Part shown: in pieces, positions 1 through 64,000 of the stretch
How the letters are laid out: each line of letters begins with the position of its first letter
Position numbering within the stretch: the stretch's first letter is position 1
Assembly: GCA_028826165.1 (NCBI GenBank)
Contig: JAPDFW010000116.1
Span: 113,392-177,391, forward strand
Direction: 5' to 3'
Length of the DNA: 64,000 bases
DNA from: Anaeramoeba ignava BMAN
Taxonomy: Eukaryota; Protista; Anaeramoebae
Program-made: the position numbers and the translations under genes
The notes under the pieces: model-generated
The model's database searches: none
What the model saw: only the letters and a program-made list of their open reading frames with translations
Told to the model about the DNA's origin: nothing

Positions 1-240
1 AATTTAATTTAATTTAATTTAATTTAATTACGAAATCTAAAAATTGTTTATTTAAAAAAAAAGAGAATAAAGAAATATTTTTTATTTTCGTTAGTTTTTC
101 ATTTTTTAAAAAAAGTTAAATTTGGAATTTAAATTTGTTTATGTTTTTATGTTTGTTTTTATTTTTATTTACGGAAATGTTTCTGAATTTGAATCTTTTG
201 AACCTTTTGAATCTTTTAAAATATTTGGATTATTTGACAT
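1..240 (-). CDS. 5' end of an unknown gene running off the left edge (first exon MSNNPNILKDSKGSKDSNSETFP...)
   Basis: ATG at 240 on the minus strand, open frame up to a GTAAAT donor near 172, ACTAAC-like branch site near 89-94, TTTTCATTTT motif upstream near 350. Confidence 0.45.
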
Positions 241-508
241 ATTAAAAATAATAACTAAATGTCAATTTAAAAGTTTTTTTTTTTTTATGTTGTTTTTGTT
301 TTTGTTTTTGTTTTTGTTTTTGTAAATTTTTTTAATAAAAAAAAATAATAAAAAATGAAAAAAAAAAATAAAAAAAATTTTTTTCCTTCTTTTTCTTTTG
401 TTTTTTTCTTTTGTTTTTTCTCCTTTTTATTTTTTTTTTCTCCTTTTCTTTTTTTCCTTTTTTTCCTTTTTTTTCATTTTTCATTTTTCATTTTTTTTAT
501 TTTTATAA

Positions 509-1449
509 ATGCAGAGAGATTTTGAAAGTGTTTTTGAAAAAGGAAAAAGCGATTATTTAAAAAAATATGAAGAAGATAAAAATCAAATCAAAAAAGAAGT
601 TGATGATTTATATCATAAAATAACTGATTGGTTTTTAAAAGAAGATAAAAAACAAGAAGAAAGAATTGAAAATCAAATAAATTATTTTCAAGAATTAAAT
701 CTTCAAAAAGAAGAAGCAATAAAACAAATTGGAGTAGATATAGTAAATTTAGAAAATTTCAAAGACAAAATTGAATCAATAAAACTTCAAGATAAAAAAG
801 ATGATGAAGAAATCAAATTAAAAGAGTTGAATGAATTAATTAAAGAAACAAAAGAAGAACTTGCAAAAGAGAAAAAGGAATTAAATGAAACAATAAAACA
901 AGAAAACAATTTAGATAAAGTATATGGAACTACAAAAACATCAAACAAAGATACACTTGTTTACAAAAGTGATGATTTAACCAAAAAAATTAAAAAAGAA
1001 ATTGAAACAAAAAACAAATTAAAAAAGTTTGCAATTATTCAAAATGATATTCTTATTTTTGAATACAATTCCCAAAAAAAGCAATTTATTTACAAATGTG
1101 ATGCTACTTATAATAAAAAAAAATACAAAGAAATTGTTTTAAATGAAAGACCTCAAGTTTTAGAAACTCGAATAAAAATTATTGCGAAATTTCGATCATT
1201 TTATGTAAATTTTAATTTTAATTTTAATTTTAATTTTAATTTTAATTTTAATTTTAATTTTAATTTTAATTATTTTAATTTTAATTTTAATTTTGTTTTT
1301 TTAATTTTAATTTTAATTTTAATTTTAATTTTAATTTTAATTTTAATTTTAATTTTAATTTTAATTTTAATTATTTTAATTTATTTTAAAAGGTGGATGA
1401 AGAAAATAAAACCATTTATGCTGAATGCGAAACTCTTCATACAATTTAA
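509..1449 (+). CDS. coiled-coil protein of unknown function, 2 exons (509-1204, 1393-1449)
   Basis: E/K-rich ORF; GT at 1205 and AG at 1392 bracket a (TTTTAA)n tract; spliced end VDEENKTIYAECETLHTI*. Confidence 0.65.
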
Positions 1450-1619
1450 AAAGAAAAAAAAAGAAAAAGATTTTTTAATTCCAAAAAATTTTCAATCAAA
1501 AATTTCACTTTTTTTTTTTCCTTTTATTTTTTTTTTCCTCATTTCCCAAAAAGATTTTCCAATTCAAAATGATTTTGATTTCTATTCCTTTTTAATAAAA
1601 AAAATTTCAAAAAAAAAAT

Positions 1620-4600
1620 TTAATCTAAATATTTTTTGGGAATAAATTGAATTAAAGGTGATTCATTTTCGTTTTCATTTTGATTTTGATTTTGATTTTC
1701 ATTTTGATTTTCATCTTCATTATAATCATCATTTTCATTATAATTTTCATAAAATAATAAAATATCAACAAAATCTGGAATTTTAGATCGAAGTGAATTT
1801 TCTTTATCAAATAATTCTAAAACTTCTTTAATAACTGTTCCTTCAACAAAATCATCATTAATCATTTCTCTAATAATATCTCCAAAAAATTCATATGCTT
1901 TTGGTGAATTAATTATTATATTTTTTAAATTTTTTGTTTCTTGAATTATTGCTTCTTTTGAATTAGGTTTTATTATTTCTTTTGAATCTTGAATTAGATC
2001 TAAATAATAGCTAACATAATCTGCTGATTCTTTAGAATCAAAAATGAAATCACAAATTGAACAAAAAATTTGTTGAAATGAAACTTGTTTAAGAATATTT
2101 TTGAAAAAATTTGGAGTATCTCTGTTTTTTTCTCGGAAATGTTGAATAAATTCTTTAATTTTTTGATTTGAACTTTTTTTTTTTTTTTTATAAAATTTTT
2201 TATAAATTAATTTTTAATTTAAAATCAAAATTATTAAAAAATAATAATTTACTTATTTTCTTGTTCGATTGGTTTTTCTTTCTATATTTTTCGATTTGGA
2301 TAATTAAATTTAGGTGCTAATTTTAATTTTAATTTTAATTTTAATTTTAATTTTAATTTTAATTTTAATTTTAATTTTAATTTTTTATAAATGAATTTTA
2401 ATTTTAATTTTAATTTTAATTTTAATTTTAATTTTAATTTTGGAATTTTTTTTGTTTTTGAATTTTAATAATGGTTTTGAAGTTGGAAATTTTCTATTTT
2501 GGAATATTTTTGTTTTTCTATTATAAAAATTTTTCTTTATTAAAAATTGATTATTAAAAAAATTGATTATTAAAAAAATTGATTATTAAAAAAATTGATT
2601 ATTAAATTACCATTAATCTATATCGAACTCTTGGAGTTAAACTTTCATTTTTAATCATTTCTTTAATTCTTTTTTCATAATTTCTAACAACTTTCTTCTT
2701 TTTAAATTTATTTTGGTTTGTTTTTGATTTATCAGAATTTTGATATTCACTTATTAATAATTTAGGTCCAACAGTCATTAATAATTGACATGCAGTTTCT
2801 ATTGAATCATCTTGAATATCATCAAATAATTCATCTAAACATTGATAGATAATATAAACTTTGATCATTTCTTGTCGATAAAGTTCTCCAATAAATCTTG
2901 CATTTCCAAGTGTATTTCTTCGATCTTTTCTTTTTTCTTCTTTATTTTTATCAGAAGAATCTTGTTTAAATAAAGATCTTGATTTTTCATATAAAGATCG
3001 ACATTTTCGAAGTAATTGTATTTTAAATGTTATTTGTCCTTTTTTTCTTGGATCAGGATCATCAAATGTTGTTTTTAATTCTTTATTTAAACTTGATGCA
3101 AATTTTGAATAAAGTTCTGAATAAAGTTGTTCATTTATTGCTTTCTGAAAAAATAATTCAATTATATTATTTAATTCATCTAAATTATTAATTGGAATTT
3201 TAATAAATTTCTTTAAAATTCTTTCAAAATTTTGATCAGCAAGTTTATTCAACAATCTAATTTAAATAAATAAACTTTTAAATTATTTAAGGGTTTTAAT
3301 TTATTTTTTTTATAATCTTCTTACGATCTATATTCCTTAATTTTATCATCAAGTGTTTGTGGTTCAGTTTCATCTTCTTCAAGTGTAGCTTTCCATGGAT
3401 TATCTGAATGAATAATTTCTTTAAATTTATTTCTTTCATAATAGGTTTGTCTTTTTGCAAATGAAGGTGGAATACTAAAGTTTTTTGGATGATGACTAAC
3501 ATGATTATTCATTTTCATTTTATGTTTAATTTCTTCCATTTGTTGATCTTTATATCGAATTAATCCTGGTGATTCATTTTCAATTTGATTTTCATTTTTT
3601 TGGTCATTTTCTTTTGATTCTATTTGTGAATTAATATTAATTTCTTTTTGAATTTGTTTTTTTAACTCTTCTTGAATTTGTTTTTTTAATTCTTCTTTTA
3701 ATTCTTCTTTTATTTGTTCTTTTAATTCTTCTTTTAATTCTTCTTTTAATTCTTCTTTTATTTGTTCTTTTAATTCTTCTTTTATATGTTCTTTTAATTC
3801 TTCTTTTATATTATTAGAAAGTAAATTTAATTTCTTTTTTTCGATTTGTCCGTTTTGATTTTGATTTTCATTTTCATTTTGATTTTGATTTTGATTTTGA
3901 TTTTGATTTTGATTTTTTTGAGGATTTGTAAAAAGATATTTTTAGGTTGATTTTGATTTTGATTTTGATTTTGATTTTGATTTTGATTTTGATTTTGATT
4001 TTGATTTTGATTTTGATTTTGATTTTGATTTTCATTTTCATTTTGATTTTGATTTTGATTTTGATTTTGATTTTGATTTTGATTTTTTTGAGGATTTGTA
4101 AAAAAAGATATTTTAGGTTGATTTTGATTTTGATTTTGATTTTGATTTTGATTTTGATTTTGATTTGGATTTTCATTTTTTGTAAAAAGATATTTTGATT
4201 TTGATTTTTGATTTTGATTTTGATTTTGATTTTTTTTGATTTGTAAAAAGATATTGATTTTGATTTTGATTTTGATTTTGATTTTGATTTTGATTTTGAT
4301 TTTCATTTTCATTTTCATGTTCATTTTGATTTTCATTTTCATGTTCATTTTGATTTTGATTTTGATTTTGATTTTGATTTTGATTTTGATTTTGATTTTG
4401 ATTTTGATTTTGATTTTGATTTTGATTTTCATTTTGATTTTGATTTTTATTTTCATTTTGATTTTCATATTCATTTTGATTTTGATTTTGATTTTGATTT
4501 TGATTTTGATTTTGATTTTGATTTTGATTTTTTTGAGGATTTGCAAAAAAAGATGTTTTAGGTTGATTTTGATTTTGATTTTGATTTTGATTTTGATTTT

Positions 4601-5407
4601 GATTTTGATTTTGATTTTGATTTTCATTTTCATTTTGATTTTGATTTTGATTTTGATTTTTGATTTTGATTTTGATTTTGATTTTGATTTTTTTGAGAAT
4701 TTGCAAAAAAAGATGTTTTAGGTTGATTTTGATTTTGATTTTGATTTTTTTGAGAATTTGCAAAAAAAGATGTTTTAGGTTGATTTTGATTTTGAGTTGA
4801 AAAAATGGATGTTTTAGGTTGATTTTGATTTTGATTTTGATTTTGATTTTGATTTTGATTTTGATTTTGATTTTGATTTTGATTTTTTTGAGGATTTGCA
4901 AAAAAAGATGTTTTAGGTTGATTTTTGATTTTGATTTTGATTTGAAAAAATGGATGTTTTAGGTTGATTTTGATTTTGATTTTGATCCCTTTTTGCAAAA
5001 AAAGATGAGTTAGGAGGATTATTTTGACTCAAAGAAAAATTTGCAAAAAGATTATGAGTTTGTTTTTTTGCAAATAAATCTTGAGTTTTTGAAACTTCCA
5101 TTTGTGAAGGTTGACTCATTGTTTGTTCATTTACATGTTGAGAATTTGTTCTGTTTGCGGGAGTGATTGCCCAAAAACAGGACCTCCTTGTTTTGCAAAA
5201 AATGATGTAGTTTTGTCTAATTGGTGATTGTTGTGGAAGATTCTTAAAGTTTGATGAGAAAAGTCCTGGTTTTGTATTTTGTGTTGGTGTATTTGGGTTT
5301 TTGTTTGAAAATAATGTTAATCCTGTTGTTCCATTTTGTGGTTTGTTTTGTGATGGTGAAGAATTTCCAGTTGAATGTTCAGGTCTTTTTCCCCATAAAC
5401 TTGTCAT
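1620..5407 (-). CDS. eIF4G-like protein: N-terminal NQ/Phe-motif low-complexity region, coiled coil, MIF4G domain (2602-3255) and MA3-like C-terminus; several introns and apparent frameshifts
   Basis: LNKL..NF, IFQKAI.E..YS.LY, GNARFIGELY and LTPRVRY are MIF4G motifs; IIINSPKAYEFFGDII is MA3-like; the frame runs from NQNGQIEKKKLNLL into IKEELKEH, linking the repeat region to the core. Confidence 0.7.
3850..4985. repeat. coding (AATCAA)n microsatellite (NQ repeats) punctuated by PKTSFFANPQK-type units
   Basis: GATTTT hexamer runs with recurring ttttaggttg / gaggatttg blocks. Confidence 0.9.
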
Positions 5408-5634
5408 AATTAACTAAACAAAAAAAAAATTAAAAAAAATTAAAAAATGAAAAAAAAAGGAAAAAATGAATTTTCCAATTTTTCCTTTTTTTTTTTAAAA
5501 TAATTGCAAAAAAAAAAGATTTTAAAATTGAATTTGATTTTGGTTTATTTCTTTTTAATTAGAAAAAAAAGGAAAAAGAAAAATTATGTTGTTTTTTTTG
5601 TTGATTTTGAAAAAAGAAATTAATCATTTTTGAT

Positions 5635-8600
5635 TTAAATTTTTTTGAAAAACTTATTAAAAAGCCATCTGAGTGAAATAAAAATGAAAAGAAGGAAGAT
5701 AATTGTAGTAATCAATTCTTTCCAAACGAATTTATCAGCATTTTTCATTTTCTTGATAATTGATCTTTCTTTTTTTGCAAAATGAAGAGGAAATGAATTT
5801 GGATTGATCAAATAAAGTTGAGAAACTTCTTGAAGTTGTTTAAGTTGTAAATAATTAAGAGTTTGGTCAACTTTATCAAAATATAAACCTTTGACAAATT
5901 GTTGAATAATTTTATAGCTTTTTTGAGTTATATCTTGAAAAGAATTGCTTTTAATTGATATTTGGTTATTATTATTGTTATTATTATTATTGTTATTTTC
6001 ATTTGAATTTTCATTTGAATTTTCATTTGAATTTTCTTCAATTTGATCAAAATAATCACTTCTTGCAAATAAAATCAATTTGTGAACTAAAACTTTGTTT
6101 TTTTCAACAATAATTTGAAAATCTTTAGTCGAATTATCTGAATATAATTTGGCGAAATCTTTTGAAAAATTGCTTAAATTTTGTTGATAATCACTTGAGG
6201 GTAAAGTGGTTCCAATTTCTTTTGTGATTTGAATAAGTGAACTAAGATAAAGAGGATCAAGAACTCCTGAATAAATGTATTTCATGAATTCTTTGACAAT
6301 TATTAAAGTATATTTTTTCAAAACAGAAAGTGTTTTTTCTAGTTTTTTTTCTCCAATTCTTGCTTTAAGAATCAATGAATGTGATCTTGTTGTTCCGTTT
6401 GAACAATCAATATCAATATCTGTATATGCTTGATCAGTAAATAATTCATAGAGGTCTTGGCCAAGTGGTGAATATTGTTTAATTTGCGTTCTTTTTGAAA
6501 CATTATGCAATGAATTTAATGCTTTCTTTGAATATTTTTAAATAAATTTTTTAAATAAATTTTTAAATAAATTTTTAAATAAATTTTTAAATAAATTTTT
6601 AAATAAATTTTTAAATAAATTTTTAAATAAATTTGTAAATAAATTTTTAAATAAATTTATAAATAAATTTGTAAATAAATTTTTAAATAAATTTGTAAAT
6701 AAATTTTTAAATAAATTTTTAAATAAATTTGTAAATAAATTTGTAAATAAATTTATAAATAAATTTTTAAATAAATTTTTAAATAAATTTTTAAATAAAT
6801 TTTTAAATAAATTTTTAATTTCAAACAGTTCTGATTTTTTCATCTTCTGTTGTTAAATATAAAATTCGTAAAGTATCTAATGAACAATTTTGAGTGCAAG
6901 CATATATTAATGCATGTTCATTTTGTTTCTAAAGTTTTTTATATATTTTTAAATTTAAATTTAAAATTAATTTAAAATTAAAATTAAAATTAATTCTAAA
7001 CATTAGATGATTCTAAAGGACATCCTGCAACAACTAAAGCATAAATAATTGCAGAATCAACTTGTTTTTGAATTCCAATATGTAAAGCTCGAAATCCCTT
7101 TCAAATTTCAAATTTTTAATTTTTAATTTTTAATCTTTAATTTTTAATTTTTTAATTTTTAATTTTTAATCTTTAATCTTTCATCTTTAATTTCAAATTT
7201 TTAATTTTTAATTTTTAATATTTTTAATTTTTAATTTTGAAAACAAAATACAAAAATAATTTCAAATATTTTTTTTAATATTTAATTTTAATTTCTTAAA
7301 AATTTTTAATTTTTAATATTTACAACCTAATTTTGAAAACAAAAATACAAAAATAAATAGCATTTCTTAAAAAAATTTCTTATCAAAAATAGCAAACATT
7401 CTAATTTTAAAAAAATAAACAAATTTTAAAATGAAAATTAATAATAAAAATAAAAATAATAATTATTAACATTTTTCGAATAAACATTTGCTCCTTGTTC
7501 AATTAAATAATTAACAATTTCTATTTTTCCTGAAATTACTGCATTATGTAATGGTGTATATCCCTAAATTTCAATTAAAAAAACAAGAAATGAAATTAAA
7601 AACAATTTTTTTTAAAAGAAAAATTTAAATCAATTTTACTTCCTGAAAAAAATATAAATAATTAAATTGAAAATTAAATTAAAATTAAAATTAAAAATTA
7701 CTTTCTAAAAATTAAAACAAAGTTAAAAATTAATTTTTTTTTGTAACAAAATAAATATATAAATATATATAAATATATATAAATTATTTTTCAAACATTT
7801 TTCAAATTTATTTTTGCTCCATTTTCAATAAGAAGTTTTATAACTTGTACATCTGCTCCATGTAAACATGCAAAATGTAAAGGTGAATTTAACTGAATAA
7901 ATAGAAATTTAAAATTAAAAAGAAACTAAAAAGAAACCTTTTTTTTTCGTTAAACAATTTTTACATTCTTTTTTCAAAATGAAAAAAATATAAGAAGATT
8001 TTTTGTTTAATTAAAAAATTTTTACATTCTAATAAAATTAAAATAAATTTAAAATAAATTGAATGAAAATCAAATTATATTTTGAAAAAATTTTACATCA
8101 ACAATTCTTGGATCAGCAGAACCTTCAATTAATACTTGAAAACTTTCTAATGAAACTAAACTAGTGCAAGCTTTATGAAGAGAAGTTTGATTCTTTAAAG
8201 AAAATAATTTTTTTATAAATTTTTCCAATTAAAATTAAAATAACAAATTTTACTGACTAAAGAATATCAAAAAGAAAAATATAAATTTCCATTTTGAAAA
8301 AAAAGAATGATTTAAATTACTGACTAAAAAATTAAAATTAAAATTAAAATTAAAATTAAAATTAAAATTAAAATTAAAATTAAAATTAAAATTAAAATTA
8401 AAAATTAAAATTAAAATTAAAATTAAAATTAAAATTAAAATTAAAATTAAAATTAAAATTAAAAATAAAATTAAAATTATTTTTGTTTTCAAACATCTGG
8501 TTCATTTGGATTTGAACCTAATGTAATCATCATAATTAATGCTTCTGGTGTTGGTTTATTTTTACATAAAATATGAAGAGGGATTTCTTGCTATTAATTA

Positions 8601-9551
8601 TTAATTAATTATTTTTTTTAAAAACAGAAAAAAAGTTTAAAAAATTTGAAAGAATAAAATCAAAAAATACATTCTAAATAAATTAATAAATAAAACAATT
8701 AATATAAGAAATAGAAAAAGAAAACGATTAATTAATAAAGATTACATACTAAAATTTATTTATAATTTTAATAATAAATTTATTTACAATTTTAATAATA
8801 AATTTATTTATAATTTTAATAATAAATTTATTTATAATTTTAATAATAAATTTATTTATAATTTTAATAATAAATTTATTTATAATTTTAATAATAAATT
8901 TATTTATAATTTTTAATAATAAATAAATTTATTTATAATTTTAATAATAAATTTATTTATAATTTTAATAATAAATTTATTTATAATTTTTAATAATAAA
9001 TTTATTTACAATTTTAATAATAAATTTATTTTATTTTAATAATAAATTTATTTACAATTTTAATAATAAATTTATTTTTTTAATAATAAATTTATTTACA
9101 ATTTTAATAATAAATTTATTTATAATTTTAATAATAAATTTATTTATAATTTTAATAATAAATTTATTTATAATTTTAATAATAAATTTATTTACAATTT
9201 TAATAATAAATTTATTTACAATTTTAATAATAAATTTATTTATAATTTTAATAATAAATTTATTTACATTTTTTAAAACAACATCAGAACCGGCAAAAAT
9301 AAGTGCACGTAAAATTTCAGGAAGAATATTTTGAACTGAACAAGCATAATGAAGTATGGTTTCATTCTTAATAAAAAATAAAGTAATTAAGAAAACACGT
9401 TTTTTTTTATTATTTAATTTTGATTTTAATTTTAATTTTAATTTTAATTTTGATTTTTTACTCCAGAATTTGATAAATCAAGTTTTTCTTTTAAAATTTG
9501 TTCAACTTTAAATAAATCATTTAAAGCAACTGCTTCTCTTAATCTTTGCAT
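5635..9551 (-). CDS. ankyrin-repeat + tandem BTB/POZ protein with a C-terminal TM helix, multi-exon
   Basis: Short exons with ankyrin motifs (ETILHYAC, EIPLHIL, TSLHKAC, SPLHFAC, YTPLHNA); last exon has two BTB domains (YTDIDI..HSLILKAR, KDFQI..VHKLILFARSDYF) and a hydrophobic tail. Confidence 0.8.
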
Positions 9552-9670
9552 GATAAAAATAGAAAAAAGTAAAAAGAAAAAAAAGAAAAAAAATGATTTC
9601 AAAAAAAAAAAAGAAAAAATCTTTATTTTCAATTTTCGTTTTTCTCATTTTATTTTTTCATTAAAATTCA

Positions 9671-10423
9671 ATGGAGAATTTAGATAAAACCCAAATGGAG
9701 TTTATGAATGATGAATACTGCATTGTTGTGGATTTAAATGATAAACCACAACGTTCTGAAACTAAAATCAAATGTAAAAAAAATTTGATCTAAAAATAAA
9801 AAAAAAAATCTTAAAAAAAAATCTTAAAAAAAAAAATCAAAAATATTCGGAATGAAAATAATTGAAATAAAGGCCATCAAGAAAATATTCTTCACAGAGC
9901 TTTCAGTGTTTTTATTTTCAACACAAAGAATGAATTATTACTTCAAAAACGTTCAGAAAATAAAATAACATTTCCCAATGTTTGGACTAATACATGTTGC
10001 TCTCATCCTTTATATAATCAACAAGAACTCCAAGAGAAAAATCAAGAAGGAGTTAAAAGAGCAGCAATTAGAAAGCTAGAGCATGAATTAGGAATTCATA
10101 ATGAAGTAAAATGGGAAGAAATTATTTTCATAACACGCATTTATTACGAAGCAAAATTTGATGATAAATGGGGAGAACATGAAATTGATTATATTCTTTT
10201 GATTCATAAAGATGTGAATGTTCAGATTAACTACAACGAAGTGTCAGAGATTAAATATGTGAATGAGGATGAGTTGAAAAAAATTATTGAAGAAGGAAAT
10301 GTTTCACCTTGGTTTAAATTAATTTCAGAAAAATTTTTGTTTGATTTATGGGAAAAATTAAAAGAAAAAGATTATGATTTTAATAAAGGAAATGATTTTT
10401 CAAAAATTATTCATTTAAAATAA
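9671..10423 (+). CDS. IDI1: isopentenyl-diphosphate delta-isomerase type 1 (intron 9774-9872)
   Basis: LHRAFSVFIFN, LLLQKRS..KITFP.VWTNTCCSHP, AAIRKLEHELGI, WGEHEIDYIL motifs. Confidence 0.95.
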
Positions 10424-10812
10424 AACTAAATTTTTATCCAATTTTTAATTTTTGATTTTAATTTTAATTTTAATTTTAATTTTGATTTTAAATTTTAATT
10501 TTTGATTTTGATTTTTAATTTTGATTTTGAATTGATTTTAATTTTTGATTTTAATTTTTGATTTTAATTTTTAATTTTGAATTGATTTTGATTTTGATTT
10601 TAATTTTAATTTTAATTTTAAATTGATTTTAAATTGATTTTGAATTGAGAATGGTTTTATTTCATTTGAACTAAATTTGGATTGAATTTTGAAAAAGAAA
10701 AAGATCAAAAAAAGTCAAAATGAAGAATGAAAATGAATGAAAATGAAAGTGAAAAAGAAAATGAAAATGAGAATGAAAATCAAAATGAAAATGAGAATGA
10801 AAATCAAAATGA

Positions 10813-12809
10813 TTAGATTTTCTTTGTAGCAAAGAACCAATCTTTTGCATCAACTGATTTTTGATGAGTTCTGACTTCAGCCATTTCAACTGTGTTTGGA
10901 GGAGGAACAATAACATCTTCACCTGGTTTCCAATTTGCTGGAGTTGCAACTTTGTTTTTGTCTGATGTTTGCATTGCAACAAGAAGTCTCATGATTTCAT
11001 CCATGTTTCTTCCATTAGAAAGTGGATAGTAAATAATTGCTCGAATAATTGCTTGTGGATCAATTATGAATACTGCTCGAACAGTTTGTGTTTTACTTGT
11101 GGATTGATGAAGCATTCCAAATTTCTTAGCAACATTCATATCTGAATCACTTTTTAATTTTTTATCCGATTTTAATTTTAATTTTAATTTTAATTTTAAA
11201 TTGAATTTTAATTTTAATTTTAATTTTAATATTAATTTTGATTTTAATTTTAATTTTGATTTTAATTTAAATTTTAATTTAAATTTTAATTTTAATATTA
11301 ATTTTAATTTTAATTTTAATTTTAATTTTAATTTTAATTTTAATTTTAATTTTAATTTTAATTTTAATTTTAATTTTAATTTTAATTTTAATTTTAATTT
11401 TAATTTTAATTTTAATTTTAATTTTAATTTTAATTTTAATTTTAATTTTAATTTTTAATTTTAATTTTAATTTTTAATTTTAATTTTAATTTTAATTTTA
11501 ATTTTAATTTTAATTTTAATTTTAATTTTAATTTTAATTTTAATTTTAATTTTAATTTTAATTTTAATTTTGATTTTAATTTTGATTTTGATTTTGGATT
11601 TTGATTTTAGTTTTAATTTTAATTTTAATTTTAATTTTAATTTTAATTTTAATTTTAATTTTAATTTTAATTTTAATTTTAATTTTAATTTTAATTTTAA
11701 TTTTAATTTTTAAATTTAATTTTAAATTTACGCAATAACAGGGAATGTGATTTGAACTTTTTCCATATCTTTATATTTAATCTTTTCTTCAATAGTTCTA
11801 ACCCATGCAATATGACTGAAATTACTATCAATACTTAATCCAATTAATTCACAATTAAGTTTTTGGAAATCTTTATGCATAGTAGCAAAAGTCATAAATT
11901 CAGTTGTGCAAACAGGTGTAAAATCTATTTAATTTTATTTTTGATTTTAAATTGATTTTGATTTTAATTTTAATTTTAATTTTAATTTTAATTTTGATTT
12001 TGATTTTGATTTTGATTTTAATTTTAATTTTAATTTTAATTTTGATTTTAATTTTGATTTTGATTTTAATTTTAATTTTAATTTTAATTTTAATTTTAAT
12101 TTTAATTTTAATTTTAAATTTTAATTTTAATTTTAATTTTAATTTTAATTTTAATTTTAATTTTAATTTTAATTTTAATTTTAATTTTAATTTTAATTTT
12201 AATTTTAATTTTAATTTTAATTTTAATTTTAATTTTAATTTTAATTTTAATTTTGATTTTAATTTTAATTTTAATTTTGATTTTAATTTTAATTTTAATT
12301 TTAATTTTAATTTTGATTTTAATTTTAATTTTAATTTTAATTTTGATTTTGATTTTGATTTTGATTTTGAATTTAATTTTAAATTTAATTTTGATTTAAT
12401 TTTGATTATTAAATTGAATTTTAATTTTAATTTTGATTTTAATTTTAATTTTAAATATAATTTTATTTTAATTGTTGTAAAGGAGAATAAAAGTTGTAAA
12501 AAAATTAAATTAAATTACCTCCAGGATGTGAAAACAAAATAACCCATTTTCCTGAAAAATGTTGTGGAAATTTAATTGGTCCCATTGTAGTTTCTGCTTC
12601 AAATTCAGGTGATTTATCTCCAATTAAAGGCATTGCATTAATTTCATCTTTTAGTTTTTGTTTAAATTAAAAAATCCAAAAAAAAAGCAAAAAAAAATTT
12701 TAATTTTAATTTTAATTTTAATTTTAATTTTAATTGTGTGTGTTTTTTGTTTACCAAGTTTCTTTTTTAAATCACAAATTTCTTTCAATAATGAATCGTG
12801 ATCAGCCAT
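10813..12809 (-). CDS. peroxiredoxin, Prx6/prokaryote-like subfamily, 4 exons
   Basis: Spliced product includes [84 protein letters not shown]. Confidence 0.92.
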
Positions 12810-12949
12810 TTTATAATTAAAAATTGATTTGGAAAAAAATGAAAAAAAAAAATGAAGTGTTTTTTTTGTTTATTAAAAATAAAAAAGCAAATTTAAATAA
12901 AAAAAAAAGAAATTTGAAATGAATTTAAACTCTTTATAAAATGAGAGGA

Positions 12950-15092
12950 ATAATTATTGATCAATTCTTAAATAATTTAATTTCAAAATTGCTTTAAAAA
13001 ATAAATTAAAAAATTAAGGGATAATTTTTTTAGATCAATTAAAAATCTTTTTTTTGGAAATTAATTTAATTTAAGATTATTTATGAAATAATTTAATTTA
13101 AATATTTTATATTAAATTATTGATAAATTCTTAAATAATTTAATTCAAAATTGCTTTAAAAAATAAATTAAAAAATTTTTAAATAATTTTTTTAAATCAA
13201 TTAAAAATCTTTTTTTTGAAATTAATTTAATTTAAGATTATTTATAAAATAATTTAATTTAAATATTTTATATTAAATTATTGATAAATTCTTAAATAAT
13301 TTAATTTGAAATTGCTTTTAAAAATAAATTAAAAATTAATTTTAAATAATTTTTAAAATCAATTAAAAATCTTTTTGGAAATTAATTTAATTTAAGATTA
13401 TTTATAAAATATTTTAATTTAAATATTTTATATTAAATTATTGATAAATTCTTAAATAATTTAATTCAAAATTTCTTTTAAAAATAAATTAAAAATTTTT
13501 AAATAATTTTTTTAAATCAATTAAAAATCTTTTTGGAAATTAATTTAATTTAAGATTATTTATAAAATATTTTAATTTAAATATTTTATATTAAATTATT
13601 GATAAATTCTTAAATAATTCAATTTTAAATTTCTTTTAAAAATAAATTAAAAATTTTTAAATAATCTTTTTAAATCAATTAAAAATCTTTTTAAATTAAT
13701 TTAATTTAAGATTATTTATAAAATATTTTAGTTTTAAATATTTTATATTAAATTATTGATAAATTCTTAAATAATTTAATTCAAAATTGCTTTAAAAAAT
13801 AAATTAAAAATTTTTAAATAATTTTTTTAAATCAATTAAAAATCTTTTTTTTGGAAATTAATTTAATTTAAGATTATTTATGAAATATTTTAGTTTAAAT
13901 ATTTTATATTAAATTATTGATAAATTCTTAAATAATTTAATTCAAAATTTCTTTAAAAAATAAATTAAAAAATTTTTAAATAATTTTTTTAAATCAATTA
14001 AAAATCTTTTTTTTGGAAATTAATTTAATTTAAGATTATTTATGAAATATTTTAATTTAAATATTTTATATTAAATTATTTATCAATTCTTAAATAATTC
14101 AATTCAAAATTGTTTTTAAAAATAAATTAAAAATTTTTAAATAATCTTTTTAAATCAATTAAAAATCTTTTTTTTGGAAATTAATTTAATTTAAGATTAT
14201 TTATAAAATAATTTAGTTTAAATATTTTATATTAAATTATTGATAAATTCTTAAATAATTCAATTCAAAATTGCTTTAAAAATAAATTAAAAATTTTTAA
14301 ATAATTTTTTTTAAATCAATTAAAAATCTTTTTGGAAATTAATTTAATTTAAGATTATTTATAAAATATTTTAGTTTAAATATTTTATATTAAATTATTG
14401 ATAAATTCTTAAATAATTAATTCAATTCAAAATTTTTGCTTTAAAAATAAATTAAATAATTTTTAAAATAATTTTTAAATCAATTAAAATCTTTTTAAAT
14501 TAATTTAATTTAAGATTATTTATAAAATAATCTTTTTAATTTAAATAATATTTTTATATTAAATTATTTATAAATTCTTAAATAATTCAATTCAAAATCA
14601 AAATTGTTTTAAAAATAAATTAAAAATTTTTAAATAATTTTTAAATCAATTAAAAATCTTTTTGGAAATTAATTTAATTTAAGATTATTTATAAAATATT
14701 TTAATTTAAATATTTTATATTAAATTATTGATAAATTCTTAAATAATTTAATTCAAAATTGCTTTAAAAAATAAATTAAAAAATTTTTAAATAATCTTTT
14801 TAAATCAATTAAAAATCTTTTTTTTTAAATTAATTTAATTTAAGATTATTTATAAAATATTTTAATTTAATTATTTTATATTAAATTATTGATAAATTCT
14901 TAAATAATTTAATTTGAAATTGCTTTAAAAAATAAATTAAAAAATTTTTAAATAATTTTTTTAAATCAATTAAAAATCTTTTTTTTAAATTAATTTAATT
15001 TAAGATTATTTATGAAATATTTTAGTTTAAATATTTTATATTAAATTATTGATAAATTCTTAAATAATTTAATTTGAAATTGCTTTAAAAAA
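12950..15092. repeat. intergenic satellite, ~160-bp unit, ~13 copies
   Basis: aagattattt recurs near 13074, 13234, 13393, 13552, 13708 ... 15002. Confidence 0.9.
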
Positions 15093-15137
15093 TTTGATTG
15101 AGATTTATTGTTTGTTGAAAAGAAAAAAAATGATTAT

Positions 15138-15710
15138 TTAAAGAATGAGTTTATTTTCCTTTAGCAAAGTAAGAGGATCAAAAAGAGCAAAATCAGCTTG
15201 ATGAACCAAAACAGCTTCAATAACTTTTGGTCTTCCATCACCTTCTTTAGAATGACAAGCGATAATATTAAGGATTTCTTGAGGAATACCAACTTGAGCA
15301 GCAAGAACAGTTCCACTAATAGGATGTCTAATACAATTACCATTTCGACTTTTTTGATAAACTTGATCCACTTTTTCAATTTCAAGTAATTTGCCAACAT
15401 CATGAAGAATTCCGCCGGCAATCAAACGATCCATGTCAATTTTATAAGGCATTTCTTTATAAGATTGTAATTGTGCTTTTGCCAGTCCAATTGCTCCTTC
15501 TGTGACAGCTATTGTGTGCTCAATGAAATTTATTCCTTTTGTATCTGTTATTAATGTAAATGGCATCTTTTCTAAATCTTCGATTGTTTTCCATCCTCCT
15601 TGTTCACATCCAAGTAGCCACGCTTCAACTACTTTTTCCGCTAATTTTGCATCTTTGATTTGATCGAGTTGCGCTTTGAAAAGTGTTTGGATTGATTCTT
15701 TTGAAATCAT
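15138..15710 (-). CDS. HD-domain (HDIG-like) metal-dependent phosphohydrolase, intronless, prokaryote-like
   Basis: FIEHT..V, LIAGGILHDVGKLLE, RHPISG, IIACHS, EAVLVHQAD motifs. Confidence 0.88.
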   Translation of the reverse strand: MISKESIQTLFKAQLDQIKDAKLAEKVVEAWLLGCEQGGWKTIEDLEKMPFTLITDTKGINFIEHTIAVTEGAIGLAKAQLQSYKEMPYKIDMDRLIAGGILHDVGKLLEIEKVDQVYQKSRNGNCIRHPISGTVLAAQVGIPQEILNIIACHSKEGDGRPKVIEAVLVHQADFALFDPLTLLKENKLIL

Positions 15711-15923
15711 TTGAAAGAAAAAATGAAAAAATTTTTTTCTTTTTCTTTTTTTTTTTAAATTGAATTGAATTGAATTTATTTATTGTGACTTTTTTTTTAA
15801 ATTGGAAAATTTAAATTGGAAAATTGAATTGAATTGAATTGAATTGAATTTTAAAAAAAAAAAAGCAAAAAAAAAAAGTGGAATTTTGAAAGAAAAAAAT
15901 TTTTTTTCTCTTTTTTTTTTTGA

Positions 15924-18344
<2,421 letters not shown>

Positions 18345-18508
18345 TTTAATTTTAATTTTAATTTTAATTTTAATTAATTAATTTTTTGTGTTTTTGTTTT
18401 ATTAAAAATTTTTTGTATTTTTTTATTTTTTTTAAATTTGAAAAAAGAAAAAAATGAAAAAAATATTTTTTAAATTTTTTAAATTAAAATTTTTTATTTT
18501 ATTTTTTT

Positions 18509-19367
18509 TTATAAATCAATTAATTTAAAATTTTTTTCATATATTTTTTGACGACATTGAGGACATGTTTTATCACTTGAAATTTTAATCCAATTTTTAA
18601 TGCAAGAATAACAAAAAATATGACCACAATCAACAATAGTTGGTTTATCAAAATCATCAAGACAAATAGAACATTTTAATTCTTGTTGTTGTTCTTCTTG
18701 TTGTTCTTCTTGTTTTTTTGAATTTATTTCATTTCCTTCTTTTTTTCTTGTTTCTTTTCCATTTTTTTCATTTTCTTCTTCTTTTTTTTTCTTATTTTTT
18801 GATCCATATTTTTGTTGTCTTTTTATTTTTTTTCTTTCTTGTTTATAAATCTTTCTGTATTCTGGATTTCTTTCTATTGTTAATCTTGCTTTTTGTAAAT
18901 CTAAATTTTCTTCATTTGTTTCATCTTGTTTTCTTTTTGTTTTATTATTCTTTTTATTCTTATTTTGATTTATTTTTATTGTTAAATCAATTATATCACT
19001 TGAATATTCTTTTCCATTTTTTAAATTTTAATTTTAATATTAATTTTAATATTAATTTTAATATTAATTTTAATATTAATTTTAATATTAATATTAATTT
19101 TAATTTTAATTTTAATTTTAATTTTAATTTTAATTTTAATTTTAATTTTAAATTTTAATTTTAATTTTAATTTTAATTTTAATTTTAATTTTAATTATAA
19201 TTTTAAATTTTAATTTTAATTATAATTTTAAATTTTAATTTTAATTATAAATTTTAAAAATTTTAATTTTAATTTTAATTTTAATTTTAATTTTGATTTT
19301 AATTTTAATTTTAATTTTAATTTTAATTTTTATAAAATTTACCAGTTTCAGATTCTGAATCTAACAT
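18509..19367 (-). CDS. RING (C3HC4) E3 ligase with an N-terminal SIM-like motif (RNF4/STUbL-like), 2 exons
   Basis: MLDSESET|EYSSDIIDLT, K-rich linker, CSICLDDFDKPTIVDCGHIFCYSCIKNW...CPQCR. Confidence 0.75.
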
Positions 19368-19480
19368 ATTTTAAATAATAAATTAAATGAAAAAAAAAAT
19401 ATGAAAAAAATGAAAAAAATGAATTTTTTAATTTCAAAAATTATTTTTAATTTTTTATTTTAAATTTTAAATTTTTTATT

Positions 19481-22180
19481 TTAAATTTTTTGGATTGAAG
19501 GTATATTTGTTATTTGATTTAATCCTGAATATAATTCTCCATTCATTTCCCAAATTTGAAGTATATTTCCAAATGAAACACTTGCAATAACAAATGGAAT
19601 ATTTTCATTCCATGAAAATTCTCTAACTGTATCTGTATGTCCATTATGTTGAAACTATTTTAAATATAGATCAATTATTTAAATATTAATTAAATATTTA
19701 AATATAAATTAATTATTTAAATATAAATCAATTATTTAAATATAAATTAAATATTTAAATATAAATCAATTATTTAAATATAAATTAAATATTTAAATAT
19801 AAATTAAATATTTAAATATAAATTAATTATTTAAATATAAAATAATTATTTAAATATAAACTAAATATTTAAATATAAATCAAATATTTAAATATAAATC
19901 AATTATTTAAATATAAAATAATTATTTAAATATAAATTAAACATTTAAATATAAATCAAATATTTAAATATAAATCACAAACCAAAATTGGATGATTTTG
20001 ATTTGAAAGATCCCAAAGAATAACAACATTATCATCACCACAACTTCCAAGAACTGATGGATTTAAAGGATTCCAACTTAAAACAAAAACTCCATTTGAA
20101 TGTCCTTTTAATTTTCTTAAAGGTTGTGATAAATTTCTAACATCCCAAATATGAATATTCTTTTATTTATTTATTTATTTATTAAATATTAATTAATAAA
20201 TATTAAATATTAAATCAAATTTTAAATACTGTATCACTTGAACCAGTTGCAAATAATTCTGAAAAAATTGGATTAAATGATAAACAATTAGTTTCTTCAG
20301 AATGTGCTTGTAAAGAAATTGTTGGTTCTTTTGTTCTTGTATCAAATAAATAAAAATTTCCATTATCACATGCTGCTCCAAAATAATTTTCATCTCTTGG
20401 ATGCCATGATGCATCCTTATTTCATTTATTATTCAATATTTATTAATTATTATTCAATTTGATTTTGATTTTGATTTTGATTTTGATTTTTAATTTTTAT
20501 TTTGATTTTGATTTTGATTTTGATTTTGATTTTGATTTTGATTTTAATTTTTTGATTTTGATTTTTGAATTTGATTTTTTGATTTTGATTTTGATTTTGA
20601 TTTTGATTTTTGATTTTTGATTTTGATTTTTTGATTTTGATTTTGATTTTGATTTTTACTCCAATTTTATTTGGTAATTTATATGAGAAAAGTTTATTTT
20701 GATTTTCTATATTCCAAGTTCTAACATATTGATCAAATGATCCACTTAAAATATTTCCTTTAATATGATTTGACCAACTTAATCCATATCTATTTTTAAT
20801 TTATTTATTTAATTATTTATTTATTGGAAATAATAATAATATTAATATTATTATTGTTATAAAAATTACCCTTCTTCAGTTTGACCTTCTAATTTTATCG
20901 GTTTTTCTTTAGGTTGTTTTGAATTATAAACCCAAACAGCTTCTGATGATATAACTGCAATTAAATCTGAATTTTGTGGCATATATCTTGCTCTTTAATT
21001 TATAATTATTAATTTAAAGAAAATTTTAGAAAAATTTTGTTCTTTTCAATAAATTTATACCTATTGATTTCTGTTGGATGAAACATTCTTGAAATAACTT
21101 TAATAGGTTTTGTTTCAATTCCTCCTAAATTTCCAAAAGCTATTTTTCAAATGAATATTTATATTTATATTTATATTATATTTATATTTATATTTATATT
21201 AAGATTTATATTTATATTTATATTTATATTTATATTTATATTTATAATTATATTTATATTTATATTTATATTTATATTTATATTTATATTTATATTTATA
21301 TTTTTTTATTTATATATTTATATTTATATTTATATTATATTTTATTTTTATATTTATATTTATATTTATATTTATATTTATATTTATATTTATATTTATT
21401 TATATTTATATTTATATTTATATTTATATTTATATTTTATATTTATATTTATATTTATATTTATATTTATAATTATATTTATATTTATATTTATATTTAT
21501 ATTTATATTTATAATTATATTTAGATTTTATATATTTATATTTATATTTATATTAAGATTTATATTTATATTTATATTTATATTTATATTTATATTTATA
21601 TTTATATTTATATTTTAAATATTTATATTTATATTTTAAATATTTATATTTATATTTATATTTTAAATAAGATTATTCTCAAAAAATTATATACATCCAT
21701 CTGTTTTATATGTTGAAGAATCAATAACTGCATCATCTAAAGGTATTTCAAGTTCAACAACTTGTAAATAATCTCGACTTTTTCTTTCTGTAAATGTTGC
21801 TAAAATTAATCTTTGTTTAAGAAAATTATCTGTTGTTCTTTTTAAAATTTAATTTAAAATTTGAATTTGAATTTGAATTTGAATTTAATGTTTTCGTTAA
21901 AATTGTTTTTAATTCATTTTTCTTTTTCTAAAAAAAAAAAAGAAATTAATTAAATTTAATAATAATTTTATATAAACTTTTCTTGATATGGAAGCCATTG
22001 AACTGTTAATGATTGAAAAGAAAGAGGAATTGTATAAATAAAATCATAATAAATTGGACAATAATCTTTCCAAATTTGATGTTCTAAAATATCTTTTTAT
22101 TTTTATTTATTTATTTTAATTAAAATTATTTTGTTAAAATTTTTTCTAATTAAAAATAAAAAATAAATCTAACTTGTCAT
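19481..22180 (-). CDS. RBBP4/MSI1 (CAF-1 subunit C)-like WD40 histone-binding protein, multi-exon
   Basis: QIWKDYCPIYYDFI...SLTVQWLP (H4-binding region), EINRARYMPQ, GYGLSWS, GHTDTVREFSWN, LQIWEM. Confidence 0.85.
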
Positions 22181-22819
22181 TTAATTTAATTTAATTTAAA
22201 AAATTTCAATTTGGAAAATTAAAAAAAAAATGAAAAAAATGATTTTTATTTTTATTATTTTTTTTTCCATTTTTCAATTTAAAAATATTTAAAAAGTTAT
22301 TTAATCATTTTAATTTAAATAAAATACTTTAAAATATAACAAATAAACAAACAAATATAAATTAAAAATTATTTCAAAAAAATTAATTTAAATTCAAAAA
22401 TAAAAAATTAAAATTTTTTTTTGATAAATTTTATAATAGAAAAAAAAAGGAAAATGAAAAAAAGAAAATAGTTAAATTCGTTATTAAAAAAAATAAAGAA
22501 ATGAATCTAAATTTAATTATTAATCATTTCAAAAGAAATTCTCTTTATTTTACAATTATAATCAATTCAACAAAAAAAACAATTTAATTTATTTTAGTTT
22601 ATTTTAATTTGGAAAAGGAATTAAATTTAAATCAATTCCACAAATAAATTGGAAATAAAATCATTTTTATATTTAAATTCAATTAAATTCAATTCAATTT
22701 AATTTAGAAAAGGAATTAAATTTAAATCAATTTCACAAATAAATTGGAAATAAAATCATTTTTATATTTAAATTGAAGATTAAATTCAATTCAATTTAAT
22801 TTGATTTGATTTGATTTGA

Positions 22820-23030
22820 TTTGATTTGAATAAATCCAATATTCAAATATTTGAAATGATTTATTACTTAATTCACTATAATCTCTAACTTTATTAGAAG
22901 TATCTTTTGTTACAGATAAAAACATTCCTCGATATAATTTACTTCTCATTATTAATATTAATTTTGGAAATTTATATTGTTTTTCTTTTCTTTCAATTAT
23001 AAAATCTTTTTCATTTTCATTTAAATAAGA
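22820..23030 (-). pseudogene. BTB-domain gene fragment truncated by the satellite array
   Basis: Minus frame reads YLNENEKDFIIERKEKQYKFPKLILIMRSKLYRGMFLSVTKDTSNKVRDYSELSNKSFQIFEYWIYSNQIK; no start codon, 5' side abuts the 143-bp array. Confidence 0.75.
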
Positions 23031-24730
23031 AGAATAGATTTAATTTAATATTTAATTTAATATTTAATTTATAAATATAATTTAATATTTAATTTTATTA
23101 TTAAAATATTAATTTATTGTTTTAGATTTAAATATTTTATTATTTAAATATTTAACATATAAATATAAAAAATAAGAATAGATTTGATTTAATATTTAAT
23201 TAATAAATTAATTTAAAAATATAATTTAATATTTAATTTTATTATTAAAATAATAATTTATTGTTTTAGATTTAAATATTTTATTATTTAAATATTTAAC
23301 ATATAAATATAAAAATAAGAATAGATTTAATTTAATATTTAATTTATAAATTAATTTAAAAATATAATTTAATATTTAATTTTATGTTTAAAATAATAAT
23401 TTAATGTTTTAGATTTAAATATTTTATTATTTAAATATTTAACATATAAATATAAAAATAAGAATAGATTTAATTTAATATTTAATTTTTAAATTAATTT
23501 AAAAATATAATTTAATATTTAATTTTATTATTAAAATAATAATTTATTGTTTTAGATTTAAATATTTTATTATTTAAATATTTAACATAAAAATATAAAA
23601 ATGAAAATAGATTTAATTTAATATTTAATTTATAAATTAATTTAAAAATATAATTTAATATTTAATTTTATGTTTTAAAATAATAATTTAATGTTTTTAG
23701 ATTTAAATATTTTATTATTTAAATATTTAACATATAAATATAAAAATAAGAATAGATTTAATTTAATATTTAATTTATAAATTAATTTAAAAATATAATT
23801 TAATATTTAATTCTATGTTTAAAATAATAATTTATTGTTTTAGATTTAAATATTTTATTATTTAAATATTTAACATATAAATATAAAAATAAGAATAGAT
23901 TTAATTTAATATTTAATTTATAAATTAATTTAAAAATATAATTTAATATTAATTTTTATTATTAAAATATTAATTTATTGTTTTTAGATTTAAATATTTT
24001 ATTATTTAAATATTTAACATATAAATATAAAAAATAAGAATAGATTTAATTTAATATTTAATTTATAAATTAATTTAAAAATATAATTTAATATTTAATT
24101 TTATTATTAAAATAATAATTTAATGTTTTAGATTTAAATATTTTATTATTTTAAATATTTAACATATAAATATAAAAATGAAAATAAGTTTAATTTAATA
24201 TCTAATTTATAAATTAATTTAAAAATATAATTTAATATTTAATTTTTGTGTTTAAAATAATAATTTATTGTTTTAAATTTAAATATTTTATTATTTAAAT
24301 ATTTAACATAAAAATATAAAAATAAGAATAGATTTAATTTAATATTTAATTTATAAATTAATTTAAAAATATAATTTAATATTTAATTTTATTATTAAAA
24401 TAATAATTTATTGTTTTAGATTTAAATATTTTATTATTTAAATATTTAACATATAAATATCAAAAATGAAAATAAGTTTAATTTAATATCTAATTTATAA
24501 ATTAATTTAAAAATATAATTTAATATTTAATTTTGTGTTTAAAATAATAATTTATTGTTTTAAATTTAAATATTTTATTATTTAAATATTTAACATAAAA
24601 ATATAAAAATGAGAATAGATTTAATTTAATATTTAATTTATAAATTAATTTAAAAATATAATTTAATATTTAATTTTATGTTTAAAATAATAATTTATTG
24701 TTTTAAATTTAAATATTTTATTATTTAAAA
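23031..24730. repeat. ~143-bp satellite array 1 (~12 copies), upstream of BTB-TLDc gene 1
   Basis: agaatagattt recurs near 23031, 23175, 23318, 23461 ... Confidence 0.92.
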
Positions 24731-25113
24731 ATATTTTGAAAATTGATTTTTGAAATTAAAATTTTATCTTTTTGAATTAAATTGAATTAATATTAATTTG
24801 GAAATTTGTTTTAAAATTTAAATTTATTAATAATTTTTAAATTCCAAAAAAAAATTAAATTAAAAATTAAATTAAAATAATTTTCCTTTTTTTAATAATA
24901 AAAATAATAAAAATAATAATAATTTATTAATAAATTAATTTAAAATAATAAATTAAAAGAAAATTAAATTAATTATTAATTTAAATTTATTCTCATTTTT
25001 ATATTTTTATTTATTTTCAAAATCCACTTTTTATTTATTTTTTTTTTCATTTTTTTCATTTTTTCCTTTTTTTAAACAAAAAACAAAAAACACAAACAAA
25101 CAACAAAAACAAA

Positions 25114-27494
25114 ATGGATAATAAAAATAATAATAACCAAATTGAAAATGCAAATCAAAATCAAAATGAAAATGAAATGAAAAATTTAGAAAAAAAAGTA
25201 ACAAAAAATTTAATTAAAGATTATTTAAACCTTTTAAATAGAAATTCATTTAAAGATTTTTCAATTTTTGTTGAGAATAAATCAAATCCTTTTGAAATTA
25301 AAGTTCATAAATCAATTTTATCTTCAAGATCTCCTTTTTTTAATGATTTTTAAGGCAAGAATCTCTTTCTATTTCTTTAAATCAATTTAATAAAAAAGAA
25401 ATGGAATCAATTTTGAGTTATATTTATTATGGAAATATTTCTTTTGAGAATCAAGAAAATCTTATTCAATTATTAGAAATTTCAATTTATTTTAAATTAA
25501 ATTTATTGAAAGAAATTATTCAAAAAAAAATTTTAAATTCAATTAATTATTCAAATTTTTTCCAATTTTTATTCCAAAATCGAAATTTAAATTCAAATGA
25601 AATTGAAATAAAATGTTTTGAATTAATAAATCAAAATTTTTCCCAAATTCAGAATAATGAGAATTTATTCAATTTAACTAAAGAAGAAATTATCAAATTT
25701 ATTCAATTTAAACAAGAAAAAAAAGAAATTTTTCAATTTGATTTTTTTCAATTTTTAAATAATTGGATTGAAAAAAGAAATCAAAGATTAAAATTAAGGA
25801 AATATAAACACAAAATGAATGCAAAGAAAAGATTATTTCATTCTTTTTTTTCATTATTTGATAAAGATTCAATTTCAAAACAAGATTTTGATAAATTAAA
25901 ACAATTTGATATTTTTCTTCCAAATTCTTTTTTAATTCATTTTGAAAGAACTATTTTTGAAATTCAAGATCAAGAAAATCAAACAAAAATCAAAGAAAAA
26001 GAAAAGAAAATTCAAGAAAATGATAAACAAATCAAAGAAAATGAAAAGAAAATTAAAAGAAGAGATAAAAGAATTAAAGAAAATGATAAAAAAATTAAAT
26101 CATTCGAAACAGAAAATCAAAATATGAAATCGGAATTTGAAAAAGAAATTGAAAAGAAAGAAAAAGAAAACGAAAATAAAGAAAAAGAAAAAAAAGAGAT
26201 TCAAGAGAAACTCAAAAAAGAAATTGAAAAGAAAGATAAAATTCTCAAACAAAAAGATGAAGAAATTCAAAATCTTAAATTATCATTTGAGAAAGAAAAA
26301 ATAAAAGAAATTCATAATCAAAATCAAAATCAAAATCAAAACCAAAATCAAAATAAATTATTGAAGATTTTTTCAAATTCAGAAATTATTAAAGATATTG
26401 AATATGTTAAGAAATTACAAGAATGGATAAATGATAATGATTTTTTTTCTAAAATGAAAAAAGGATTTTCAGCAAAAAGAGATGGATTTGATTCTAAAAA
26501 ATGGCATAAAGCAGTTGATGGGAAAGGAAAAACATTAGTTATTATCAAAACAAAAGATAATTTTATTTTTGGAGGATTTACTCAAGTTGGATGGACAAAT
26601 GATAAATCAAAATGGAGAGAAGAAGATAGAAATAGGGATGATGGATATATTCCAGATTCAAATGCATTTATTTTTTCATTAAGAAATAATAAAGGAGATA
26701 GAATACCAGAAAAGTTTACAATTAAACAAGGAGAAGAAAAATATGCAATTGGTTATTATTTAGATTATGGTCCAACTTTTGGAAGTAAATATAAATAATT
26801 TTTATATTTAATAAATATTTATTATTATAATTAAAATTAAATTTAATAAATAATCCAAAATATTAATATAATAAATAATATTATTATTTCAATTTAAAAT
26901 AAAATCAATTTTAAATTAAATTATTATTAATTATTATTAAAATTAATTATTTATCTTTATTAAAATAGTTTGTAAATAAATTATATTTAATAAATATTTA
27001 TTATTATAATTAAAATTAAATTAATAAATAATCCAAAATATTAATATAATAAATAATATTATTATTTAAATTTAAAATAAAATTAATTTTAAATTAAATT
27101 ATTATTAATTATTATTAAAATTAATTATTTATTTTTATTAAAATAGATGGTAAATAATTTATATTTAATAAATATTTATAATTATAATTAAAATTAAATT
27201 TAATAAATAATCCAAAATATTAATATAATAAATAATATCATTATTTCAATTTAAAATAAAATTAATTTAAATTAAATTATTATTAATTATTATTAAAATT
27301 AATTATTTATATTTATTAAAATATTTATAGATGATATTTTCTTAAATTCTAAATTACAACCTGGTTGTTCAAATTTTGGTGAAAGTTATAATCTACCTAA
27401 TGTAATTAAATATGGAACAAATGAAGCTCAAAGTTATTTAGCTGGTTCTTATGATAAATGGGTTGTTGATGAACTTGAAACTTATTTCATTTAA
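25114..27494 (+). CDS. BTB - coiled-coil - TLDc protein, paralogue 1 (exon 25114-26784 with a 1-nt frameshift near 25350; candidate micro-exons 26969-26971 and 27147-27149; last exon 27331-27494)
   Basis: KDFSIFV..VHKSILSSRSPFF (BTB); FSAKRDGF, TLVIIKT..FIFGGFT, NAFIFSL, YGPTFG..D and YLAG..W.V.ELETYF (TLDc). Confidence 0.88.
26785..27330 (+). repeat. tandem array of 3 complete GT..AG introns (~180 nt) separated by 3-nt spacers TTT and ATG
   Basis: aaatag|ttt|gtaaat at 26963-26977 and aaatag|atg|gtaaat at 27141-27155. Confidence 0.9.
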
Positions 27495-28451
27495 AAACTT
27501 TTTTTCATTTTTTTTTCAAAATTCAATTCAATTTTAATTTACTTTCAATAAATTTAAATTCTTTAAATCAATAAATAGGAAACAAATCTAATTTTAAACA
27601 ATTTAATTTTAATTTAAAAATATTATTAAAAAGAAGATTAAATTGAAAAAAAGAAAAATCAAAAAAATAAAAAAATTGAAAACAGAAATTAATAATAATT
27701 AAATGAAATTATTTTGTAAAATATAAAAAAGGAAGAAAATCAATTATAATTTATTATTAATTATTATTAAAATTAATTATTTATCTTTAATAAAATAGTT
27801 GAATTTTAATTTCAATTTAATTTAAATATTGGGAATTGATTTAATTTAATATTTAATTTAAAAATTAATTTAAAAATATAATTTAATATTTAATTTTATG
27901 TTTAAAATAATAATTTAATGTTTTAGATTAAAATATTTTATTATTTAAATATTTAACATATAAATATAAAAATGAAAATAGATTTAATTTAATATTCAAT
28001 TTATAAATTAATTTAAAATATAATTTAATATTTAATTTTATTATTAAAATAATAATTTATTGTTTTAGATTTAAATATTTTATTATTTAAATATTTAACA
28101 TAAAAATATAAAAAATGAAAATAGATTTAATTTAATATTTAATTTATAAATTAATTTAAAAATATAATTTAATATTTAATTTCATTATTAAAATAATAAT
28201 TTATTGTTTTAGATTAAAATATTTTATTATTTAAATATTTAACATATAAATATAAAAAATAAGAATAGATTCAATTTAATATCTAATTTATAAATTAATT
28301 TAAAAATATAATTTAATATTTAATTTTATTATTAAAATAATAATTTAATGTTTTATATTTAAATATTTTATTATTTAAATATTTAACATATAAATATAAA
28401 AAATGAGAATAGATTTAATTTAATATTTAATTTATAAATTAATTTAAAAAT

Positions 28452-31400
28452 GGTTCCGTTTCCGGTTGTCTTGCCGGTCAAAAACAACAAAAAAAAAATA
28501 ATAGAAAAGAAAAATTTTTAAATTTCGATTTCAGTCCAAGAAAAAAAAAGGAAAATAGAAAAATTCAAGTTAGAAATTATTTTTTTTTTCGACTTTTTTT
28601 TGGCGGCTTGTTTTTTTCTTTTTGTTTTTTTTCTTTTTGTTTTTTTTCTTTTTGTTTTTTTTCTTTTTGTTTTTTTTCTTTTTGTTTTTTTTCTTTTTGT
28701 TTTTTTTCTTTTTGTTTTTTTTCTTTTTCTTTATTTTCTAAATTCATTTTTGTTTTTTCTTTATTTTCTAAATTCATTTTTGTTTTTTCTTTTCTTTTTT
28801 TGGAAATAAAGAAAGATGGAATTAATTTTCCGTCAGGATTTTCATCTAACAATAATTTTAAATCTTTGAATTTCATCAATTTTCTTTTTGAATTCTTTGC
28901 AAAAAGATAACATCTTAAAAGCAAATATCTTAATTGAATGATTGTTGTCTGATCTAAAAAATGAACAAGATCATAAACACTGATTTCAAATTCAGATAGA
29001 ACCCAGAGAAAAGCAAGAGTAAAGATTCCACACTGGCTGCCATCTTTTTGTATTGGAATTCGGATAATATCTTGAATTTCAAAAGATGTTTGAAGAAAAA
29101 AATCAAAGCAAAAGGAAAGCTGACTAGCATCAAGAAAAAATTGATTCCGTTGATAATTACCAAGAGAATTTAGAATACTTAAAGAATGTAATTGGAGATC
29201 GATATGATACAAAATAAAATGAGATTTTCTATAATATATGACATTGATATAGCGCGTTTTTTCTCTCTGAATTGTGTTGAAGAAATCATTAACTTCATTC
29301 AATTGGTCCCAAAGCTTGAAATTATGCCAAACTGGAGAAATAATAAGTAGTAAATTATTTTTGTTTTCTGACAAAGGATTAGAATCATTCTCGGGAATAG
29401 ATTGGATAAAACGATAATATTTTTCAATCTCTCCCATTTGTTCATGATTTTTTTCAAATTCTTGAAAAGAAGAAAGAAAATTTTCAGTTTTCTCAATTTT
29501 TTCAAAATTACTCCATAAATTCGTCCATTGAGTGAAAAGTTGGTCGGTAAATTGGTCGATAGAGCCCGAGGGAATATGCCAGCGATTTAATATTTCAATA
29601 ATCGGAAAAAGAGTATAGAAAACAAATTGGGTTTCGATAATTTGAGAACTTGGAGCCAAAAATTTAAATCCATTATAAATATCAGAATAATCCAACCAAC
29701 CGCGAATGTCCAAATTTTTTTGCCAGTCATCACTTGGAGTTATGTGAAATCGAAAAAGTTTTAGGCTGTGTTCTAAAATCTGTTCAATTGCAGTTTCAAC
29801 AACTTCTTTTTGAATTGAAGAAAATTTTCCTTCTGGTGTCTGCTCTTTCGTGATTTCAGGCAATCCCGATATTTCTTGAGAGTTGCACATTTCGATTATA
29901 TTTTGATTATCTTGTTGAGAATTTTCTATCAGATTGATAGATTTGGAATCGTCAAAATCTTTGCCTTGAAAAATATTTTTTTGGCTATTTTTGACAACAA
30001 TGGAAGGATTCAATACGTTTTGAGAAACTCGTTTTGTTGGTTGAGAAGATATCTTTCTTCTTTGGGGGAAATTCTTTTGAAGTTCCTTCATTTTTTTTTT
30101 CCATTCTCTCGTTTTTTGGTTATACAAGCGCATTTTCTCAAATTTTTTTTGTGCTTTTGGATCTCGATTCTGGTTTCTTAGGCTATTCTTTTGGATTTTG
30201 AGGTTATACAAACTTGCAACAATCCATAAACAAGCCTGATGTAAAATCAAATCGCATTGGACTTTAACTGAAGTAACACGGAATCTCTTGAGAACTGAAA
30301 ACACATTTTCTATTATTGATCTATATTGATTGATGATAGCATTTCTTTCTTTTTCTTGATCTGTAAAAACTCTTTTTTTACTATTTTTCAAAGGAACAAC
30401 TGCATACTCATGACTAAACGCTTTATCCCCGAGTACTCGATATTCTTTTAGTTGTTTACTCAGTCCTGATTCCTCCACCGCTCTGGAATCGCTCGTGGCT
30501 CCTGGAAATCCAGTTTCAAAGAATATTATTTTACCTAGATGATCGCACACAACAATACTCTTTATTGATGAGTAACCTCTTTTGATTGACCAAAATATGC
30601 TTTCCATTGCTTTTACTCGGGGCCGAGGGTGATCTGTTCCATCAATCACTCCGATAACATTTGGTAATTGCTTTTTTCTCCAATAAAGTTCATTTTTTAT
30701 AAGTTCTTGATTATTTGGCCAATTGATACAATCTTCTAATACTTCCTTAATAGCGGGAAGGATTTTTTTAAAGTATTTTGAAATTGTTCCTTTTGTTATT
30801 TTACAAAGTGCAGCAAGAAATTCAAATGGAAGAGCATATCTAAGGAAAATGAGTGCAAGCAAAATTCGATTGTTAAGATTCACTTTCTTTCCTTGTTTTC
30901 CCGGAGAATCCAGAAGATGATATTTTTGGATTTTTTCTGGTGGTAGTTTTCTGATCCGATCAAAAATTAAATCTAAATGAACTTTCTCTAATCCTGTGAA
31001 AATTGTTATCAATTTCTCATTTGGGTATATATACTCGAACAAATCAAATATTTGGCAACTTGTTTTTTGGTTTTCATTTGATTCCTTTTTTTCTTCTGGT
31101 TGAGGTTCTACATTATCTTTCATTTCAGATTCAGATTTCTGTGAGAATTCTTGATTGAGATTATGGTTTTCATTATTTGGAAAGAAAATTTTTAATTTCT
31201 CTAATTTATTTAAGATCCTTGTTAAAATTTTATCAGGAGATTCTTTTTCCTTTCCATATCTCTGCAATTTGTTAAGAGTTACTAAACGGATGCGGATGGT
31301 TTTGGATTTTTTTGACATTAAAAAAAAACAAAAAAGAAAAAAAATGAAAAAAAAAAAAAAAACAAAAAAGGATGTCACATTTGATATCAAAAAAAAAGAG

Positions 31401-31477
31401 AAATGGTGAGTGGTTTAAATAGGGATTTTATTATGTTGTCTTATTAAAATTGCGTTTTATCAACCGGAAACCGAACC
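28452..31477 (-). mobile_element. intact 3026-bp DNA transposon, PIF/Harbinger (IS5-like/PHIS) superfamily; 17-bp TIRs, 3-bp AAT target duplication
   Basis: Left TIR ggttccgtttccggttg (28452-28468) and right TIR caaccggaaaccgaacc (31461-31477) match 16/17; AAT at 28449-51 and 31478-80; the empty site is reconstructable from the satellite unit. Confidence 0.93.
28577..31318 (-). CDS. 913-aa transposase: RHH-like N-terminus, HTH_Tnp_4, DDE_Tnp_4 core, Ulp1/C48-like protease, KEKKQ tail
   Basis: RILLALIFLR..LPFEFLA (HTH); VIGVIDGT, GFPGATSD, VLGDKAF, RSIIENVFSVLKRF (DDE); SHFILYHID..ILNSLG..QKDGSQCGIF (protease). Confidence 0.9.
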   Translation of the reverse strand: MSKKSKTIRIRLVTLNKLQRYGKEKESPDKILTRILNKLEKLKIFFPNNENHNLNQEFSQKSESEMKDNVEPQPEEKKESNENQKTSCQIFDLFEYIYPNEKLITIFTGLEKVHLDLIFDRIRKLPPEKIQKYHLLDSPGKQGKKVNLNNRILLALIFLRYALPFEFLAALCKITKGTISKYFKKILPAIKEVLEDCINWPNNQELIKNELYWRKKQLPNVIGVIDGTDHPRPRVKAMESIFWSIKRGYSSIKSIVVCDHLGKIIFFETGFPGATSDSRAVEESGLSKQLKEYRVLGDKAFSHEYAVVPLKNSKKRVFTDQEKERNAIINQYRSIIENVFSVLKRFRVTSVKVQCDLILHQACLWIVASLYNLKIQKNSLRNQNRDPKAQKKFEKMRLYNQKTREWKKKMKELQKNFPQRRKISSQPTKRVSQNVLNPSIVVKNSQKNIFQGKDFDDSKSINLIENSQQDNQNIIEMCNSQEISGLPEITKEQTPEGKFSSIQKEVVETAIEQILEHSLKLFRFHITPSDDWQKNLDIRGWLDYSDIYNGFKFLAPSSQIIETQFVFYTLFPIIEILNRWHIPSGSIDQFTDQLFTQWTNLWSNFEKIEKTENFLSSFQEFEKNHEQMGEIEKYYRFIQSIPENDSNPLSENKNNLLLIISPVWHNFKLWDQLNEVNDFFNTIQREKTRYINVIYYRKSHFILYHIDLQLHSLSILNSLGNYQRNQFFLDASQLSFCFDFFLQTSFEIQDIIRIPIQKDGSQCGIFTLAFLWVLSEFEISVYDLVHFLDQTTIIQLRYLLLRCYLFAKNSKRKLMKFKDLKLLLDENPDGKLIPSFFISKKRKEKTKMNLENKEKTKMNLENKEKEKKQKEKKQKEKKQKEKKQKEKKQKEKKQKEKKQKEKNKPPKKSRKKK

Positions 31478-31947
31478 AATATAATTTAATATTTAATTTT
31501 ATGTTTAAAATAATAATTTATTGTTTTAGATTTAAATATTTTATTATTTAAAAATATTTTGAAAAATTGATTTTTTTGAAATTAAAATTTTATCTTTTTT
31601 TTTGAATTAAATTGAATTAATATTAATTTGGAAATTTGTTTTAAAATTTAAATTTATTAATAATTTTTAAATTCCAAAAAAAAAAATTAAATTAAAAATT
31701 AAATTAAAATAATTTTCCTTTTTTTTTAATAATAAAAAATAATAAAAAATAATAATAATTTATTAATAAATTAATTTAAAATAATAAATTAAAAAGAAAA
31801 TTAAATTAATTATTAATTTAAATTTATTCTCATTTTTTATATTTTTATTTATTTTCAAAATCCACTTTTTATTCATTTTTGCTTTTTTTCTTTCATTTTT
31901 TTCCTTTTTTTAAAAACAAAAAACAAAAAACAAAAACCAAAAACAAA

Positions 31948-34900
31948 ATGGATAATAATAATAATAATAATAACCAAATTCAAAATGCAAATCAAAATGA
32001 AAATGAAAATGAAATGAAAAATTTAGAAAAAAAAGTAACAAAAAATTTAATTAAAGATTATTCAAACCTTTTAAATAGAAATTCATTTAAAGATTTTTCA
32101 ATTTTTGTTGAGAATAAATCAAATCCTTTTGAAATTAAAGTTCATAAATCAATTTTATCTTCAAGATCTCCTTTTTTTAATGAGTTTTTAAAAGGGCAAA
32201 ATGAGATTGATAAAATTTTTTTAAATCAATTTAATAAAAAAGAAATGGAATCAATTTTGAGTTATATTTATCATGGAAATATTTCTTTTGAGAATCAAGA
32301 AAATCTTATCCAATTAATGGAAATTTCAATTTATTTTAAATTAAATTTATTGAAAGAAATTATTCAAAAAAAAATTTTAAATTCAATTAATTATTCAAAT
32401 TTTTTCCAATTTTTATTCCAAAATCGAAATTTAAATTCAAATGAAATTGAAATAAAATGTTTTGAATTAATAAATCAAAATTTTTCCCAAATTCAAAATA
32501 ATGAAAATTTATTCAATTTAACTAAAGAAGAAATTATCAAATTTATTCAATTTAAACAAGAAAAAAAAGAAATTTTTCAATTTGATTTTTTTCAATTTTT
32601 AAATAATTGGATTAAAAAAAGAAATCAAAGATTAAAATTAAAGAAATCTAAGCACAAAATGAATGAAAAGAAAAGATTATTTCATTCTTTTTTTTCATTA
32701 TTTGATAAAGATTCAATTTCAAAACAAGATTTTGATAAATTAAAACAATTTGATATTTTTCTTCCAAATTCTTTTTTAATTCATTTTGAAAGAACTATTT
32801 TTGAAATTCAAGATCAAGAAAATCAAACAAAAATCAAAGAAAAAGAAAAGAAAATTCAAGAAAATGAAAAGAAAATTAAAGAAAAAGAAAAGAAAATTAA
32901 AAGAAGAGATAAAAGAATTAAAGAAAAAGATAAAAAAATTAAATCATTTGAATCTGAAACTCAAAATCTGAAATCTGAATTTGAAAAAGAAATTGAAAAG
33001 AAAGATAAAATTCTCAAACAAAAAGATGAAGAAATTCAAAATCTTAAATTATCATTTGAGAAAGAAAAAATAAAAGAAATTCATAATCAAAATCAAAATG
33101 CAAATAAATTATTGAAGATTTTTCCTCAATTTTCAAATTCAGAAATTATTAAAGATATTGAATATGTTAAGAAATTACAAGAATGGATAAATGATAATGA
33201 TTTTTTTTATAAAATGAAAAAAGGATTTTCAGCAAAAAGAGATGGATTTAATTCCCAAAATTGGCATAAAGCAGTTGATAATAAAGGAAAAACATTAGTT
33301 ATTATCAAAACAAAAGATAATTTTATTTTTGGAGGTTTTACTCAAGTTGGATGGACAAATGATAAATCAAAATGGATAGAAGAAGATAGAAATGAGGATT
33401 ATGGATATATTATTGATCCAAATGCATTTATTTTTTCATTAAGAAATAATAAAGGAGATAGAATACCAGAAAAGTTTACAATTCAAAAAGGTGAAGAAAA
33501 ATATGCAATTTTTTATCATTTAAATTATGGTCCAGTTTTTGGAAGTAAATATAAATAATTTATATTTAATAAATATTTATTATTATAATTAAAATTAAAT
33601 TAATAAATAATCTAAAATATTAATATAATAAATAATATTATTATTTCAATTTAAAATAAAATCAATTTTAAATTAAATTATTATTAATTATTATTAAAAT
33701 TAATTATTTATTTTTATTAAAATAGTTGGTAAATAAATTATATTTAATAAATATTTATTATTATAATTAAAATTAAAATTAATAAATAATCCAAAATATT
33801 AATATAATAAATAATAATATTATTTCAATTTAAAATAAAATTAATTTTAAATTAAATTATTATTAATTATTATTAAAATTAATTATTTATCTTTATTAAA
33901 ATAGCTGGTAAATAATTTATATTTAATAAATATTTATTATTATAATTATAATTAAATTAATAAATAATCCAAAAATATTAATATAATAAATAATAATATT
34001 ATTTAAATTTAAAATAAAATTAATTTAAATTAAATTATTATTAATTATTATTAAAATTAATTATTTATCTTTATTAAAATAGGTTGTAAATAATTTATAT
34101 TTAATAAATATTTATTATTATAATTAAAATTAAATTAATAAATAATCCAAAAATATTAATATAATAAATAATAATATTATTTAAATTTAAAATAAAAATA
34201 ATTTTAAATTAAATTATTATTAATTATTATTAAAATTATTTATTTATCTTTATTAAAATAGTTAGTAAATAATTTATATTTAATAAATATTTATTATTAT
34301 AATTAAAATTAAATTAATAAATAATTCAAAATATTAATATAATAAATATTATTATTATTTCAATTTAAAATAAAAATTAAATTTTAAATTAAATTATTAT
34401 TAATTATTATTAAAATTAATTATTTATCTTTATTAAAATAGATGGTAAATAATTTATATTTAATAAATATTTATAATTATAATTAAAATTAAATTAATAA
34501 ATAATCCAAAAATATTAATATAATAAATATTATTATTATTATTTCAATTTAAAATAAAATTAATTTTAAATTAAATCATTATTAATTATTATTAAAATTA
34601 ATTATTTATCTTTATTAAAATAGATGGTAAATAATTTATATTTAATAAATATTTATTATTATAATTAAAATTAAATTAATAAATAATCCAAAATATTAAT
34701 ATAATAAATAATATCATTATTTCAATTTAAAATAAAATTAATTTAAATTAAAATATTATTAATTATTATTAAAATTAATTATTTATATTTATTAAAATAT
34801 TTATAGCTGATGTTTTCTTAAATTCTAAATTACAACCTGGTCGTTCAAATTTTGGTCATAGTTATAATCTACCTAATGGAATTAAAAAATACACAAATGA

Positions 34901-34970
34901 AGCTAAAAGTTATTTAGCTGGTTCTTATGATAAATGGGTTGTTGATGAACTTGAGACTTATTTTATTTAA
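31948..34970 (+). CDS. BTB - coiled-coil - TLDc protein, paralogue 2 (exon 31948-33544; six candidate 3-nt micro-exons; last exon 34807-34970)
   Basis: Near-identical to paralogue 1, intact ORF, same BTB and TLDc motifs. Confidence 0.92.
33545..34806 (+). repeat. tandem array of 7 complete GT..AG introns (~180 nt) separated by 3-nt spacers TTG, CTG, GTT, TTA, ATG, ATG
   Basis: AG|NNN|GT junctions at 33726-28, 33905-07, 34083-85, 34262-64, 34442-44 and 34624-26. Confidence 0.92.
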
Positions 34971-35309
34971 AAACTTTTTTTTCATTTTTTTTTCAAAATT
35001 CAATTCAATTTTCATTTACTTTCAATCAAATTAAATTCTTTAAATCAATAAATAAGAAACAAATTTAATTTTAAACAATTTAATTTTAATTTAAAAATAT
35101 TATTAAAAAGAAGATTAAATTGAAAAAAAGAAAAATCAAAAAAATAAAAAAATTGAAAACAGAAATTAATAATAATTAAATGAAACTATTTTGTAAAATA
35201 TAAAAAAGGAAGAAAATGAATTATAATTTATTATTAATTATTATTAAAATTAATTATTTATCTTTAATAAAATAGTTGAATTTTAATTTCAATTTAATTT
35301 AAATATTGG

Positions 35310-38125
35310 GAATTGATTTAATTTAATATTTATTTTATAAATTAATTTAAAAATATAATTTAATATTTAATTTTATTATTAAAATAATAATTTTAATGTT
35401 TTAGATTTAAATATTTTATTATTTAAATATTTAACATAAAAATATAAAAAAATTAGAATAGCTTTGATTTAATATTTAATTTATAAATTAATTTAAAAAT
35501 ATAATTTAATATTTAATTTTATTATTAAAATAATAATTTATTGTTTTTAGATTTAAATATTTTATTATTTAAATATTTAACATATAAATATAAAAATGAG
35601 AATAGATTTAATTTAATATTCAATTTATAAATTAATTTAAAAATATAATTTAATATTTATTTTTATTATTAAAATAATAATTTTAATGTTTTAGATTTAA
35701 ATATTTTATTATTTAAATATTTAACATATAAATATAAAAATGAAACTAGATTTAATTTAATACTTAATTTATAAATTAATTTAAAAATATAATTTAATAC
35801 TTATTTTTATGTTTAAAATAATAATTTAATGTTTTAGATTTAAATATTTTATTATTTAAATATTTAACATAAAAATATAAAAATGAAAATAGATTTAATT
35901 TAATATTCAATTTATAAATTAATTTAAAAATATAATTTAATACTTAATTTTATGTTTAAAAATAATAATTTAATGTTTTAGATTTAAATATTTTATTATT
36001 TAAATATTTAGCATATAAATATAAAAATAAGAATATATTTAATTTAATATTTAATTTATAAATTAATTTAAAAATATAATTTAATATTTAATTTTATGTT
36101 TTAAAATAATAATTTAATGTTTTAGATTTAAATATTTTATTATTTAAATATTTAGCATAAAAATATAAAAATGAGAATAGATTTAATTTAATATTCAATT
36201 TATAATTTAATTTAAAAATATAATTTAATATTTAATTTTATGTTTAAAATAATAATTTAATGTTTTAGATTTAAATATTTTATTATTTAAATATTTAGCA
36301 TAAAAATATAAAAATAAGAATAGATTTAATTTAATATTTGATTAATAAATTAATTTAAAAATATAATTTAGTATTTAATTTTATTATTAAAATAATAATT
36401 TATTGTTTTAGATTTAAATATTTTATTATTTAAATATTTAACATATAAATATAAAAATAAGAATAGATTTAATTTAATATTTAATTTATAAATTAATTTA
36501 AAAATATAATTTAATACTTAATTTTATTATTAAAATAATAATTTATTGTTTTAGATTTAAATATTTTATTATTTAAATATTTAACATAAAAATATAAAAA
36601 AATAAGAATATATTTGATTTAATATTTAATTTATAAATTAATTTAAAAAATATAATTTAATATTTAATTTTATTATTAAAATAATAATTTAATGTTTTAG
36701 ATTTAAATATTTTATTATTTAAATATTTAGCATATAAATATAAAAATGAAAATAGATTTAATTTAATATTTAATTTATAAATTAATTTAAAAAATATAAT
36801 TTAATACTTAATTTTATTATTAAAATAATAATTTATTGTTTTAGATTTTAAATATTTTATTATTTAAATATTTAGCATAAAAATATAAAAATGAAAATAG
36901 ATTTAATTTAATATTTAATTTATAAATTAATTTAAAAATATAATTTAATATTTAATTTTTATTATTAAAATAATAATTTATTGTTTTAGATTTAAATATT
37001 TTATTATTTAAATATTTAGCATATAAATATAAAAATGAGAATAGATTTAATTTAATACTCAATTTATAAATTAATTTAAAAATATAATTTAATATTTAAT
37101 TTTATTATTAAAATAATAATTTATTGTTTTAGATTTAAATATTTTATTATTTAAATATTTAGCATATAAATATAAAAATGAAAATAGATTTAATTTAATA
37201 TTTAATTTATAAATTAATTTAAAAATATAATTTAATATTTAATTTTATTATTAAAATAATAATTTAATGTTTTAGATTTAAATATTTTATTATTTAAATA
37301 TTAAACATATAAATATAAAAACAAAAATAGATTTAATTTAATATTTAATTTATAAATTAATTTAAAAATATAATTTTAATATTTAATTTTTATGTTTAAA
37401 ATAATAATTTTAATGTTTTAGATTTAAATATTTTATTATTTAAATATTAAACATATAAATATAAAAACAAAAATAGATTTAATTTAATATTTAATTTATA
37501 AATTAATTTAAAAATATAATTTTAATATTTAATTTTTATGTTTAAAATAATAATTTTAATGTTTTAGATTTAAATATTTTATTATTTAAATATTTAACAT
37601 AAAAATATAAAAATAAGAATAGATTTAATTTAATATTTAATTTATAAATTAATTTAAAAATATAATTTAATATTTAATTTTATTATTAAAATAATAATTT
37701 ATTGTTTTAGATTTAAATATTTTATTATTTAAATATTAAAACATATAAATATAAAAATAAGAATAGATTTAATTTAATATTTAATTTATAAATTAATTTA
37801 AAAATATAATTTAGTATTTAATTTTATTATTAAAATAATAATTTATTGTTTTAGATTTAAATATTTTATTATTTAAATATTTTACATAAAAATATAAAAA
37901 ATGAAAATAGATTTAATTTAATATTTAATTTATAAATTAATTTAAAAATATAATTTAATATTTAATTTTATTATTAAAATAATAATTTAATGTTTTAGAT
38001 TTAAATATTTTATTATTTAAATATTTTAACATATAAATATAAAAAATAAGAATAGATTTAATTTAATATTTAATTTATAAATTAATTTAAAAATATAATT
38101 TAGTATTTAATTTTATGTTTAAAAT
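35310..38125. repeat. ~143-bp satellite array 3 (~19-20 copies)
   Basis: Same unit as arrays 1 and 2. Confidence 0.92.
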
Positions 38126-38185
38126 ATAATTTTAATATTTTAAAAATGAAAATCATTTTTTCATTTTTTTCTTTGATATTTTTAA

Positions 38186-39648
38186 ATGTTAATTGAAATT
38201 AAAATTGGAAATGAAAATGAAAATGAAAATGAAAATGAAATATCAAAACTCACATTTACAACTCAAAGTTTTAATAAAAAATTTTGTTATTTAGAAGAAA
38301 AAGAAGAAAAAAAAGAAAAGAATAAAAACGAAATGAGAGAAGAAACAATATTTTCTGAATTACCTGATGAAAGTAAAATTTTAAAATTTAAAATTTTAAA
38401 ATTAAAATTAATTTAAAAAATTTCTTTCTTAAAAAGTGGTTCTTGAAATATTTACTCATTTAGATCCAGCTTCTTTATTTAAATGTTCACTTGTTTGTCA
38501 AAGATTTAATTTATTATCAAATGATAACTTGATTTGGAGGAATATTCTTGAAAAAAATACAAACATTTTTGATTTTAAAAAAATTGAATTTGATCCATTT
38601 TATTATCGATTTCAAATCAAAGAAGAAATTGGGATTAAAAATTATTTCCAAGCAAAAGAAGAAGAGAAAAGAATTGGAATTGAAGAGGATATTTTAGATC
38701 AAATACAAAATCAACCAAAAGAATTGATGAAGAAACAAATTTTAATTTTAAGGGAAATTATCAAGAAAATAAAAAGCGAAAGAAAAAATCAATCAAGAAA
38801 ATCAACATTGCAAAACTTTGTTGAAAAATACTTTCTAAAAGTGATTTTATTCTCAACAATTTTAGGCATTCATTTCCTTCCCAATCTTTTAGCTTGTTTA
38901 AGAGCTGACGAAATAATCAAAGGCTCTTGGTTTTTTGTATTTATTCCTTTATACATTTCAATTACGTTATTTTCAATTTTTTCGGATCTTGAAATTTTTC
39001 TTTCTCGAAGTTTTCATGATTCGGATTTTTTACTTTATGTTGGAATTGGGGTTTCTGGCTGGTTTTTATTGATATTCTTCATTATTTTACCCTTAAAATT
39101 GGATAATTCTGTTGATTCACCTTTGATTCTTTTTTTGATTCCTTTTTTCCTTTTTTCAATTATTATGATTTACTTCATTGTTTTATTTTTCAAGAAATTA
39201 AAAAGTAATTTTTCTTTTTGGAACTAAATTTTTTCTTTTTGAAACTAAATTCTTTTTTTCTTTAATAGATCCCAGTGATTTTTGGTTCTATTTAGCTGTT
39301 TGGGGTGCTATTGCTTTGGGAATTTTGTGTTTGGATATTTTCCTCATTTTAACTTCAATCAAAATTGATTATAATTCATCAATTAAATGGGAAATTGTTT
39401 TTATTCCTTTATTTGCTTTTTTTTTCATTTTCTTAATTGCTTTTATTGTTATTTTTTTTCTTCCAAAAGCAGAATCTGGAGCTTTTTTTTTTGTACTTGT
39501 TTGTGGAGTTTTAATTTTAACTTCTGAAATTATGACTCTTACAAATTTACTTTCCAAAACTTCAATTTTTTGGATTTATATTTATCTTCCCATTTTGATT
39601 CCTTCTTTCGTTTTGGTTTGTGCTTCAATAATTATTTCTTTCAGATAA
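38186..39648 (+). CDS. F-box protein with a multi-pass TMEM185/TMEM203-like membrane region (introns 38373-38436 and 39205-39268)
   Basis: Spliced FSELPDEMVLEIFTHL...SLVCQRF..LSND..IWR (F-box); repeated W..VFIPL and LKLD / IKID TM units. Confidence 0.8.
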
Positions 39649-39805
39649 ATTATTTTTAAAAATTAATAAATTATTCATAATTTTTTTTTAAAAAAAGGAA
39701 AATATATTTTTTTGTAAATGATTTCTTTACGAATAAAAAAAAGAATCAAATTTAATTATATTTTGTAGAAGAAGAAGAAAAAAGAAGAGAAAAGGAAAAT
39801 ACAGT

Positions 39806-42800
39806 TTAATTTTTTTTCAAATAAGCAGGCATAAAAACAGAAATTAAAGAATCTGAAGTTGCAGCCAAATATAATTGATAAGGATGAAAATTAATTGCAT
39901 AAAAAAGTCCAAATTTTTGAACAATAAAAGCGTCATAATAACCAATTTTACCCATTAATTCACCATTTGTATTAAGGATACTAACATTATCATTTTTTAC
40001 AGCACTAAATATAAATATTAATTTAAATTTAATTTAATTTAAATTTAATTTAAAATTTAAAAATTGATTTAAATTTGATTTGAATTTGATTTAAAAATTA
40101 CCTCGCAATTAAAGGAGCATAATCACTCATTTCTAATGCAGTTAAACTATTATGAAGATTCAAAGTTTTTACAGGTTGTGGATATCTAAAATCCCAAAAC
40201 TTAATAACACCAGCAGAAGAACCAGTAATTAAAGTATTTTCATCTCCTTTCTGTTTGCAAATATTAATAATACGAGATTTATGTTCTGAAAAAGCAAATT
40301 TCAAAGAAGTGGAACGTTTATCTCTTAAATCATAAACTAAAAATCTTCCGTTATAAGATCCGCCAAAAAGAATATTTTTATCTTGAGGATCATGCTTCAA
40401 AGAAGTCAATCTTTGCTCACAATTACTAGGCAAAGTTTGATATTCAATTTCAGTATTAACATCCCAAATCTTAATAGCTCTATTCTCTCCAAAAACGGAA
40501 ACAAATCCGTTGTCTGGATTCCAGTCAAAAACACAACGTGAATCTTTCGAAGTTGATTTTTCCTCTAAATATGGGAAAGAACGCCAAGCTGAAACCATTT
40601 TGGGCTGTTCATCTCGATTGTTCATTAAAAATGTGTCCCATATCTTCACTATCCCATCAGTGGAGCCTGTCATAATTAAGCCACTATCATACTCGTTGAC
40701 AAGTGACAGAAAAGACAATCGAGATTTTCCCGAATTTCCGTTTTCGAATTTTTTAATGGATTTCCCTGGATTGACTGTCCAATCCCAAATTCTTATGGTG
40801 TTTCTTCCATCGATCGAGAAAAGAAACGGTTCAAAAGGATGAAATATAATTGATGTGACTTTTTTGGTTTGGTTGTCCATCACAGAGCAGCTTTCGGTGA
40901 TTTGCTGTTTCTTTTTTTGTGAAGAATATACTTTCATATCGTTAATCATTGCTTGTTTAGTTTTCATAATTGAATTAATATCTCGCATTTTTCTTTTTTT
41001 CTTTTTCTTTTTGTTGTTATTTTTATTTTGATTTTGATTTTGATTTTGATTTTGGTTTTGGTTTTGATGTTTTTCTTGATAACTTCGAATAAGATTTGAA
41101 TTATTTGATGTATATTCTTGGGGAACATTAAATGTATCAACACACATATCAAATAAATTCGAACGTAAAGGTTCGAGTTTTGATGAGTGTGTTTTCTGCA
41201 CTTTATCATTTTCGTTTTCGTGATATATTATTGACTGAGTTGATTCAGCTTTTTTGGGTGTTAAGAATTTTTTTTTGATTGGATTTTTTGGAGAAACAAT
41301 ATTGGGTTTTGTTTTTGGTTCTTTTTCGTGTTCCAAATCAATATTTTCAATTGTTTTATTTTTCTCATTGATTTCTTGAAAAGAATCTTTTGATTTTTTT
41401 GCGTTTGGTGAGAAAATTTCTGTCAAACTTCTTGGAGTTGTTTTGCGGAATGTTGTTGATGTTTTTAGTTTCCTGTTGCTTTTATTAATTGGTTGTAAAG
41501 TGTTTGAATTATTTGATAAGTCTTGGTTCTTCAGTTCTTTTTTGAGATAATTAATTGTTCCATCGTCTTTTGATTTGAATAAATGTGAATGATTTGGAAA
41601 CCAATATATTTTAAGTTTTTGAATAAATTGCTTTGCCAGCTGCTCAATTTCTTCATCAGGATCAAGTGTGAATGAAACAAGTGATTTCCATATCATTGAG
41701 AATATTGTTGAGTTATGATCGTATTGGATTTCCTGTTTATTATTTTCGAGTTTGCCGAGTTCGTAATCTATATCCATTGCAATATCCTTAATTTTATCTA
41801 TTATTATTTTTTTTTAAATGTATTTTTTTCAATATTTTTTCCAAATATATTATTTTTAAATATATTTTTTTTTTCAAACCTGAATAAAAACACACTAATT
41901 TTGTTAGCATCACTAATAACTCTTTTCTTACTAAAGGACTCCCATCATTTGCAATAGCTAATAATGAAATACTCATTCTTAATTCTTCAGAAGTCCTTGT
42001 TTCTTGTGTTCTATTTTCATAAATTATATTAGAAAGTCCATAAACAGCACAAGCTCTAACAATGGGAATTGGATCTTTCAAAAATCTGAAAAATTTATCA
42101 GAAATTCCATCAACAAGCGCCGAGTATTTTGCTTCATCATAACCTTCCATTAGTTTTGATAAACATAAACATGCCCATTGATGAACTATTGGGGATTGCT
42201 CATCTAATTTTGGCAAGCAAATATTTAATAAATGCGAACGATGACATTTTATTTTTCCTTCTAAATAATTGTCTTGAAGTAATGAAATGACAAGAGCAGT
42301 TGATGCAAAATTTTCAGGTGATAATTGAGGATTTGATAATGTGCTAATAAAATGAATATAACCTTTTTCTCTAACAAGATCTTCTTGGCATTTCTTTTTT
42401 TTTTTTGGATTATAAATTTCAATATAAAAATTATAAATATTTTTTTTTTTAAAAAAAAATTTTTTTCATTCTCATCAAAAAATACTTGGTCATAAGTTAA
42501 TATTTTCCCCCAAATTGTAATTAAAATCATTTTCAATTCAAAATCTTGAGTTGGAAGAAGCATTAAAACATAAGGAAAAATTCCAACAGTCAAAGCTTTT
42601 TTAACCGCCCATTTTCCAAGATCCAAAAACTTTACCAATAGCAATAAAGCATGTTTTCTATAATTCTGGCTCAATAATAACTGCAAAATAATCGGGAGTT
42701 GACCGACCCCAAATTGCAATTCTGTTCCCGAAGTGAGCCAACTTTCAAAAGCAATCAATTGATCCTGGAAAAATGAATTGAATTTATATGGACGGTTTTC

Positions 42801-44827
42801 AGAAGTATTTTTATCGGGAAATTGGGATATGCAAATATCAAGCGCCAAATCCCAAGTTTTCCAAAGAGGATGTTGATGAGTAGGAGGCAAAGAGGGAACA
42901 GAAAATGGAGTGCAACCGAAATTTCTCATTATTCTTGAGGCTAATAAAAAATTCCTAAACAAAGCAGCAATTAGCAAATCATCGCGATAAAGTTTTTTGA
43001 ACAGTTCCTTGGGGAAAGAACTCCAAGCTATCATATCAGTGATTGAAGTGAAGATCCAATTCAATTCACCGAGCGGAGAATTTCGATCTGAAAAATGGCC
43101 TTGAATATTATCCAATTTTTCAATAGGAAGATCAGGCAATAAAGTTCTATGAAGAGATAAACCGGCATGCAAACGAAGAGATATTTTGATTGGTGTTGTT
43201 AAACAGCAAGTAAATAGATCTGCTGGGAGTTTTGCGTTTGTTGGAAGTTCCTCTTCTTGTTGGCATGGCGCGAGTAAAATATAATCGCTTTGTGGTTGTG
43301 TTTCTGTTTGAGATTGAATGAATGGTTCACTAATTAAATCTGCGTTTGCACAATCCATTATGCATATTGATGAGCGTCCCAGCCATGATAAAAGCTCGTA
43401 TATTGAGAGAGGTATATATTGTGTATAATTTTGATTGAATACCCAAAGTTCTCGATTTCGTGTGGGTTTTGGTACTCCTGTTCCGTTGTAATGAAATAGA
43501 GATCGACCGTTTCCAATACTTCGACTTGTTCTTGTGCATGCTTCTTTTAAACTTTCAACTGATGGATCGAGGCATTTTTTGTAAGGGATCTTTAAATTTT
43601 GAATATAAATTAATAAATGAATTTTATAAATGAATTTTAATTATAATTTTATAAATGAATTTTAATTATAATTTTATAAATGAATTTTAATTATAATTTT
43701 ATAAATGAATTTTAATATTGATTTTAATTTTAATTATAATTATAATTTTAATTTTAATTATAATTTTAATTATAATTTTAATTTTAATTTTAATTTTTGA
43801 ATTTAATTTTAATTTTAATTTTGAATTTAATTTTAATTTTGATTATAATTTTAATTTTAATTTTAATTTTAATTTTAATTTTTGAATTTAATTTTAATTT
43901 TAATTTTAATATTGAATTTAATTTTAATTTTTGATTATAATTTTAATTTTAATTTTAATTTTAATTTTAATTTTGAATATAATTTTAATTTTAATTATAA
44001 TTTTAATTATAATATTAATTATAATTTTAATTTTAATTTTAATTTTAATTTTAATTTTAATTTTAATTTTAATTTTAATTTTAATTTTAATTTTAATTTT
44101 GAATATAATTTTAATTTTAATTATAATTTAAATTTTAATTATAATTTTGATTATAATTTTAATTTTGATTATAATTTTAATTTTAATTATAATTATAATA
44201 TTAATTTTAAATTTTAATTATAATTTTGAATTTAATTTTAATTTTAATTTTAATTTTAATTTTAATTTTAATTTTAATTTTAATTTTGAATATAATTATA
44301 ATTTTAATTTTAATTTTAATTTTAATTTTAATTTTCAATTTAATTTTAATTTTAATTTTAATTTTAATTATAATTTTCAATTTGATTTTAATTTTAATTT
44401 TAATTTTTGAATTTAATTTTGATTTTAATTTTGAATATAATTTCATTTTCAAATTTCAAATTATAATTCAGATTTTGAATCTACTTTTGGTTGCCAACGT
44501 TTATATTGATTTTCAAGAGCATTTCCAATTTCAACTAAAGCTTGAGGTTCATTCATTGATATAGGATTTATCCAACATTGAAGAATAGCTGAAGGATCTG
44601 GTTTACGAACATCAGGAGGATCAGTTCCAATATTCAAACATAAGCATAAAGTTGCTCCTTTTACTTTTTTCTGAAAAGAAATATAATTAAATTTTCAATT
44701 AATATAATTTATAGTTATATTTATTTTTATATTTATATTTATTTACTCTGTTTTGAACTCTCCATGTTTTTTTGGGTTTTCTTGTTGATGATAATTTCCT
44801 TTTATGATAAGGTTGATTAAAAAACAT
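39806..44827 (-). CDS. RPTOR: Raptor/KOG1, TORC1 subunit, 6 exons
   Basis: CLNIGTDPPDV, LPADLFTCCLTTPIK, RNSPLGELNWIFTSITD.IAW, LPPTHQHPLW..WDLALD, HEAT repeats, C-terminal WD40. Confidence 0.95.
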
Positions 44828-44994
44828 TTGAAAGAAAAAAAATCAAAAAATATAAAATAGAAAAAAGGAAAAGGAAAAAAATAAAATTTTGTTTTTTCAT
44901 TTTTTTTTAAATTTAATTTTTAAATCAAAAAAAAAATACAAATTAGTCAAATATAATTCAAAATTACTAATTTTTTCTTTATTAATTTTTTTCC

Positions 44995-47000
44995 AAATCT
45001 AAATTTATTTTGAATAATATTTAATTTGGATTTTAATTGATTTATATTTAATTAATAAAATATTTAAATTTAAATTTATTTTGAATAATATTTAATTTAT
45101 ATTTTAATTGATTTATATTTAATTTATAAAATATTTAAATTTAAATTTATTTTGATTTATATTTAATTTGGATTTTAATTGATTAAATATTTAATTAATA
45201 AAATATTTAAATCTAAATCTATTTTGATTTATATTTAATTTGGATTTTAATTGATTTATATTTAATTTGGATTTTAATTGATTTATATTTAATTTGGATT
45301 TTAATTGATTTATATTTAATTAATAAAATATTTAAATCTAAATCTATTTTGAATAATATTTAATTTGGATTTTAATTGATTTATATTTAATTAATAAAAT
45401 ATTTAAATCTAAATCTATTTTGATTTATATTTAATTTGGATTTTGATTGATTTAAATAATTGATTTATATTTAATTTGGATTTTAATTGATTTATATTTA
45501 ATTAATAAAATATTTAAATTTAAATCTATTTTTAATATTAAAATTTTAGATTTTAATTGATTAAAATATTTTTGATTTATATTTAATTTGGATTTTAATT
45601 GATTAAATATTTTGATTTATATTTAATTAATAAAATATTTAAATTTAAATTTATTTTTGAATAATATTTAATTTGGATTTTGATTGATTTATATTTAATT
45701 AATAAAATATTTAAATCTAAATATATTTTGAATAATATTTAATTTGGATTTTAATTGATTTAATATTTAATTAATAAAATATTTAAATTTAAATTTATTT
45801 TAATTTATATTTAATTTGGATTTTTAATTGATTTATATTTAATTAATAAAATATTTAAATTTAAATCTATTTTGATTTATTTAATTTAGTTTTAATTGAT
45901 TAAATATTTTGATTTATATTTAATTTGGATTTTAATTGATTAAATATTTTGATTTATATTTAATTAATAAAATATTTAAATTTAAATTTATTTTGAATAA
46001 TATTTAATTTGGATTTTTAATTGATTTATATTTAATTAATAAAATATTTAATTTTAAATATATTTTGAATAATATTTAATTTGGATTTTAATTGATTAAA
46101 TATTTAATTAATAAAATATTTAAATCTAAATTTATTTTGAATAATATTTAATTTGGATTTTTGATTGATTTATATTTAATTAATAAAATATTTAAATTTA
46201 AACTATATTTTGAATAATATTTAATTTGGATTTAAATTGATTTATATTTAATTAATAAAATATTTAAATCTAAATCTATTTTTGAATAATATTTAATTTG
46301 GATTTTAATTGATTAAATATTTTTGAATAATATTTAAATCTAAATCTATTTTGAATAATATTTAATTTGGATTTTTTGATTGACTTAATTTAAAATATTT
46401 AAATTCTAAAATTTTAAAAATATTTAAATTTTTAAATTTATATTTTGAATAAAATATTTAATTTTAAATATATTTTGAATAATATTTAATTTGGATTTTA
46501 ATTGATTAAATATTTAATTAATAAAATATTTAAATCTAAATTTATTTTGAATAATATTTAATTTATGATTTTGATTGATTTATATTTAATTAATAAAAAT
46601 TTAATTTTAAAATATTTTGAATTAAATTTGGATTTTAATTGATTAAATATTTAATTAATAAAATATTTAAATCTATTTTTGATTTATATTTAATTTGGAT
46701 TTTAATTGATTTATATTTAATTTATAAAATATTTAAATCTAAATCTATTTTGATTTATATTTAATTTGGATTTTAATTGATTTATATTTAATTAATAAAA
46801 TATTTAAATCTAAATCTATTTTGATTTATATTTAATTTGGATTTTAATTGATTTATATTTAATTAATAAAATATTTAAATTTAAATCTATTTTGAATAAT
46901 ATTTAATTTAGATTTTAATTGATTTATAATATTTAATTAATAAAATATTTAATTAAATAATATTTATTTTGATTTTAATATTTAATTTAGATTTTGAATT
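44995..47000. repeat. degenerate satellite, ~68-bp unit with sub-repeats
   Basis: atttaatttggattttaattga and taaaatatttaaatctaaat recur throughout. Confidence 0.85.
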
Positions 47001-47307
47001 GATTTTAAATATTTAATTCTATTTGAAAATTAGTTTAAATCTTGGAATTCAAATTTATTTTTAGAAAAGAAAAAGAAAAAGAAAAGAATAAAAAAGAATA
47101 ATTTTTTTTGCTTTTGAGGTAATTTGTTGTAATTCAAAACCTATTTACAACCTCAAAACAAATTCCTTTTTTGGTTTGAATATTAATTACTGAAGAAAAA
47201 AAAAAGTTAAAAAAGCAAAAAAAAAATTGAAAAAAAAAGAAAAAAAGAAAAAATTTTTTGTTGTTTTTTTTTCAAGAAGCATAAGAAAATAAGAAACGGC
47301 AAACAGT

Positions 47308-47863
47308 TCAAATAAAGAAATCATCTATACCAATCAAATCATTGAACATATCTTCATCTTCCTCTTCGGGTTTCTTAGCAGGTTGTTGGGAAGTATTTCG
47401 ATAAGCAAGAGCAAGTGCGCGAGAAACAAAATTTTGGAAGTAATTTAGATGCTTCCGTAAGGCCTTAGTCTCAGCCTCGTATACAGCTTGCTTCACCTTA
47501 AACTCTTCATTCTCTTTCGTAAGGATTTTCATTCCTTTGTTTAAGCTCGTCAATCCGCTCCTTTTGTCTTTCTCTTGAACTTTTTTTCCGTTTTTTTGAG
47601 TCAATTTTTGGTTTTTTAATTTCCGTTTCTTCTTTAAATTCTTTTATCTCTTCTTGTTCTCTTGTTTCTGTTTTTTCAATTTCTTCTTTTTCTTCAGCTT
47701 TCCGTTTATTTTTTGAATTATTTTCATTTTTGTTAATTTCGGTTAAAGAAAATGGAAATTGAAATTGTAATTCTTCTGGAATTGGAAAATCCATAAAATT
47801 TGGAACTGAAAAATTGTTAGTTTTGGAATCTGTAAATAAACGAATATTATTGAATAAATCCAT
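47308..47863 (-). CDS. bZIP-like transcription factor with an apparent 1-nt frameshift near 47525
   Basis: Basic region KKRKKSSRERQKERIDELKQRNE joins heptads LTKENEEFKVKQAVYEAETKALRKHL if one base is removed. Confidence 0.65.
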
Positions 47864-48097
47864 TTTGTTTATTAAAATTCTTTTAGACAAAAAAAAAGAG
47901 AAAAAAAAAATGAAAAAAATGAAAAAAATTTAAATTGAAAAAAAAAATTTTTTTAATTTAAAATAATAAGAAGAAAAAAAAATTTTTTAATTAAAAAAGG
48001 AGAAAAAAAAATTTTTGTTTTTTCATTTTTTTTCTTTCATTTTTTTTCATTTATTTCCTTTTTTTAAAACACAAAAAACAAACACAAAAAACAAAAA

Positions 48098-51028
48098 ATG
48101 CAAAATCAATCAAGTACAAATATTTTTTAAAAATAAAAATAAAAATAAAAATATAAAAACTTATCAATTTTTTTTAATAAATTAAAGATATTAAAGAATT
48201 ACTTTCTCCAATTGAATTAAATTATTTTAATGTTATTTTCAATAAACTTGATAAAAGCCAAACAGAAAATTTAGGAAAGAATAATTGTATTTCACTATTT
48301 AATTTATCAGGAATTGATAATACAACATTAATAGGCGTAAAAATTAATTATTTTTAAATTAAAATTAATATTTATTTTTAAATTAATATTAATATTTATT
48401 TTAAAATTAATATTTATTTTTTAAGTTTTGGAAATTTGTTGATTCTTCTGAAGTTGGAATTATTGACCGTTCACAATTTTATATTCTTATGAGAATGATT
48501 GGATTGTTTCAAAAAGGAAATTTAACGAAAGAAACTTTATTCCAAAATCTTTCAAAAGATCGTAATTTAAAATAAATAATAATTTTAATTTAAAATAAAT
48601 AATAATTTTAATTTAAAATAAAAATAATTTTAATTTAAAATAAAAATAATTTTATTGCTTTCTTTTTTTAGAAAATCCACCACTTCCTGTTTTTAATCAA
48701 AATACACAAAAAGAAGAAAATCAACAAAAATCAATACCAAATCAAAATATTTCACAAACTTTTCCAGTAGATCCACAAAATTTTGATATGTTTCAAGGGT
48801 TATTTAATGATCTTGATGTAAACAAAACAGGATTTGTAACAAGTAATTTTAAAAAAACAAAAACAAAAATAAAAATAAAATTTTAATAAAAATTTTAATA
48901 AAAATTGTTTAAATCATGATTAGATCAACAAGTTCAAAACATTTTTGGGGAATCAGGAGTTAGTGAACAAAATATAAACCAAATTTGGAATTTACTTGAT
49001 CCAACTAATTCTAAAAAATTACCAAAAGAAGAATTTATAATTTCAATGCATCTTATTCTTCAATGTAGAAATGGTCAAAATGTTCCAAATAAAATTAATA
49101 AAAAGGAATTATTTCAATATATTGATCCAAATCAACTTAAACAAGCAAATCAAAATCAAAATCAAAATTTAAAAATCAAAATCAAAATCAAAATCAAAAT
49201 CAAAATCAAAATCAAAATCAAGATTTGGAATTCGAAATAGATTTTAATAGAAATAAAAAAAAAAATAATAATAATAAAAATCAAAATCAAACACAACAAA
49301 AAATTGATGAAAATATTGATGGTGATGATGATGATGAATTGTTTAATCAATTTAAACCAAGAAACAAAAATAAATCTTCACAAAAAACAAATTCAAATTC
49401 AAATTCAAATTCAAATTCAACTTCAAATTCGAAAAAAACTTCAAATTCAAATTTAAATTTAGCTTTTGAAAATTCAAAAAAAGAAACAAAACAAACAGAA
49501 AAAAATGAAGATAATTTACTTGGAGATGATTTACTTTTTAATAATTCATCACAAAAAACATCAAATAATTCAAATCCACAAACTAATCAAAATAAAACAA
49601 CAGAATTACCAAAAAATTCCGAAGAAAAAGAAAAATGAAAATGAAAATGAAAATGAAAAAAACAAAGCACAAAATACTAAAAATTTTCTTAATGAAAAAT
49701 CATATGAAATTTTGCATACATTTGAAAACACATTCAATCAAGAATCAAACAAAGTAAAAGAAACAAACGAAAATGACTTAATATCCGAACCACTAGAAAA
49801 TCTGCAAGAAAATACCCAAAGACAAACAACAAAACAATATACACTTCCTGATAGTTTTAATCAGCCATCAATGCAACCCAAAAGTTTTGGGTATTCATCA
49901 CCTATGCCAATTTCAAACACTTCAAATATTTCAATTAATCAACAACCAACATCAAATGAAGAATTAGTTTGGATGGAAAAAATTGCAGAATTGCAACATG
50001 AATTAAGCAAATATCAAAATCAAATACAAGAGGAATCACAAAAAAATCACCAAGTCATTTCAGAAATACGACAACTTAAGCAACAAACAGAAAGAGCAAA
50101 AACTAAGAAAGAGATTTATTTTGAAAGAATTTCAAATATGAAAATCAATATTGAGATGCTTGAACAGCAAAAACATGAATATGAAGATATTATAAATCAA
50201 AAATTGAAATTAAAACTAAGCAAACCAGAATATAAAAAAATTAAGCAACTTGAATCAAATGTGGAAAAAATGAAGATGAAATGTGAAAGCCAGAAAGAAA
50301 AAATCGATAAATGCAAGCAAATTATCAAATCATTTACTGACAAAATACAATCAAAAGAAAAAACTAATATGAATTTTCAAGGAGGACAAGTTGGAATGAA
50401 TATGTCTGAATCACCAAATGAAAAGAAAGAGCCAAATTTGAATTCTAATCTTAATACTAATCTTAATACAAATCTTAATTTAAATTTAAATTCTAATACA
50501 AATTTTGATACAAATCTTAATACAAATTTTGATACAAATCTTAATACAAATCTTAATACAAATCTTAATACAAATCTTAATTCAAATCTTAATTCAAATC
50601 TTAATTCAGATTTCAATAAAGATTTTAATGCAGATTTCAATAAAGATTTTAATGCAGACTTCAATAAAGATTTTAATGCAGACTTCAATAAAGGTTTTAA
50701 TCAAGATTTCAACAAAGATTTCAATAAAGATTTTAATCAAGATTTCAACAAAGATCTTAATCAAGATTTCAATTCAAAAAATCAAAAAAATGATAAATTT
50801 AATTCAGGAAAACTTAATCAAAAAAAATCACTTTTTGATAAGAATATTGATGGTCTTGTTGTTGATAATGATATGTTTGATACAAGAGAAATTGATAAGC
50901 AATTTTCCAAAAACAAATCACAAACTTCTTCTGAAGTTACAGATAACTTTTTTGAAGAGAAAAATGATTTTACAAATGGTTTTAAAACAAATTTTAACCA
51001 AGATTTTAGTGATAATTTCAATTTTTAA
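48098..51028 (+). CDS. Eps15/Ede1-like endocytic adaptor: two EH domains, coiled coil, DF-rich tail; multi-exon, frameshifts in repeats near 49170 and 49635
   Basis: FNKLD..LSGIDNTTL..FWKFVD..QFYILMRMI and FNDLDVNKTGFV..ESGV..IWNLLD..EEFIISMHLI; C-terminus FSDNFNF*. Confidence 0.78.
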
Positions 51029-51177
51029 AAAAAAAATTTAATAATAATAATAATAATAATTTTTTTTACAATTTTCTTTTTTTTGAAGAATAAATTCAAA
51101 TTAAGAAAATTGAAAAAAAAAAATAATTCATTTTTTTCTTTTAAAAAAAAAATATATAAATATTATTTATAAATATA

Positions 51178-52194
51178 ATGGATAGTTTAAATCATTCACA
51201 AAATAATAATTCAAATGATGAAAAAGAAGATCAAAATAATTTAATAACGGAAAAACCAAAAGAAAAAACAAACAAAGAAAACACGATAGAAAAAAGCAAC
51301 AACAACAAAGAGAAAAAAGAAAAACAAGCACGAGAGCCATTCCGAAAGATTCTTTATTTGAAACAGGATTATCCCGATAATTATATTGACGATTCTTTTT
51401 TGGAAAAATTAATATTAAATGCAAATGTTCATCCATTGAAATTTTGGGAAGTCTCAAAATCGTCATTAGCAATAACACAACAAGTGACGATCGTAATAAT
51501 ATTCTGTCTGGTATTCTTCCATGCTCTCACAAACACCATTACAATCACGCACTTTTTCATACTGGATATTTTTCTAGTGTTGATCGGATACTTTATATTT
51601 TTATTGATTCTCCCGATCAAAACAATTTCAATCAATAAATTCTTGCATCATTTAAAGGTTTTATTGGTGCTTCTTGTTTTGCTTTATTGCGTATCTCCTG
51701 TACTGCGCACTTTGACACAGACATTCTCGCCTGATACCATATGGGCTTTGACAATAATCCTGTTCGTTATCCATTTACTTTCGCAAGATTACGATTATAT
51801 CAACGGACTTTCTGACAAATTGAATGCTCCTTTATCTTTGAATGCCGCAATATTTGCATCTGTAATACTTGCCTCAAGGCTTGATTCTGATATGCTTGTG
51901 TTTGCTTTTGTTTCTTTTGCGATTGAAATATTTGGATTTTTTCCTGTCATCCGACATATGGCTTATAAATTGTCTTTTAAAATTCATTTTTTGCTCACGT
52001 TTTTAATGTGTTTTGGCACTTTTGTTTCCATTTATGTCTTCAATAGATTCTTTTCGTTCTTGTTTGTTGGTGTTTTGTTGATGATGTCTGTGTTTATTCC
52101 TGGTATTTTTACATATTTGCATAGATATAAGATTACTGTTAATGGTCCTTGGGATGAAGCAAAACCAGCCCCTCTTTATTCATTAATGAATTGA
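51178..52194 (+). CDS. PIGC: GPI-GlcNAc transferase subunit PIG-C/GPI2, intronless
   Basis: RKILYLKQDYPDNYID.SFL, SPVLRTLT..FS.DTIWA, SLNAAIFASV.LASRL, GPWDEA. Confidence 0.95.
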   Translation: MDSLNHSQNNNSNDEKEDQNNLITEKPKEKTNKENTIEKSNNNKEKKEKQAREPFRKILYLKQDYPDNYIDDSFLEKLILNANVHPLKFWEVSKSSLAITQQVTIVIIFCLVFFHALTNTITITHFFILDIFLVLIGYFIFLLILPIKTISINKFLHHLKVLLVLLVLLYCVSPVLRTLTQTFSPDTIWALTIILFVIHLLSQDYDYINGLSDKLNAPLSLNAAIFASVILASRLDSDMLVFAFVSFAIEIFGFFPVIRHMAYKLSFKIHFLLTFLMCFGTFVSIYVFNRFFSFLFVGVLLMMSVFIPGIFTYLHRYKITVNGPWDEAKPAPLYSLMN

Positions 52195-52363
52195 ATTAAA
52201 TCTAATAAATTTTAATTTTAAAACAAATTTTAATATCAAAGCAAATATTAAAACAAATATTAATTTTAATATTAATTATAATTTTAATATTAATTTTTTA
52301 ATTTTTTCATTTTTTCATTTTTTCATTTTTCATTTTTTTCATTTTTTTCATTTTTTTAAAATT

Positions 52364-55300
52364 ATGCTTTCTCCTCAAAAATTTTATTTTTCATCTGCAA
52401 AGAATTATCAACATATTTTACTTAATCAAATTGCAAAAAGAAAATATGGTGATTTAAAAGAAAAAGATAAAGTTTTTACAAATCTTCATGGAAAACTTGG
52501 TTGGGATTTTAAGGTAAAAAAATTTGTCAAACAAAAAATCAAAATAAAAACCAATTAAATAAAGTTTTTGTAATAAAAAATTTCTGTTAATTTATTTGTT
52601 AATTTATTTCTTTAATTAAGTCTGCAATAAAAAGGGGGGATTGGTCAAACACAAAAAATATTATTGAAAAAGGGAAAAAACATATTATTGATGAAATAAA
52701 AGCGAGTGGATTAAGAGGTAGAGGAGGTGCTGGTTTTCCAACAGGAGTTAAATGGTCTTTTATGCCTCAAAATAGTGAAAAGTAATTAAATATTAAATAT
52801 TAAATTAAATATTAAATATTAAATTAAATATTAAATATTAAATTGAATAAAATATTAAATATTAAATTGAATTAAATATTAAATATTAAATATTAAATAT
52901 TGAATTAAATACTAAATTGAATTAAATATTAAATATTAAACATTAAATTGAATATTAAATATTAAATTGAATTAAATATTAAATTGAATTGAATATTAAA
53001 TATTGAATATTAAATATTGAATTAAATATTAAATATTAAATATTAAATTGAATTAAATATTAAATATTAAATATTAAATTGAATTAAATATTAAATATTA
53101 AATATTAAATTGAATTAAATATTAAATATTAAATTGAATTAAATATTAAATTGAATTAAATATTAAATTGGATTAAATATTGAATATTAAATTGAATTAA
53201 ATATTAAATATTAAATATTAAATATTAAATATTAAATATTAAATATTAATTTGAATTAAATATTAAATTGGATTGAATAATAAATTAAACATTAAATTGA
53301 ATTAAATATTAAATATTAAATTGAATTAAATATTAAATTGAATTAAATATTAAATATTAAATATTAAATTGAATTAAATATTAAATATTAAATATTAAAT
53401 TGAATTAAATATTGAATTGAATTGAATTGAATAATAAATTAAATATTAAATATTAAATATTAAATATTAAATTGAATTAAATATTAAATATTAAATATTA
53501 AATTGAATATTAAATATTAAATATTAAATTGAATTAAATATTAAATTGAATTAAATATTAAATATTAAATATTAAAATATTAAATATTAAATTGGATTAA
53601 ATATTAAATATTAAATATTAAATTGAATAAAATATTAAATATTAAATTGAATTAAATATTAAATATTAAATTGAATTAAATATTAAATATTAAATTGAAT
53701 TAAATATTAAATATTAAATTGAATTAAATATTAAATATTAAATTAATTAAATATTAAATATTAAATTGAATTAAATATTAAATATTAAATTGAATTAAAT
53801 ATTAAATATTAAATTGAATTAAATATTAAAAATTAAATATTAAATTAAATATTAAATATTAAATATTAAATTGAATTAAATATTAAATTAAATATTAAAT
53901 TGAATTAAATATTAAAATTAAAATTAAAATTGAAAATTAAATATTAAAATTAAATAATTAAATATTAAATTGAATTAAATATTAAATATTAAATTGAATT
54001 AAATATTAAATTGAATTAAATATTAAATTGAATTAAATTGAATTAAATATTAAATATTAAATTGAATTAAATATTAAATATTAAATTGGATTAAATATTA
54101 AATTAAATATTAAATATTAAATATTAAATATTAAATATTAAATATTAAATATTAAATATTAAATTGAATTAAATATTAAATATTAAATATTAAATTAAAT
54201 TGAATATTAAATTAAATATTAAATATTAAATTGAATTAAATATTAAATATTAATTTGAATTGAATTAAATATTAAATTGAATTGAATTAAATATTAATTT
54301 GAATTGAATTAAATATTAAAAATTGAATTGAATTGAATTTTCTTATAAAAAATATAAGACCATCTTACTTAATTATTAATGCAGACGAAGGAGAACCAGG
54401 AACTTGCAAAGATAGAGAAATCATGCGAAATGATCCACAAAAACTACTTGAAGGATGTTTACTAGCTGGATATGCAATGAACTGCAAAGCAGCATACATT
54501 TACATTCGAGGAGAATTTCAAGAAGTAAGAAAACGTGTTGAAGAAGCAATCAAACAAGCATATGAAAAAGGAAAACTTGGAAAGAACGCCTGCAACACGG
54601 GATACGATTTCGACGTTCGCATTCACAGCGGAGCAGGAGCATATGTTTGCGGGGAAGAAACAGCACTAATTGAATCACTTGAAGGAAAACCAGGAAAACC
54701 AAGACTCAAACCGCCCTATCCTCCACAACATGGTTTATGGGGAAATCCAACAAACGTCAACAACGTTGAAACAATTTCTTCTTGTCCTGAAATTCTTCGT
54801 CGAGGATCTTCTTGGTACAATTCACTCGGAAGAAAAAACAATCACGGCACAAAAATTTTTTCAATTTCGGGACATGTCAACCGACAATGTGTTATTGAAG
54901 AAGAAATGAGTATCCCACTCAAAAAGCTCATTGAAAAGCATGCTGGCGGTGTGAGAGGCGGCTGGGAAAATCTACTCGCTATAATTCCCGGCGGTTCTTC
55001 AACGTCCCTAATTCCACGTCAGCAATGCGAAGAAGTTTTGATGGATTATGATTCGCTTTCTCAAGTAAAAAGCTCATTTGGTACAGGCGCTATTATTGTC
55101 ATGGATAAGTCAACTGATGTCGTAAAGGCTATTGCAAGACTCTCAAAGTTTTATCACCATGAATCTTGTGGTCAGTGTGTTCCATGCAGAGAAGGTACTG
55201 CTTATCTAGATAAAATTATGCATAGAATTCTTGATGGTGTTGCTAAATTAGAGGAAATTGATATGCTTCTTGAAATCACTCAATCTATGAAAGGTACAAC

Positions 55301-55391
55301 TATTTGTGCTTTGGCTGAAGCTGCTGCTTTGCCTATTGAAGGTTTGTTGAGACATTTTAGAGATGAAGTTGAGAAGAAAATTAGAAAGTAG
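52364..55391 (+). CDS. nuoF: NADH dehydrogenase 51-kDa flavoprotein (NuoF/NDUFV1) with an N-terminal presequence; introns 52514-52620 and 52782-54358
   Basis: [68 protein letters not shown]. Confidence 0.96.
52785..54340. repeat. intronic ATTAAAT / ATTGAATTAAAT minisatellite (~1.5 kb)
   Basis: Direct reading of NuoF intron 2. Confidence 0.9.
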
Positions 55392-55915
55392 AAAGAATTA
55401 AAAAGTTGAAGTTTTTTTTTTTTTTTTTTAATTTGACAGAATTTCAATTTAACCCAAAATTAATCAATAAAATTAATCAATAAAATTAATCAATAAAATT
55501 AATCAATAAAATTAATCAATAAAATTAATCAATAAAATTAAAATTAAAATTAAAATTAAAATTAAAATTAAAAATTAAAATCAAAATTAAAATCAAAATC
55601 AAAATTAAAATTAAAATAAAATCAAAATAAAAATTTAAAATCAAATTAAAAATCAAATTTAAAATCATTTTTAAAATTAAAATTAAAATTAAAATCATTT
55701 TTTTCATTTTTTTCATTTTTTTCTTTTTCTTTTTAAATGCATAAATCGAAATCAACAAAAACTTTATCAGATGAAATAAAAAATAAATACTCTATAAAAT
55801 TTGTTAATTCTCATACAAGTTTGTTTTATTTTCTTTATTTTAAAAAAAAATAATTTAAGAAAACAACAAAATAAAAAATTTTTTTCTTTTCTTTCCTTTT
55901 CTTTTTTAAAAAGAA

Positions 55916-57908
55916 ATGCCACAAACAATAATTTATCCAATAACACCAACAAAAGAAATTGTAACAGATAGTTCACAAATTAAAGAAACTCATCATTGTA
56001 AAAAAGCTGTAAATTCATTATAAATTTAATTTTAATTTTAATTTTAATTTTAATTTTAATTTTAATTTTAATTTTAAATTTTAATTTTAATTTTAATTTT
56101 AATTTTAATTTTAATTTTAATTTTAATTTTTAATTTTAATTTTAATTTTAATTTTAATTTTAAATTTTTAATTTTAATTTTAATTTTAATTTTTAAATTT
56201 TAAATTTGATTTTAATTTTTTAATTTTAATTTTAATTTTAATTTTTTAATTTTAATTTTAATTTTAATTTTAATTTTAATTTTAATTTTAAATTTTAATT
56301 TTAATTTTAATTTTAATTTTAATTTCTAATTGAATTGAATTTTAATTTTAATTTTAATTTTTTAGTTGAAATTAAGTTGGAAAATGAAACCAACTTCAGT
56401 TCTAGTTATTAAAAAAAGAAAAGATCCAACAGCAACAGAATATGCAAAACAATTAATTGAATATTTAACAAAAGAATTAAAAGTATGTGTTCTAATTGAA
56501 CCATCAGCTGTTCAAGATCTTCCAAATATTCCTGCTTTTACAACAGGTTTATATAATTTAAAAAAAATTAAAAAGAAATTTTAATTCAATTTTAATTTGA
56601 AATTGATTTTTTTTAGATGAAAGAAAGATTCTTAATCAATTAGTTGATTTTGTTATTTGTTTAGGTGGAGATGGAACAATGCTTCATATTTCTTCTTTGT
56701 TTTATAATCAACCTTCTCCACCTATTTTAGCTTTTCATTTAGGGACACTTGGTTTTTTAGCAATTTTTGGTAGATAGTTTATTTTTTTAGAATGAATTCT
56801 ATTTCAATTTTAATTTTAATTTTAAATTTAATTTCGATTTGGATTTTAATTTTGAATTGAATTTTAATTTTAATTTTAAATTGAATTTTAAATTTAATTT
56901 TAATTTTAATATTGATTTTAATTTTAATTTTAATTTTAATTTTAATTTTAATTTTAATTTTAATTTTAATTTTAATTTTAATTTTAATTTTAATTTTAAT
57001 TTCGAATTGAATTTTAATTTTAAATTGAATTTTAATTTTAAATTGAATTTTAATTTTAATTTCGAATTTTAAATTGAATTTTAATTTTAAATTGAATTTT
57101 AATTTTAAATTGAATTTTAATTTTAATTTTAATTTTAATTTCGAATTGAATTGAATTTTAATTTTAATTTCGAATTGAATTGAATTTTAATTTTAATTTC
57201 AAAATAAAAATAGATTTCCAAGAATACAAAACAACAATCAATTCAATTATGAAAGGAGAATTTTATATCACATTAAGAACAAGATTAACATGTCAAGTAT
57301 TTTCCAAAAAATCCAAAACATACAAAGAATTCTATGCATTAAATGAAATAGTAATTGATCGAGGAGCAGCAGTATTTCTAGCGAGTTTAGAATGCTTTTG
57401 CGACGATATATGCTTCACAACAATGCAAGGAGATGGAGTGATAATTTCAACACCAACAGGTTCAACGGCTTATTCTTTATCAGCAGGAGGATCAATGGTT
57501 CATCCAACAGTTCCAGGAATCTTATTCACGCCAATTTGCCCCCATTCACTTTCAAACCGTCCACTTATTTTTCCTGATTGTGCTGTTTTGACAATTAGAG
57601 TCGCTGAGAACTCCCGTGGTGGTGCTTCTGTTTTTGTCGATGGAAGAAGAGGAATCAAGCTTTTGAATGGTGATTATGTTATTATTAGAACAAATATGTA
57701 CCCTTTACCTTCTATTAATAGAACTGATGCTATTGCTGATTGGTTTGTTGGCTTATCTTCTATTTTACATTGGAATGAACGTGTTGTTCAAAAAGCTTTT
57801 ACAAAAAATAAAGATTCTTCTCAAAATAAAATTGAAGATAAAAATCAAAATCAAAATCAAAATCAAAATCCAAATCAAAATCAAAATCAAAATCCAAATC
57901 AAAATTAA
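55916..57908 (+). CDS. NADK: NAD kinase, 4 exons (introns about 56009-56365, 56548-56617, 56770-57213)
   Basis: LGGDGTML, GTLGFL, ALNEIVIDRG, GDGVIISTPTGSTAYSLSAGG, TPICPHSLS.RP. Confidence 0.95.
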
Positions 57909-58298
57909 AATCAAAATTTATAAATAAATAAAAATAAAAATAAAAATCAAATCAAAATCCAAATCAAAATCAAAATCAAAATCAAAATCAAAATTTATAA
58001 ATATAAATAAAAATAAAAATCAAAATTAAAATCAAAATCCAAATCAAAATCAAAATCAAAATCAAAATTTATAAATATAAATAAAAATAAAAATCAAAAT
58101 CAAAATATAAATAAAAATTAAAATTAAAAATCAAAATCAAAATAAAGAAGAAATTGAAAGATTTGAAATTCAAAAATTAATTCAAAAACAATCCAAAATT
58201 TTCCAAAAAATGAAACAATTCAAAAATGGAAAAACAAATTTTAAATTTATTTTTTAAAAACAAAAAAAAATAAAAAATAAAAAAAAATAAAAAATAAA

Positions 58299-58369
58299 TG
58301 GTTCTACCAGGATTTGAACCTAGACTGTGAGATTCAAAGTCTCACGTGCTACCCTTACACCATAGAACC
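58299..58369 (-). tRNA. tRNA-Gln (anticodon UUG)
   Basis: GGTTCTATGGTGTAAGGGTAGCACGTGAGACTTTGAATCTCACAGTCTAGGTTCAAATCCTGGTAGAACCA: acceptor stem GGTTCTA/TAGAACC, anticodon arm TGAGA-CTTTGAA-TCTCA, T loop GTTCAAATC, downstream T-runs. Confidence 0.95.
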
Positions 58370-60960
58370 TTTTTAAATAAATTAAATTAATTAATTTATT
58401 TTTTTTCTTATTTTATTTTTTTTTAAAATATCTATTTTTAAATTAATATTTTTAAATATTTAAAATTATTTATTCCACTTTTTTATTTAATTAATATTAT
58501 ATTAATAATTAATTAATAATTTAATATTAATTTATTTATTTTGTTTTAAAATTATTAAATATTTTATTTTTTTTAAAATATCTATTTTTAAATTAATATT
58601 TTTAAATATTTAAAATTATTTATTCCACTTTTTTTATTTTAATAAATATTATATTAATATTTAATTAATAATTTAATAATAATTTATTTATATTTTGTTT
58701 TAAAATTATTAAATATTTTATTTTTTTTAAAATATATATTTTTAAATTAATATTTTTAAATATTTAAAATTATTTATTCCACTTTTTATTTAATAAATAT
58801 TTTATTAATAATTAATTAATAATTTAATACCCTTACACCATAGAACCTTTTAATAAATTAAATTTTAATTAATTTATTTTTCTCTTATTTTATTTTTTTT
58901 TAAAATATCTATTTTTAAATTAATATTTTTAAATATTTAAAATTATTTATTCCACTTTTTATTTAATTAATATTTTATTAATAATTAAATAATAATTTAA
59001 TAATAATTTATTTATATTTTGTTTTAAAATTATTAAATACTTTATTTTTTTTTAAAATATATATTTTTAAATTAATATTTTTAAATATTTAAAATTATTT
59101 ATTCCACTTTTTATTTAATAAATATTTTTATTAATATTTAATTAATAATTTAATATTAATTTATTTATATTTTGTTTTAAAATTATTAAATATTTTATTT
59201 TTTTTTTAAAATATATATTTTTAAATTAATATTTTTAAATATTTAAAATTATTTATTCCACTTTTTATTTAATAAATATTATATTAATATTTAAATTAAT
59301 AATTTAATATTAATTTATTTATATTTTGTTTTAAAATTATTAAATATTTTATTTTTTTTTAAAATATATATTTTTAAATTAATATTTTCAAATATTTAAA
59401 ATTATTTATTCCACTTTTTATTTAATTAATATTATATTAATATTTAATTAATAATTTAATACCCTTACACCATAGAACCTTTTATATAAATTAAATTTTT
59501 ATTTTAATTTTTTTCTTATTTTATTTTTTTTTAAAATATATATTTTTAAATTAATATTTTTAAATATTTAAAATTATTTATTCCACTTTTTATTTAATAA
59601 ATATTATATTAATAATTAATTAATAATTTAATAATAATTTATTTATATTTTGTTTTAAAATTATTAAATATTTTATTTTTTTAAATTAATATTTTTAAAT
59701 ATTTAAAATTATTTATTCCACTTTTTATTTAATTAATATTATATTAATATTTGATTAATAATTTAATAACCTTACACCATAGAACCTTTTTAATAAATTA
59801 AATTTTATTTTAATTTTTTTTTCTTATTTTATTTTTTTTTAAAATATCTATTTTTAAATTAATATTTTTAAATATTTAAAATTATTTATTCCACTTTTTA
59901 TTTAATAAATATTTTATTAATAATTAATTAATAATTTAATAATAATTTATTTATATTTTGTTTTAAAATTATTAAATATTTTATTTTTTTTAAAATATAT
60001 ATTTTTAAATTAATATTTTTAAATAATTAAAATTATTTATTCCACTTTTTATTTAATTAATATTATATTAATAATTAATTAATAATTTAATAATAATTTA
60101 TTTATATTTTGTTTTAAAATTATTAAATATTTTATTTTTTTTAAAATATATATTTTTAAATTAATATTTTTAAATATTTAAAATTATTTATTCCACTTTT
60201 TATTTAATAATAAATATTATATTAATATTTAATTAATAATTTAATAATAATTTATTTATATTTTTTTTTTAAAATTATTAAATATTTTATTTTTTTTTAA
60301 AATATCTATTTTTAAATTAATATTTTTAAATATTTAAAATTATTTATTCCACTTTTTATTTAATTAATATTATATTAATATTTAATTAATAATTTAATTT
60401 AATAACCATAGAGACCTTTTTAAATAAATTTAATTTTATTTTAATTAATTTATTTTCTTATTTTATTTTTAAAAATATATATTTTTAAATTAATATTTTT
60501 AAATATTTTAAATTATTTATTCCACTTTTTATTTAATTAATATTTTATTAATATTTAATTAATAATTTAATACCCTTACACCATAGAACCTTTTTAAATA
60601 AATTAAATTTTAATTTAATTAATTTATTTTTCTTATTTTATTTTTTTTAAAATATATATTTTTAAATTAATATTTTTAAATATTTAAAATTATTTATTCC
60701 ACTTTTTATTTAATTAATATTATATTAATATTTAATTAATAATTTAATAATAATTTATTTATATTTTGTTTTAAAATTATTAAATATTTTATTTTTAAAA
60801 TATATATTTTTAAATTAATATTTTTAAATATTTAAAATTATTTATTCCACTTTTTTATTTAATTAATATTATATTAATATTTAATTAATAATTTAATAAT
60901 AATTTATTTATATTTTGTTTTAAAATTATTAAATATTTTATTTTTTTTAATTAATATTTT
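58370..60960. repeat. tRNA-linked satellite, ~150-175-bp units, ~16 copies, five carrying a tRNA-Gln 5' fragment
   Basis: tattccactttt recurs about every 150-170 bp; (ta)cccttacaccatagaacc at 58828, 59460, 59770, 60405 (degenerate) and 60571. Confidence 0.9.
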
Positions 60961-61121
60961 AAATTTTGTTTTGGTTTCGTTTTTGAATTTGATTTTTAAA
61001 ATGTTTTTGTTCTTTTTGTTTTTATTTTTGAAAATGATTTGAATTGTTGAAAAAAAAAAATGGAATAATTTTTGCTCTTGGTTTTTTTTAAAAAAAAAGA
61101 AAGAAAGAAAGAATCAAAACC

Positions 61122-64000
61122 TCATTTCATTAATATTAATTCTGAGCAAAAATTATAAAGAGGAATGCAATTTCCTAAGTAAATTATATTTTTTTTATCA
61201 AAATAATCATCAATTTGATTATAAATTTCAAGTTCTTGATCTTTAATGACTAAAAGAAGGAAATTTTTCATTAAATTTTGTGAAATTAATCCTTCATGAA
61301 TATTTCTTATTAATCTTTTCAAAACTTTCAAAAATTCATAAGTATTAATGTTAATAAAAGAAGCTTTCAATACTTCTATTTGGAAAGTTGTTAATTCTTT
61401 TTTAAACTTTTGAGGGCAATTTTCTAAGTAAAAATCAAAGTTTTCTGGTAATTTTTCATGAAGAAATAAAAGATGTTTAATTTTTGCAATTTCCCCAAAT
61501 TTTGGCAATCCTTTTTCAAAATAAATGCAAATATTCAAATCCATCTTTTGTTTCATATATTCAAATATTCTTAATTCTGTTAATCCTTCAATAAATTCTT
61601 TCTTTTCTTGATTGATGTTTCTGCAACTTTTAATCACAATTTCGATAATTTCATTAAGAAACTCTTTAAATTATTCTCATCAAGTTCTTTTTCAATTTCT
61701 TTCCATTCCTCTTTCAAAATATCTTTTTGTTTCCATTGTTTATTTTGTAAAAATTGAGTTTTTAAACCATCTTTTCTTTTCCAATAAGAGAAATTTTGGA
61801 TTTCGTTGAGATTTAAAAGAATAGGATTTTTTAAGTATCTAAATTTTTGAGAAATATAATCTTCAACAATTTGCAGATCATGAATTATGTTTTGAGAAAC
61901 GAAATGTTTGAATTCTTTGATATCAAATTTAATGAGTTGTTTTGTATTGAAGTTATTTACTGTAACTGGGAAGTTTAAATCGAAATGTGAATTTTTATCA
62001 TTATCATTATCATTATCATTATCATTATCATTATCATTATCATTATATTTATTGAAAAAGATTTTAGCCAATTTGTTATGAATATTCATAGTATGCTCTA
62101 TTAATGCTGAAATCATTAAATTTTCATTAGATTCTCCTGGTAAACAAATGTATACTTTTTTTTCTCCATTAATTTCGTTGATGAAGTTTTTTGATTGGAT
62201 ATCTTTTGTAAATTGCAAATATTTCATTTCTTTTGTGCTCAATCTCCAAAAATCTTCAAATTCTAAATATAAACTTTTGGTTTCTTTTGTTATGAATTTT
62301 TTAATTTGTATTGTTTCACTTTCTTCTTTTGTGATTTTCCCATTTAGAATATTAAATATAAAGCTTGAGAATTTCAAGAATCCTTCAAATAAATTTAATA
62401 TTTCAAATTCTTGAGTATTATCAAGAACAAGCTGAATCAAAGGATATGATTTCCGGTTTTCATTCTGGTAAAACATATTGATAATTGGATATAAATTTGG
62501 AGGCTCTAAATTAAATATATCCACATTAATTTTGGGTTGTTGTAATTTTGTTTCAATTTCATCTTCTGTTTTTTCTTTAATTTTCTGTATAATTTCTATG
62601 TGTTTATTTTTATAAATTTGGGAAAATATTTCTTCAAATTTTTGTCGGCCATTTTTATTTGGGGAAAATTTTGAAAAGGATAAATCCGAAACTCTAGTAA
62701 TTAAATTTAAAGTCTCATGGTAATAAATCATTGCTTGATAAAGTGAAAGATTTGTTAATTTCGATAAAATTGTCAGGTCATTTATGATATGATCATATAA
62801 ATTCTTGATAAGCTCTTCTTGATTTTCTGGTTTGAAAACACAATTATTGATTATTTCAATGAAATGTTTTGATAATTTATTTGATGGAATAGCAATAGAA
62901 ATAATTGCTAAATGGGTTAATAATCGAATAATTCTAAAAGTGATGGGATTCATTTCTCTTAATGTAAAAGCTGGATTTTGATTTGGGAATTTTGAAACTG
63001 AATATGATAAAACATTCTCGAAAAATTTATCAGAAATTGGGTCTGTCGTTTCAGTAATGTTTTTTGCACAAAAAGAACACCAATTTTGTAGTTTCATATC
63101 TGAATATTTGACATAATTCAAATGTTCATTCTCACAAAATTTCCAATATAATTTTTCCTTTTTGAATTCTTCATAAAATGGATGAGATCCCATTGAAGGC
63201 CAGTATATCTTTTCAAGTTTTTGTTGTTTAATATCAGAATTTCCAACTTGCGATATTAAATCTGATGAAAATAAATAATTGAACGGTTCGAGTTTTAATC
63301 CACTAATAAATTCAATAGAATGAATTGCCATTTTGAAAATTTCTTTGTTTTTAAAACTTGATTCAATTTCTTCAAATTTTTGGAAAAAATAAGAAACAAA
63401 AAAGCTAATTGTTTTTTCTGAAATTAAGCTAAAATGTGATTTTTGAATTCTGAATGTATTGATTTATTTCCATTTTCTTTTTCTTGGTAATAATATAATA
63501 AAGATTTATCTGGGTTTAAATTTGGAATTTTAATTTCAAAAAGTTGTTTTTCAAATTCTAAATCTTGAATATTTTTGTAGAACCTATGTCTTCTGAAAAT
63601 TTTAGGAACTTTTTCGTCAATATATCTTTTCAGTTCATATCTTCCTTCATTTTTTTGTGTTTGATCCAAAATGAATTTTATCCACAATTTCTTTTCTAGA
63701 CTTGGAAGATTTTTGTATGTGTTTTCGATAAATTCTTTGATATTACTCAAACAACTTTTTTTTGCTAATATAAATTTGGCAAGAATTTGTAATGTAATAT
63801 TATTAGAGAAGGATGGAACAATTTCTTTTTCTTTTTCTATTTCCAAATTTGTATTTGGATCTAAATATAAACTTAAATTTAATTGATTTATCTCTTCTTC
63901 TTCTTCTTCTTTTGATTTTTGGAGATTTTGTGATTTTGATGATAGTTTTAATTTTGTTTTTGGTTTTTGTTGAACCTTTCTATTTGGTTTTGAATTTGAT
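61122..64000 (-). CDS. 3' part of an RNF213/mysterin-like giant protein (5' end beyond the window); apparent 1-nt frameshifts near 61665 and 63440
   Basis: RZ-finger-like CENEH...CSFC followed by REMNPITFRIIRLLTHLAI, resembling the segment after the RNF213 RZ finger; frames join if one A is added to homopolymers. Confidence 0.6.

Follow-up and report, generated by a model that had tools for sequence, protein, structure and literature searches.

Arrays of cloned intron units and 3-nt putative exons at one loop of a BTB-TLDc gene family in Anaeramoeba ignava: a candidate codon-level diversifier

Tandem alternative exons encoding whole or half domains, one of which is chosen from each cluster, diversify the recognition surface of Dscam1. 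In schistosome MEGs, which are found in Schistosomatidae only and encode secreted proteins, 10-20 exons of 3-81 nt (mostly 15 nt) per gene are separated by introns of 0.1-5 kb (bioRxiv 10.1101/2023.06.21.545858). Tetrahymena LRR genes contain arrays of 90-bp exons, that is, clonal exon-intron units in a single phase in which two neighbouring exons share the junction residue, and which recombine ectopically between paralogues (PMC6564038). Brown algal ROCO genes have tandem exons of one LRR each, for which shuffling, diversifying selection and alternative splicing have been proposed in candidate immune receptors (PMC3341825, PMC11378527). Finally, the single 3-nt microexons of animals, such as those of NCAM and Drosophila troponin T, are spliced and can be skipped, with one residue gained or lost (PMC8042270).

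The array described here, which lies in a BTB-TLDc gene of Anaeramoeba ignava BMAN, resembles schistosome MEGs in its serial, very short, frame-preserving putative exons and their fast evolution (skipping in MEGs gives rise to protein variants). However, these exons would be uniformly 3 nt long and codon-splitting, one cloned intron unit is common to ~45 genes and, while most of a MEG protein comes from micro-exons, only one loop in a folded intracellular domain of a 586-aa metamonad protein would be concerned here. Clonal exon-intron units in one phase, two-exon junction residues and ectopic recombination between paralogues of a recognition-type protist family are shared with Tetrahymena LRR genes, but the unit there is a 30-residue structural repeat and here it is one codon, each loop residue being a junction residue and no protein repeat being made. 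In ROCO genes, too, the module is an LRR repeat rather than a codon, and animal 3-nt microexons are isolated and conserved, unlike the present arrays of 2-30 hypervariable copies. Tandem alternatives are common to Dscam1 and these genes, although single choice is disfavoured here. The fold is that of the TLDc proteins NCOA7, OXR1, TBC1D24 and mEAK7 (PMC8608904, PMC8804929); these bind V-ATPase and are conserved and present in few copies, whereas in A. ignava the paralogues are fused to BTB, run into the hundreds and vary at surface positions. The array works in the manner of exon-shuffling and exon-skipping diversifiers but lacks a defining feature of each of the MEG, Tetrahymena LRR and ROCO systems, its module being a single split codon that belongs to an array of cloned introns and lies inside a folded domain. 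A published description of single-codon-exon arrays was not found in the literature searched, which included few subscription journals; searches of this literature for Anaeramoeba together with TLDc, and for single-codon exons of ankyrin genes, returned nothing relevant, and the text and supplements of the A. ignava genome paper (PMC11550330) leave the array unmentioned.

The window, that is, the whole 64,000-nucleotide stretch of A. ignava DNA that was analysed, contains a gene whose exon 1 matches the annotated protein KAJ5068380.1 (P0001, 586 aa). Pfam identifies BTB (PF00651, aa 40-145, E 2.5e-14) and TLDc (PF07534, E 6.9e-14) in this exon, which on its own scores 52.6 bits for PF07534, against a curated cut-off of 24.5. 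A BTB domain at the N-terminus with an interaction domain, here TLDc, at the C-terminus is the layout of BTB cullin-3 adaptors; many paralogues additionally have BACK (PF07707). The predicted structure of the gene, and a neighbouring paralogue for which no annotated protein was returned, are as follows.

31948-33544 (+): exon 1 of the BTB-TLDc gene, with BTB at aa 40-145, a coiled region and TLDc from aa 396; ends GPVFG plus 1 base, hence phase 1 (Pfam, KAJ5068380.1)
33545-33725 (+): intron unit 1, first-unit type, 5' end 6 nt longer
33726-33728 (+): micro-exon 1, 3 nt, TTG, with AG before and GT after
33729-33904 (+): intron unit 2
33905-33907 (+): micro-exon 2, 3 nt, CTG
33908-34082 (+): intron unit 3
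34083-34085 (+): micro-exon 3, 3 nt, GTT
34086-34261 (+): intron unit 4
34262-34264 (+): micro-exon 4, 3 nt, TTA
34265-34441 (+): intron unit 5
34442-34444 (+): micro-exon 5, 3 nt, ATG
34445-34623 (+): intron unit 6
34624-34626 (+): micro-exon 6, 3 nt, ATG
34627-34806 (+): intron unit 7, last-unit type, 3' end 6 nt longer
34807-34970 (+): last coding exon, 2 bases finishing the junction codon, 53 codons (DVFL...YFI) and the stop
26785-27330 (+): three-unit array of the neighbouring TLDc paralogue, spacers TTT (26969-26971) and ATG (27147-27149)

The first-pass annotation of this DNA had read the region as near-identical introns separated by variable 3-nt exons, and the description holds: the seven units are 175-181 nt long and 90-98% identical, all run from GTAAAT to TAG, and the six spacers follow one another as TTG, CTG, GTT, TTA, ATG and ATG. 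The phase 1 that it assigned is confirmed, the junction reading GPVFG-T-DVFL when every spacer is skipped and GPVFG-IAGFNDA-DVFL when all are included. Its 64 subsets also stand as combinations, none of them with a stop, but they specify only 48 distinct peptides. Within the array (33545-34806), AG and GT occur at the junctions only. By the criteria for U2-type introns, the units have GT...AG ends, restore the frame on removal and are devoid of the U12 5' motif. The last coding exon itself opens with CTG, which has the form of the commonest spacers.

How widespread this architecture might be was assessed over the 147-contig, 42,843,398-base A. ignava BMAN assembly. The scan for the junction pattern that had been suggested as a check returned 412 occurrences with a 3-nt gap and 12 in a reversed control, which argues that the pattern is not due to chance; other gaps gave 13 (4 nt) and 8 (2 nt, only two of these inside arrays). 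Genome-wide, the intron unit is matched at least 805 times. End patterns yielded 33 and 25 donor sites, which overlap, and 38 terminal acceptors, pointing to ~40-50 array genes; 27 arrays were parsed, 22 of them complete, and ~20 others were checked by their end patterns only. The site is identical in all 27 (phase 1 after GPxFG or GPxFGG, ending before D-hydrophobic). Parsed arrays contain 2 to ~30 spacers, 278 of 288 being 3 nt long, although the 2-, 4- and 5-nt spacers, like the lengths of the arrays, may be due to assembly errors; every 4-nt spacer, and the odd-length junctions generally, can be turned into a common triplet by a change of one homopolymer base, the kind of error expected of a nanopore assembly. 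The array as a whole is no assembly artefact, since errors cannot yield position-specific, stop-avoiding triplets. Five arrays on contig 1 are decayed, with introns of 53-281 nt and 60-77% identity that fall into all three length classes modulo 3, and yet each of their 89 spacers is 3 nt long and lies between AG and GT. Two other candidates were discarded: introner-like elements, which would require many unrelated sites rather than one codon of one gene family in 27 of 27 arrays, and recursive splicing at zero-length ratchet points, none of the 288 spacers being 0 nt long (AG and GT become adjacent in arrays only through the triplets GTT, GTG, GTA and GTC).

The family itself is expanded, as the first reading had supposed, since of 598 candidates genome-wide at least 150 scored as close matches to TLDc. 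Array genes are scattered on a poorly resolved tree of 172 TLDc domains, in which the array status of most rows is not known and a single clade is not supported. There are also an intronless paralogue (L036) and one with a single intron (L039), which combines first-unit and last-unit ends. A metagenome scan for relatives yielded one distant TLDc gene (L041), whose loop is uninterrupted; so far, the array is known from the A. ignava genome only. Several loci have peculiarities of their own: (i) in L029 (G000:C35:350756-354028, minus strand) a run of AAT/AAC spacers would create stops if included in order, and this array is possibly decaying, (ii) in L027 (G000:C24:121376-123063) the array is broken by TLDc-coding-like fragments and is either rearranged or misassembled and (iii) L022-L024 (G000:C1:1057847-1073256, minus strand) are four tandem paralogues with short diverged units, whose spacer order is partly orthologous, which suits them for the dating of spacer changes.

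What sets the spacers apart from the units is the way they vary. In a set of 149 long units, body sequences diverge by 3.0% inside an array and by 3.4% from one array to another, while spacer bases 1, 2 and 3 differ pairwise by 65%, 20% and 67%. A phase-1 reading makes base 1 the second position of a codon, base 2 its wobble position and base 3 the first position of the codon that follows, so that variation is concentrated on the bases that change amino acids. Base 2 is T in 88% of the spacers and never C; all 16 NTN triplets are seen and no NCN triplet, although C occurs at bases 1 and 3 (15, 0 and 10 of 123 for bases 1, 2 and 3, each array-triplet pair being counted once). No codon with T as its third base is a stop. 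Only 27 of 1706 ordered spacer pairs give a stop in the frame of the gene, against a mean of 139 (minimum 55) when letters are permuted within triplets, and 394 of 1453 pairs do so if the spacers are read in phase 2. P values for such statistics would be too optimistic, owing to the relatedness of the copies by descent, and the T at base 2 may owe something to ancestry (xTG) or to an acceptor preference as well as to stop avoidance. Eleven spacers are stop-prone (nine in the 3-nt set), all of them in genes that have T as the final base of exon 1, and outside L029 no stop arises from adjacent spacers. The GC content of the spacers is 26%, that of whole arrays 4%. The residues that spacers would encode are chiefly Tyr (20%) and Asp (19%), then Asn, Val, Phe, Ile and Ser, a mix that resembles antibody binding loops. 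Frame, stop avoidance and non-synonymous variation thus agree with the initial proposal that the spacers are frame-neutral exons. On this sequence evidence the array is real, family-wide and under selection; its spacers very probably serve as coding exons on which diversifying selection acts, and that they are functional exons we hold with high confidence.

Where the encoded residues would lie can be predicted from the TLDc domain. An alignment-based AlphaFold2 model has the TLDc fold with a pLDDT of 97.3 (32 for a single-sequence fold), the top 16 PDB hits of a structure search are all TLDc, and only TLDc structures have an E below 0.001 (Foldseek E 2e-8 to 5e-4 for NCOA7, OXR1, TBC1D24 and mEAK7-type proteins). 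The short loop first proposed on motifs is borne out by this model, which puts the junction residue in a beta-hairpin turn just before strand 144-146; matched by motif, the site probably corresponds to the glycine-rich bend joining two strands in NCOA7 (PMC8608904). Among 144 paralogues for which no array was parsed, the loop is gene-specific and has 1-12 residues (mode 3), and array genes read with all spacers skipped have only 1-2. Residues flanking the loop on both sides likewise vary among array genes, and a variable binding face around the loop is a reasonable inference.

A second gene in the window contains candidate exons of the same size. The ankyrin gene at 7002-9366 (minus strand), next to which lies a BTB exon (5635-6510), is composed of phase-0 exons of 93-96 nt with pairs of 3-nt exons between them, and its introns are unrelated, that is, not clonal. 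These pairs are as follows.

8748-8746 and 8673-8671 (-): ankyrin 3-nt exon pair
8323-8321 and 8256-8254 (-): ankyrin 3-nt exon pair
8028-8026 and 7967-7965 (-): ankyrin 3-nt exon pair
7704-7702 and 7642-7640 (-): ankyrin 3-nt exon pair
7400-7398 and 7326-7324 (-): ankyrin 3-nt exon pair

On the 33-position Pfam ankyrin model, a 31-codon exon spans positions 2-32 and a 32-codon exon positions 3-32, and the pairs would encode the two hairpin residues. Canonical spacing needs both of these residues at all four junctions checked (NGAKINLKN-K-E-GYTPLH, for example), which makes it very likely that A. ignava routinely includes consecutive 3-nt exons. A second family, beside a BTB exon, thus appears to have single-codon exons at its binding loops.

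The origin of the arrays has left traces in the units. The first reading had invoked gain or loss of units by recombination, which the genomic comparison supports, together with an exchange of units. First units differ by 3.0% between array genes and last units by 1.6%, against 12-13% for the flanking exons; this low divergence and the scatter of array genes on the tree both suggest that ectopic conversion has homogenised or spread the units. The last exon of each of the 22 complete genes starts with GTG, CTG or ATG, and ATG is the commonest spacer, which suggests that an intron was duplicated together with the three bases that open the exon behind it. Two tandem paralogues, whose orthologous units are 84-100% identical, display both ATG to GGG and GGG to ATG replacements with unchanged junction flanks, two-base swaps that look more like conversion than point mutation. 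The unit with the nearest-neighbour body has the same triplet no more often than expected by chance (8.7% of cases against 12.4%), a comparison that sequencing error may blur.

Taken together as a mechanism, the units would be spliceosomal introns and every spacer XYZ a phase-1 exon of 3 nt, in which X and Y complete the codon opened by the preceding exon and Z opens the next, with the consequence that each loop residue is spelled jointly by two neighbouring exons. With Y nearly always T, the codons would be of the form NNT. Such codons specify 15 amino acids, with Tyr, Asp, Asn, Phe, Val and Ser well represented, and never a stop, whatever their order. The array may have arisen by tandem duplication of an intron plus the first three bases (xTG) of the last exon. 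Its turnover may be due to unequal crossing-over and to gene conversion, with a single in-frame codon gained, lost or exchanged each time. Introns would be removed successively, so that runs of spacers are retained, and occasional skipping between near-identical splice sites would produce several loop variants per gene. As far as domain knowledge goes, BTB would recruit cullin-3 while the variable TLDc face picks substrates, and the family might be a repertoire of ubiquitin-ligase adaptors with variable specificity, perhaps directed against bacterial or viral proteins. We therefore lean, with a little more than even confidence, towards the array being a codon-level diversifier of one BTB-TLDc loop, in which spacer runs are included with variable skipping.

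A bolder version, which we put forward tentatively, is a splicing repertoire akin to antibody CDR3, in which ~45 BTB-TLDc genes choose subsets of single-codon exons written in a stop-free NNT alphabet and, together with ankyrin-BTB genes that have single-codon exons at their hairpin tips, form an intracellular variable-receptor system that feeds the ubiquitin pathway. Were this so, variants would number from tens to tens of thousands per gene (48 for the gene at 31948-34970), and the largest array would allow more than 50,000 with up to six inclusions.

The main alternative is that inclusion is constitutive: all spacers would be spliced in, so that a gene has a single loop, 3-31 residues long (IAGFNDA in the present gene), and only the DNA would generate diversity, as units are gained, lost and converted under selection, the array being a frame-safe coding minisatellite. 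We regard this as possible but on the doubtful side, although it fits the DNA data nearly as well as variable subsets do. A. ignava introns are short (mode 76 nt, median 102 nt; PMC11550330 Table S3A), which suggests intron definition, and the ankyrin 3-nt pairs look obligatory. Moreover, no stop is created by neighbouring spacers except in L029, the spacer that immediately precedes a stop-prone AA- or AG- triplet ends in A or G in all four of the other arrays with such a triplet (too few for significance), and an NTN alphabet would protect equally well against reshuffling of the DNA. However, up to 30 near-identical donors and acceptors in series would make error-free inclusion unlikely, and loops of 20-31 residues exceed the 1-12 of other paralogues.

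Far less probable is that the whole array is an intronic satellite removed as one intron, its spacers being tolerated leftovers that are 3 nt long only because rare use must keep the frame. NCBI models do omit all spacers in nearly every array gene, the skip-all protein is predicted to fold with high confidence, AT satellites abound in the genome and the single-unit paralogue L039 exists. Against this, neutral spacers should diverge like the body of the units (3%) and not by 65%, the variable bases are those that change amino acids while the wobble base is spared, spacer GC stands well above that of whole arrays, and AG and GT persist in decayed arrays. As to the gene models, 3-nt exons can normally not be placed by aligners or gene finders. 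Public models of array genes probably lack the loop, and comparable arrays in other genomes would be invisible to standard aligners. Homologue searches among transcript-derived proteins (EukProt) found some paralogues and none for an array gene, which, like the NCBI models, weighs against the coding reading that we favour.

The inclusion of exactly one spacer per transcript, as in Dscam, is improbable to a slightly greater degree. It would produce a loop of 2-3 residues, which is the modal length in paralogues, and the NCBI models of P0010 and P0049 join exon 1 to a single spacer, yet they then read through into the next intron. Placed alone after exon 1, all 11 stop-prone spacers give a stop; runs of identical spacers (seven consecutive ATG in L036) would be pointless, and merely 3-11 variants per gene would result. 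Least likely of all is somatic rearrangement, in which recombination between units from cell to cell (a contingency locus), and not splicing, would be the main source of variants: direct repeats are ~97% identical, every crossover between units keeps the frame, the number of spacers per array varies from 0 to 30 and the first-unit and last-unit ends of L039 are what a full collapse should leave, but the assembly shows one ordered array per gene.

If the favoured reading of variable skipping is correct, these genes would offer a new protist route to a binding repertoire without DNA rearrangement. If inclusion is constitutive instead, the array would still represent a new frame-safe mechanism by which a loop can evolve fast, and would lend itself to the study of how the spliceosome includes up to 30 consecutive 3-nt exons. 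The array would be the limit case of exon-based diversification, its module being a single split codon, with an alphabet evolved to be free of stops in any order that resembles an engineered NNT library.

Several features surround the TLDc genes in the window. An orphan copy of the 3' third of an intron unit (35218-35277, 81% identity), which ends in the acceptor motif, lies downstream of the stop codon and adjoins a satellite of 143-144 bp. This satellite flanks the TLDc genes (23022-24729, 27834-28451 and 35310-38142) and is devoid of AG-spacer-GT junctions. Between the two TLDc genes, 28577-31390 (minus strand) encodes a 937-aa ORF with DDE_Tnp_4 and HTH_Tnp_4, a PIF/Harbinger-like transposase, whose C-terminal 540 aa have no convincing Pfam match. 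Ordinary genes are also present, namely a NuoF-like (Complex1_51K) exon (54333-55391), PIG-C (GPI2; 51178-52194) and a WD40 protein (40098-41777), and at the very start of the window (32-36, minus strand) there is a candidate 5-nt spacer, ATTTC, between AG and GT.
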